From: Galbibacter orientalis DSM 19592
Lineage (GTDB): Bacteria; Bacteroidota; Bacteroidia; Flavobacteriales; Flavobacteriaceae
Assembly: GCF_000260115.1 (NCBI RefSeq)
Contig: NZ_JH651379.1
Coordinates: 3,032,240 to 3,064,239, forward strand
Direction of reading: 5' to 3'
Length of the DNA stretch: 32,000 nt
In this document: positions 1-32,000 of the stretch, piece by piece
Layout: each line of letters begins with the position of its first letter
How positions within the stretch are numbered: the stretch's first letter is position 1
Notes under the pieces: model-generated
Databases searched by the model: none
The model's input: only the letters and a program-made list of their open reading frames with translations
What the model was told of the DNA's origin: nothing
Translations under genes and position numbers: made by a program

Positions 1-141
1 GGATTTATATTATTTTTTGAAATTGGCTCAATATCTAATTTTTAAGAATACGTTGTGTTAAGTTTAACAAAAGTGTTTTCTTGTGTTAAATTTATATGTA
101 TTTTTAATGATAAACAACCTAATTTAACTTAATATTCAATC

Positions 142-3100
142 ATGAAAAGACTATTATTAACCATGTCTTTGTTATTGTGTTGTACTATGGTATTCTCTCA
201 GACCATTACAGGTACAGTAACAGATTCGCAAGGAACTCCTTTGCCCGGAGTTTCCATTGTTGTTGATCAAACAGCAAAAGGAACATCAACAGATTTTGAT
301 GGTAATTACACAATTAATGCAACATCTAGTCAAGTATTAGTATTTACTTATGTAGGTATGAAAACGCTAAAAAAAAGCGTAGGCTCTGACAGTGTAATAG
401 ATGTTGTTTTAACTGAAGACGCTCAGAGTTTAGATGAAGTTGTGGTAACAGCTTTAGGTATTTCAAGAGATAAAAAATCTTTAGGATATGCTACTCAAGA
501 AGTAGATGGAGAAGATTTTAATTTAACTAATGAACAAAATGTTCTTGGATCACTATCAGGTCGTGTTGCAGGGGTTCAAGTAACAGGTGCTTCTGGAGCT
601 AGTATGGGGGGAACTCAAAAAATTAAAATCAGAGGAGTTAATTCTATTAGTGGAGGAGATCAACCACTTATAGTAATTGATGGAACCCCAATATCTAATG
701 CTAATTTTTCAGGGAGTGATCAAGCTGATTACGGAAATTTAGCGCAAGATATTAATCCTAATGACATAGCAGAAGTAAATGTTCTTAAAGGACCTGCAGC
801 ATCTGCATTATATGGAATACGTGGACAATTTGGTGTAATAATGATAACTACTAAAAAGGGTAAAAAAGGACCTCGAAAAGTAGATGTGCAGTTATCATCG
901 TCATTTTCTATGGAATCTGCGTATAATTTTATTCCGTTACAAAACATGTATGGAGGTGGATCTAGTCAGACATTTCGAACACTTCCAAACGGCGATCCAT
1001 ACGTAGATATGAGTGTTGATGAAAGTTGGGGACCAAAAATGGATGGAACTCCAGTGCGTCAGGTATTTAGTTTTTATCCTCAAGACCCTCAATATGGACA
1101 GCTAACACCTTTTGTTGCGCATCCAAATAATGTTGAAGATTATTATAAAACAGGAACAACATTTAATAATAGTATTACAATAACAGGGGGAAATGAAAAT
1201 ACTTCTATTCGTTTAAGCGCTAATGATACTAGAGTGGAAGGGGTGGTTCCTAATACTTCTTTAAACAGAAATAATGTTGGCTTGAGCGCAAGTTTAAACC
1301 TTACCGATAACTTGGTGGTTTCTAGTAATATTAATTATGCAGGAAATGAAGGGCAGCGTCCATCTCAAGGATCTGAATATGGAGGTGCATACATGGTTCA
1401 ATGGTTTCAAAGAAATTTAGATATGAACCGTTTAAGAGATTATAAATATAACGACGGAACCTTTCTTCATTGGAACTTAGGAAGACCAGATTCAAGTACT
1501 GGTGAAATATCAGATTTTGAACCGTTGTATTGGAACAATCCATATTTTGAAGCTTATGAAAATTTAAGTAATGATAGTCGAGATAGATTTTTTGGAGATA
1601 TAGGGATGTCTTATAAAATTATTCCTGAGCTAGAAGTTAGCGGATTCATACGTACGGATATGTATACACAAAATATAGAACAGCGTCAAGCTTTTGGAGG
1701 GACACGTTTACCTTCTTATTCGGTTGGGAAGTATCAAAACAAAGAATTTAACTACGAACTTTTAGCACAATATAAAAATACATGGGATAAATTTTCTTTA
1801 GATGCTACTGTAGGAGGAAATATTTATGATAGAGACTATAGTTATTTAAGTCAAAGTACAGTAGGAGGTTTATCTTCTCCTGGGTTTTATAATATTGCTG
1901 CTTCAATAGATCGTCCCGATACTAAATCTTACAAACTAAGAAAGAAGATTAGAAGTTTTTATAGTTTAGTTTCTTTAGGTTATGACGGAACATATTTTAT
2001 AGATGCTTCTATAAGAAATGACAACTCTTCTGCATTGCCAAAGGATAACAACTCTTATTGGTACCCTTCTGTTTCTGGAAGTGTTGTGTTTAGTGAGCTT
2101 ATAGATTGGACTCCTCTGTCATTTGGTAAAATTAGAGCTAGTTATGCACAAGCTGGTTCAGATTTAAGCCCGTATCAAACAAGTTTAAATTATGGAGTAG
2201 GAACTGTTTATAACGGAACTAATACTTTATATGTTCCAGATGAACTTAATAATCCAAATATAGAACCTTCTTTTTCTAATTCATTTGAAGCTGGTTTAGA
2301 GTTAAACTTTTTCAGTAATCGTTTAGGGTTTGATTTTACATATTATCAGCAAAAAAATAAAAACCAAATACTTAATCTAGATGTATCAGGAACAAGTGGT
2401 TATAGCTCAAGTATAATTAATGCAGGTTTAATTGAGAATGATGGATTTGAATTGTCTATTAATGCAACACCAATTCGCTCAGAGGATTTTTCATGGGACT
2501 TTACTTTTAATATTAATAAGAACAATAGTGAAGTTGTTGAGTTGGCTCCTGGAATAGATGTTTATACTTATGATTCTACAACTTATTCAAGTGTGTCTAG
2601 CTATTTGAATTCATATGAAGGTGAACCTTTCGGAAGTTTAGTAGGGCAAGCCTATGAAAGAGACGAGGCTACAGGAGAAATTCTTTTAGATGATAATAAC
2701 ATGCCATTGTATACAGACGCTACTCACAATTTTGGAACTGTTCTACCAGATTTCAATGGAGGTTTTCAGAATACCTTTAGAATAGGTCAATTTACAGTAA
2801 CAGGAATGATTGATTTCCAAGGTGGAGGTCAGTTTTTTAGTAGATCAAAAATGTTAGCAGTACGTACAGGTCAAGATGCACTTACCGTAGCCACCAATGA
2901 TAATGGGATGAATGTTAGAGATCCTCTAGATCAAGGCGGAGGAGTTAAAGTAACAGGAATTTCTGCCAGCACTGGAGAGGATGTTACAGCGTATGTAGAT
3001 GCTAGATCGTATTATAGAAATACATTAGGTAGAAGAATTTATGAAGAATGGTTGTACGACGCTTCTTATGTGAAATTGAGAGAGCTTAGAGTTCAATATA

Positions 3101-3309
3101 ATTTAGGGAAGAATATTATGGACAAACTTCCTTTTGAAACAATGAGTTTTGCTTTGATAGCTAGAAATCCTATCATGATTTGGCAAGAAGCTCCTAAAGG
3201 AATTAATCCTTCAGAAATATCAACAGGAGCACAGTCTATCAGTTGGTACGAATCAGGACAATTACCTTCTGTTAGATCTTATGGTATAAATTTAAATGTT
3301 ACATTTTAA
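142..3309 (+). CDS. SusC/RagA-family TonB-dependent outer-membrane receptor
   Basis: 1055-aa ORF with an N-terminal signal peptide, then a carboxypeptidase-regulatory-like domain (TGTVTDSQGTPLPGVSIVV) and a plug region (DEVVVTALG). A long beta-barrel ends in an aromatic residue (NLNVTF). A SusD-like lipoprotein gene follows 10 nt downstream. Confidence 0.9.
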   Translation: MKRLLLTMSLLLCCTMVFSQTITGTVTDSQGTPLPGVSIVVDQTAKGTSTDFDGNYTINATSSQVLVFTYVGMKTLKKSVGSDSVIDVVLTEDAQSLDEVVVTALGISRDKKSLGYATQEVDGEDFNLTNEQNVLGSLSGRVAGVQVTGASGASMGGTQKIKIRGVNSISGGDQPLIVIDGTPISNANFSGSDQADYGNLAQDINPNDIAEVNVLKGPAASALYGIRGQFGVIMITTKKGKKGPRKVDVQLSSSFSMESAYNFIPLQNMYGGGSSQTFRTLPNGDPYVDMSVDESWGPKMDGTPVRQVFSFYPQDPQYGQLTPFVAHPNNVEDYYKTGTTFNNSITITGGNENTSIRLSANDTRVEGVVPNTSLNRNNVGLSASLNLTDNLVVSSNINYAGNEGQRPSQGSEYGGAYMVQWFQRNLDMNRLRDYKYNDGTFLHWNLGRPDSSTGEISDFEPLYWNNPYFEAYENLSNDSRDRFFGDIGMSYKIIPELEVSGFIRTDMYTQNIEQRQAFGGTRLPSYSVGKYQNKEFNYELLAQYKNTWDKFSLDATVGGNIYDRDYSYLSQSTVGGLSSPGFYNIAASIDRPDTKSYKLRKKIRSFYSLVSLGYDGTYFIDASIRNDNSSALPKDNNSYWYPSVSGSVVFSELIDWTPLSFGKIRASYAQAGSDLSPYQTSLNYGVGTVYNGTNTLYVPDELNNPNIEPSFSNSFEAGLELNFFSNRLGFDFTYYQQKNKNQILNLDVSGTSGYSSSIINAGLIENDGFELSINATPIRSEDFSWDFTFNINKNNSEVVELAPGIDVYTYDSTTYSSVSSYLNSYEGEPFGSLVGQAYERDEATGEILLDDNNMPLYTDATHNFGTVLPDFNGGFQNTFRIGQFTVTGMIDFQGGGQFFSRSKMLAVRTGQDALTVATNDNGMNVRDPLDQGGGVKVTGISASTGEDVTAYVDARSYYRNTLGRRIYEEWLYDASYVKLRELRVQYNLGKNIMDKLPFETMSFALIARNPIMIWQEAPKGINPSEISTGAQSISWYESGQLPSVRSYGINLNVTF

Positions 3310-3319
3310 TTAAAGGAAG

Positions 3320-4708
3320 ATGAAAAACATATATATAAATACATTACTTATAGCTTTATTTATAACGAGTTGTAGTAATTTTGATGAGGATATTAATACA
3401 AATCCGAATGTTCCTAGTCAGGCTTCTGGTATGCAATTAATAGCACAAGCAGAGTTGTCGTTACCAGGTTTGAGTTCTTCCCCTCAAGGAGAGTTTATGT
3501 CACAATATTTAGCAGAAACTCAATATGTAGGGACATCTCTTTATCCACAGCAAAGTACAAGTTTCTATGGATGGTATCAAGGACCATTAGCCGATTTACA
3601 GGCCGTAATTACATCTGATAACTTAACAGGTACTGAAGGTCCTATAGAAAATCAAATAGCAGTAGCTAAAATATTAAAGGCTTATTATTTTTGGAATTTA
3701 ACAGACAGATGGGGAGATATTCCATACAGTGAAGCTTTGAAAGGACAAGAAGATTTTACTCCTATTTATGATTCTCAAGAATCTATATACAAAGATTTAT
3801 TTGCTGAATTGAAAGAAGCTTCAAATATGATTGTTACTGGTAATTTAAGTAATGATATTATTTATGATGGAGATATTAGTAAATGGAAGAAGTTTTCTAA
3901 TACTGTTAGAATGTTAATGGCGCTTCGTTTATCCGAAGTAGATCCTGCAACTGCACAAGCAGAGTTTGTAAGCGCTATTGATGATGGGGTTTTTACCTCT
4001 AATGATGATAATTTGTTTTTTCAGCATTTAGCTGATGCAAATAATCAGAATTACTGGTATGGGCAAATAGTAAATCAAAATAGAGAATGGTGGGCTCTTA
4101 CTGAAGGATTAGTAGATCAAATGAAGCCTGTAAACGACCCACGATTACCAATTTATGGAAATCCAGCTAGAGATAGTGGGGAGTATGTAGGAATGCTTTA
4201 TGGGGATGAAGTAAATTTAGGGACTCAAGAATATTCTTTACTGGGAGATGCAATTTATGCGCAAGATGCACCCGTATATTTAGTAACATATGCTCAGGTT
4301 CTTTTTGCAATGGCAGAAGCTTCTCAACGTGGTTGGATTGCAGGTGATACAGCATCTTTTTATGAAAGTGCTATTGAAAGTTCAATTTTACAGTGGACAG
4401 GTAATACAGATACAGTAGCAGATTTTATGATGGAGCCTGGGATTGCCTTTAATGATGCTATAGGCATTGAGCAGATAGCAACTCAACGTTGGGTACATTT
4501 ATTTATGTTTGGATATGAGGCATGGGCAGAGTGGAGAAGAACAGGTTTTCCAAATATGATGGTTTCTCCTAATGGAGCAGCTGTACCAGCTCGTTTAAGT
4601 TATCCAGATAATGAAGCTTTTAATAATGAAGTTAATTATAACGAAGCTTTAGATAGACAGTTTGGAGGTGAAGATTCTATTTACGGCCAATTATGGTGGG
4701 ATGAATAG
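3320..4708 (+). CDS. SusD/RagB-family nutrient-binding outer-membrane lipoprotein
   Basis: 462-aa ORF with a lipoprotein signal and lipobox Cys (LFITSC). It has the size, Trp/Tyr-rich helical composition and position directly after SusC that are typical of SusD-like proteins. Confidence 0.85.
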   Translation: MKNIYINTLLIALFITSCSNFDEDINTNPNVPSQASGMQLIAQAELSLPGLSSSPQGEFMSQYLAETQYVGTSLYPQQSTSFYGWYQGPLADLQAVITSDNLTGTEGPIENQIAVAKILKAYYFWNLTDRWGDIPYSEALKGQEDFTPIYDSQESIYKDLFAELKEASNMIVTGNLSNDIIYDGDISKWKKFSNTVRMLMALRLSEVDPATAQAEFVSAIDDGVFTSNDDNLFFQHLADANNQNYWYGQIVNQNREWWALTEGLVDQMKPVNDPRLPIYGNPARDSGEYVGMLYGDEVNLGTQEYSLLGDAIYAQDAPVYLVTYAQVLFAMAEASQRGWIAGDTASFYESAIESSILQWTGNTDTVADFMMEPGIAFNDAIGIEQIATQRWVHLFMFGYEAWAEWRRTGFPNMMVSPNGAAVPARLSYPDNEAFNNEVNYNEALDRQFGGEDSIYGQLWWDE

Positions 4709-4732
4709 CGTTTTAATTCAATAAAATTAAAC

Positions 4733-4764
4733 AGAGCCACTCTTTTTAGGGTGGTTCTTTTATT
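4733..4764 (+). terminator. Rho-independent terminator after the SusD-like gene
   Basis: An 8-bp stem (agagccac / gtggttct, one G-U pair) with a 10-nt loop, followed by the T-rich run tttatttat. Before the MITE insertion it also abutted the stop of the convergent minus-strand gene. Confidence 0.55.
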
Positions 4765-4773
4765 TATATGAAT

Positions 4774-5117
4774 TATTGTTGTCCGAGAAAAAATACAAGA
4801 CCGCTTCGCTATAAGAAAAAAGAGCAAAGACTAAATATTAACTATCATAAAATGATTAGTTTAAAGAAATAACATTACTAAAATCTTCTTTTTATTCATT
4901 TTTATTAATAGCAAGGGGTCTATTTTTAAAACTCCAATCAGCTACCTCGGGGTAAGCCCGCTAGGTATTCAAAGGAAACAAATTTAACTCATTTCGACGC
5001 AGAGCCCTTCGGCAAACTCAGTACAGGCTCTGGGGAATTAGACCCTCTATGAGGGATTTAAACCTTGATATAAGTGGAGTCCAATAAATTTCCGTTAACT
5101 TTTATCGGACAACAATA
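4774..5117 (+). mobile_element. MITE-like non-autonomous element, copy A (344 bp)
   Basis: Perfect 13-bp terminal inverted repeats: tattgttgtccga at 4774-4786 and tcggacaacaata at 5105-5117, extendable to about 18 bp with one mismatch. A perfect 9-bp direct repeat TATATGAAT flanks it at 4765-4773 and 5118-5126. There is no ORF inside. A second full copy at 28320-28653 lies in inverted orientation. Confidence 0.85.
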
Positions 5118-6150
5118 TATATGAATCAATAATTTTAACTAAAACATCTAAATCTTTCTTGGTATGATGTGCACTCACTACAATTCTACTCATTAGTGGG
5201 GAATTCTTTTCTGGATAGTTAAAACTGGTTACTAAAATGTTGTTTTTAAATAGATATTCGGTAAGCTTTTCATCCATAAAGGTGAAAGTAGGGTGATTTC
5301 CTGCTTTGGTGAAGAGCGAATAATTTGATAGTTTCTTACTTAGGTAATTATTATTTTCAAAGAGTTTTTTTCTCTGAATGGTATAAATAGCTTCAGCTTC
5401 TAAAAGAGTAGCAAGAGATGCAGGACTGGCAGGAGAAGCACCACCAAAAAAGGACGTATTTGTAAGAGCTTTAATTCTTTTGGAGGAACCAAATATAACT
5501 CCAGCTTGAATAGCAAACCCTTTTCCTAACGAACCACATACAATAAGTTCTTTTGCATTTAATTGCTTAAGTATTTTAAAAATACCTTCTCCTTGCGCAC
5601 CTAAAACACCTAATCCATGGGAATCGTCAACTACTAAAATAGTTGTGGATAAATCCATTTTTTTTAACGAATTAAAGTCTGGATAATTATTTCCAATAAA
5701 ATCAATGGAATCTAAAAGTACTATTGGAATTGTGTTTTTAGGATTTTTATTTAAATCTTCTTGTAGCTGCTCATAGCTTTCATAGAACTGTTGTTCAGCT
5801 TGAAATAAAGATGCGTGGGTAAGAGGAGTATGGTAGCATGTATATTCTTCCGAAGTAAAAAAACGACTTACTAACTGAGAAGCCATATATCCAGAGGAAA
5901 GCGTTACACAACTTTCACTGCCAACCAGCTTTGAAAGATACTGCTCCACTTTTTCATAAATGGAAAAGCGTATATTGGACTTTCTAGACGCCCCGTAATT
6001 AGTTCCATATTTTTTTATATTATCAATAAAAAGCTCTTGAAACTCAAGCTGGGTTTGTAAGCCTAGGTATGCTGTTCCGCCAAAGTAAAGAAATTCTCCT
6101 TTGTCGGTTTTAATTATTCTTCCAGGAAATTCTTCAACAAAATGTGTCAT
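5095..6150 (-). CDS. PLP-dependent alpha-oxoamine synthase family enzyme (BioF/Kbl-like acyltransferase)
   Basis: 351-aa ORF with the family motifs FGGTAYLGL, DDSHGLGVLG and the PLP-lysine context GSLGKGFA. Its last 7 codons and stop codon are supplied by the MITE terminal repeat. Confidence 0.75.
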   Translation of the reverse strand: MTHFVEEFPGRIIKTDKGEFLYFGGTAYLGLQTQLEFQELFIDNIKKYGTNYGASRKSNIRFSIYEKVEQYLSKLVGSESCVTLSSGYMASQLVSRFFTSEEYTCYHTPLTHASLFQAEQQFYESYEQLQEDLNKNPKNTIPIVLLDSIDFIGNNYPDFNSLKKMDLSTTILVVDDSHGLGVLGAQGEGIFKILKQLNAKELIVCGSLGKGFAIQAGVIFGSSKRIKALTNTSFFGGASPASPASLATLLEAEAIYTIQRKKLFENNNYLSKKLSNYSLFTKAGNHPTFTFMDEKLTEYLFKNNILVTSFNYPEKNSPLMSRIVVSAHHTKKDLDVLVKIIDSYILLSDKS

Positions 6151-6151
6151 T

Positions 6152-7162
6152 TTAAAGAAGTGTTACTCCAGAGCCGCCAAGAGTTGGGAAAACAAGTTTT
6201 CCATCCTCTAAAATCTCAATACCCTTGGCAATATCATGTTTTAGCAGCATGGCTCCATCCATGTCTACATAGTCCAATTGGGGGGTAAGTTGAGCAATAG
6301 CAGAAATTCCAACCGAAGATTCTGTCATACAGCCAACCATTACTTTTAAGTTGAGTTCTCTTGCTCTTTTTATCATTCGCAATGCTGGGGTTAGTCCCCC
6401 ACACTTGGTTAATTTAATATTGATTCCAGTAAAATGGCCAGCACATTTATCAACATCTTCTTCTACAATACAGCTTTCATCAGCTATAATCGGCAATACA
6501 CAAGTATCTACTATTTCTTTGTATCCAGCTAGATTATCTGCTGGGAGTGGTTGCTCTAAAAATTCAACTCCAAGTTCTTTGAGTTGTGGGGCAAACTCCA
6601 AGGTTTGTTCTGGAGTCCAAGCATTATTAGCATCTATTCTAAAGATAGCGTCTGTATTTTTTCGGAGCTGTTTAACAATCTCAATATCGTTATCTGTTCC
6701 TAATTTTACTTTATAAAGAGGCCATGGTTTTTCTATCATTTTTGCCACCATTTTGTCTACGGTGTCAATACCAATAGTATAATTAGTAATAGGGTAATTC
6801 TCTGGGGTAGTGCCCCAAATTTTATAAAGTGGCTTTCCAAGAAGTTTTCCATATAGGTCATGACACGCTAAATCAAGCGCACAGATAGCAAAATTGCTAA
6901 GCCCTTTTTCTTTTAAAAATGCATGGAAATCTTCTGGTTTTTCAAGATTGTAATTATTTATTTCAGTTTCAATAGCCTTAATTTCCTTCATCATAGAATC
7001 TACCGTAATTTTATAATATGGATTGGCTGTTGCTTCTCCATAACCAGTTTTTCCGTTGAGAGATAAACCAACTACTAAACTGTCTTGAAAATCGTGAGAC
7101 TCCCTAGAAATACTAAAGGTATGCTCTAGTTCTAAAACATATTTTTTTAAAGAAATTTCCAT
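6152..7162 (-). CDS. Dipeptide epimerase (L-Ala-D/L-Glu epimerase type, enolase superfamily)
   Basis: 336-aa ORF with the KxK base motif (YKVKLG), the metal ligands RIDAN / LEQP / IADES and the second catalytic Lys (IKLTKCGG). Its stop is 1 nt from the start of the downstream gene. Confidence 0.85.
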   Translation of the reverse strand: MEISLKKYVLELEHTFSISRESHDFQDSLVVGLSLNGKTGYGEATANPYYKITVDSMMKEIKAIETEINNYNLEKPEDFHAFLKEKGLSNFAICALDLACHDLYGKLLGKPLYKIWGTTPENYPITNYTIGIDTVDKMVAKMIEKPWPLYKVKLGTDNDIEIVKQLRKNTDAIFRIDANNAWTPEQTLEFAPQLKELGVEFLEQPLPADNLAGYKEIVDTCVLPIIADESCIVEEDVDKCAGHFTGINIKLTKCGGLTPALRMIKRARELNLKVMVGCMTESSVGISAIAQLTPQLDYVDMDGAMLLKHDIAKGIEILEDGKLVFPTLGGSGVTLL

Positions 7163-7240
7163 CTGAAATAATTTTTTACGAAGATATAAAATGCTTTACG
7201 AATCCTTCTTTTTGCAATCTAAAATTGAAGTTAAAAATAA

Positions 7241-7269
7241 AGTCAGCTGTAAAAAATTACAACTGACTT
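7241..7269 (-). terminator. Rho-independent terminator downstream of the DUF2807 gene
   Basis: A 10-bp stem with one mismatch (agtcagctgt / acaactgact). On the minus strand the hairpin is followed by tatttttaa. Confidence 0.55.
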
Positions 7270-7326
7270 CTAGTTATTAGGTTGGCTTTAAATGATTTAA
7301 TTCTTTAGTTGTGTTTAAAATTATTT

Positions 7327-8028
7327 TTAATCAATTTTTACTTTTTCCACTCTTTTAGGATTCCCTTTGTAACCAACATCACCACCAGAACTTTTGTGGA
7401 TAGCAATTTCTTCAGAAGCATTTACATCTATATCGGCACCGCTACTTGCATGCGCTTCAACCGTATGTGCTTTTAATCTTTCAGCTTTAATATCACTACC
7501 ACTACTGGCACGCGCTATTAAAATATTGGTTACTCCGTATAGTTCAATATCGGCACCACTACTAGCGTTTGTGGTAACTTCATCGGCTTGTAGTTCAACA
7601 ATAAGATCGCTCCCACTGCTAGCTTCCAAGGTAATATTATTGGCATTTAGGGTTCCCATACTATTTAAGTTAGCGCCACTGGTAGTTTCTAAATTACTAA
7701 TATTTGGGAGGGTAACATATACTTTTTTAGCGGAAACTCTTCCTATTTGCTCTCTGCATTCAATAAGTAATTTACCATTGTTAACTTTGGTTTCAATAAG
7801 GTCGATTACATTTTCATCTGCTTCTACTTTTATGGAAGTTTTTGCTCCTTGGGCTACAAAAACATCAATTCCTTCTGTAGCTTTAATTGTTTCAAAAGTT
7901 TGGTTAACCTCTCGGTCCTGACTTATCACATTCCCATTTCCAGTAACTCCGTTTTGGAAATTGAAGTTACAGGAAGTAAAAAAAATGGAGATTACTAGGG
8001 CAACAATTACTTTAATTAATGTGTTCAT
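7327..8028 (-). CDS. DUF2807 / head-GIN (Toastrack-type) domain lipoprotein
   Basis: 233-aa ORF with a lipoprotein signal (FFTSC) and repeated beta-strand units SSGSDI / SSGADI / TSGANL. It is the last gene of the PadR-PspC cluster. Confidence 0.8.
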   Translation of the reverse strand: MNTLIKVIVALVISIFFTSCNFNFQNGVTGNGNVISQDREVNQTFETIKATEGIDVFVAQGAKTSIKVEADENVIDLIETKVNNGKLLIECREQIGRVSAKKVYVTLPNISNLETTSGANLNSMGTLNANNITLEASSGSDLIVELQADEVTTNASSGADIELYGVTNILIARASSGSDIKAERLKAHTVEAHASSGADIDVNASEEIAIHKSSGGDVGYKGNPKRVEKVKID

Positions 8029-8067
8029 AATATTCGTTTTTTATTGATTGATTGGCCACATTGCGGC
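8029..8067 (-). promoter_or_regulatory. Leader motif CAATCAATCAAT-A6-CGAA plus imperfect palindrome GCCAC-ATT-GCGGC upstream of the DUF2807 gene
   Basis: The minus strand reads gccgcaatgtggCCAATCAATCAATAAAAAACGAATATT-ATG. The same leader architecture occurs upstream of padR and of the DUF4870 gene. Confidence 0.3.
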
Positions 8068-8073
8068 ATTTAT

Positions 8074-9753
8074 TTAGTTAATATGAGTGCTATCTATTTT
8101 AATTTCATAGTTAAGAGTATCTATTTCTTCTGAAGGAATACTATCTTCAATTACATCATCATTAGCATCTTCTAAATTTTCTTCAACAGGACAGTCCATA
8201 CAATTTAAAACTCCATGATTATCCATTTTCCAAGTATGATTTGCTAAATCATTGCTATAGTAGTTTAGATTGTTTTTAATATTTCCTTCCATATGATAAC
8301 GAGTAGAATTATGAAGCTTTACAAATGTATTTTCAGGAACATAAATAATAATTTCAATTTCTTGATCTCTAAATTTATTGTCGTAATCTGTTGTTAAATA
8401 ATTATTTAAATATACAATATTGTTTTCTACACTAAACTCATAATCTACATTTTCAGCTCTTTTGAAAGCATCTTTATAGTTACTTCCTTGCGATTTCTTT
8501 TCAATTTCAATACGAGCTTCGTTATTAGGAGATTGTTTTATAAAAAACTCCATGTCTTCTCGGTAGATCATTTTTTCATCACCATCTACTACAATATCAA
8601 AATCAGAATCGTGATAATATCTATTTTTTAGATTTTGAGCTTCCATAACTCTAATCTCTAAAGTATCTTTTTGAACTATATTTAATACTTCTGTTTCTGT
8701 TGCCATTGCATCAAAAGAGTAATCTGTAGCAGTTCTGATTCCTAAAATTGTAAGTCCTATTACAGAAAGTAACCATATTCCTAGTAAAGAAAATTTCGCA
8801 AAGTTTCCAATAGATTTTAAATTGTTTACCAATATTTTTAGTCCTAAATAGAACAAGAAAAAGAATGGTATTCCAACAGCAAAAAATGAAAGGAGAGAAA
8901 TAAGCCACACTGGAGCATCTACGGTAATGTCTACAAATTCTCTCCATGGTTGCGCTCCCCATAAATCAATCGTTCCTGCTGTAAAGAGACCTATTAATAA
9001 ACTTATTAAAACAGTTGCTGCAAAAATTAAAACTATAATTCCAATAAGCTTTGCTACTACTTTAAAAAGGAATAGAATAACTGCTAGGATCGAATCAAAA
9101 AAATTTTTGGAATTTTTTTTTACCGATTGTCCCATTTTATCGTAATCTACACTTTTCACTTTTTCAGTAACTTCATCGAAACCCTCTTTAATTTTTTTTT
9201 CGATGTTACTAATATTAACAGGCTCTCCCGTCATGGCTATTTTTTGAGCTGTGGTAGCTGCTTCTGGAACCAAAATCCAAAATAAAATGTATACTAAAAT
9301 TCCGAAACCAGATAATAGTGTTGTTAAAATAAATAACAATCGTACCCAAAGCGCATCAATTCCTAAATAATAACTCAATCCAGCACATACACCACCAATA
9401 TATTTATGGTCGGTATCTCTAAATAATTGCTTGTGAGGTTTTCTGGTATTCGATTTACTAGACTTAGGTTCGTCTTCAAAAATTTCTTCATCTACCAAAT
9501 AGTCTTCTGGTTGTCCCATAATTGTAATAACCTCGTCTACTTCTTTAGTAGTAATAACTTGTCTTTCGTGCAGTAATCTTTCAGTAAAAAGCTCTGCAAT
9601 TCGCGCTTCGATATCGGCAATAATTTCAGATTTCCCTTGAGAATCTGTAAAGGAGCGTTTAATAGCGTCCAAATAGCGCTGTAATTTTATATAGGCGTCT
9701 TCATCTATGTGGAAGAAGGTATTTGCCAAATTTATGTTGATAGTCTTATTCAT
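8074..9753 (-). CDS. PspC domain-containing membrane protein with a DUF1700-like N-terminal helical region
   Basis: 559-aa ORF with the PspC domain signature YIGGVCAGLSYYLGIDALWVRLLFIL, several transmembrane helices and a C-terminal extracytoplasmic domain. It starts 11 nt after the padR stop. Confidence 0.85.
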   Translation of the reverse strand: MNKTININLANTFFHIDEDAYIKLQRYLDAIKRSFTDSQGKSEIIADIEARIAELFTERLLHERQVITTKEVDEVITIMGQPEDYLVDEEIFEDEPKSSKSNTRKPHKQLFRDTDHKYIGGVCAGLSYYLGIDALWVRLLFILTTLLSGFGILVYILFWILVPEAATTAQKIAMTGEPVNISNIEKKIKEGFDEVTEKVKSVDYDKMGQSVKKNSKNFFDSILAVILFLFKVVAKLIGIIVLIFAATVLISLLIGLFTAGTIDLWGAQPWREFVDITVDAPVWLISLLSFFAVGIPFFFLFYLGLKILVNNLKSIGNFAKFSLLGIWLLSVIGLTILGIRTATDYSFDAMATETEVLNIVQKDTLEIRVMEAQNLKNRYYHDSDFDIVVDGDEKMIYREDMEFFIKQSPNNEARIEIEKKSQGSNYKDAFKRAENVDYEFSVENNIVYLNNYLTTDYDNKFRDQEIEIIIYVPENTFVKLHNSTRYHMEGNIKNNLNYYSNDLANHTWKMDNHGVLNCMDCPVEENLEDANDDVIEDSIPSEEIDTLNYEIKIDSTHIN

Positions 9754-9764
9754 AGTTAGTGTTT

Positions 9765-10088
9765 TTATTTTGTTACCAGGTTAACTGCGTTTCTTAGTTC
9801 GTCCCAAGTGGTGTTGAGTTCTTTTAAAAATAGTTTGCCATTCTCGGTTAGGGTGTAATACTTACGTGGAGGTCCGGATGTGGACTCCTCCCAACGGTAA
9901 CTTAATAACCCTGCGTTTTTCAGTCTTGTTAATAGCGGATAAATAGTTCCTTCTACTACAAGCATTTTTGCGTCTTTTAAGGTCTCAAGAATTTCTGAAG
10001 CATATTTATCCTCATTTTCTATGATGGATAAAATACAGTATTCCAAAACCCCTTTTCGCATTTGTGCTTTTGTGTTCTCTATATTCAT
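9765..10088 (-). CDS. PadR-family winged-helix transcriptional regulator
   Basis: 107-aa ORF with the PadR hallmark segments GVLEYCIL ... GTIYPLLTRLKNAGLL ... RKYYTLTENG. Confidence 0.9.
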   Translation of the reverse strand: MNIENTKAQMRKGVLEYCILSIIENEDKYASEILETLKDAKMLVVEGTIYPLLTRLKNAGLLSYRWEESTSGPPRKYYTLTENGKLFLKELNTTWDELRNAVNLVTK

Positions 10089-10115
10089 GGTTTCATGATA
10101 CTTTTTGTTAAACTG

Positions 10116-10190
10116 TTCGTTTTTTGATTGCCCACAAAGTGGGGTTTGATTGATTTGATTGATGACTCACAATGTGAGGTTTTTTTTTTT
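10116..10190 (-). promoter_or_regulatory. padR upstream region: CAATCAA-A5-CGAA leader, two CAC-N3-GTG palindromes and an A10 tract
   Basis: Palindromes CCCAC-AAA-GTGGG (10131-10143) and CTCAC-AAT-GTGAG (10166-10178) are interleaved with GATTGA words. A T10 run lies on the plus strand at 10180-10190. Confidence 0.3.
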
Positions 10191-10207
10191 AGGTTCAAAG
10201 GGGCAAA

Positions 10208-10267
10208 GATTAAATGATTGAAAGATTGAAAGATTGAATGATTGAATGATTGAAAGATTGAAAGATT
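10208..10267. repeat. Tandem 8-mer array GATTGAAW, 7 units
   Basis: The units are gattaaat, gattgaaa x2, gattgaat x2, gattgaaa x2, then a partial gatt. All are in register. Confidence 0.9.
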
Positions 10268-10275
10268 TTGTCATG

Positions 10276-10569
10276 TCTCCTGTCTCTTATCTCCTGTTTC
10301 TTGTTTCTTGTCTCTTATCTCTTATCTCTTGTCTATTGTCTATTGTCTCCTGTCTTCTGTCTTCTGTCTCCTGTCTTCTGTCTCCTGTCTTCTGTCTTCT
10401 GTCTCTTGTCTCTTGTTTCTTGTTTCTTGTCTCTTGTTTCTTGTCTCTTGTCTCTTATCTCCTGTCTCTTGTCTCTTATCTCTTATCTCTTGTTTCTTGT
10501 TTCTTGTCTCCTGTCTCTTGTCTCTTGTCTCTTGTCTCTTGTCTCTTGTCTCCTGTCTCTTATCTCTTG
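10276..10569. repeat. Tandem 7-mer array, consensus TCTCTTG, 42 units in perfect register (294 bp)
   Basis: Counted unit by unit: tctcttg x13, tctcctg x8, tctctta x7, tttcttg x7, tcttctg x5, tctattg x2. There are no indels. 250 of 294 plus-strand bases are pyrimidines. Confidence 0.95.
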
Positions 10570-10582
10570 TCTACAAAAAAAC

Positions 10583-11053
10583 TTACTTTATAAATTTTAT
10601 AGTTAATGGGTAATTATATACTAAGCCGTCATTAGCTCTTATGGTTGCAATAATTGTACAAAACACATCCATAAGTAAGAGTCCTATTCCAAGCATTGCA
10701 ATAATACTTATGAGCCCAGCGTTCCATCCGAAACTAGAAATATGATCAAAATTAAAATCTACATTATGACTATTGTGCTCTAAAATATTTGTAAAGCCAA
10801 TAAACTCCCATGCAGTAAATAATGCAATCGGGATCATTACTATTCCTAATATAATACTGTAAAGCAAAATACTTATTTGAAAGTTTATAGCTTCTTTTCC
10901 ATTCTCATCTATAAACTCCCATTTGTCTTTATTAGAAGTCCAAATAAGTAGGGGAATAATAAAATTTCCAAAAGGAATAAAATACTTTGAGAAGGTAGAC
11001 AGATGAATAACTGCCGATACGTTCTTTTGATGTTTGCTTATGGATGTATCCAT
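10583..11053 (-). CDS. DUF4870-like small integral membrane protein
   Basis: 156-aa ORF with about 4 transmembrane helices. The segment LIWTSNKDKWEFIDENGKEAINFQISILLY resembles the DUF4870 core. Confidence 0.6.
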   Translation of the reverse strand: MDTSISKHQKNVSAVIHLSTFSKYFIPFGNFIIPLLIWTSNKDKWEFIDENGKEAINFQISILLYSIILGIVMIPIALFTAWEFIGFTNILEHNSHNVDFNFDHISSFGWNAGLISIIAMLGIGLLLMDVFCTIIATIRANDGLVYNYPLTIKFIK

Positions 11054-11129
11054 GTTCGTTTTTTTTTGATTGATTGATGATGAATTTTAGTAAGAAATAT
11101 ATAACCTACTAATTTCTATTACAAATATA
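11054..11129 (-). promoter_or_regulatory. Candidate -7 box (tatatttg, 11122-11129) and leader motif CATCAATCAATC-A9-CGAAC directly before the ATG
   Basis: The minus strand has TAtaTTTG 68 nt upstream of the start codon. The leader motif occupies 11054-11079. Confidence 0.35.
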
Positions 11130-11247
11130 TGGCTAAAAAAAGGTATTATGCAAAACATAGTACTAATATTTAACAAAAATTTAAGAATGTTAAATTATGT
11201 GGAAATTGATTTTTAATGAATAAATTACAACTCTAAATTAGATTTAA

Positions 11248-11703
11248 ATGAAGTTAACACCATCACAATTAAATAAATTTTCAATGGTAAAGCTCCCGTC
11301 TGCTTGGTTTTGCGGGGTTAGGGTAGTAGCAATTAACGATACCTCATGTACAACTACAGTAAAACACAGATGGATTAATCAGAATCCTTTTAATTCTATG
11401 TTTTGGGCAGTACAAGGAATGGCAGCAGAATTAGCTACTGGAGCAATTGTAATTGGGAAGATTAAAGAAGAGCAAGCTAAAATTTCAATGCTAGTAGCCA
11501 ATAACAAAGCTAATTTTTCAAAAAAAGCAAAAGGAAGAATAACTTTTGTATGTAATGATGGTCATTTAATAGATGAAGCAATAAAAAATACCTTAGCTAC
11601 AGGAGAAGGGCAAACTTTTTGGATGCAATCTGTAGGAAAAGATGAGGCTGGAGATATTGTTTCTACTTTTGATTTTGAATGGACGGTTAGAGTTAAGAGT
11701 TAA
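11248..11703 (+). CDS. DUF4442-like hotdog-fold (thioesterase-like) protein
   Basis: 151-aa ORF. The N-terminal pattern LNKFSMVKLPSAWFCGVRV and the overall size match my recollection of DUF4442, but I have no motif-level proof. Confidence 0.55.
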   Translation: MKLTPSQLNKFSMVKLPSAWFCGVRVVAINDTSCTTTVKHRWINQNPFNSMFWAVQGMAAELATGAIVIGKIKEEQAKISMLVANNKANFSKKAKGRITFVCNDGHLIDEAIKNTLATGEGQTFWMQSVGKDEAGDIVSTFDFEWTVRVKS

Positions 11704-11740
11704 AAAGTAGAAAAGTAAAAAAGTAAAAAGTGAAGAAGTT
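11701..11740. repeat. Short imperfect tandem repeat of AAAAGTA-like units (4-5 units)
   Basis: The sequence taaaaagtag aaaagtaaaa aagtaaaaag tgaagaagtt starts at the stop codon of the preceding gene. Confidence 0.6.
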
Positions 11741-11826
11741 AACTTTTATGAGTGTATTTATAGTTTTTAAGATGTAACAAAATTGCTTTTAGAACTACCT
11801 ATTAATAAACCAAAAACTTATTTATT

Positions 11827-12627
11827 ATGACAGCACACGAAATAGATTATCAGATTTACGGAGAAGAAATGCAATATGTGGAAATAGAACTAGATCCACA
11901 AGAAGCAGTAGTTGCCGAGGCAGGTAGTTTTATGATGATGGACAGCGGACTCCAAATGGATACTATTTTTGGAGACGGTTCTAACCAAGATAGAGGCGTT
12001 CTAGGAAAGTTATTTTCCGCTGGAAAACGATTGTTAACAGGGGAAAGTTTGTTTATGACTGCTTTTTTAAATACGGATTTAGGTAAAAGAAAAGTAAGCT
12101 TTGCGTCTCCTTATCCTGGAAAAATAATTCCTATTGATTTAACTAAATATAGAGGAAAGTTTATTTGTCAAAAAGATGCTTTTTTATGTGCTGCGAAAGG
12201 TGTTTCTGTGGGAATTGAATTCTCTCGAAAACTAGGGCGTGGATTCTTTGGAGGAGAAGGTTTTATTATGCAAAAGCTAGAAGGAGATGGAATGGCATTT
12301 GTACACGCTGGAGGAACACTAGCCAGAAGAGAATTGGCTGCTGGAGAAGTTCTGAAAGTAGATACGGGTTGTATTGTAGGTTTTACTAAAGATATAGATT
12401 ATGATATCGAGTTTATAGGAGGAATTAAAAATACCGTTTTTGGAGGAGAAGGTTTATTTTTTGCAAGTCTTAGAGGTCCAGGAGTTGTGTATATTCAATC
12501 CTTACCTTTTAGCAGGTTAGCTAGTCGTGTGTTTGCTGCAGCGCCCCGACAAGGAGGGAAAGATAGAGGCGAAGGGAGTATACTTGGAGGTCTTGGAGAT
12601 ATTTTAGATGGCGATAATAGATTTTAG
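11827..12627 (+). CDS. TIGR00266 / AIM24-family protein
   Basis: 266-aa ORF with the family-typical segments [31 protein letters not shown] and [14 protein letters not shown]. Confidence 0.8.
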
Positions 12628-12649
12628 TTACTAACTGTACAATTTAGAT

Positions 12650-12870
12650 TAGAGAAATAACGTTCGATTATTCCACTATTTCGAAGAAGGATTTTGAAAA
12701 TTAAATCCTTTATAATGGAGTTAAATCCCTCATTGAGGGTTTTATTCCCCAAAGCCTGTCCAGAGTTTACCGAAAGGTTCTACGTCGAAATGGATTAAAA
12801 TATTTTTCCTTTGAATACCCGTAGGCTTGCATCGAAGTAGTTGATTATCGATTATCTAGTAAAATAGAGG
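12650..12870 (-). repeat. Degenerate, deletion-bearing copy (C) of the MITE-like family; boundaries approximate
   Basis: The core 12717-12847 aligns with copy B 28370-28500, including the hairpin CCCTC-ATT-GAGGG, the ...gtcgaaatg... block and the cctttgaatac...gtagttgatt module. No intact TIRs are visible. Confidence 0.7.
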
Positions 12871-12981
12871 CGCTCTTTTGAGAATCCTTTAAATATTTTG
12901 TAATTTGCAGCCACTGCATGGATGATTTCTCTCCGTAAGAAGGAATTGTATAGTTTCACATTTTTAAATTTCGATTTCAGA

Positions 12982-14226
12982 ATGGCAGTTTTGGAAAAAT
13001 TAACTTCGCAAGATGCAATTGCATTAGAGAACAAGTATGGCGCACACAATTATCATCCGCTTCCTGTGGTATTAAGCAGAGGAGAAGGGGTATTTATGTG
13101 GGATGCCGAAGACAAAAAATATTACGACTTTCTATCGGCTTACTCTGCCGTAAATCAAGGTCATTGTCATCCACGAATTATAAATGCTATGATGGAGCAA
13201 GCAAAAACACTTACGCTTACTTCTCGTGCTTTTTATAATGATGTTTTGGGTGTTTTTGAAAAGTATGCAACGTCATATTTTGGTTTTGATAAGCTTTTAC
13301 CTATGAATACAGGTGCGGAAGCTGTAGAGACTGCTATAAAAATATGTAGAAAATGGGCATATGAGAAAAAAGGAATAGCGGAAGAGAAGGCTCAGATTAT
13401 TGTTTGTGAAAATAATTTTCATGGGAGAACAACCACAATTATATCTTTTTCAAATGATGAAGATGCACGTAAGAATTTTGGGCCTTATACTCCAGGATTT
13501 ATTAAAATTCCTTATGATAATACAGAGGCGTTAGAAAAAGCTTTAAAAGAAAATACTAACATCGCAGGTTTTTTAGTAGAACCAATTCAAGGAGAAGCTG
13601 GAGTTTACGTTCCTTCTGAAGGGTATCTAACAAAAGCAAAAGCACTTTGTAAAGAGCATGGGGTTTTATTTATTGCTGATGAAATTCAGACTGGAATTGC
13701 AAGAACTGGGAAATTGTTGGCGGTAGATCATGAAAATGTAAAACCAGACATGCTTATTCTAGGAAAAGCAATTAGTGGTGGCGTATATCCTGTGAGTGCT
13801 GTATTGGCAAACGATGACGTAATGGGTGTTATAAAACCGGGTCAGCACGGAAGTACATTTGGAGGAAATCCTGTGGCTGCAGTTGTAGCTATGGAAGCTC
13901 TGGAAGTAGTGAAAGATGAAGGACTAGCTAAAAATGCTGAGACATTAGGAACGTTATTCAGAAGTGAACTTCAAAAATATATTGATAATAGCACTATTGT
14001 TAAGTTAGTTAGAGGAAAAGGATTATTAAACGCTATTGTAATTAACGATAGTGAAGATAGTTCTACCGCATGGGATATTTGTATGTCCTTAAAAGAAAAT
14101 GGCCTTTTAGCAAAACCAACGCATGGTAATATTATTCGTTTTGCACCACCTTTGGTAATGACAGAAGAGCAATTACACGATTGTATTTCTATTATTACAA
14201 AAACTTTGAAGGAGTTCGAAAAATAA
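12982..14226 (+). CDS. rocD: Ornithine aminotransferase (class III PLP aminotransferase)
   Basis: Motifs [25 protein letters not shown] and the PLP lysine in LGKAISGG. I chose the ATG at 12982 (MAVLEKL); the longer ORF starting at 12922 runs into the upstream repeat. Confidence 0.9.
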
Positions 14227-14247
14227 AGTTGTGTGTAAACAAGGTAT

Positions 14248-14278
14248 AAAAAAATCCCCGCGATAGCGGGGATTTTTT
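14248..14278 (+). terminator. Rho-independent terminator after rocD
   Basis: An 8-bp GC-rich stem (atccccgc / gcggggat) with loop gata, flanked by an A-run and T6. Confidence 0.8.
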
Positions 14279-14282
14279 AGTT

Positions 14283-14405
14283 CTAATTAATTACTTCGGG
14301 GGCAAGTCCACGAAGCATCTTTAACTTATTTCAACGCAGAGCCTTTGATATACTCAGAACAGGCTCTGGGGAATTAGATACTCTATAAGGAATTAAATAA
14401 GGATT
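14283..14405 (+). repeat. Partial copy (D) of the MITE-like family, internal modules only
   Basis: It aligns with copy A 4940-5060. The hairpins are cttcg-N12-cgaag (14294-14315) and cagagcc-N18-ggctctg (14337-14368), followed by gggaattaga. Confidence 0.75.
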
Positions 14406-14729
14406 TTATTGCTCAATTCCCCATTGTTCCAATATTTCTTGTTGTTGTAACTGTATTTCATCCCAACCTATAGTAGCTATTCGATAGATAGTAACAGCTA
14501 AATATAGAAGGTTTATTATAAGAACAACAAGAGCCACAGTTTTTGCTGTTTGCATAGCTTTTATATTGTCGTAATTTTCAGGATTTAATTGTGCTTGTTT
14601 AATTTTACTGTTTGCCATAAAAAAAGCAATACCTGCAGGGATAAACCCTAATCCTGCAAAGCAGCAGCATAAAAAACCTAAAATTGATAAAACATAATGT
14701 AAGGTTGGATTTAGTCTTTGTTTTTCCAT
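14406..14729 (-). CDS. CCC-motif small membrane protein
   Basis: 107-aa ORF with two hydrophobic helices and a literal CCC motif (LGFLCCCFAGLG). Confidence 0.6.
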   Translation of the reverse strand: MEKQRLNPTLHYVLSILGFLCCCFAGLGFIPAGIAFFMANSKIKQAQLNPENYDNIKAMQTAKTVALVVLIINLLYLAVTIYRIATIGWDEIQLQQQEILEQWGIEQ

Positions 14730-14744
14730 AAAATTTAATTAATG

Positions 14745-15044
14745 TTAATTGATTATTTTTATAATATAGCTAATTATTATAGTAGAAATAGTAATAATTG
14801 CAAATCCATATTTTAACCTTTCTATAAGCTTGATATTTGTAAAAGTAGAAGCAATTATAAACCCAATAAACATTATTAAAGGATATATAGCGGGGTACAT
14901 TTTAAAAGCTGCTACAAACTCTCCCTGAAACAATAATGCCACAGAGCGTTGTAAACCGCATCCTAAACATTCCATCCCAAAAAGTTTTTTATTCAGGCAT
15001 GGCAGCATAAAGTCTTCTGCTTTGGTAAATAATAAAAAGGTCAT
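14745..15044 (-). CDS. DUF2752-like small membrane protein
   Basis: 99-aa ORF with an N-terminal Cys cluster (LPCLNKKLFGMECLGCGLQRS) followed by transmembrane helices. Confidence 0.65.
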   Translation of the reverse strand: MTFLLFTKAEDFMLPCLNKKLFGMECLGCGLQRSVALLFQGEFVAAFKMYPAIYPLIMFIGFIIASTFTNIKLIERLKYGFAIITISTIIISYIIKIIN

Positions 15045-15112
15045 TGTGTGTAATACTAAAAACTATTGTAAACTTATTAAAAACTTATTAAACCTAACTT
15101 GTTTCAATATAT

Positions 15113-15120
15113 TATTTTTG
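15113..15120 (+). promoter_or_regulatory. Candidate Bacteroidota -7 box TAttTTTG
   Basis: Exact TAnnTTTG match 27 nt upstream of the ATG at 15148. Confidence 0.35.
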
Positions 15121-15147
15121 TAGCTTAATGTATTAAATGATTATGAA

Positions 15148-15375
15148 ATGAAGTTAGTTTCTCTATTATGTATTGTGGCTGGCGCCATATTAGTTTTTAT
15201 GTTTAACGACCAATCGGAATATGATAAATACCTGAAAATACTAGGCTTTATTCTATTAATGTTTGGATTGTATCAATCAACTAAACTATGGGTGAAAGAC
15301 AATCCTAAAGAAGATAAAAAGGAAGATAAAAAAGAAGATGAAAAAAGCTTAGAAGATCATTTAAAAGATAATTAA
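15148..15375 (+). CDS. Small membrane protein with a KEDKKEDKKEDEK tail
   Basis: 75-aa ORF with two hydrophobic helices and a charged repeat tail. Its stop is 1 nt before the next ATG. Confidence 0.5.
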   Translation: MKLVSLLCIVAGAILVFMFNDQSEYDKYLKILGFILLMFGLYQSTKLWVKDNPKEDKKEDKKEDEKSLEDHLKDN

Positions 15376-15376
15376 A

Positions 15377-15919
15377 ATGAAATTTCAAGTAGGAGATACT
15401 GTTGAGGTTTTAGATGATGCTATTAAGGGAAAGGTAACTAAACTAGTAGGAACCTCTGTGTTTATTGATACAGAAGATGGTTTCCCGATGGAATTTCAAG
15501 AAAATGAGTTGGTAAAAATTAGTGCTTCCAACGAATTGAAGGTTAGTAATATTGACGTTTACCGAGCAGTTAAAGAAAAGAAAAAAGGAGAGAAAAAGTT
15601 TAAGAAATCGGTTAAAGTGGAAAGGGTAATGCCTCCTATGGAGGTTGATTTGCATATTCATAAACTTACCGAGTCCACAAGGGGAATGACTAATTTTGAC
15701 ATGCTAAATCTTCAAGTGGATACTGCAAAGCACAAGTTGGAATTTGCTATTCAGAATAGAATTCAGAAAATAGTTTTTATTCACGGTATAGGAGAAGGTG
15801 TGCTTCGTACAGAGTTAGAATATTTATTTGGACGTTATAGCAATATAACCTATTACGATGCCGATTATAGAACCTATGGTTTAGGAGCCACCGAAGTTTA
15901 TATTTATCAAAATAAATAA
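15377..15919 (+). CDS. Smr (MutS2 C-terminal-like) domain protein
   Basis: 180-aa ORF with the Smr core VDLHIHKL ... IHGIGEGVLR. Confidence 0.8.
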   Translation: MKFQVGDTVEVLDDAIKGKVTKLVGTSVFIDTEDGFPMEFQENELVKISASNELKVSNIDVYRAVKEKKKGEKKFKKSVKVERVMPPMEVDLHIHKLTESTRGMTNFDMLNLQVDTAKHKLEFAIQNRIQKIVFIHGIGEGVLRTELEYLFGRYSNITYYDADYRTYGLGATEVYIYQNK

Positions 15920-16051
15920 ATTTATTGAGCCCAATATTGGTTAAAAAATTACAATTATTTTGTAAGCTAGCTTATAAATTCTAACCACAAATTCGTGGCA
16001 AGCAGATTTTTCAGATTGCTACAAACTCTAATACTTTATGTGTAGAGTGGT

Positions 16052-16960
16052 TTATTCTTCGGTTTGGGTAACTTTAGTTTCAATGATACCGTATAAATAT
16101 TCTTCTACATCAAATTTAATTTCTTCATCTCCATTTTGTAATTTGAAACCATCAATAATCATAATTTCACTACTGTAAATAGATTGGTATTCATTTTTCT
16201 TTAATCCAAATACATCTGTAGTAGCAGTAGCTGCAGTTGTGGTAAGATAATTAGGAACTTTCTGACCTTCAATTTCAGTAGTATCGTTTGCTGGATTTCC
16301 GTCTCCATTTAAATCTTCATCAATTGTAAGAATTCCATCATCATCATCATCGTTATCTAAATAATTAGGAATACCATCTCCATCAGTATCTGTAAATATT
16401 ACTTGATTTAAGTCGTCAAAATCTATTTCGTCTTTTGTAAACACGTTATCATTATCATCATCTCGGTCTATATAATCTGGGATACCATCGCCATCACTAT
16501 CTCTAGAAGCTTCTTTATTTACAGTGCCATCTTCATTATAAACTACTCCTTCTTGAGCGGTTGGTACACCATCTTGATCATCATCTTCAAGGGTAGTAAC
16601 AATTCTTATAGTTCCGCTAGGCGCATACCATTCTTCTGTAACAAGAGGTGTTGTTGGCGGTACAGTTTGGCAGAAGTATGAACTTTTAACTTCAGCATCA
16701 AAAATTCTGTATAAAACTTGGTTTGACGTATTATTAATTGGGAATTCTAGAGTGTCTACTTCTTTGAAATTAACAGTACTGGAAGTTATTTTTACGATAA
16801 GGGCTTCAGTTCCGTTTTCAGAGATTTTAAATAATGTAGTATTGCTACAAGGATTATTAATTTCTGTGTCGTCAAATTCGAGACGTTCGATTATAAAATC
16901 CCCATCATCACAACTACTTAGCATTATTGATATAAAAACAAAAAAGAAGACTCTTTTCAT
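16052..16960 (-). CDS. Lipoprotein with thrombospondin type-3-like calcium-binding repeats
   Basis: Start chosen at MKRVFFFVFISIMLSSC (lipobox). Motifs DSDGDGIPDYIDRDDDNDN, DTDGDGIPNYLDNDDDDDG and DEDLNGDGNPAND. The longer ORF start at 16996 would overlap the candidate -7 box. Confidence 0.75.
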   Translation of the reverse strand: MKRVFFFVFISIMLSSCDDGDFIIERLEFDDTEINNPCSNTTLFKISENGTEALIVKITSSTVNFKEVDTLEFPINNTSNQVLYRIFDAEVKSSYFCQTVPPTTPLVTEEWYAPSGTIRIVTTLEDDDQDGVPTAQEGVVYNEDGTVNKEASRDSDGDGIPDYIDRDDDNDNVFTKDEIDFDDLNQVIFTDTDGDGIPNYLDNDDDDDGILTIDEDLNGDGNPANDTTEIEGQKVPNYLTTTAATATTDVFGLKKNEYQSIYSSEIMIIDGFKLQNGDEEIKFDVEEYLYGIIETKVTQTEE

Positions 16961-16982
16961 ACTTAAAATTTTAAAACTTAAA

Positions 16983-16990
16983 CAAATGTA
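16983..16990 (-). promoter_or_regulatory. Candidate -7 box TAcaTTTG for the TSP3-repeat lipoprotein gene
   Basis: Exact TAnnTTTG on the minus strand, 22 nt upstream of the ATG at 16960. Confidence 0.4.
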
Positions 16991-17017
16991 AAACATACAA
17001 AGTTATAACGAAATTTA

Positions 17018-17048
17018 TTGCGAATAATTTTAATTAAAAGTACTTTTG
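17018..17048 (+). promoter_or_regulatory. Candidate promoter TTG-N20-TActTTTG for the cysteine desulfurase gene (possibly leaderless mRNA)
   Basis: The -7 box at 17041-17048 ends only 4 nt before the ATG at 17053. A TTG lies 20 nt upstream of the box. Confidence 0.4.
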
Positions 17049-17052
17049 CGGC

Positions 17053-18201
17053 ATGCAAAAAGTGTATTTAGACAGTGCTGCTACAACGCAGGTGAGAGCG
17101 GAAGTGATTGAGAAAATGCAGGAAGCATTGGCAACATTCTACGGAAATCCGTCTTCTACTCATAGTTTTGGTAGATCCGCTAAAACTCAAATAGAAAAAG
17201 CACGTAAAACAATAGCAAAACGACTTAATGCGAGTCCGTCTGAAATTATATTCACTTCTGGAGGTACGGAAGCTGATAATATGATTTTACGTTGTGCTGT
17301 TCGAGATTTAGAAATAAAACATATTATAACCTCTAAAATTGAGCATCATGCGGTTTTACATACCGTAGAACAACTTGAAGAGGAATATGGAGTAAAAGTT
17401 TCGTATGTAAAATTGAACGAATGTGGAGCGCCAAGTTTAGAGGATTTAGAGACTTTACTTAAAGAAAATTCTGAAAAGACATTAGTGAGTTTAATGCATG
17501 TAAATAACGAAATTGGAAACATGATCGATATTGATGCATTTGCAGATAAGTGTAAAGAGTATAATGCTTTATTCCATTCAGACAGTGTCCAATCTATTGG
17601 GCATTGGGAGTGGGATGTACAAAAAACAAAAGTCGACTTTTTAACGGCAGCGGCTCATAAATTTCATGGACCTAAAGGAATAGGTTTTGCATTTATCAGA
17701 AAAAATATACCCTTAAAGCAATTAATTCACGGAGGATCTCAGGAACGAGGATTTAGAGCAGGAACAGAGCCTTTTCATAATATTGTTGGTTTAGAGGAAG
17801 CTTTTATACAGGCCTATGATCATTTAGATGAAGAACGTACTTATGTTACCGAGCTAAAAGAGTATTTTATGAAAGAACTCTCTAATGCAATGCCTGGTGT
17901 TAAGTATAATGGAAATTGTGCAGATAATGAAAAAAGTACTTATACTTTAGTAAATGCATGTTTGCCATTAAGTGCCGATAAAGGAGCTTTACTTTTATTT
18001 CAACTAGATATTAAAGGTATTGCATGCTCTAAAGGAAGTGCTTGTCAAAGTGGAAGCGCTGCAGGTTCTCATGTGCTTACTGAAATTTTAAATGAAGAAG
18101 ATTCTCAAAGACCTTCTGTAAGATTTTCATTTTCTAAATACAATACAAAGGAAGAATTAGATTACGTTGTTGCTTGTTTAAAGGAATTTGCCAATAGCTA
18201 A
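17053..18201 (+). CDS. Cysteine desulfurase (NifS/IscS class V aminotransferase family)
   Basis: 382-aa ORF with the PLP lysine in AAHKFHGPKG and the catalytic Cys loop SKGSACQSG. Confidence 0.9.
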   Translation: MQKVYLDSAATTQVRAEVIEKMQEALATFYGNPSSTHSFGRSAKTQIEKARKTIAKRLNASPSEIIFTSGGTEADNMILRCAVRDLEIKHIITSKIEHHAVLHTVEQLEEEYGVKVSYVKLNECGAPSLEDLETLLKENSEKTLVSLMHVNNEIGNMIDIDAFADKCKEYNALFHSDSVQSIGHWEWDVQKTKVDFLTAAAHKFHGPKGIGFAFIRKNIPLKQLIHGGSQERGFRAGTEPFHNIVGLEEAFIQAYDHLDEERTYVTELKEYFMKELSNAMPGVKYNGNCADNEKSTYTLVNACLPLSADKGALLLFQLDIKGIACSKGSACQSGSAAGSHVLTEILNEEDSQRPSVRFSFSKYNTKEELDYVVACLKEFANS

Positions 18202-18222
18202 TACAAGTAAAAAGAAGAATAT

Positions 18223-18257
18223 AAAAAAAACGTTCCTCAATGAGGAACGTTTTTTTT
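18223..18257. terminator. Bidirectional rho-independent terminator
   Basis: An 8-bp stem (cgttcctc / gaggaacg) with a 3-nt loop, flanked by A8 and T8. It lies between convergent genes. Confidence 0.85.
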
Positions 18258-18273
18258 ATATTCTATTGTAATA

Positions 18274-19332
18274 TTAACTTTTCTGTTCTTTATTGAAGTA
18301 AACAAGGTAGTAATACATTTGTTTTTCTTCGTCCCATCCTTTTTCTACAAATTTCTCAGCAGACTCTGGATTGATAAAGTCCATTTTTATCTGAATGTTA
18401 GTGTCTAAATTAATTACATTCTTAATTTTTTTACGAGCATCAGAAACGGCTTTGTTTGCAATAGGAAATGAAGATACATCTTCAATACTATATTTTGGAC
18501 CTTTTTCTGTTTTGTAATTTTTAAATTCAGGAATCAAATCTGGATTATCCATTACTTCGTTTAAGAAGCTAGTTTCTTCAAAATCATCGTTTTTTGCAAA
18601 ATGATTCACAGCACGATTCATAAACATAACTTCTTCTTTTTTGTCTTCTGCTGGTAAAACAACATCTTTGGCAAAGTCTTGACAAAACTTAAGGTATTTT
18701 TTGGTAAAAAAAGTTTCATCTGTAAGCGCATCAACATTTAAAAAGTTTTCTAGCCAATATTTAGTATCGTAACGGTTACTGTCTACAGATAAAATTTTAA
18801 AGCCTTCTTCTTTATTTTTATTGATAATAAGGCACCCTTTGTCAAGTTTGTTAATATTAATACCATGGCGGATTAATATTTCAAGGTTAGTTCCTTTTTC
18901 TTCAAACTCTAGAAAATCATGTTTTAACTCTGATTTAAAAACACCAATAGCATCAATCTTCTCATTATCAATTACAACATCCGAGAGGTAGGTTACATAT
19001 ACTTCTCCGCTTTTTATATGCGGATGGTTGGATTGATCGTATAAATGTGTTGCTATACTTTTTGATACTTTATGAATACTGGCTGGATCTTCAAAAACCT
19101 CGGTAGCCATAGTGTATAATTCATTGTATTCTAAATCAACCTCATGGTCAAAACGGTAATAATTTTCTTCTTTTTCACGAAAAGGCTTAAAAAAATATTC
19201 TTTTAATAAACCAGTAATTTCGTCGTTTAAGCGGTAAGGTTCTTCTGAAAAGAAAGTACCTTCATTTTTACTTTTATTTCCAATTCTATGAATGGAAAGA
19301 CTTTCAATTTGTGTAAGATATAAATTGATCAT
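18274..19332 (-). CDS. Nucleoid-associated protein, NdpA/YejK-like
   Basis: 352-aa ORF. The N-terminal segment LSIHRIGNKSKNEG and the overall size match my recollection of the Bacteroidota NdpA-like family. Confidence 0.7.
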   Translation of the reverse strand: MINLYLTQIESLSIHRIGNKSKNEGTFFSEEPYRLNDEITGLLKEYFFKPFREKEENYYRFDHEVDLEYNELYTMATEVFEDPASIHKVSKSIATHLYDQSNHPHIKSGEVYVTYLSDVVIDNEKIDAIGVFKSELKHDFLEFEEKGTNLEILIRHGININKLDKGCLIINKNKEEGFKILSVDSNRYDTKYWLENFLNVDALTDETFFTKKYLKFCQDFAKDVVLPAEDKKEEVMFMNRAVNHFAKNDDFEETSFLNEVMDNPDLIPEFKNYKTEKGPKYSIEDVSSFPIANKAVSDARKKIKNVINLDTNIQIKMDFINPESAEKFVEKGWDEEKQMYYYLVYFNKEQKS

Positions 19333-19435
19333 TTAATAAGTTAAAAGTTAAATTGTTAGATTAAAAGTCTGAGAAAAAAGAAAATTTTTAATGTATTCTT
19401 TTTGTATTTTTTATTTTAAATCCCTTCTAAAAGGA

Positions 19436-19948
19436 TTAATTCCAATGTTCGTCAAAATTGAAATCATCTAAATTATCCAAGTCGTAATCGTCGTCCATAT
19501 TGTCCTCATCTTCTGATAAGTCTTCTGCTTCGAACTTTTTTACTGGAGGCGCATCTGGTAATTGCCCATGTACATATAGGAGATTAGGATAAATTGCTCC
19601 ATCTTCTTTCTCGGCTATTTCGGCTAATTCAACAAAAAATGTCCACATACTAAAAAAGTCGTACACATATATTAGGTTTCTGTTGTTTTCATTTAAAATA
19701 TCCTCAATAATAGTTTCAGACATCAGTCTTACCTCACTTCCAGAATCGCTCATATCAAAAAGGGCGATTTCTTCTCCTTGATTCCATTCTTCATCACTTA
19801 CATAAAATGACGCCATTTCAGTTCCATCAAAACCAAAAGCTTGAGAAACTGCATTATGAAAATCTTCAAGTGTGCTATTTCCTTCAACTTCTATATCTCG
19901 AAAAACATCTTCCTCTAAGTCGAGTATAATTCTAAATTTATAAATCAT
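19436..19948 (-). CDS. pRiA4b ORF-3-like (IS1096 TnpR passenger-like) domain protein with an acidic tail
   Basis: 170-aa ORF with YKFRIILDLEEDVFRDIEV...TLEDFHNAVSQAFGF and the C-terminal tail EDLSEDEDNMDDDYDLDNLDDFNFDEHWN. Confidence 0.65.
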   Translation of the reverse strand: MIYKFRIILDLEEDVFRDIEVEGNSTLEDFHNAVSQAFGFDGTEMASFYVSDEEWNQGEEIALFDMSDSGSEVRLMSETIIEDILNENNRNLIYVYDFFSMWTFFVELAEIAEKEDGAIYPNLLYVHGQLPDAPPVKKFEAEDLSEDEDNMDDDYDLDNLDDFNFDEHWN

Positions 19949-20064
19949 TAATTCTAGTTTTTTCAGCGTGGTGCAAGTTACAAAGTTTTGTGTTGAATTC
20001 CACTAAGTCTTCATGATTTCCGTAGACAATTATTGTTGAAAATACATTGTTTTATACCGTTCAA

Positions 20065-21111
20065 TTAGCTTATGTTCTTGCTTTGAGGGACTTGGTTTTT
20101 ATTTGTTTTTGCCTCAAGAAGTAAATAAAATTGAATCCCAAATAAAATAGAAGCAATGACTAAATGTAATGCCTGGCTACCAAAAGGAAAATGGAAGTAG
20201 AACATCCCAATTCCTGTTAATATTTCTATAATAATAAATGCTAAAACCCAATTTACTTTTGAAAATCCAAGGTTTAACTTTTTATTTCTGAGGAATAAAA
20301 ATATGTTTACTAAAAAGACTAATACGGATAAAGACCGGTGGATGTAAAAATCGATTTCAGGATTTGCTAACCATTGATTCTTTGCCATTGTTCCATAAAC
20401 ATCAGTTTGTTCATCTATAAATTGTCGAACCTGTGTTCCTAAAACTATTTGTATAAGTGTAAGGATTAAAGCTGCTACTAAGATGCTTGAAAACAGACTA
20501 TTTGATTTAAGAGTTTTATTTTTTTCTTTAGTCTGATAGATAATAATAAGAATAAAAGCAACAATTACAAGAGCCATAACCATATGTAATGTAATCCTAA
20601 TTGGCGCTAAAACTGAATATACCACTGTAGCACCAAGCCAAGCTTGGAAGCCCATTCCAAAAACTGTAAGCCATGCCAGAATAGGAATCCATTTATTTTT
20701 TTTCCAATAAGAAAACGAAGCAAATGCTAAAATAAGTGTAGCAAAACCAGCTAAGGCACCAAACAATCGGTTTATATATTCCACCCAAGTATGCGACGGA
20801 TTGAAAACAGCGTAATCATGTTTTGTATACGTCTCCCAATGAGATTCTGTATAGGTGTTTCCAGTAGTGAAGTCTTCTTTAGCTACTTTTAACGTTTTAT
20901 CTATAATAATAACTTGCCCTTTTTTGAATTCTCTTTTAGGCTGCCATTCTAGTTGAGAAATTTCAGTAGGAGGAATGTAATACCCAAAACACTTTGGCCA
21001 ATCTGGACACCCCATACCACTACCTGTCATACGCACCACAGCTCCAGCTATAATTACTAGATACACTAATACAAGTGTGATTTTTGCTATTTTTCTAAAA
21101 TTGTTTTTCAC
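20065..21111 (-). CDS. ctaA: Heme A synthase (COX15/CtaA family)
   Basis: 348-aa polytopic ORF with RMTGSGMGCPDWPKCFG and conserved His residues in the helices. It has a GTG start, and the N-terminus MKNNFRKIAKITLVLVYL looks complete. Confidence 0.85.
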   Translation of the reverse strand: MKNNFRKIAKITLVLVYLVIIAGAVVRMTGSGMGCPDWPKCFGYYIPPTEISQLEWQPKREFKKGQVIIIDKTLKVAKEDFTTGNTYTESHWETYTKHDYAVFNPSHTWVEYINRLFGALAGFATLILAFASFSYWKKNKWIPILAWLTVFGMGFQAWLGATVVYSVLAPIRITLHMVMALVIVAFILIIIYQTKEKNKTLKSNSLFSSILVAALILTLIQIVLGTQVRQFIDEQTDVYGTMAKNQWLANPEIDFYIHRSLSVLVFLVNIFLFLRNKKLNLGFSKVNWVLAFIIIEILTGIGMFYFHFPFGSQALHLVIASILFGIQFYLLLEAKTNKNQVPQSKNIS

Positions 21112-21116
21112 TTTTT

Positions 21117-21280
21117 AAGGTTTAAAGGTTTAAAGGTTCAAAGGTTCAGAGGTTCAAAGGTTCAAAGGTTCAAAGGTTCAAAGGTTCAAAGGTTCAAAGG
21201 TTTCAAAAGATTCAAAGGTTCAAAGGTTTCAAAAGATTCAGAGGTTCAGAGACTCAAAAGATTAAAAATATTCAAAGGTT
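21117..21280. repeat. Tandem array of about 19 units of AAGGTTCA (8-10 nt variants)
   Basis: Parsed unit by unit: aaggttta x2, aaggttca x2, gaggttca, aaggttca x5, then 9-nt variants aaggtttca / aaagattca, then decaying units. It starts 5 nt from the ctaA GTG. Confidence 0.9.
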
Positions 21281-21316
21281 TTTTGTTTTTATTTCTACAC
21301 AAACTAAATACATTTA

Positions 21317-21364
21317 CTTTGCCACTTTGCCACTTTGCCACTTTGCCACTTTGCCACTTTGCTA
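21317..21364. repeat. Tandem 8-mer array CTTTGCCA, 6 units
   Basis: Five perfect ctttgcca units plus a final ctttgcta. The cta of the final unit is the TAG stop (minus strand) of the CCA-adding enzyme gene. Confidence 0.9.
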
Positions 21365-22792
21365 TTTCTCAACAGGTGTTAATCCAAGTTTTTCTCCTCT
21401 TTTTAACATGAATTCGAAAGCAGCATCATGTTCATTCGGAATTTCGCCTTCTAAAATTGCTTCTTTAATAGCCTCTTTTATAATTCCAATTTCTTTTGAA
21501 GGTTTGATATTAAAAGTTTCCATTATTTCTGCACCATCAACTGGAGGTTGGAAATTTCGTACATGATCTCTTTCTTCAACTTCAGCTATTTTCTGACGAA
21601 CAATTTTAAAGTTGTTGTTGTATTTTTTAAAACGTTTAGGATTTTTAGTAGTAATATCAGCCTCACAAAGAGTCATTAAATCTTCTACGTGGTTTCCAGC
21701 ATCAAAAATTAATCGTCTTACAGCCGAATCGGTTACTATATCCTGAGCCAATACAATTGGTCGAGAACTCATTAAAACGAGCTTTTGTACCAGTTTCATT
21801 TTATCATTTAGAGGCATATGCAGGCGTTTAAATAGTTTATAAACCATTTTAGAGCCTACAAATTCGTGTCCGTGAAAGGTCCAGCCAATTTTTTCATCAA
21901 AACGCTTAGTAGGTGCTTTTCCGATATCGTGTAATAATGCAGCCCATCGCAACCAAAGGTCATCTGTGTTTTTAGCAATATTATCTACTACCTCAAGCGT
22001 ATGCCAGAAATTGTCTTTATGCTTTTGTCCTTCCTTCTCTTCAATGCCTTGAAGGTTTGTTAATTCGGGCATAATAATAGGTAATAATCCTGTTTTGAAT
22101 AATAGAGAAAAGCCAATAGAAGGTTTTTTACTAAGTAATATTTTATTTAGTTCATCTACAATACGCTCGTTTGAGATGATTTTTATTCGTTCTCTATTTT
22201 TTTTAATTGCTTGAAGCGATTTATTCTCAATAATGAAATCAAGCTGTGAGGCAAATCTTATAGCGCGCATCATTCTTAACGGATCATCAGAATACGTAAT
22301 ATCTGGATCCAATGGGGTTCTAATAATTTTATTTTCAAGGTCAGAAATCCCATTAAAGGGATCTAGAAGTTCTCCATAGCTTTCTTTGTTTAAAGAAATA
22401 GCCAGTGCATTAATTGTGAAATCTCTTCTATTTTGGTCGTCTTCTAAAGTACCGTTTTCAACAACTGGTTTCCTACTATCAAAGTGGTAGCTTTCCTTCC
22501 GAGCTCCTACAAATTCTACTTCTAAATCTTCAAAACGAATCATGGCCGTTCCGAAGTTTTTAAAAACAGAAATCTTAGTCTTCTTTTCTATATTTGAAGC
22601 CACTTCTTTTGCTAAATCAATTCCGCTACCAAGCGCTACAACATCAATATCTTTTGGAATTCCTCTTTCTAGTAGAAAATCGCGTACAAAACCACCAATA
22701 ACATAGCTTTTTAGGTTTAAAGAAGCAGATGCTTTTTCGATAATTTCAAAAATTGGATTTTGAATCGCGGTAATGATCTTTTTATTTGACAT
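21362..22792 (-). CDS. CCA-adding tRNA nucleotidyltransferase / poly(A) polymerase family protein with HD domain
   Basis: 476-aa ORF with GGFVRDFLL...KDIDV, RRDFTINA and the HD motif ALLHDIGK. Confidence 0.85.
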   Translation of the reverse strand: MSNKKIITAIQNPIFEIIEKASASLNLKSYVIGGFVRDFLLERGIPKDIDVVALGSGIDLAKEVASNIEKKTKISVFKNFGTAMIRFEDLEVEFVGARKESYHFDSRKPVVENGTLEDDQNRRDFTINALAISLNKESYGELLDPFNGISDLENKIIRTPLDPDITYSDDPLRMMRAIRFASQLDFIIENKSLQAIKKNRERIKIISNERIVDELNKILLSKKPSIGFSLLFKTGLLPIIMPELTNLQGIEEKEGQKHKDNFWHTLEVVDNIAKNTDDLWLRWAALLHDIGKAPTKRFDEKIGWTFHGHEFVGSKMVYKLFKRLHMPLNDKMKLVQKLVLMSSRPIVLAQDIVTDSAVRRLIFDAGNHVEDLMTLCEADITTKNPKRFKKYNNNFKIVRQKIAEVEERDHVRNFQPPVDGAEIMETFNIKPSKEIGIIKEAIKEAILEGEIPNEHDAAFEFMLKRGEKLGLTPVEK

Positions 22793-22832
22793 TCATTTCT
22801 TTTTTTGCCACAAATTCACTAATATTTTATAA

Positions 22833-23207
22833 TTAGTTAATAATTCTCCTGTGGTCTAATAAATCTTTATGGAAATTAGCCAATAATGCTAATTTTAATT
22901 TTGAAACTTTTAAGTAATTTAAACATTGAGCAAAATGTTTATCATGCAAATTATCACATGATTTAACTTCTAAGATAATTTTATCAAAAACAACAAAATC
23001 TGTATAGAATTTATGAGGTAAAATAATATTTTTATATGAAACTTTAAACTCTTTTTCTCTTTCGAAAGGAATATTTAAAGACTTAAACTCATACTCTAAT
23101 GCATCTTTATATACAATTTCAGAAAAACCACTTCCTAACTGATTATAAATTTCAAAAAGCACCCCTACAATACTATAACTTTCATCTTTATAAATTAATG
23201 TGCTCAT
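22833..23207 (-). CDS. GxxExxY protein (PD-(D/E)XK nuclease-like small protein)
   Basis: 124-aa ORF with the literal GxxExxY motif (GSGFSEIVYKDAL) and a D...E.K-like core (DFVVFDKIILEVKS). Confidence 0.8.
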   Translation of the reverse strand: MSTLIYKDESYSIVGVLFEIYNQLGSGFSEIVYKDALEYEFKSLNIPFEREKEFKVSYKNIILPHKFYTDFVVFDKIILEVKSCDNLHDKHFAQCLNYLKVSKLKLALLANFHKDLLDHRRIIN

Positions 23208-23276
23208 TATAAATTTGTGTATTAGTGGCTTTTCAATTTATGAATTACCAGATTAGAACTGATACTGCCTACTATA

Positions 23277-23837
23277 TTACTTCCGAATAATCTTAACAGT
23301 AGCATCATTTCCTATTTTTATAATAGAAGAAGGGCGACTGTTAGTTTTTTCGCGGTGCAAATTTACCACATAGTCAACACCTTTTAAAATTTCCTTAGCT
23401 ATTTCTGAAAAGCTTTTTGGTGTAGGCATACCACTTATGTTGGCAGAAGTAGAAATAATAGGTCGCTTGAATTGCCTAATTAATTTCTGGCAAAACTCAT
23501 CTGATGCTACACGAATGGCAAGTGTGTTGTCTTCAGGAATTAGATTTTTAGCAACATTAATTGGTCTATCATATATAATAGTGGTGGGTCTATCTGCTAA
23601 TTCAACAATATCAAAAGCAGCATCAGGGATTTCATAAACATATTTTTGAAGCATTCTAATATCAGAAACTAGAGAAATTAATGCCTTACTATCGTCTCTT
23701 TTTTTTAATTCATACACTTTTTTGATAGCCTCTTCATTGGTAGCGTCGCAACCAATCCCCCAAACGGTATCGGTAGGGTAGAGTATAAGCCCACCTTTAT
23801 TAAGGATTTCAAGGGTGTTTTGGATTTCTTGATTCAT
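23277..23837 (-). CDS. tsaC: L-threonylcarbamoyladenylate synthase (YrdC/TsaC type)
   Basis: 186-aa ORF with YPTDTVWGIGCDA, KKRDDSKALISLV and STSANISG. Confidence 0.85.
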   Translation of the reverse strand: MNQEIQNTLEILNKGGLILYPTDTVWGIGCDATNEEAIKKVYELKKRDDSKALISLVSDIRMLQKYVYEIPDAAFDIVELADRPTTIIYDRPINVAKNLIPEDNTLAIRVASDEFCQKLIRQFKRPIISTSANISGMPTPKSFSEIAKEILKGVDYVVNLHREKTNSRPSSIIKIGNDATVKIIRK

Positions 23838-23861
23838 AGTTATTATTAGTGTTCCTTTTAA

Positions 23862-24620
23862 TTATAGTTTGTCTATGTAAAAAAAGTTCTTTTTAAAAAA
23901 AGTATATTTAATAGAGTCTAATAGCATTATAGGTAGTTTTTTAAGTTTTCTATAACCGCTATCTAAAATATAACTGAGCCCTTTTTTCTTATTTTTCCAT
24001 GAATCTTCCCACCAATGAATGCAAATAGTATTATTTGTTACACATTCTGGATAGAATTTTTCTTGCCATGAAAAAGGGTAGAAATACTCTGAGGTAACTA
24101 CCAAAACATCTTTTATATGTTGATTTTTGTAGGTTTCTAATCCATAGTTTTTAAGAATATAAGACGCTATAGGAGGTCCTCCCATGGCATTAAATTGTGT
24201 TCTTTGCTTTCTTTCGGTTTCTTTTATACAGTCTAGAATAAACTCATTCTTAGCTTGAGCTCCTAATACTGCTGAATTTATTGGAAATTTTTCGTTTTCA
24301 AATTTCCCTTGGAAACCAATAAAAGCTTTTTCATTTAAAAAAGAATCGAAAGTTTTTACCATTTCAATATCCGTATCTAAATAAATTCCCCCTTCTGTAT
24401 AAATAGAATAAAGCCTTATGTAGTCTGTAATAAAAGACCACTTTTTTTGATCATATAATTTTTGTAGGAAAGGGAGTTTTTCAAATGGAGTGTTACTTTC
24501 ATCCCATCTTTTTATTTCATATTCAGGCATTTTTTCTTTCCAAGAAGAAATGCATTTTTTGATGGTATCGTTTTGAATACCATTCCCATACCAACAATAA
24601 TGGATTTTTTTAGGAATCAT
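23862..24620 (-). CDS. Glycosyltransferase with DXD motif (Gly_transf_sug / OCH1-like)
   Basis: 252-aa ORF with IPKKIHYCWYG at the N-terminus and GGIYLDTDIE (DXD). Confidence 0.7.
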   Translation of the reverse strand: MIPKKIHYCWYGNGIQNDTIKKCISSWKEKMPEYEIKRWDESNTPFEKLPFLQKLYDQKKWSFITDYIRLYSIYTEGGIYLDTDIEMVKTFDSFLNEKAFIGFQGKFENEKFPINSAVLGAQAKNEFILDCIKETERKQRTQFNAMGGPPIASYILKNYGLETYKNQHIKDVLVVTSEYFYPFSWQEKFYPECVTNNTICIHWWEDSWKNKKKGLSYILDSGYRKLKKLPIMLLDSIKYTFFKKNFFYIDKL

Positions 24621-24650
24621 TTAAAAAAGCTTTATTAAAGTGAATGCGTA

Positions 24651-24658
24651 CAAAAATA
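24651..24658 (-). promoter_or_regulatory. Candidate -7 box TAttTTTG for the DXD glycosyltransferase gene
   Basis: Exact TAnnTTTG on the minus strand, 30 nt upstream of the ATG at 24620. Confidence 0.3.
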
Positions 24659-24702
24659 TATTAATATTGATGATTTTAGTATTTTTATCGAAAATTTAAT
24701 AA

Positions 24703-25446
24703 ATGGAAATTAGCGGTTTAGTTATTACTTTCAATGAAGAGACATGGATTGGTGGTTGTATTGAAGACATGTTTAGGGTTTGTGATGAAGTTATAGTAAT
24801 AGATTCATATAGCAAAGATAGAACGGTTGAGATAGCCAAGGAGAAAGGAGCTAAAGTAATTCAGCAAGAATTTTTAGGCGATGGACCGCAAAGAATACAT
24901 GGTTTACAATTTTGTAAGAATAATTGGATATTGAATTTAGATGCTGATGAAAGACTTGAGGAAGATTCTTATCAATTTATAAAATCTGGAAAGTTTTTTG
25001 AAGATTTATATGATGGCTATAGATTTAGAAGAAATACTTATTTTAGAGATGAGCTTATTAATTTTTCAGGTTGGTATCCCGATTATGCTTGTCGCTTTTT
25101 TGATAAGAGAACAGCTAAACCAGAGACAACAATTGTACATCAGGATGTAAAAGGTAAAAATATTTTAAAATCCAAAATGCATTTACGTCATTATAGTTGG
25201 AATAGTTTTAATCAGATTATTTCTAAAAAAAATCAATATACAGATTGGCAAGTTCAGGAGTATGTAGAAAAAGGAAAAAAAGCTTCTTCATTTGCACCAT
25301 TGATTCACGGATGGGTTTCTTTTTTTAAATGTTACATCTTTAAAAAGGGGATGTTCCATGGATTAGATGGATTTACTTTTGCATTGATTCAAGCTTTTTT
25401 TTCATATATGAAATATGCCAAATTAATTAAAGAAAATAAAAAGTAA
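24703..25446 (+). CDS. Family 2 glycosyltransferase
   Basis: 247-aa ORF with VITFNEE, VIDSYSKD and LDADE. Confidence 0.8.
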   Translation: MEISGLVITFNEETWIGGCIEDMFRVCDEVIVIDSYSKDRTVEIAKEKGAKVIQQEFLGDGPQRIHGLQFCKNNWILNLDADERLEEDSYQFIKSGKFFEDLYDGYRFRRNTYFRDELINFSGWYPDYACRFFDKRTAKPETTIVHQDVKGKNILKSKMHLRHYSWNSFNQIISKKNQYTDWQVQEYVEKGKKASSFAPLIHGWVSFFKCYIFKKGMFHGLDGFTFALIQAFFSYMKYAKLIKENKK

Positions 25447-26387
25447 TGAAAATATTAGTAACTGGAGCAGCTGGGTTTATTGGTTCTCACACAGCAGAAT
25501 TTTTTGCAAATGAAGGACACCAAGTATATGGAATCGATAATTTTTCTTCGTATTACAATCCAGCATTGAAGAAATTAAATTTAGCAGATGTAGAGAAAGC
25601 TGGAGTTACTTTTATTGAAGCTGATATAATCAGCAATTTAAAAGAAAAGCTGCCTACAGACTTCGACTATGTTTTTCATTTTGCTGCACAGCCTGGTATT
25701 TCTGCTACAACAAGTTTGGAGGAGTATGTTCAGAATAATATTTTCGCGACACAAAATTTATTAGATTGGGTGAAAGAAACTTCTCCTAATCTCAAACTGT
25801 TTGTAAACATAGCAACTTCTTCTATTTACGGAAAAGAGGCAACGCTACCAGAAACAGCCTTACCTAAGCCAGTTTCTTTTTATGGAACTACCAAATTAGC
25901 AGCAGAACAATTGGCTTTAGGAGAACAAAGAGCAGGGAAATTAAATGCCTGTTCTTTACGCTTATATTCGGTTTATGGACCTAGAGAACGTCCAGAGAAG
26001 TTGTATACAAAGTTGATAAAGTCGATATACGATCAAACCGAATTCCCACTATTTGAGGGGAGCGAAAAGCATTCTCGGAGCTTTACGTATGTAGGCGATA
26101 TTGTGAAAGGAATGGCGGCAGTAATAGGTAAGGAGCGTAAAATCAATGGAGAAATAATTAATATAGGCTCGGATGTGGAATATACTACACAACAGGGAAT
26201 CGAATTGATAGAAAAAATTATAGGACTTAAAGCAAAAATAAAAGTTACTCCGCCACGACCAGGCGACCAATTACGTACGACGGCTTTAATTGATAAAGCC
26301 AGAAAATTATTAAGTTATGAGCCAGAAACTTCTTTTGAAGTTGGACTGGAAAAACAAGTAGATTGGTATAGGGAGAAATTTTTATAA
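25446..26387 (+). CDS. NAD-dependent sugar-nucleotide epimerase/dehydratase (extended SDR)
   Basis: 313-aa ORF with the Rossmann motif VTGAAGFIGSH and the catalytic YGTTK (YxxxK). Its start overlaps the previous stop by 1 nt (TAATG). Confidence 0.85.
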   Translation: MKILVTGAAGFIGSHTAEFFANEGHQVYGIDNFSSYYNPALKKLNLADVEKAGVTFIEADIISNLKEKLPTDFDYVFHFAAQPGISATTSLEEYVQNNIFATQNLLDWVKETSPNLKLFVNIATSSIYGKEATLPETALPKPVSFYGTTKLAAEQLALGEQRAGKLNACSLRLYSVYGPRERPEKLYTKLIKSIYDQTEFPLFEGSEKHSRSFTYVGDIVKGMAAVIGKERKINGEIINIGSDVEYTTQQGIELIEKIIGLKAKIKVTPPRPGDQLRTTALIDKARKLLSYEPETSFEVGLEKQVDWYREKFL

Positions 26388-26391
26388 AATA

Positions 26392-27189
26392 TTATTCGCT
26401 TTGTAATTTTTTAAGTTCTCTAAAACGTTCATAAACTCCTAATGCATTTAAATAACAAATAGTAACTCCTTTAGCACCATCTAGAATGCCAAGTCTAATA
26501 ATATAATGATTAAAAAATTTCCAAGTAGGACGTAAATATTGCTGAAGGACATTCCATTTTTTTCCTTTTAAAAAAGACTCTTTGGCTTTTAATTGCCCGT
26601 ATTTGAGCATTTTACCTTTATAGTCTTCATAGTTTTTATAAGAGTAATGAATTAATTTTTCTTTTAGAATTCCTTCAGTTCCGTTAACTTTTAAGGTTTC
26701 ATGAACAATCCTTTCATTTATAAATTCGCATGAATTCTTTTTAAATAAGCGGTAGACTTTATCGGTTTGCCAACCACTAAAATAGAGTCGCTTATTTTTA
26801 AACATAAAGGTTCTGTAATTCCAATAAGCATCTTTAGCAGTTGGATTATTTATGGTGAGAATTATTTCCTTTTCGAGTTTTGGAGTTACACGTTCATCAG
26901 CATCAAAAAAATAGACCCAGTTATATTGAGCACAACTTAAAGCATAGGATTTCTGCTTGGTAAAATTCTCAAAAGGATGTTGTATGGCAGTAATTTTAGG
27001 ATGATTTTGAAGATATTCCCAAGTACCATCAGTACTAAAGGAATCGACTACAATAATTTCATCAGCAAAAAGAATACTTTCAATACAATCTTTAATATAA
27101 TCCACCTCATTATATGTAATAATTACTGCGGATAACTTTGCTTTTGTGCTCAAATTTCTATTTTTTGTAAAGGTATTGCCTTCCGTCAA
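26392..27189 (-). CDS. Family 2 glycosyltransferase (start codon uncertain)
   Basis: 265-aa ORF with VIITYNE, VVDSFSTD and FFDADE. The listed start is TTG at 27189. Another TTG at 27153 would give MSTKAKLSAVIITYNE. No in-frame ATG lies upstream of the VIITYNE motif. Confidence 0.75.
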   Translation of the reverse strand: MTEGNTFTKNRNLSTKAKLSAVIITYNEVDYIKDCIESILFADEIIVVDSFSTDGTWEYLQNHPKITAIQHPFENFTKQKSYALSCAQYNWVYFFDADERVTPKLEKEIILTINNPTAKDAYWNYRTFMFKNKRLYFSGWQTDKVYRLFKKNSCEFINERIVHETLKVNGTEGILKEKLIHYSYKNYEDYKGKMLKYGQLKAKESFLKGKKWNVLQQYLRPTWKFFNHYIIRLGILDGAKGVTICYLNALGVYERFRELKKLQSE

Positions 27190-27191
27190 AA

Positions 27192-27230
27192 TAAAAAAAT
27201 CCGAAAGACACTAGTGTCCATCGGATTTTA
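27192..27230 (-). terminator. Rho-independent terminator downstream of dapD
   Basis: Stem atccga / tcggat with an inner gacac-tag-gtgtc pairing, followed on the minus strand by T7. Confidence 0.65.
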
Positions 27231-27343
27231 CTCGATAATCGAGTTTTGAGTATTTTAGCGCTTGTATAGAAATACTATTTGTTTTTCCTTCTAATACTTT
27301 GGTAGGTTATACCAAGAAAGCGTTAACTATAATTTTTTTAGGA

Positions 27344-28159
27344 TTATACAGCAACATCGTATTCACGAAGTGCATCGTTTAAAGATGTTTTCTTATTAGT
27401 ACTTTCCTTACGTTTCCCTATAATTAAAGCACAAGGAACATTAAATTCTCCTGCAGGAAATTTTTTGGTATAACTTCCAGGAATAACCACCGATCTGGCT
27501 GGCACATATCCTTTAATTTCTACAGGTTCGTCTCCGGTAACATCAATTATTTTGGTAGAACCTGTTAGTACTACATTAGCACCTAAAACAGCTTCTTTTT
27601 CAACGCGAATTCCTTCAACTACAATACATCTTGAACCAATAAATGCATTGTCTTCTATAATTACGGGAGCAGCTTGTAATGGCTCTAAAACTCCTCCAAT
27701 TCCAACACCCCCGCTAAGGTGAACATTCTTACCTATTTGAGCGCAACTTCCTACAGTAGCCCATGTGTCTACCATAGTTCCTTCATCAACATACGCCCCT
27801 ATATTTACATAACTAGGCATTAAAATAGTACCTGCCGAAATATAAGCTCCATGTCTGGCAACCGCAGCAGGAACAACGCGGATTCCTTTTTCAGCATAAT
27901 TTCTTTTTAATGGAATTTTGTCATGGAATTCAAGTGGTCCAACTTCTAAAGTTTCCATTTTCTGGATTGGGAAGTATAAAACAACTGCTTTTTTAACCCA
28001 TTCGTTTACTTGCCAGCCGTTTTCTGTAGGCTCAGCTACCCGAAGTTTACCTTCATCTAATAAAGAAACAACTTCTCTAATAGTATTTACAGTATTTTCG
28101 TCTTTAAGTAATTCCCTGTTCTCCCAGGCATTCTCTATGATTGTACGTATCTCGTTCAT
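27344..28159 (-). CDS. dapD: 2,3,4,5-tetrahydropyridine-2,6-dicarboxylate N-succinyltransferase
   Basis: 271-aa ORF with a left-handed beta-helix hexapeptide region (IGKNVHLSGGVGIGGVLEP...IIEDNAFIGSRC) and a DapD-type N-terminal domain. Confidence 0.9.
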   Translation of the reverse strand: MNEIRTIIENAWENRELLKDENTVNTIREVVSLLDEGKLRVAEPTENGWQVNEWVKKAVVLYFPIQKMETLEVGPLEFHDKIPLKRNYAEKGIRVVPAAVARHGAYISAGTILMPSYVNIGAYVDEGTMVDTWATVGSCAQIGKNVHLSGGVGIGGVLEPLQAAPVIIEDNAFIGSRCIVVEGIRVEKEAVLGANVVLTGSTKIIDVTGDEPVEIKGYVPARSVVIPGSYTKKFPAGEFNVPCALIIGKRKESTNKKTSLNDALREYDVAV

Positions 28160-28176
28160 CTAAATTAAAATTTTTA

Positions 28177-28184
28177 CAAATATA
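28177..28184 (-). promoter_or_regulatory. Candidate -7 box TAtaTTTG for dapD
   Basis: Exact TAnnTTTG on the minus strand, 17 nt upstream of the ATG at 28159. A perfect tandem duplication tataacattt x2 lies at 28221-28240 just upstream. Confidence 0.35.
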
Positions 28185-28319
28185 AAACTGTTCAACTTAT
28201 TTAACCTACTATTTTACAACTATAACATTTTATAACATTTTGTTTAAAATAATACAATAATTTAGAAGTTGGTTAATTTCTTATAAACGTTTTAAAAAGT
28301 TTACTTTTGTAAAAAGTAT

Positions 28320-28653
28320 TATTGTTGTCCGATAAAAGTTAACGGAATTTATTGAACTCCACTTACATCAAGGTTTAAATTCCTCATAGGGGGTTTAATT
28401 ACCCAGAGCCTGTACTGAGTTTGCCGAAGTACTCTGCGTCGAAATGAGTTAAATTTGTTTCCTTTGAATACCTCGCGGACTTGCCCCGAGGTAGTTGATT
28501 GGAGTTTTAAAAATAGACCCCTTGCTATTAGTAAAAATGAATAAAAAAGAGAATTTTTGAAATGTAGTCTTTTTAAGCTGCTTATTTTGTGGTAGTTAAG
28601 GCTTATTTTTTTCTTATAGCGAAGCGGTCTTGTGTTTTACTCGGACATTAATG
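28320..28653 (-). mobile_element. MITE-like non-autonomous element, copy B (334 bp), inverted relative to copy A
   Basis: One end, tattgttgtccgataaaagttaacgg, is identical to the copy A end. The other end, tcggacattaatg, matches the TIR at 10/13. A perfect 9-bp direct repeat AAAAAGTAT flanks it at 28311-28319 and 28654-28662. It shares exact runs of 34 and 41 nt with copy A. Confidence 0.85.
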
Positions 28654-28667
28654 AAAAAGTATATAAA

Positions 28668-29078
28668 ATGGGAAGAATATTAGCAATAGATTTTGGAGAG
28701 AAAAGAACAGGAATAGCAGTTACAGATGAGCTCCAAATTATAGCGTCTGGGCTTACTACAGTAGCTACTACAACGCTTTTGTCTTTTTTAAAAGAATACA
28801 TAGCTAAGGAAAATGTAGAATTAATTGTTGTAGGACAGCCAAAGCGTTTAAATAACGATTTTTCGGACGTAGAGCAAGTAATTCTTACCTACATTGAAAA
28901 ACTAAAAGCTGCATTTCCGGAACTCCCTATAGAACGTGTTGATGAACGATTTACTTCGAAAATAGCTTTTCAAAGCATGATAGATAGCGGGGTTAAGAAA
29001 AAACAACGCCGTAGTAAAGAGCTGTTAGATGAAGTAAGCGCTACAGTAATTTTACAATCTTATTTATATAACAAATAA
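28668..29078 (+). CDS. ruvX: Holliday junction resolvase-like protein RuvX (YqgF)
   Basis: Motif RILAIDFGEKRTGIAV. I chose the ATG at 28668; the longer ORF from 28632 (GTG) starts inside the MITE. Confidence 0.85.
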   Translation: MGRILAIDFGEKRTGIAVTDELQIIASGLTTVATTTLLSFLKEYIAKENVELIVVGQPKRLNNDFSDVEQVILTYIEKLKAAFPELPIERVDERFTSKIAFQSMIDSGVKKKQRRSKELLDEVSATVILQSYLYNK

Positions 29079-29095
29079 TTATTTCTTTCTTAATA

Positions 29096-29134
29096 CTTTG
29101 AATCCCTCGTAGGCTTGCCTCGAGGTAGTTGATT
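29096..29134 (-). repeat. Solo hairpin module (E) of the MITE-like family
   Basis: ctttgaatccctcgtaggcttgcctcgaggtagttgatt aligns with copy B 28463-28500. The stem is cctcg / cgagg with an 11-nt loop. Confidence 0.6.
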
Positions 29135-29278
29135 ATTTTCAGTTTTATTGAAAAAAAGTTACTTATATGTAGGAACACCCTATTTTTGTATGGGATTTTT
29201 TTTAACTTTGTATTTGATAACTAGTTTGTTAAATAGTATAGTGCTATTTATAAATTATTAAAAAATATAGTGAATGAA

Positions 29279-29698
29279 ATGAGAATTACCCTACTTTTAT
29301 GCTTATTTATTCAATTTGTTTTTCCGTTTTCGGTAAACAATGAAACAATGATTGTGCCCCACACTAAATCATTAACCACGAACCCTCTCACTCCTCCAAA
29401 AGCCCCTCTTTGGTCTTTGGAAAGTATGTTATCTTTTTACCCTGATCATTCAGTTCAAAACGATTCTTTAAAAGTGTATCCCAACCCTATTAATCAGAAA
29501 GATATGTTGAATATCTCAATGGTAGAGGCAGGGAAGAAACGATTAACTTTTTATGATATTACTGGAAAAATGGTAAAAGTTATAGAAACAGAACGTAAAT
29601 CTTTTGCTTTTAGTATTTCAGATATTGGAACTGGCGTGTACATATTGAATGTATCATCAGTAAATTTTCAAACAACAAAAAAGGTAATTGTAAAGTAA
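29279..29698 (+). CDS. Small secreted protein with a T9SS type A C-terminal sorting domain
   Basis: Signal peptide MRITLLLCLFIQFVFPF, then a spacer of about 45 aa, then a CTD (LKVYPNPI ... LTFYDITGKMV ... GVYILNV ... KKVIVK). ATG at 29279 preferred over GTG at 29270. Confidence 0.7.
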   Translation: MRITLLLCLFIQFVFPFSVNNETMIVPHTKSLTTNPLTPPKAPLWSLESMLSFYPDHSVQNDSLKVYPNPINQKDMLNISMVEAGKKRLTFYDITGKMVKVIETERKSFAFSISDIGTGVYILNVSSVNFQTTKKVIVK

Positions 29699-29769
29699 GA
29701 ATTTACTTTATTTCCTTACTTATTTAAGTATCTTTTGCTACTTTCCATAGCATTATTAGAATTACTTTG

Positions 29770-29777
29770 TATTTTTG
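29770..29777 (+). promoter_or_regulatory. Candidate -7 box TAttTTTG for def
   Basis: Exact TAnnTTTG 23 nt upstream of the ATG at 29801. It supports the shorter start. Confidence 0.4.
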
Positions 29778-29800
29778 CAACCTTAATTTTAATAATTATT

Positions 29801-30391
29801 ATGATATTACCAATTGTAGCATATGGTGATCCCGTTCTGAGGAAGGTAGCAAAAGATATTCCTAAAGATTATCCAAAACTGGATGTTCTTATTGAGAATA
29901 TGTTTGAAACTATGTATAATGCATATGGAGTTGGTTTAGCAGCGCCACAAATAGGATTACCAATACGTCTTTTTGTTATAGATGCCACCGCTTTTGCAGA
30001 TGATGATGAGCTTTCGGAAAAAGAAAAGGAACAATTAACAGGTTTTAAAAAGGTATTTATTAACCCTACAATTATAGAAGAAACAGGTGAAGAATGGACC
30101 TTTAATGAGGGTTGTTTAAGCATACCAGATATTCGAGAAGATGTTACTAGAAATGCTATTATTAAAATTGAATATTACGATGCCGATTTTAATAAACACA
30201 TTGAAGAATTTGATGGATTAGCAGCTCGTGTAATTCAGCATGAATACGACCATATTGAAGGGGTTTTGTTTACAGATAAGTTGTCCTCATTAAAAAAGAG
30301 ACTCTTAAAAAGGAAACTTACCAGTATCTCCAAAGGGAAAATAAAAATAGATTACAAAATGCGTTTTCCAGATGCTAAAAAAGCACGTTAA
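29801..30391 (+). CDS. def: Peptide deformylase
   Basis: The three signature motifs are present: GVGLAAPQIG, EGCLSIP and HEYDHIEG. The start is at MILPIVAYGDP. Confidence 0.92.
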   Translation: MILPIVAYGDPVLRKVAKDIPKDYPKLDVLIENMFETMYNAYGVGLAAPQIGLPIRLFVIDATAFADDDELSEKEKEQLTGFKKVFINPTIIEETGEEWTFNEGCLSIPDIREDVTRNAIIKIEYYDADFNKHIEEFDGLAARVIQHEYDHIEGVLFTDKLSSLKKRLLKRKLTSISKGKIKIDYKMRFPDAKKAR

Positions 30392-30448
30392 ACGTTTTGA
30401 AAATATAATCAAAGCATAGATATTTGCGATCTCAAAAAAATAAAATTT

Positions 30449-30895
30449 ATGGGCTTAGATAAAATATTAGCCATTTCGGGAAAACCTGGACTTTATGAAT
30501 TAAAAGCACAAACTAGATCTGGTTTTGTTGCTGAATCCTTATTAGATGGAAAAAAAATAAGCGTAGGTTTAAGAAATAATGTTAGCCTACTTTCTGAAAT
30601 AGCCATTTATACACTTACAGAAGAAGTTCCGCTCCGAGAGGTTTTAAATAAAATTAAGGAGAAGGAAAATGGAGGAAAAACAAGTATTAGTCATAAAGAT
30701 TCTAAAATTAAACTAGAAGAATACTTTTTTGAAGTACTTCCAGATTATGATGAAGATAAAGTATATCCTAGTGATATTAAGAAAGTAATACAATGGTATA
30801 ACTTACTTCATGATAAGGGAATTACTACTTTTGAAGCAGAAGAGAATACGGAAACGAAAGAGGAAGAAGTTACTTCTGAAAAGGAAGAGAAATAG
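30449..30895 (+). CDS. DUF5606-like protein
   Basis: 148-aa ORF. The N-terminus LDKILAISGKPGLYELKAQTRSGFVAESL matches my recollection of the Bacteroidota DUF5606 family. The tail is acidic. Confidence 0.65.
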   Translation: MGLDKILAISGKPGLYELKAQTRSGFVAESLLDGKKISVGLRNNVSLLSEIAIYTLTEEVPLREVLNKIKEKENGGKTSISHKDSKIKLEEYFFEVLPDYDEDKVYPSDIKKVIQWYNLLHDKGITTFEAEENTETKEEEVTSEKEEK

Positions 30896-30920
30896 AATAT
30901 TTTTCATAAAATGTTAATAA

Positions 30921-30958
30921 AAAGGAAGCCTGCTCATTGTAGCAGGCTTCCTTTTTTT
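30921..30958 (+). terminator. Rho-independent terminator
   Basis: A 12-bp perfect stem (aggaagcctgct / agcaggcttcct) with a 6-nt loop and T7. Confidence 0.85.
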
Positions 30959-31021
30959 AGTAAATTTATAATGTAAGGAAGTTATTATTTAAGCTACTTA
31001 TATTTTGATATAGATTTACTT

Positions 31022-31531
31022 ATGATTCAAAACACCACAAACACTACTTTAAATCAGCTTAAAGATATTATAAAAGTTCTTTCTTCCGAACAATTTTCTA
31101 CTCCTTTAATTATCTTAAATAATTCTTCCGTAGGAATGCATGTAAGGCATATTCTAGAATTTTATCAATGTTTACTTGATGGAATCGAAACTGGAATTGT
31201 TAATTACGATATGCGTAAGCGTAATGTAAAATTGGAAACCCAGCCAACGTATTGCATTGAAGTTATTAATGAGATTCTGACATATTTAAAAAAGAATCAA
31301 GAGAATATAGAGTTGTGCTTAAAAGGTTGTTACTGCCATACAGAAGAAACAAAACAAATAGAAGTCAAAACAAGTTTAGATAGAGAGTTAATCTATAATA
31401 TAGAACATACTGTTCATCATTTAGCTATTATAAGAATAGGAATTAATGCAATTGACAGCTCAATTACTTTAAATGATTCTGTAGGAATAGCTTCTTCAAC
31501 CATCAGAAATAAAAATATATGTGCACAGTAA
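31022..31531 (+). CDS. Hypothetical protein, possibly a DinB-like four-helix metal-binding fold
   Basis: 169-aa ORF with His-containing helices (HVRHILEF, EHTVHHLAIIR). The family assignment is weak. Confidence 0.4.
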   Translation: MIQNTTNTTLNQLKDIIKVLSSEQFSTPLIILNNSSVGMHVRHILEFYQCLLDGIETGIVNYDMRKRNVKLETQPTYCIEVINEILTYLKKNQENIELCLKGCYCHTEETKQIEVKTSLDRELIYNIEHTVHHLAIIRIGINAIDSSITLNDSVGIASSTIRNKNICAQ

Positions 31532-32000
31532 GTTATATTCCTACAAAAGACGGGTTTTACCTAACTTCAAATCGTGATGAAGACCCATTGAGGGAAACAT
31601 TACCGCCAAAAAGTGTTGATATTAATACTGGAGTTACTTTAATAGCACCAATTGATAAAGAAAAAGGAGGAAGTTGGATTGCAACAGATTCTATATCTAG
31701 AGCTGCTTGTTTGTTAAATGGAGGTTTTGAAAAGCATAAACGAAAACTTCCCTATGCAAAAAGTAGGGGATATATGGTTTTTGATGCTTTTAAATATACT
31801 AATTTTCAAACCTTTATAGAAGACGTTAATCTTGAAAATATAGAGCCCTTTACCTTAATTTTAATTGATGATTTTTTGCAGGTTTTAGTTTGGGATGGCA
31901 ATAAAAAACATATTCAATTTCTAAGTAAAACAATCCCGCATCTATGGTCGTCTGCCACTTTATATGATGAAGATACACATAACAAAAAAATAGCTGTATT
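31519..32000 (+). CDS. NRDE-family (TANGO2-like) protein, 3' partial at the window edge
   Basis: This open frame is absent from the ORF track because it has no stop in the window. It reads MCTVSYIPTKDGFYLTSNRDEDPLR..., with the N-terminal MC and a literal NRDE motif. I translated it by hand to 31998 and found no stops. It overlaps the upstream gene by 13 nt. Confidence 0.7.
   Translation, partial: MCTVSYIPTKDGFYLTSNRDEDPLRETLPPKSVDINTGVTLIAPIDKEKGGSWIATDSISRAACLLNGGFEKHKRKLPYAKSRGYMVFDAFKYTNFQTFIEDVNLENIEPFTLILIDDFLQVLVWDGNKKHIQFLSKTIPHLWSSATLYDEDTHNKKIAV

What the first reader, a model, noticed from the sequence alone, without database searches (positions are those of the whole stretch)
4765..5126. 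A MITE-like element with perfect 13-bp terminal inverted repeats and a perfect 9-bp target-site duplication
The sequence shows TATTGTTGTCCGA at 4774-4786 and its exact reverse complement at 5105-5117. These are immediately bracketed by the direct repeat TATATGAAT at 4765-4773 and 5118-5126. The 344-bp interior has no ORF and contains three hairpin modules: acctcg..ctaggt at 4945-4967, cagagcc..ggctctg at 5000-5032, and ccctc-tat-gaggg at 5043-5055. A second full copy at 28320-28653 has a different 9-bp duplication, so the two are independent transposition events of one family. No transposase is present in the window, so mobilisation must occur in trans. A 9-bp duplication is what IS4-, IS903- and IS1-type transposases produce, but I cannot assign the TIR to an IS family by eye. 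I also cannot tell from sequence alone whether this family is already catalogued.
Basis: seen in the sequence. Interest (0 to 1): 0.72.

Follow-up and report, generated by a model that had tools for sequence, protein, structure and literature searches.

The report
Nested pair of miniature mobile elements
The 344-bp feature is a real miniature transposon insertion in Galbibacter orientalis, but its three hairpins belong to a second, much more abundant 120-bp mobile repeat nested inside it, and that repeat's insertion pattern points to single-strand (IS200/REP-type) transposition.

Summary
Confirmed and extended. A near-conspecific contig and Joostella atrarenae carry the uninterrupted site with one copy of the 9-mer. 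There the neighbouring gene ends ...DSYK*, as predicted for the uninterrupted gene, so this is a true insertion.

The element is a composite. The basic MITE is about 216 bp, with imperfect ends (CATTAATGTCCGAG ... TCGGACAACAATA). Eleven copies with both ends readable have 7-9 of 9 matching flanks.

The three hairpins belong to a separate 120-bp repeat, the "core" (AATCAAC...GAGGG):
- It occurs alone at about 50 sampled intergenic sites, three of them in this window.
- It entered the MITE at three different positions and also entered a third MITE family.
- It has no inverted ends and makes no duplication.
- It always lies just 5' of ATT(N)AA.
- Its orientation follows replication-type GC skew (36 of 38 copies, p = 6.5e-8) but not gene direction.

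These are hallmarks of HUH/Y1 single-strand transposition. I found neither that transposase nor the MITE's parent insertion sequence. There was no match in Rfam, plasmids, phages or the literature. Both families are uncatalogued members of known kinds, so interest is moderate.

The parts
4765..4773 (.). Left copy of the 9-bp target-site duplication of MITE copy A (TATATGAAT)
   Evidence: Read directly. Relatives have a single copy at this site: L177 (aactatata) and L179 (attcgtata).
4774..5117 (+). Composite MITE copy A (344 bp): MITE backbone 4774-4935 and 5056-5117, with the core repeat nested between them
   Evidence: The MITE profile matches 4775-4939 and 5056-5117 with the core between. 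The copy is present in all conspecific strains sampled.
4774..4791 (+). Left terminal inverted repeat of copy A (13 bases perfect, 17 of 18 extended)
5100..5117 (-). Right terminal inverted repeat of copy A
4936..5055 (+). Nested core repeat (120 bp, AATCAGCTACC...GAGGG) with hairpins at 4944-4966, 5000-5032 and 5043-5055, followed by ATTTAA
   Evidence: Core-less MITE copies read ...AAAACCTC|ATTTAAACC... at this point. The same unit occurs alone elsewhere.
5118..5126 (.). Right copy of the 9-bp target-site duplication of copy A
5095..6150 (-). Aminotransferase-like gene whose last seven codons and stop (ILLSDKS*) come from the junction and the MITE right end
   Evidence: Relatives without the insertion end ...IIDSYK*...SYQK* and ...LYK*.
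4735..4758 (.). Terminator-like hairpin shared by the convergent genes, lying just outside the insertion
   Evidence: It is conserved next to the empty site in L177 and L179.
28311..28319 (.). Target-site duplication of copy B (AAAAAGTAT)
28320..28653 (-). Composite MITE copy B (334 bp, 87% identical to A), lying between dapD and ruvX; its left end (at 28641-28653) is of the common CATTAATG type
   Evidence: It is present in all strains with an identical DapD.
28381..28500 (-). Core repeat nested in copy B, at the same backbone position as in copy A
28654..28662 (.). Second copy of the target-site duplication of copy B
12727..12846 (-). Solo core repeat C (120 bp), in the intergenic region between the AIM24 gene and the class-III aminotransferase gene
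   Evidence: It is absent from the syntenic spacer in the Joostella species.
14285..14391 (+). Solo core repeat D (107 bp variant lacking the spacer between hairpins 1 and 2)
   Evidence: The syntenic spacer is about 100 bp shorter in L175 and L177.
29096..29134 (-). Remnant of solo core E, shortened by a deletion between the internal direct repeats GAGG(G/T)ATTCAAAG
   Evidence: The unit is full length (127 bp) at the same site in L002-L009.

Best explanation
The window comes from Galbibacter orientalis DSM 19592 (formerly Joostella marina). The feature at 4765-5126 is a genuine insertion of a non-autonomous DNA transposon.

Shown:
- It landed at the last codons of an aminotransferase-like gene and duplicated 9 bp of target.
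- It is a composite of two unrelated mobile repeats.

The outer element is a MITE of about 216 bp. Its 13-18-bp terminal inverted repeats are imperfect in most copies. It duplicates 9 bp on insertion. This implies, by inference, a DDE-type transposase acting in trans. That enzyme was not found.

The inner element is a 120-bp "core" with three hairpins. It belongs to a separate and far more abundant family.

Shown for the core:
- It entered a MITE copy, and the composite then transposed as a unit to at least four sites, including copies A and B.
- It has no inverted ends and makes no target duplication.
- It sits immediately 5' of ATT(N)AA.
- Its orientation tracks the replication-associated strand asymmetry, not gene direction.

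Inferred for the core: it moves as single-stranded DNA at replication forks. An HUH/Y1 tyrosine transposase (IS200/IS605 TnpA or a REP-associated RAYT) would insert its top strand 3' of TT(N)AAT on the lagging-strand template. The hairpins would then be the enzyme's recognition structures, not an RNA.
For: Insertion of copy A:
- L177 (J. atrarenae) and L179 (about 94.7% identical to the window) read straight through the site with one 9-mer. Their intergenic spacers are 55 and 52 bp, and L175 (Joostella sp. CR20) has 48 bp, against 386 bp in the window.
- P0126 ends ...IIDSYK*, exactly the predicted uninterrupted C-terminus.

MITE family:
- I found 16-17 distinct sites.
- Matching bases in the 9-bp flanks were 9/9 in five copies, 8/9 in four and 7/9 in two.

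Composite nature:
- Core-less 206-223-bp copies occur in L094, L112, L117, L131, L140, L143 and L150.
- There are 54 core clusters, about 50 of them solo sites, and none lies inside a called long ORF.
- The core sits at three different MITE positions: about 159 in A, B, L137 and L141; 13 in L096; and 1 in L104.
- It also sits in a third MITE family, for which an empty paralogue exists.

Target of the core:
- The three junctions with an exact empty comparison read CCTC|ATTTAAACC, TATC|ATTAATG and CTTT|ATTAACG.
- 39 of 41 aligned copies are followed by ATT.

Strand bias of the core:
- 17 of 19 adjacent pairs share the same orientation (p = 7e-4).
- 27 of 54 agree with the majority gene strand, so there is no link to gene direction.
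- After the coding-strand effect is removed, 25 of 27 '+' copies lie in loci with negative skew and 11 of 11 '-' copies in loci with positive skew. Fisher p = 6.5e-8 per copy and 3.8e-4 per locus.
- The MITE, used as a control, shows no such link.

Agreement with known IS200/IS605 biology: the strand that carries the target 5' of the element is the G-rich strand. On the usual rule that the leading strand is G-rich, that strand is the lagging-strand template. This matches the published rule (PMC5027513). [quoted passage not shown]
Against: - No Y1/HUH gene and no DDE transposase with matching ends was found in about 0.7 Mb of partly redundant conspecific sequence. The whole genome could not be scanned.
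- On the putative top strand, the hairpin at the left end abuts the boundary. In IS608 it lies about 19 nt inside, as I recall from the literature.
- The core boundary is ambiguous by one A, so a 1-bp duplication cannot be excluded.
- Replication direction was inferred from GC skew in loci of 5-32 kb, not from mapped origins.
- Solo copy D in the window, and the copy in L152, break the orientation rule.
- Only three empty-versus-filled comparisons are exact. All three are inside other repeats.
Confidence: 0.78

Rival explanations
1. One reading: a single 344-bp MITE whose three internal hairpins are intrinsic modules of that element.
For: Copies A and B share the whole 344-bp layout. The same layout, with the core at the same backbone position, recurs in truncated form in L137 and L141.
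Against: Seven or more MITE copies lack the hairpin block exactly. The block occurs alone at about 50 sites. It lies at other positions in L096 and L104 and in an unrelated MITE.
Confidence: 0.03
2. The 120-bp core is a family of structured non-coding RNA genes or RNA regulatory elements, such as stabilisers or terminators. It would be kept for an RNA function rather than spread as a mobile element.
For: The hairpins fold better than shuffled sequence (z = -2 to -4). There is one compensatory A-U to G-C change between the two subfamilies, plus G-U wobble pairs on one strand. Subfamily I carries a TAAATTTG motif, like the Bacteroidetes -7 promoter box, on the reverse strand.
Against: - No Rfam family matches, even at E <= 10.
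- RNAalifold finds no consensus structure (-0.74 kcal/mol).
- Hairpin 2 is broken in subfamily II.
- Orientation is unrelated to neighbouring genes but is tied to the replication strand.
- Copies are truncated, internally deleted or nested in other repeats. They are absent from the syntenic sites of sister species.
Confidence: 0.08
3. The core is mobile but is moved by something other than a Y1/HUH enzyme. Candidates are an IS110/IS1111-type DEDD recombinase, a site-specific recombinase, or an ERIC/BOX-like process with no known enzyme. All could give target-specific insertion without duplication.
For: The core has no inverted ends, makes no duplication and has a conserved flank. No Y1 gene was seen in the sample.
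Against: These mechanisms do not, to my knowledge, predict an orientation bias tied to replication strand. No such enzyme gene was seen next to any core either.
Confidence: 0.2
4. The flanking 9-mers are an ancestral tandem feature and the region is not an insertion.
For: None beyond the AT-rich composition of the flanks.
Against: Relatives carry a single 9-mer and a 48-55-bp spacer. Other copies have different 9-mers.
Confidence: 0.01

Closest known systems
Bacterial MITEs, including nested or composite ones (for example Correia elements of Neisseria and the composite BrickBuilt MITE of Porphyromonas gingivalis; recalled from the literature, not tested here)
   Same: They are short and non-coding. 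They have terminal inverted repeats and a fixed-length target duplication. They occur in many dispersed intergenic copies, are mobilised in trans, and can alter gene ends.
   Different: The sequence is unrelated to anything in plasmids, phages, Rfam or the searchable literature. The duplication is 9 bp rather than TA. The parent insertion sequence is unknown. So far the family has been seen only in G. orientalis and metagenome contigs that resemble it.
IS200/IS605-derived non-autonomous elements (palindrome-associated transposable elements, PATEs)
   Same: They have no inverted ends, make no duplication and have hairpins near both ends. They insert next to a fixed short motif that stays on one side. 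[quoted passage not shown]
   Different: No cognate tnpA or full-length element was found. One hairpin abuts the element boundary. The target motif, T(N)AAT, has variable spacing.
REP/BIME sequences with RAYT (TnpA-REP), especially Y1 subclass 2.6 of Bacteroidetes (PMC6006769)
   Same: They are high-copy intergenic structured repeats in a Bacteroidetes genome. The published subclass is described as flanked by atypical secondary structures that have copies elsewhere in the genome.
   Different: Classical REPs are single palindromes of 20-40 bp with a GT[AG]G foot. This unit is 120 bp with three hairpins and two subfamilies. No RAYT gene was located.
ERIC and BOX elements of enterobacteria and pneumococci (recalled from the literature)
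   Same: They are of similar size (about 120-130 bp), are modular with hairpins, lie between genes and have truncated or internally deleted variants.
   Different: ERIC is one long imperfect palindrome. To my knowledge, neither family has been reported to show a replication-strand bias or a one-sided target.

Membership tests
MITE (non-autonomous DDE-type transposon) | Terminal inverted repeats | tested here: met
   The repeat is 13 bases perfect and 17 of 18 extended in copy A. It is imperfect but recognisable in 11 other copies.
MITE (non-autonomous DDE-type transposon) | Target-site duplication of fixed length that differs between copies | tested here: met
   The duplication is 9 bp. Eleven copies match at 7-9 of 9 positions, and all have different sequences.
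MITE (non-autonomous DDE-type transposon) | Small size, no coding capacity, multiple dispersed copies | tested here: met
   Copies are 206-223 bp (344 bp with the nested core). No ORF of 80 aa or more lies inside. There are 16-17 distinct sites.
MITE (non-autonomous DDE-type transposon) | Empty site in related genomes | tested here: met
   L177 and L179 carry a single 9-mer at a contiguous site. The protein C-terminus ...DSYK* is as predicted.
MITE (non-autonomous DDE-type transposon) | Cognate autonomous insertion sequence with the same termini | tested here: inconclusive
   No pair of matching ends around an ORF was found in any fetched locus. The whole genome and ISfinder could not be searched.
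   No ISfinder access and no transposase found. A 9-bp duplication alone does not discriminate between these families.
IS200/IS605-type single-strand element (for the nested core) | No terminal inverted repeats and no target duplication | tested here: met
   Ends are AATCAAC... and ...GAGGG. Three empty-versus-filled comparisons show no duplication, apart from an ambiguity of one A.
IS200/IS605-type single-strand element (for the nested core) | Insertion 3' of a specific tetra- or pentanucleotide that stays on one side only | tested here: met
   39 of 41 copies are followed by ATT and then (N)AA. The motif was already present at the three exact empty sites.
IS200/IS605-type single-strand element (for the nested core) | Subterminal hairpins at both ends | tested here: met
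   Hairpin 1 starts 7 nt from one end, and hairpin 3 lies at the other end. Both fold in either strand. The spacing differs from IS608.
IS200/IS605-type single-strand element (for the nested core) | Orientation bias that fits the lagging-strand template | tested here: met
   36 of 38 copies follow replication-type GC skew (p = 6.5e-8), and the MITE control shows no bias. This is a proxy; replication origins were not mapped.
IS200/IS605-type single-strand element (for the nested core) | A Y1 HUH transposase in the genome that recognises these ends | tested here: inconclusive
   Motif scans of about 0.7 Mb of conspecific loci found none.
REP/RAYT | A short single palindrome with a conserved GT[AG]G foot, next to a RAYT gene | tested here: not met
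   The unit is 120 bp with three hairpins. No 5' GTAG foot lies on the strand that carries the hairpin foot. No RAYT gene was seen.
Any Rfam RNA family | Covariance-model match at the gathering score | tested here: not met
   There were 0 matches in the window. The best sub-threshold match was 17 bits against a gathering score of 39.

The most novel reading that the evidence does not exclude
The 120-bp three-hairpin core may be the natural high-copy substrate of a so far uncharacterised Bacteroidetes Y1 enzyme, such as RAYT subclass 2.6. It would be an actively transposing, target-specific single-strand element intermediate between an insertion sequence and a REP. It could also hitch-hike inside DDE-type MITEs and so escape its own strand rule. 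Alternatively, no Y1 gene may exist in the genome, and the strand-biased, duplication-free spread would then reflect an unknown mechanism.
Probability: 0.2. Interest if true: 0.65.

Novelty: new member of a known kind. Interest (0 to 1): 0.45.

Why it matters
It adds two uncatalogued families of non-autonomous elements in a marine flavobacterium, with unusually clean evidence: exact empty sites, nesting in several configurations, and a strand rule.

The core family could give a sequence-defined substrate for studying single-strand (HUH) transposition in Bacteroidetes, where the Y1 subclasses are known only from gene surveys.

In practical terms, these repeats break short-read assemblies; one contig ends 36 bp into copy A. 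They also rewrite gene ends, as with the aminotransferase-like C-terminus. They fill promoter regions, such as the dapD-ruvX spacer. They would be mis-annotated if treated as one element.

The broader significance is moderate, because MITEs, nested MITEs and REP- or PATE-like repeats are all established concepts.

Tried and rejected
- **Rfam:** the gathering-score scan of the whole window gave nothing. The E-value scan of 4740-5150 gave only chance-level matches. These include a CRISPR-DR8 match at E = 0.56 on hairpin 3, which I regard as noise.
- **blastn:** the 344-bp element against the plasmid and phage collections gave no match.
- **Genome-contig scan:** a gapped core pattern gave 0 hits. 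I treat this as uninformative, because the source species itself was not recovered. The 80 other Flavobacteriaceae loci it did return contain no copies.
- **Viral contig scans:** two core patterns gave 0 hits. The MITE end gave 4 hits with no further homology, so they are chance matches.
- **Consensus RNA structure:** RNAalifold found no consensus. Pair counting gave only weak covariation.
- **Parent insertion sequence:** I searched for inverted-repeat-like 13-mers outside known copies. The only lead, L114:12482, is a degenerate end with no transposase.
- **Y1 transposases:** three motif scans of six-frame translations gave no hits.
- **The 434-aa gene between inverted cores C and D:** I considered it as a possible transposase. 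It is a class-III aminotransferase.
- **Polymorphic solo-core sites among strains:** none were clean. Site E is an internal deletion, not an excision.
- **Literature:** searches for the sequences and for MITEs in Flavobacteriaceae found nothing relevant.

Full report
**Observation**

- TATTGTTGTCCGA is at 4774-4786 and its reverse complement at 5105-5117. TATATGAAT flanks both ends at 4765-4773 and 5118-5126.
- The 13-mer occurs three times in the window, against none in 100 shuffles.
- The inverted repeat extends to 17 of 18 bases.
- The second copy (28320-28653) lies in the opposite orientation and is 87% identical. It is flanked by AAAAAGTAT on both sides, and its far end is degenerate.
- The three hairpins are where stated, give or take one base.

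**Source and neighbourhood**

An exact-sequence look-up places the window in Galbibacter orientalis DSM 19592, formerly Joostella marina En5T.

Copy A lies between two convergent genes: a SusD-like gene (3320-4708) and an aminotransferase-like gene (5095-6150, minus strand). The last seven codons and the stop of the second gene are read from the junction and the element's right end.

Copy B fills most of the divergent spacer between dapD and ruvX.

**Proof of insertion**

All conspecific strains and metagenome contigs sampled carry both copies. Relatives do not.

- In Joostella sp. CR20 and J. atrarenae the same two genes are 48 and 55 bp apart, against 386 bp in the window.
- J. atrarenae reads ...aactatataaataaaagaaccaccctaaaaagagtgg.... 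This is the window's two flanks joined through a single 9-mer.
- A protein in the same 90% cluster, P0126, is 345 aa long and ends ...IIDSYK. That is exactly what the window gene would encode without the element.
- The contig carrying P0126 (L179) is about 94.7% identical to the window. It reads ...attgattcgtataaataagagaaccaccc... with a 52-bp spacer, and homology to the window starts right at the element's boundary.

The insertion and its 9-bp duplication are therefore established.

**The element is a composite**

A blastn of the element against the window found its positions 163-288 again, without the ends, at 12721-12846, 14312-14397 and 29096-29134.

A metagenome scan with a core 19-mer returned 73 loci. 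About half are from deep-ocean samples that hold this species. Searching them with the element and with two profiles gave three classes:
- The full composite.
- MITE copies of 206-223 bp that lack positions 160-282 exactly. These are in L094, L112, L117, L131, L140, L143 and L150.
- About 50 distinct solo copies of the 120-bp block, here called the core.

The basic MITE begins CATTAATGTCCGAG and ends TATCGGACAACAATA. Among copies with both ends readable, the 9-bp flanks match 9/9 in five, 8/9 in four and 7/9 in two, and every copy has a different 9-mer.

Copy A's perfect inverted repeat is the extreme of a series of left ends: CATTAATG, TATTAATG, TATTAGTG, TATTGTTG.

The core sits at backbone position about 159 in A, B, L137 and L141, so the composite transposed after the nesting. 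It sits at position 13 in L096 and at position 1 in L104. These are independent nesting events.

A core also interrupts a copy of a third MITE family, which has the ends CTTATCTTGACTTTTT. An uninterrupted paralogue of that copy exists in L131.

**Nature of the core**

- It runs from AATCAAC to GAGGG.
- Hairpin 1 starts 7 nt from the 5' end, a central hairpin is intact only in one of two subfamilies, and hairpin 3 lies at the 3' end.
- It has no inverted ends.
- At the three junctions with an exact empty comparison, the uninterrupted sequence reads CCTC|ATTTAAACC, TATC|ATTAATG and CTTT|ATTAACG. The core lies at the bar with no duplication, apart from an ambiguity of one A.
- In the alignment, 39 of 41 copies are followed by ATT and then AA, TAA or CAA. 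The motif is therefore a target kept on one side only.
- None of the copies lies inside a called long ORF. Their direction is unrelated to the neighbouring genes: the four gene-arrangement classes hold 15, 11, 10 and 9 copies, and 27 of 54 copies agree with the majority gene strand.
- Neighbouring cores nevertheless point the same way in 17 of 19 pairs (p = 7e-4).

I split each locus's GC skew into a coding-strand part and a remainder, and used the remainder as a proxy for replication direction.
- Of '+' copies, 25 of 27 lie where the remainder is negative.
- Of '-' copies, 11 of 11 lie where it is positive (Fisher p = 6.5e-8 per copy, 3.8e-4 per locus).
- The exceptions are the copy in L152 and nested copy A, which was carried in passively by the MITE. 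Solo copy D in the window was not counted separately, but it also points the wrong way.
- The MITE shows no such link.

The strand that has the target 5' of the element is the G-rich one. On the usual rule that the leading strand is G-rich, that strand is the lagging-strand template.

[quoted passage not shown] I therefore think the core is a non-autonomous single-strand element moved by a Y1 enzyme. This step is inference. No Y1 gene was found in about 0.7 Mb of partly redundant conspecific sequence, and the whole genome could not be scanned.

**RNA alternative**

- No Rfam family matches.
- RNAalifold finds no consensus structure.
- A named three-hairpin structure is 88.5% paired against 87.0% in shuffles. 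The only substantial compensatory change is one A-U to G-C swap that separates the two subfamilies.

Together with the lack of any link to gene direction, this makes an RNA gene family unlikely. It does not exclude incidental transcription.

**Distribution and abundance**

- The syntenic regions of the two Joostella species lack copy A and solo cores C and D.
- The 80 other Flavobacteriaceae loci hold no copies.
- Plasmids, phages and viral contigs hold none.
- The zero result of the genome-collection pattern scan is not informative, because the source species was not recovered by either genome scan.

In about 45 kb chosen without regard to the repeats (the window plus its protein-anchored extensions) there are five cores and two MITEs. 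This suggests a few hundred cores per genome. That figure is a rough extrapolation of my own.

**Verdict**

A 216-bp MITE carries a nested member of a second, more abundant family with a different and more interesting mode of spread. Both families are new members of known kinds.

Noticed in passing
L145:3735-4075 and L131:4101-4272: This is a third MITE-like family of about 170 bp, with 16-bp perfect inverted ends (CTTATCTTGACTTTTT ... AAAAAGTCAAGATAAG). The L145 copy carries a nested core and the L131 copy is uninterrupted.
   Followed up: partly
window 29096-29134 versus L004:8937-9063: In DSM 19592 the solo core downstream of ruvX is cut to 39 bp by a deletion between two internal direct repeats, GAGG(G/T)ATTCAAAG. 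Other strains keep the full 127 bp. The same short repeat follows hairpins 1 and 3, so the core is prone to internal deletion.
   Followed up: yes
window 12727-12846 and 14285-14391: The class-III aminotransferase gene (12922-14226) is bracketed by two cores in inverted orientation. It looks like a composite element but is a housekeeping gene. Core D is a shortened variant that points against the local strand rule.
   Followed up: partly
window 142-4708 versus L175, L177 and L179: The SusC/SusD pair next to copy A varies between close relatives. The window has proteins of 1055 and 462 aa; L179 and Joostella sp. CR20 have 1036 and 493 aa; J. atrarenae has two pairs, one matching the window's in size (1055 and 462 aa) and one of 1006 and 500 aa. 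Homology between the window and L179 stops at the MITE boundary, so the insertion sits at the edge of a replaced polysaccharide-utilisation segment.
   Followed up: no
window 4979-4986 (-) and 28450-28457 (+): The reverse strand of subfamily-I cores contains TAAATTTG, a perfect match to the Bacteroidetes -7 promoter motif TAnnTTTG. No suitably spaced TTG lies upstream of it. In copy B a weaker TATTTTTT lies 64 nt upstream of the ruvX start, inside the MITE, so the MITE may now supply that promoter.
   Followed up: no
L094:9341-9546 and 9750-9908: Two MITE copies about 200 bp apart share the same right flank. This indicates a local tandem duplication of a MITE plus its flank, not two separate insertions.
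   Followed up: no
L001 (Logan SRR398974 contig), end of locus: The short-read contig of the type strain ends 36 bp into copy A, and another (L172) ends inside its right arm. These repeats break assemblies. The published draft genome started from 240 contigs (PMC3739173).
   Followed up: no
L179:1-4700: In the near-conspecific contig, the region upstream of the shared genes is replaced by genes for an AAA_22 protein, a 684-aa protein and a Peptidase_S24 repressor-like protein. This may be a mobile element or a prophage remnant that is absent from the window strain.
   Followed up: no

Follow-up and report, generated by a model that had tools for sequence, protein, structure and literature searches.

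Background

Long simple-sequence repeats (LSSRs) of prokaryotes have 5-11-nt units; heptamers dominate among them, and polymerase slippage is their proposed cause (Mrazek, Guo and Shah 2007, as summarized in PMC4679880 and PMC4692102). Long intergenic heptamer arrays with up to 43 copies were found in Gramella forsetii KT0803 and Aequorivita sublithincola DSM 14238 (MacGregor 2015, PMC4679880). The GGGAATC heptamers of Xanthomonas and the GGGGA(C/T)T heptamers of Nostoc are 89-93% intergenic, and the same study cites the STRR heptamers of Calothrix PCC 7601 (Rehm et al. 2015, PMC4692102). In H. influenzae, the (ATCTTTC)n repeat in the 5'-UTR of hmw1A/2A is transcribed and pairs with a G-rich arm to give a long hairpin that is cut by RNase III, and expression drops as the copy number increases (PMC12721329).

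Galbibacter orientalis DSM 19592 (= Joostella marina En5T) has a genome of 4,508,243 bp with a second scaffold of 558,212 bp and a G+C content of 33.6%. The En5T draft was completed by means of PCR together with 454 and Illumina sequencing, and 7/8-nt repeats go unmentioned in the genome paper (PMC3739173). The first scaffold is printed there as 3,959,031 bp, while 3,950,031 bp fits the stated total. Here we describe a composite tandem array between a DUF4870 gene and a padR gene of this strain. The window referred to below is the whole stretch of 32,000 nucleotides analysed (contig NZ_JH651379.1, positions 3,032,240 to 3,064,239). We consider it probable that the tract is a hypervariable heptanucleotide-plus-octanucleotide VNTR of the LSSR class (5-11-nt units), generated by slippage and most likely without a sequence-specific function at this site.

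Organization of the array

TRF detected a period-7 array at 10274-10572 of the window (42.7 copies, 87% matches, 0% indels) and a period-8 array at 10205-10267 (7.9 copies, 90% matches). The features of the locus, in window coordinates, are:

8074-9753, minus strand: PspC-domain / LiaI-LiaF-TM / Toast-rack protein gene, directly after padR (Pfam)
9765-10088, minus strand: padR-family regulator gene, downstream of the array (Pfam)
10089-10191, minus strand: padR-adjacent block, conserved in congeners, with palindromes at 10131-10143 and 10166-10178, TCATCAATCAA repeats and CAATCAAAAAACGAAC...ATG
10192-10267, unstranded: 8-nt phased tract with GATTGAAW x 7.9 at 10205-10267 (TRF, parsing)
10268-10275, unstranded: short non-repeat junction of the heptamer and octamer arrays, sense ...acatgacaaa..., constant in all alleles
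10276-10569, unstranded: array of 42 x 7 nt, plus strand TCTCTTG, gene-sense minus strand CAAGAGA (TRF, register parsing)
10570-10582, unstranded: 13-nt constant linker from the DUF4870 stop to the first 7-mer, sense gtttttttgtaga
10583-11053, minus strand: DUF4870 (MamF_MmsF-type) membrane protein gene, upstream of the array (Pfam)
11122-11129, minus strand: TATATTTG, a TAnnTTTG match some 70 nt ahead of the DUF4870 start codon

Parsing of positions 10276-10569 in register gave 42 units, namely TCTCTTG (13), TCTCCTG (8), TCTCTTA (7), TTTCTTG (7), TCTTCTG (5) and TCTATTG (2). All counts of the first-pass annotation were correct: it had reported 42 in-register units in six variants without indels, pyrimidine at 250 of 294 plus-strand positions, eight CAGGAGA units on the minus strand, and 13 nt between the array and the DUF4870 stop codon (10583-10585). 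The pairing of identical adjacent variants that it described was also seen, with 13 neighbouring identical heptamer units compared to 7.6 in shuffles of the unit order (p = 0.022), so this clustering is real, yet modest.

In the octamer tract, GGTTCAAAG and GGGCAAAG at 10192-10208 precede the GATTGAAW array in the same phase, and along the sense strand the octamer phase is carried on as AATCTTTG-CCCCTTTG-AACCT. The minus strand of 10192-10267 consists of CTTTC/CTTTG units and falls within the genome-wide CTTT(G/C)NNN octamer family described below. The two arrays lie 104-480 nt upstream of padR, past the conserved block. They had been thought to fill the region upstream of padR; the position upstream of the gene stood, while a conserved stretch of about 100 nt (10089-10191) separates the 8-mer tract from the padR start.

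A chance origin was excluded, as the 500-nt-block shuffled genome gave zero TRF arrays of period 7 or 8. An assembly artefact was likewise ruled out by independent public assemblies in which the identical site is occupied by the same array.

Copy number between strains

An exact-sequence look-up of the DUF4870 protein yielded independent assemblies of the same species with the same gene order, in which the heptamers were parsed in register. The numbers of heptamer units were:

42: Galbibacter orientalis DSM 19592, window
25: NCBI GCA_054051425.1 chromosome
65: ENA metagenome assembly
68: JGI metagenome 1
68: JGI metagenome 2, allele identical to that of JGI metagenome 1

At least three additional heptamer unit orders were present in incomplete contigs, and the octamer array occurred in alleles of 7.6 or 8.6 copies with differing variant order. 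The flanks of the 25-, 65- and 68-unit assemblies were 99.1-99.5% identical to those of the window, and the 13-nt linker past the stop codon, the inter-array junction and the padR-proximal block were constant across alleles. Between the 65- and 68-unit alleles, whose flanks were 100% and 99.8% identical, the sole differences were a +1-unit and a +2-unit insertion. Allele differences were whole units throughout. Short-read metagenome assemblies may collapse repeats, and allele lengths are possibly affected in part, but a gross error is unlikely since two independent samples gave an identical 68-unit allele and the units include internal variants.

The tract is a true VNTR, and a 'frozen' element is excluded by copy numbers that vary from 25 to 68 units. 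The strain comparison that the first-pass annotation had proposed thus bore out its description of the array as hypervariable, with 25, 42, 65 and 68 copies among strains with nearly identical flanks, and its reading of the paired variants as a mark of slippage, since alleles differed by whole units alone. The span of about 300 bp tolerated in nature argues against roles that require exact spacing. A switch of padR promoter geometry, suggested earlier for this spacer, is unlikely; the conserved block of about 100 nt intervenes, and alleles found in nature vary in length by some 300 bp.

The allele lengths also bear on a coding role. All three plus-strand frames of the array are open, which follows from the lack of a stop codon in any frame of TCTCTTG, and the resulting ORFs (101-115 aa, with an LLSLVSC-like heptad) could be read as a real small hydrophobic protein; gene callers annotated ORFs of 164 and 171 aa in two public assemblies. 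The in-array ORF had no Pfam match, and alleles differ in length by 119, 161 and 182 nt, none of which is divisible by 3, as holds for most differences overall. ORF length moreover tracks array length, none is called in the 25-unit allele, and the relatives lack the array. With the Pfam search null, these allele lengths and a stop-free unit, the coding reading is hardly credible and was rejected. The 164- and 171-aa 'genes' called in the public metagenome assemblies (contig positions 2948-3442 and 2948-3463) are the plus-strand reading of the heptamer array and overlap the 3' end of DUF4870.

Origin of the array

Synteny of DUF4870 and padR is conserved throughout the genus and in much of the family. 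The spacer between the two genes is 496 nt here compared to 49-139 nt in nine congeners, and the array was absent from all nine of these genomes with the same gene order. In several relatives this spacer is merely 28-50 nt, and four tandem TCTCTTG units (allowing up to 3 mismatches) were absent from 30 of 30 relatives. In the nearest species, Joostella atrarenae M1-2, the PadR protein is 100% and the DUF4870 protein 89% identical, and the spacer is 136 nt without an array. Relative to J. atrarenae, about 43 nt past the stop codon have been exchanged for an array complex of about 400 nt. The array is an acquisition of the Joostella marina / Galbibacter orientalis lineage that postdates its separation from J. 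atrarenae. Judged from its sequence, acaaggagaaaca within the replaced J. atrarenae segment could have been the seed of the array.

Insertion of a mobile element (MITE/IS) at the padR locus was rejected, because neither TIR nor TSD was found against the empty site of J. atrarenae. The outer flanks of the padR-locus array are single-copy within the genome.

Genome-wide family of 7/8-nt arrays

The first-pass annotation had also proposed a genome-wide search for further arrays. TRF analysis of the whole genome gave 114 arrays in 117 rows, 62 with period 7 and 52 with period 8, while periods 6, 9 and 10 gave 1, 2 and 1, respectively. The padR-locus array belongs to this family and, with 299 bp, is the longest period-7/8 array of the genome. 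Together the 114 arrays sum to 6,543 bp across 74 spacers. On a rough ORF map, 110 were intergenic, and the remaining four include the artefact ORF inside the padR-locus array. At least one flank was repeated in the genome for 94 of the 114. Divergent spacers were under-used, with 11 of 110 arrays against an expected fraction of 0.227 by length (p = 0.0009) or 0.148 by count (p = 0.18), and convergent spacers were slightly over-used (23/110). Among the 78 arrays in co-directional spacers, 14 started within 14 nt past the upstream stop codon.

No convincing orientation bias was found for the canonical unit, sense versus antisense to transcription (31:47), for arrays with C>G versus G>C on the sense strand (43:33), for the purine-rich strand relative to the leading strand (45:42), or for the CTTTS strand relative to the leading strand (18:20 and 15:12); the ratio of 18:11 for the CTTTS strand relative to transcription was also counted as no bias. 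With respect to replication, G/C and A/T were weakly biased (p about 0.015-0.025, uncorrected). Chi/KOPS-like and Rho-avoidance ideas were dropped, since the orientation tests gave no convincing bias. Cumulative GC skew of scaffold C1 had its minimum at about 0.88 Mb and its maximum at about 2.12 Mb, with more sign changes at about 2.8 and 3.6 Mb. These extra turning points suggest that parts of the draft scaffold are inverted or out of order.

The numbers of period-7/8 arrays per 400 kb were:

Galbibacter orientalis DSM 19592: about 10 on average (0-28 per 400-kb sample)
G. pacificus, 400-kb sample: 6
J. atrarenae, 400-kb sample: 1
Complete congener genome, 400-kb sample: 0

These counts indicate a patchy trait within the genus. 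A repair defect was rejected as the cause, as MutS1 and RecJ are intact in DSM 19592 and in all nine congeners. A link to four-helix-bundle (PF05635) genes was also rejected, since a genome with 10 such genes cannot account for 114 arrays in this way.

Outside the window, at C1:3587000-3590600, the genes of an arg-operon-like cluster are separated in every case by a spacer with an octamer array, 0-5 nt past the stop codon; an array-plus-flank unit of about 185 nt is itself duplicated there, and a PF05635 four-helix-bundle (23S rRNA IVS protein) gene lies between two arrays. A second composite array of the window, at 21117-21362, has ACTTTGCC x5.9 directly 3' of the stop of a CCA-adding enzyme gene and AAGGTTCA x16, which ends 5 nt from a ctaA-like start. 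A conserved 'aaatgtatt(a/t)a' string comes after the (GGCAAAGT)n array at 21117-21362, and the same string follows the arrays of the arg-like cluster. A look-up of the CCA-adding enzyme for the 21117-21362 array retrieved a single contig, which ends at the array.

The conserved block and possible transcription of the array

The conserved padR-side stretch of about 95 nt contains ctcac-N3-gtgag, tcatcaatcaa..., ccac-N3-gtgg and caatcaaaaaacgaac...ATG. The palindromes CCCAC-AAA-GTGGG and CTCAC-AAT-GTGAG are retained in the nearest relatives with altered loops. Directly upstream of the start codons of both padR and DUF4870 (10089-10191; 11054-11085) stands TCATCAATCAATCAAAAAA(A)CGAAC, conserved genus-wide. 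This start-proximal string and the palindromes could serve the PadR module as operator or leader. Within the genome, the 16-mer upstream of the padR and DUF4870 starts is essentially limited to the padR locus, and CAATCAAAAAACGAAC was rejected as a regulon motif because it is essentially confined to that locus.

The -7 promoter motif of Bacteroidota is TAnnTTTG. None was found on the sense strand from the DUF4870 stop to the padR start, and over the whole window the motif shows no enrichment. A sigma-70 promoter scan was disregarded, as that consensus is inapplicable to Bacteroidota. Since the spacer has no -7 motif, one lies upstream of DUF4870, and spacers in some relatives are only 28-50 nt, co-transcription of DUF4870 and padR is plausible. 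The array may be transcribed as the intercistronic spacer of such a co-transcript and would then resemble the arrays between the genes of the arg-operon-like cluster. The first-pass annotation had likewise listed a transcribed purine-rich UTR as a candidate binding platform for protein or RNA; the sense RNA of the array, as detailed below, is less structured than shuffled sequences and has no Rfam match.

A transcribed array, whether carried by a DUF4870-padR co-transcript or by an extended padR leader, might act as an expression rheostat, with copy number tuning the PadR-PspC envelope-stress module in an hmw-like manner. The range of 25-68 copies resembles the 11-63 reported for hmw (PMC12721329), the sense-strand octamer AATCTTTC includes the hmw unit, and the promoter motifs and short spacers just described are compatible with the required transcript. 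The hmw mechanism, however, requires a stable long hairpin. The sense RNA (minus strand) had an MFE of -18.8 kcal/mol compared to -27.4 kcal/mol for shuffled sequences (z = +2.27) and is thus less structured than these, and its folding gave no hmw-type regulatory hairpin with a complementary arm. Folding of the antisense RNA of the array equalled that of the shuffles, and Rfam gave no match, as the best scores, 21.1 and 13.4 bits, fell far short of the respective gathering scores (93 and 40). In addition, the 114 arrays adjoin unrelated genes without orientation bias, all nine congeners lack the array, and the host is a free-living marine bacterium in which the gene concerned encodes a regulator, not a surface antigen. 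We therefore regard a rheostat at padR as rather unlikely.

Possible non-B DNA structure

The first-pass annotation had listed a triplex-prone structure among possible roles of the tract. A polypurine/polypyrimidine tract could form an intramolecular triplex (H-DNA) and affect replication or transcription, and the array has the strand asymmetry for this (85%, 250/294 pyrimidine on the plus strand). H-DNA calls for a mirror repeat of at least about 15 bp that is homopurine/homopyrimidine without a break, whereas the longest unbroken pyrimidine run here is 6 nt, perfect mirror arms reach no more than 10 nt and the unit is not mirror-symmetric. Most other arrays of the genome also lack purine/pyrimidine asymmetry, with a mean sense-strand purine content of 0.47. 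The triplex suggestion was consequently not borne out, and H-DNA formation is very improbable.

The CTTT(G/C)NNN octamer family

A CTTT(G/C) core was present in 39 of the 52 octamer arrays against 3% expected, and in only 5 of the 62 heptamer arrays, whose units are diverse. Examples of the octamer family are CTTTCAAT x22, CTTTGAAC, CTTTGCCC/T/A, CTTTGCAT, CTTTGAGC and CTTTGACC. The pattern (CTTTSNNN)x3+CTTTS matched 66 times in DSM 19592 compared to 7 for the reversed control, and 10 times compared to 0 in G. pacificus. Many of these matches are heterogeneous tracts such as CTTTGaacCTTTGccaCTTTGcatCTTTG, in which the core is kept and the 3-nt spacer varies, and these tracts sit in a dispersed mosaic element made of degenerate 7/8-nt modules. 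Kilobase-scale non-coding stretches of the mosaic element occur at C1:627700-628800 and 1802700-1803600, with the modules CTTCTGT, CTTCCGT, GTTATCG/GTTACGA and ACTGAAC and with heterogeneous phased CTTTGNNN tracts.

Beyond the genus, 5 of 300 other Flavobacteriaceae genera had GATTGAAA arrays at the ends of genes. In one other genus of the family (contig positions 1470-1997), a trpD-like stop precedes (ATTGAAAG)x11, which directly abuts the start codon (ATG) of a four-helix-bundle protein gene; an inverted (CAATCTTT)x5.5 array comes next, so that inverted octamer arrays flank a small inserted gene.

A conserved core with variable spacers is unexplained by plain slippage, which hints at constraint or at a sequence-specific process. 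One reading of this pattern takes the arrays as a phased platform of iterated sites, with 7-8 nt per monomer, for a single-strand binder of the cold-shock-domain or S1 type or for a nucleoid-associated protein, with the recognition element being the CTTT(G/C) core or perhaps GTCTCTT. Bacillus CspB prefers GTCTTTG/T heptamers. The enrichment of the core among octamer arrays, the tracts that keep the core and not the spacer (66 vs 7, and 10 vs 0 in G. pacificus) and the GATTGAAA arrays at gene ends of five other genera speak for such sites, and binding by S1, Csp or CsrA has been proposed for TAACTGA arrays (MacGregor 2015, PMC4679880). Yet the heterogeneous tracts are non-independent copies of one dispersed mosaic element; the CTTTS strand is unbiased relative to transcription (18:11) and to replication; the heptamer units are diverse and carry the core in only 5 of 62 arrays; and the binder is putative. 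On balance a protein platform of this kind is unlikely.

In a wider form, the octamers, and possibly heptamers like GTCTCTT, would be iterated recognition sites with one CTTT(G/C) per 8 nt for a putative Flavobacteriaceae protein or an amplification process, to which we assign a small probability. If true, it would explain the shared core of about 40 arrays, the tracts with kept core and varied spacer, and the recurrence of GATTGAAA in distant genera, and the DUF4870-padR array would be an unusually expanded case of a family-wide cis element. The CTTT(G/C)NNN family is the one feature able to raise the array above a neutral satellite.

Most probable history and significance of the array

The first-pass annotation had named a neutral satellite as the last of four possible roles, among which it made no choice. 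It is the reading favoured here, as the array is absent from nine syntenic congeners, is one of 114 and shows no orientation bias. A slippage-made VNTR of the LSSR class agrees with what was found: head-to-tail units beyond chance, many mostly intergenic arrays with heptamers over-represented, and whole-unit polymorphism between strains. The array occupies the one unconstrained stretch of the DUF4870-padR spacer, bounded by the stop codon and the padR-side conserved block, and would have grown and shrunk by whole units through replication strand slippage or unequal exchange between sister copies. Its effect would be a spacer longer by about 240-540 bp, depending on the strain, which the operon appears to tolerate. 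From the whole-unit polymorphism and other features of the array we infer slippage as the mechanism, and the missing signals of structure and orientation argue for neutrality. The array is an ordinary member of a known slippage-made class of bacterial microsatellites, with no specific job evident at the padR locus.

The padR-locus array is usable as a strain marker and is also a source of spurious gene calls. It offers a natural allele series (25, 42, 65 and 68 units) upstream of the genes for a PadR-PspC envelope-stress module, the type strain can be cultivated, and array-poor sister species are at hand for comparison. The series is a practical system for asking why units are 7-8 nt long and whether LSSRs act.

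Comparison with known systems

As LSSRs are described in PMC4679880 and PMC4692102, the arrays of G. orientalis resemble them in their head-to-tail 7-8-nt units beyond chance, mostly intergenic position, large number per genome and occurrence in scattered lineages. They differ in that octamers nearly match heptamers (52 vs 62) and form one sequence family. The G. orientalis genome was not included in the survey of Mrazek et al. (2007) as it is summarized in those articles.

Like the heptamers of Xanthomonas and Nostoc, the arrays are dispersed, prefer co-directional and convergent over divergent spacers and vary in length among relatives (PMC4692102). The units of those bacteria, however, are G-rich and quadruplex-forming, with one dominant unit per genome (PMC4692102), whereas the units here are AT-rich and of about 50 kinds, none with G4 potential.

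The hmw (ATCTTTC)n rheostat is the best-understood functional analogue. Both are heptamer VNTRs upstream of a gene, with 11-63 copies there (PMC12721329) and 25-68 here, and the octamer of G. orientalis includes the string ATCTTTC. In contrast to hmw, no hairpin is predicted here, and the array is one of 114 and not gene-specific.

The closest published case is that of the Gramella and Aequorivita heptamer arrays. Those strains belong to the same family, their spacers hold other heptamer repeats too, and close syntenic relatives have short, repeat-free spacers (PMC4679880). Those arrays, built of TAACTGA instead of the CAAGAGA and AATCTTTC units of G. orientalis, were described without copy-number alleles at strain level, and horizontal spread or regulatory roles were favoured for them (PMC4679880), whereas the padR-locus array of G. 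orientalis differs between strains by whole units.

What the first reader, a model, noticed from the sequence alone, without database searches (positions are those of the whole stretch)
21112..21364. Second composite tandem array abuts the ctaA start codon and supplies the stop codon of the CCA-adding enzyme gene
About 19 units of AAGGTTCA (21117-21280) start only 5 nt from the GTG start of the heme A synthase gene. There is no room for a promoter plus leader between the array and the start codon. The ctaA promoter or 5' UTR must therefore lie within or beyond the array, or ctaA is read through from the upstream gene. After a 36-nt spacer come six CTTTGCCA units (21317-21364). The last unit is the variant CTTTGCTA, whose CTA is the TAG stop of the upstream minus-strand gene. 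With the consensus unit (TGG on the minus strand) that ORF would instead continue into the repeat. Unit gain or loss or point change here would directly alter a protein C-terminus on one side and the leader or promoter of a respiratory gene on the other.
Basis: partly seen in the sequence, partly recalled or inferred. Interest (0 to 1): 0.62.

Follow-up and report, generated by a model that had tools for sequence, protein, structure and literature searches.

The report
Variable repeat arms between cca and ctaA
The two 8-base repeat runs between the CCA-adding enzyme gene and the heme A synthase gene are real and change length between strains. They are most likely the leftover arms of a small gene cassette that has lost its gene, not a purpose-built switch, and they did not create the upstream stop codon.

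Summary
Observation confirmed. The 250-nt cca-ctaA spacer (both genes on the minus strand) holds TAG|CAAAG(TGGCAAAG)x5, a 68-nt middle part and 16.5 TGAACCTT-type units. These end 5 nt before a GTG start whose position is conserved across the genus.

What is new:
- Two metagenome contigs of the same species (98.5-99.3% identical flanks) carry 2 instead of 6 distal units and 10.25 instead of 16.5 proximal units. The middle part and the TAG stop are unchanged, so both arrays vary in copy number.
- The TAG stop is older than the array. Another species has the same ...VEK-TAG end followed by an unrelated array.
- The distal array plus the next 33 nt match the left arm and leader of a cassette in this genome's arg operon. 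That cassette carries a 23S-rRNA-IVS-protein gene (PF05635). Here the gene is gone and its ATG reads ATA.
- No Bacteroidetes -7 box (TAnnTTTG) lies within 700 nt upstream of ctaA, and no terminator was found. Three congeners have an 11-nt spacer. ctaA is therefore probably co-transcribed with cca.

The genome (size identical to Joostella marina En5T) holds 116 such 7-8-nt arrays. This scan has seen the same cassette and array type in other genomes.

The parts
21362..22792 (-). cca (CCA-adding enzyme / tRNA nucleotidyltransferase), 476 aa, TAG stop at 21364-21362
   Evidence: ORF. Pfam PolyA_pol, PolyA_pol_RNAbd and HD. The same VEK-TAG end occurs in G008 and in the conspecific contigs.
21317..21364 (-). 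Distal array, the left arm: TAGCAAAG + 5 x TGGCAAAG. It is G-rich on the sense strand. The conspecific contigs have 2 units here.
   Evidence: The same unit and the same junction to the leader occur at three arg-operon sites.
21284..21316 (-). Remnant of the IVP-gene leader and its first codons (TAAATGTATTTAGTTTGTGTAGAAATAAAAACA). The cassette's GAGAAATGAAAAC reads GTAGAAATAAAAAC here, so ATG has become ATA.
   Evidence: Local alignment to the arg-operon IVP leader scores 43, against 16.4 +/- 2.3 for shuffles, with 0 of 300 shuffles reaching it. The intact gene is at L111 3255-3605 (PF05635, 133 bits).
21249..21283 (-). Non-repeated flank with one isolated CCTTTGAA. The part ATATTTTTAATCT..CTGAACC matches the sister species G003 (ACATTTTTAATTCTGAACC).
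   Evidence: This stretch is identical in the conspecific contigs.
21117..21248 (-). Proximal array, the right arm: 16.5 units of TGAACCTT type. It is C-rich and G-poor on the sense strand. The conspecific contigs have 10.25 units. Other species have 6 (G008), 3.5 (G009) and 1 (G003).
21109..21116 (-). AAAAA run followed by the GTG start codon of ctaA
   Evidence: The A-run plus a start codon at the homologous position is found in all 10 genus genomes (GTG in 8, ATG in 1, TTG in 1). The N-terminus MKxNFRKIAKI is conserved, and differences from L001 are mostly in third codon positions.
20065..21111 (-). ctaA (heme A synthase, COX15-CtaA), 348 aa
24651..24658 (-). Nearest canonical Bacteroidetes -7 box (TATTTTTG) on the gene strand, 31 nt before the glycosyltransferase gene 24620..23862. 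It is a candidate promoter for the whole run: glycosyltransferase, Sua5/YrdC, PDDEXK_3, cca, ctaA.
   Evidence: This is inferred and no transcript was mapped.

Best explanation
The spacer is a gene-less remnant of a small hairpin-type cassette, and its two arms are short tandem arrays that grow and shrink by replication slippage.

In the lineage of this species, a cassette of the kind that carries a '23S rRNA intervening-sequence protein' gene (PF05635, Avd-like four-helix bundle) came to lie between the cca stop and the ctaA start. An intact, closely related copy sits in this genome's arg operon. At cca-ctaA the gene was later deleted. What remains is the G-rich left arm (CAAAGTGG units) flush with the old TAG stop, 33 nt of the gene's leader and first codons with the ATG turned to ATA, and a C-rich, G-poor right arm (TGAACCTT units) flush with the A-run and GTG of ctaA. 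The right arm sits where relatives already have one to six TGAACCTT units. It is therefore either an in-place expansion of an older seed or the place where the cassette docked.

Both arms vary in copy number within the species. ctaA has no promoter of its own and is made from a longer transcript that runs through cca and the spacer. The spacer is tolerated because it has no terminator, little structure and a G-poor, A-rich approach to the start codon.

Shown: the anatomy, the copy-number variation, the homology to the arg cassette, the age of the stop codon and the absence of promoter and terminator motifs. Inferred: co-transcription, the deletion history, slippage as the mechanism and near-neutrality.
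For: - Copy-number variation. Conspecific contigs L109 and L110 are 98.5-99.3% identical in the flanks. They have 2 instead of 6 distal units and 10.25 instead of 16.5 proximal units, a different order of variant units, and an identical 68-nt middle part.
- Cassette homology. The junction GCAAAGTGGCAAAGTAAATGTATT is 24/24 identical at two arg-operon sites. The leader alignment scores 43 against 16.4 +/- 2.3 for shuffles. In the arg operon the ATG inside GAGAAATGAAAAC starts a 116-aa PF05635 gene (133 bits). CAAAGNGG arrays lie on its left, and CTTTGCCC/CTTTGAAC/CTTTGAGC units followed by TTAAAAA lie on its right, before the next gene.
- An intermediate stage. The argF'-argB spacer has the same arms, a leader with ATA, and about 40 nt of decayed IVP coding sequence (alignment score 70).
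- Family context. There are 10 PF05635 genes in the genome, and several are flanked by inverted 7-8-nt arrays, such as AAAGATTG/CAATCTTT at C1:2502324 (flank duplex z = -4.8). Of 116 arrays with 7-8-nt units, 111 are intergenic.
- History at this site. The left flank (ATTTTTAAT-CT) and right flank (TTAAAAAgtg) of the proximal array match the sister species G003, which has one unit. In G008 and G009 the only TGAACCTT array in the genome is the one at ctaA.
- Co-transcription. The spacer is 11 nt in G001, G005 and G007. No TAnnTTTG lies within 700 nt of ctaA, although that box peaks 21-40 nt before start codons genome-wide (95 and 109 per bin against about 25). No terminator-like site was found.
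- No RNA family or structure. There is no Rfam match, and the spacer RNA folds no better than shuffles (z = +1.42).
Against: - Co-transcription rests on motif absence and on comparison with relatives.
- The two arms here match in only 5 of 8 positions per unit (duplex z = -1.4), so a hairpin is not demonstrated at this locus.
- The right arm's unit is older than the cassette remnant: it is present in G003, G008 and G009, whose spacers show no significant leader homology. It may not be a cassette arm at all.
- There is a strong rule that stop-side arrays are G-rich (21 of 22) and a weaker tendency for start-side arrays to be C-rich (12 of 16). This shows some constraint and sits uneasily with full neutrality.
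- L109 and L110 are identical at this locus and may represent a single population, so the within-species comparison may rest on one independent strain.
- Copy numbers taken from short-read assemblies can be compressed.
Confidence: 0.6

Rival explanations
1. Copy-number tuning element. The untranslated, unstructured array with more C than G in front of ctaA sets how much ctaA is made. It could act through Rho-dependent polarity, mRNA stability, or the distance and context of translation initiation. Slippage would then give the population heritable variation in aa3-type oxidase assembly.
For: - Both arrays vary within the species.
- The array is flush with the start codon, with a conserved A-run.
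- An array of the same unit is flush with a start codon at three independent genes: ctaA, argB in this genome, and a 169-aa ORF that follows a 109-aa ORF in another genus, G113.
- Start-side arrays are C>G in 12 of 16 cases and stop-side arrays are G>C in 21 of 22, so the sequences are under some directional constraint.
- The sense strand of the array is 25% C and 12.5% G and is unstructured, which is roughly what a Rho loading site needs. That last point rests on general knowledge of Rho and was not tested.
Against: - No expression data exist.
- Closely related species manage with 0-1 units or an 11-nt spacer.
- The same kind of array sits next to many unrelated genes, which points to a property of the element rather than of ctaA.
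- The G/C rule can also be explained by common descent of the cassettes, or by simple purifying selection on leaders.
Confidence: 0.2
2. Promoter array. The units (AACCTTTG) act as repeated Bacteroidetes -7 boxes, so ctaA is transcribed from inside the array. Unit number would set promoter strength or leader length.
For: - The unit matches TAnnTTTG in 7 of 8 informative positions, including TTTG.
- TTTG-N19-AACCTTTG lies just upstream of the array in G000, and TTTG-N21-AACCTTTG in G009 (read directly).
- The last intact unit ends 27 nt before the GTG, which is a normal leader length.
Against: - Genome-wide, VAnnTTTG boxes show a flat distribution before start codons (20-34 per 10-nt bin), whereas TAnnTTTG peaks sharply. 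The missing first T therefore matters.
- AACCTTTG itself never occurs within 30 nt of a start codon in the set examined.
- CTTTG-type arrays point toward a gene start in 24 cases and away in 21.
- Within the array, TTTG-to-box spacings are 16 or 24 nt, not about 19.
Confidence: 0.07
3. Plain microsatellite-type slippage arrays that arose on the spot from chance proto-repeats and have no connection to any cassette or mobile element.
For: - The proximal array's flanks match the one-unit sequence of G003.
- Heptamer and octamer simple-sequence repeats are a known, widespread class. Mrazek et al. 2007 is discussed in PMC4679880.
Against: - The distal array is joined to a 33-nt sequence that is significantly similar to the IVP-gene leader.
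- The same array, leader and array order recurs at argF'-argB.
- Identical units recur at many loci of this genome only. CAATCTTT x3 gives 44 pattern matches in G000 and none in 9 congeners. The 168-nt mosaic unit gives 91 matches in G000 against 0-4 elsewhere. Independent chance seeding does not predict this.
Confidence: 0.08
4. Working RNA hairpin. The two arms pair in the cca-ctaA transcript, and RNase III cuts the stem, as it does with rRNA intervening sequences. This would uncouple the stabilities of the cca and ctaA messages.
For: - CAAAG and CUUUG cores pair in register in the predicted fold.
- Intact cassettes elsewhere in the genome have better-matched arms.
- IVS stems in 23S rRNA are RNase III substrates (PMC4990558 abstract).
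Against: - The predicted stem is a string of 5-bp helices separated by 3x3 mismatches.
- The whole-spacer fold is weaker than shuffles (z = +1.42), and the arm-arm duplex is not significant (z = -1.4).
- The arms differ in length (6 against 16.5 units) and changed length independently in the other strain.
Confidence: 0.05

Closest known systems
Long simple-sequence repeats with 5-11-nt units (Mrazek et al. 2007) and cyanobacterial STRR heptamer arrays
   Same: Head-to-tail 7-8-nt units. Almost exclusively intergenic (111 of 116 here). Several different units lie side by side in one spacer. Copy number changes quickly between close strains. Distribution is patchy and lineage-specific.
   Different: Here the arrays are tied to a recognisable cassette (arms, leader, PF05635 gene) and to a 168-nt mosaic dispersed repeat. 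Octamers with a fixed CAAAG/CTTTG core are prominent. The host is a flavobacterium.
TAACTGA intergenic direct repeats of marine Beggiatoaceae, cyanobacteria and a few Bacteroidetes (MacGregor 2015, PMC4679880)
   Same: Arrays sit within a few nucleotides upstream of start codons. They share the spacer with other short repeats. They occur in Flavobacteriaceae (Gramella forsetii, Aequorivita sublithincola). Close relatives have short spacers without repeats.
   Different: The unit is different (TGAACCTT and TGGCAAAG, not TAACTGA). Here there is evidence for a cassette origin, plus a within-species length comparison. That paper proposed binding by a post-transcriptional regulator, which was not tested here.
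23S rRNA intervening sequences carrying an S23p / PF05635 ORF (for example Coxiella burnetii, PMC4990558)
   Same: The related intact copy in this genome's arg operon has the same gene family (PF05635, 133 bits) flanked by inverted arms. The cca-ctaA spacer keeps one such arm and the gene's leader.
   Different: It is not in rRNA and the gene is absent at this locus. The arms are tandem 8-mers rather than a unique stem, and they are poorly complementary. RNase III excision is neither shown nor predicted here.
Modular intercistronic repeats such as BIME/REP of enterobacteria and BOX elements of pneumococci
   Same: Dispersed non-coding mosaic elements that sit between genes of operons and have a variable number of internal modules.
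   Different: There is no sequence relation. The modules here are 7-8-nt tandem words, not 35-45-nt palindromic units. The comparison comes from my own knowledge and was not tested.
Phase-variation (contingency) loci driven by simple sequence repeats, as in Haemophilus and Neisseria (for example PMC12721329)
   Same: A slippage-prone repeat in the non-coding region just upstream of a gene.
   Different: The units are 8 nt, not 1-5 nt. The repeat does not lie between promoter elements or inside a reading frame. No on/off logic is evident, and the gene is a housekeeping respiratory gene.

Membership tests
Long simple-sequence repeats / STRR-type arrays | Head-to-tail repeats of a 5-11-nt unit, far beyond chance | tested here: met
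   TRF scores of 186 and 94. Pattern matches of 13 and 5 against 0.06 and 0.00 in shuffles.
Long simple-sequence repeats / STRR-type arrays | Intergenic location and many arrays per genome | tested here: met
   116 arrays with 7-8-nt units, of which 111 lie outside called ORFs. The other 5 lie in ORFs that the arrays themselves open.
Long simple-sequence repeats / STRR-type arrays | Copy-number differences between close strains | tested here: met
   6 against 2 units and 16.5 against 10.25 units, compared with conspecific contigs that are about 99% identical in the flanks.
TAACTGA repeat system (MacGregor 2015) | The unit is TAACTGA | tested here: not met
   The units are TGAACCTT and TGGCAAAG.
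TAACTGA repeat system (MacGregor 2015) | The array lies in forward orientation within a few nt of a start codon | tested here: met
   The array ends 5 nt before the GTG.
IVS-type cassette with PF05635 gene | Contains an ORF of family PF05635 (23S_rRNA_IVP) | tested here: not met
   The 250-nt spacer holds no such ORF. Only the leader and the first 4 codons remain, with ATG changed to ATA. The intact paralogue is at L111 3255-3605.
IVS-type cassette with PF05635 gene | Two flanking arms that are reverse complements and can form a stem | tested here: inconclusive
   The CAAAG/CTTTG cores are complementary (5 of 8 positions per unit). However, the duplex z is only -1.4 and the whole-spacer z is +1.42.
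IVS-type cassette with PF05635 gene | Sequence homology of arm and leader to an intact cassette | tested here: met
   A 24/24 identical junction. Alignment score of 43 against 16.4 +/- 2.3 for shuffles.
IVS-type cassette with PF05635 gene | Located in 23S rRNA and excised by RNase III | tested here: not met
   It lies between two protein-coding genes. Excision cannot be tested with these tools.
Contingency locus (SSR-driven phase variation) | The repeat lies between promoter elements or inside a reading frame, so that unit changes switch expression | tested here: not met
   No TAnnTTTG box in or near the spacer. The array lies outside both ORFs. The stop codon is unchanged in the strain with fewer units.
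Contingency locus (SSR-driven phase variation) | Expression differs with copy number | not testable with these tools

The most novel reading that the evidence does not exclude
The 7-8-nt arrays that litter intergenic spacers in this and many other bacteria may not be independent slippage products. They may instead be the arms of a mobile hairpin cassette family built around an Avd-like PF05635 gene. On this reading, gene-less descendants of the cassette multiply (about 100 copies here), always with a G-rich 5' arm and a G-poor 3' arm. The start-side arm would then act as a leader whose copy number sets the output of the downstream gene, here ctaA and with it aa3-type oxidase assembly.
Probability: 0.15. 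Interest if true: 0.7.

Novelty: new member of a known kind. Interest (0 to 1): 0.42.

Why it matters
Short heptamer and octamer arrays between bacterial genes have been known for decades (STRR, LSSR, TAACTGA repeats) without an accepted origin or function. This locus has the pieces side by side in one genome, whose size matches a published cultivable type strain:
- an intact cassette with a PF05635 gene;
- a half-decayed copy;
- a gene-less copy at cca-ctaA;
- a natural within-species length variant.

Together these give a concrete, testable route from cassette to bare arrays. They also provide a simple system for asking whether array length in front of a start codon matters in a Bacteroidetes-type cell that translates without Shine-Dalgarno pairing.

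For annotation, the practical messages are that ctaA's GTG start is correct, that the small plus-strand ORFs across the arrays are artefacts, and that the cca stop does not depend on the repeat.

Tried and rejected
- Exact-protein look-up of CtaA for other assemblies found nothing on record.
- Reaching the rest of the metagenome contigs, to compare the other array locus of the window, failed because the records are not held.
- Rfam gave no match at E <= 1.
- The sigma-70 and terminator scan gave only chance-level promoter hits inside cca and no terminator.
- A structured RNA element was rejected: whole-spacer z = +1.42.
- Array units acting as -7 boxes were rejected on the positional test and the orientation count of 24:21.
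- A cassette-leader remnant in the sister species G003 looked plausible by eye but was not significant (score 20 against 18.1 +/- 2.8), so I dropped it.
- Stop-side arrays being G-rich on the sense strand at first looked like an orientation rule relative to transcription. An inverted repeat reads the same on both strands, so the result only says that all cassettes have the G-rich arm 5'. I do not claim transcription-linked orientation.
- An 18-nt match to the arm-leader junction at C1:3609880 lies inside a coding gene and was not pursued.
- Replication-strand analysis gave only a modest bias, and the replichores were assigned roughly on a two-scaffold draft.

Full report
**Where this is.** The window is G000:C1:3032240-3064239 of a 4,508,243-bp, 33.6% G+C genome in two contigs. 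That size equals the published draft of Joostella marina En5T (PMC3739173). The closest named relative found is Joostella sp. CR20, with CtaA 82% identical. Both genes of the finding are on the minus strand. cca runs 22792..21362 (PolyA_pol, RNA-binding and HD domains). ctaA runs 21111..20065 (COX15-CtaA, 157 bits).

**The observation.** It holds. TRF reports AAGGTTCA x16 at 21117-21248 and ACTTTGCC x5.9 at 21316-21362. Shuffles of the window give essentially no such matches. In gene direction the 250-nt spacer reads as follows:
- TAG|CAAAG(TGGCAAAG)x5;
- a 68-nt middle part;
- 132 nt (16.5 units) of TGAACCTT-type repeat, with 9-nt variants and a duplicated three-unit block;
- AAAAA, then GTG.

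The GTG is the first possible start, because an in-frame TAA lies two codons upstream. The start position is conserved in all ten genus genomes searched (GTG in 8, ATG in 1, TTG in 1), each with an A-run before it and the N-terminus MKxNFRKIAKI after it. Differences from Joostella sp. CR20 in the first 30 codons are mostly third-position changes.

**The stop codon.** TAG does occupy the place of TGG in a consensus unit, and TGG would add 16 residues. But the array did not make the stop. Species G008 ends cca with the same ...LTPVEK-TAG and follows it with an unrelated heptamer array (GGTTAAT type). The conspecific contigs keep TAG|CAAAG with only one further unit. A second array in this genome also starts TAG|CAAAG, right after argB. 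These arrays begin immediately after pre-existing stop codons.

**Strain comparison.** A metagenome scan with a 34-nt piece of the ctaA 5' end found two contigs, L109 and L110. Both are 98.5-99.3% identical to the window over 6-9 kb. Their spacer is 168 nt instead of 250. They have 2 distal units instead of 6, the identical 68-nt middle part, and 82 nt (10.25 units) of proximal array instead of 132 nt, with a different order of variant units. Both arrays therefore vary in copy number within the species while their flanks differ by about 1%. The two contigs are identical at this locus, so this may be a single independent comparison.

**Across the genus**:
- The spacer is 11 nt in three species (G001, G005, G007).
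- It is 55-137 nt, with 0-1 TGAACCTT units, in G002, G003, G004 and G006.
- G009 has 3.5 units and G008 has 6 units, flush with the start codon.
- In G008 and G009 this is the only TGAACCTT array in the whole genome.
- The sister species G003 reads ACATTTTTAATTCTGAACCTTTTAAAAAgtg. This matches both flanks of the G000 array (ATATTTTTAATCT...CTGAACC...CCTTAAAAAgtg), so the proximal array grew in place around an older unit.
- Copy number is patchy on a Cca+CtaA tree.
- Outside the genus, one of about 150 family genomes has the same unit: five copies flush with the ATG of an unrelated 169-aa ORF, downstream of a 109-aa ORF.

**What the arrays belong to.**
- The genome has 116 arrays with 7-8-nt units, and 111 are intergenic. 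Octamers with a CAAAG/CTTTG core are common.
- The distal array is not isolated. Its junction GCAAAGTGGCAAAGTAAATGTATT recurs exactly at two sites in the arg operon.
- In that operon (L111), argB ends TAG|CAAAGAGG..., and three tandem copies follow of [CAAAGNGG]n-TAAATGTATTAAATCTGRTGAGAAATGAAAAC.
- In the last copy, the ATG inside GAGAAATGAAAAC starts a 116-aa gene of family PF05635 (23S rRNA intervening-sequence protein, 133 bits, with weaker bAvd similarity).
- That gene's stop is followed by CTTTGCCC CTTTGCCC CTTTGAAC CTCTGAGC (CTTTGAGC)x3 CTTTGAAC TTAAAAAAAC...ATG of the next gene.
- The full unit is therefore a G-rich CAAAG-type left arm, a leader, the gene, and a C-rich CTTTG-type right arm ending in TTAAAAA.
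- The cca-ctaA spacer has the same left arm, 33 nt of the leader and first codons (ATG now ATA), and a right arm of the same type ending TTAAAAA. The gene is missing.
- The leader alignment scores 43 against 16.4 +/- 2.3 for shuffles, with 0 of 300 as good.
- The argF'-argB spacer is an intermediate. It has the same arms, ATA, and about 40 nt of recognisable decayed coding sequence (score 70).
- The congeners' spacers show no significant leader similarity. The cassette remnant is therefore specific to this species, while the TGAACCTT unit is older.

**Wider family.**
- There are ten PF05635 genes in the genome. Each sits between ordinary genes, and several have clear inverted arms of 7-8-nt words, for example AAAGATTG/CAATCTTT (duplex z = -4.8).
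- A 168-nt mosaic repeat gives 91 matches in this genome and 0-4 partial ones in nine congeners. It consists of a T-run, NNNNTAAC x4-5, CAAAGNNN x4-5, a GTAAATGTG...GGAAATGA module, AGTCNGA x4 and a CAGT-rich tail.
- CAATCTTT arrays give 44 pattern matches here and none in the congeners. The burst is lineage-specific.
- On the sense strand, arrays starting within 15 nt after a stop codon are G>C in 21 of 22 cases (p = 1e-5). Arrays ending within 40 nt before a start codon are C>G in 12 of 16. An inverted repeat reads the same on both strands, so this means all cassettes have the G-rich arm 5' and the G-poor arm next to the downstream start. The cca-ctaA spacer obeys the rule (G 17 / C 6 distal; C 32 / G 14 proximal).

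**How ctaA is expressed (inferred).**
- The canonical Bacteroidetes -7 box TAnnTTTG peaks 21-40 nt before start codons in this genome (95 and 109 per 10-nt bin against about 25). Boxes lacking the first T, which include the array unit AACCTTTG, are flat.
- No TAnnTTTG lies within 700 nt upstream of ctaA here. In the congeners the only matches are inside the cca coding sequence.
- CTTTG-type arrays face gene starts 24 times and gene ends 21 times.
- No terminator-like site or Rfam family is present, and the spacer RNA is less structured than shuffles.
- Given the 11-nt spacers in three species, the best reading is one transcript through cca and ctaA. It may start at the TATTTTTG box at 24658-24651, ahead of the run glycosyltransferase, Sua5/YrdC, PDDEXK_3, cca, ctaA.
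- Whether array length changes ctaA output is open. It could act through Rho loading on an untranslated stretch with more C than G, through message stability, or through start-site context.

**What is known.** Heptamer-dominated simple-sequence repeats (Mrazek 2007), cyanobacterial STRR and the TAACTGA repeats flush with start codons are the closest published class. The TAACTGA repeats include long arrays in the flavobacteria Gramella forsetii and Aequorivita (PMC4679880). PF05635 genes are known from rRNA intervening sequences (PMC4990558). Earlier follow-ups of this scan reported the same link between arrays and a PF05635 hairpin cassette in other genomes. That lead prompted the check made here. 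The locus is a new, well-documented member of this kind, not a new kind.

**Limits.** Gene calls for the genome-wide counts are my own simple ORF calls. Replichores were assigned roughly.

Noticed in passing
G000:C1:3587346-3590316 (locus L111 1840-4820): Every gene junction of the arg operon (argF'-like, argB, PF05635 gene, argE-like, argH) carries 8-nt arrays. One spacer holds three tandem copies of a 184-nt arm, leader and tail unit in front of an intact PF05635 gene.
   Followed up: partly
G000 genome-wide, e.g. C1:1774150-1775300 and C1:1802650-1803750: A 168-nt mosaic dispersed repeat is built entirely of 7-8-nt word modules and is often tandem. It gives 91 matches in this genome and 0-4 partial ones in nine congeners. 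It shares the CAAAGNNN module and a GTAAATGT...GGAAATGA module with the cassette leader.
   Followed up: partly
window 10145-10572: The other composite array, (CAAGAGA)x42 then (CAATCTTT)x7 in gene direction, is followed at about 10180-10205 by CTTTGCCCCTTTGAACCT plus an A-run (read on the minus strand). The same right-arm start is seen in the arg cassette and at C1:3424566, C1:1036267 and C2:351897.
   Followed up: partly
window 22793-23276: The single-copy PDDEXK_3 (GxxExxY-type) gene upstream of cca sits between short inverted repeats: GCCACTAATACACAAATT upstream and TATTAGTGAATTTGTGGC downstream. It looks like a hairpin cassette too. Joostella sp. CR20 has the gene at the same place, with a (CTGAACA)x4.3 array before cca.
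   Followed up: no
G000 genome-wide: Stop-side arrays are G>C on the sense strand in 21 of 22 cases, and start-side arrays are C>G in 12 of 16. Co-directional spacers that bear arrays lie in lagging-strand genes in 36 of 56 cases, against a 43% background (p = 0.002). The replichores were assigned roughly.
   Followed up: partly
L086 (G002) and L087 (G008), cca-ctaA spacers: The same spacer holds other small inserts in other species. G002 has G+C-rich hairpin-like words (CCCCTATGGTCCCCTCAAGGGGAC, CTCCCTTTGAAGGGGCAAGGGGGA). G008 has a GGTTAAT/TGATAAT heptamer array. The site looks like a recurrent landing place.
   Followed up: no
window 23838-25429 compared with L110 3490-5322: The conspecific metagenome contig has about 1.8 kb of different sequence where the window has about 1.6 kb (the glycosyltransferase region). 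This is a strain-specific replacement next to the candidate operon promoter.
   Followed up: no
G000:C1:3609880-3609897: An exact 18-nt copy of the arm-leader junction TGGCAAAGTAAATGTATT lies inside a protein-coding gene, where it reads ...ETGKVNVLL....
   Followed up: no
window 21283-21566, plus strand: The 42-aa and 79-aa plus-strand ORFs across the distal array are opened by the repeat itself and should not be annotated as genes.
   Followed up: no
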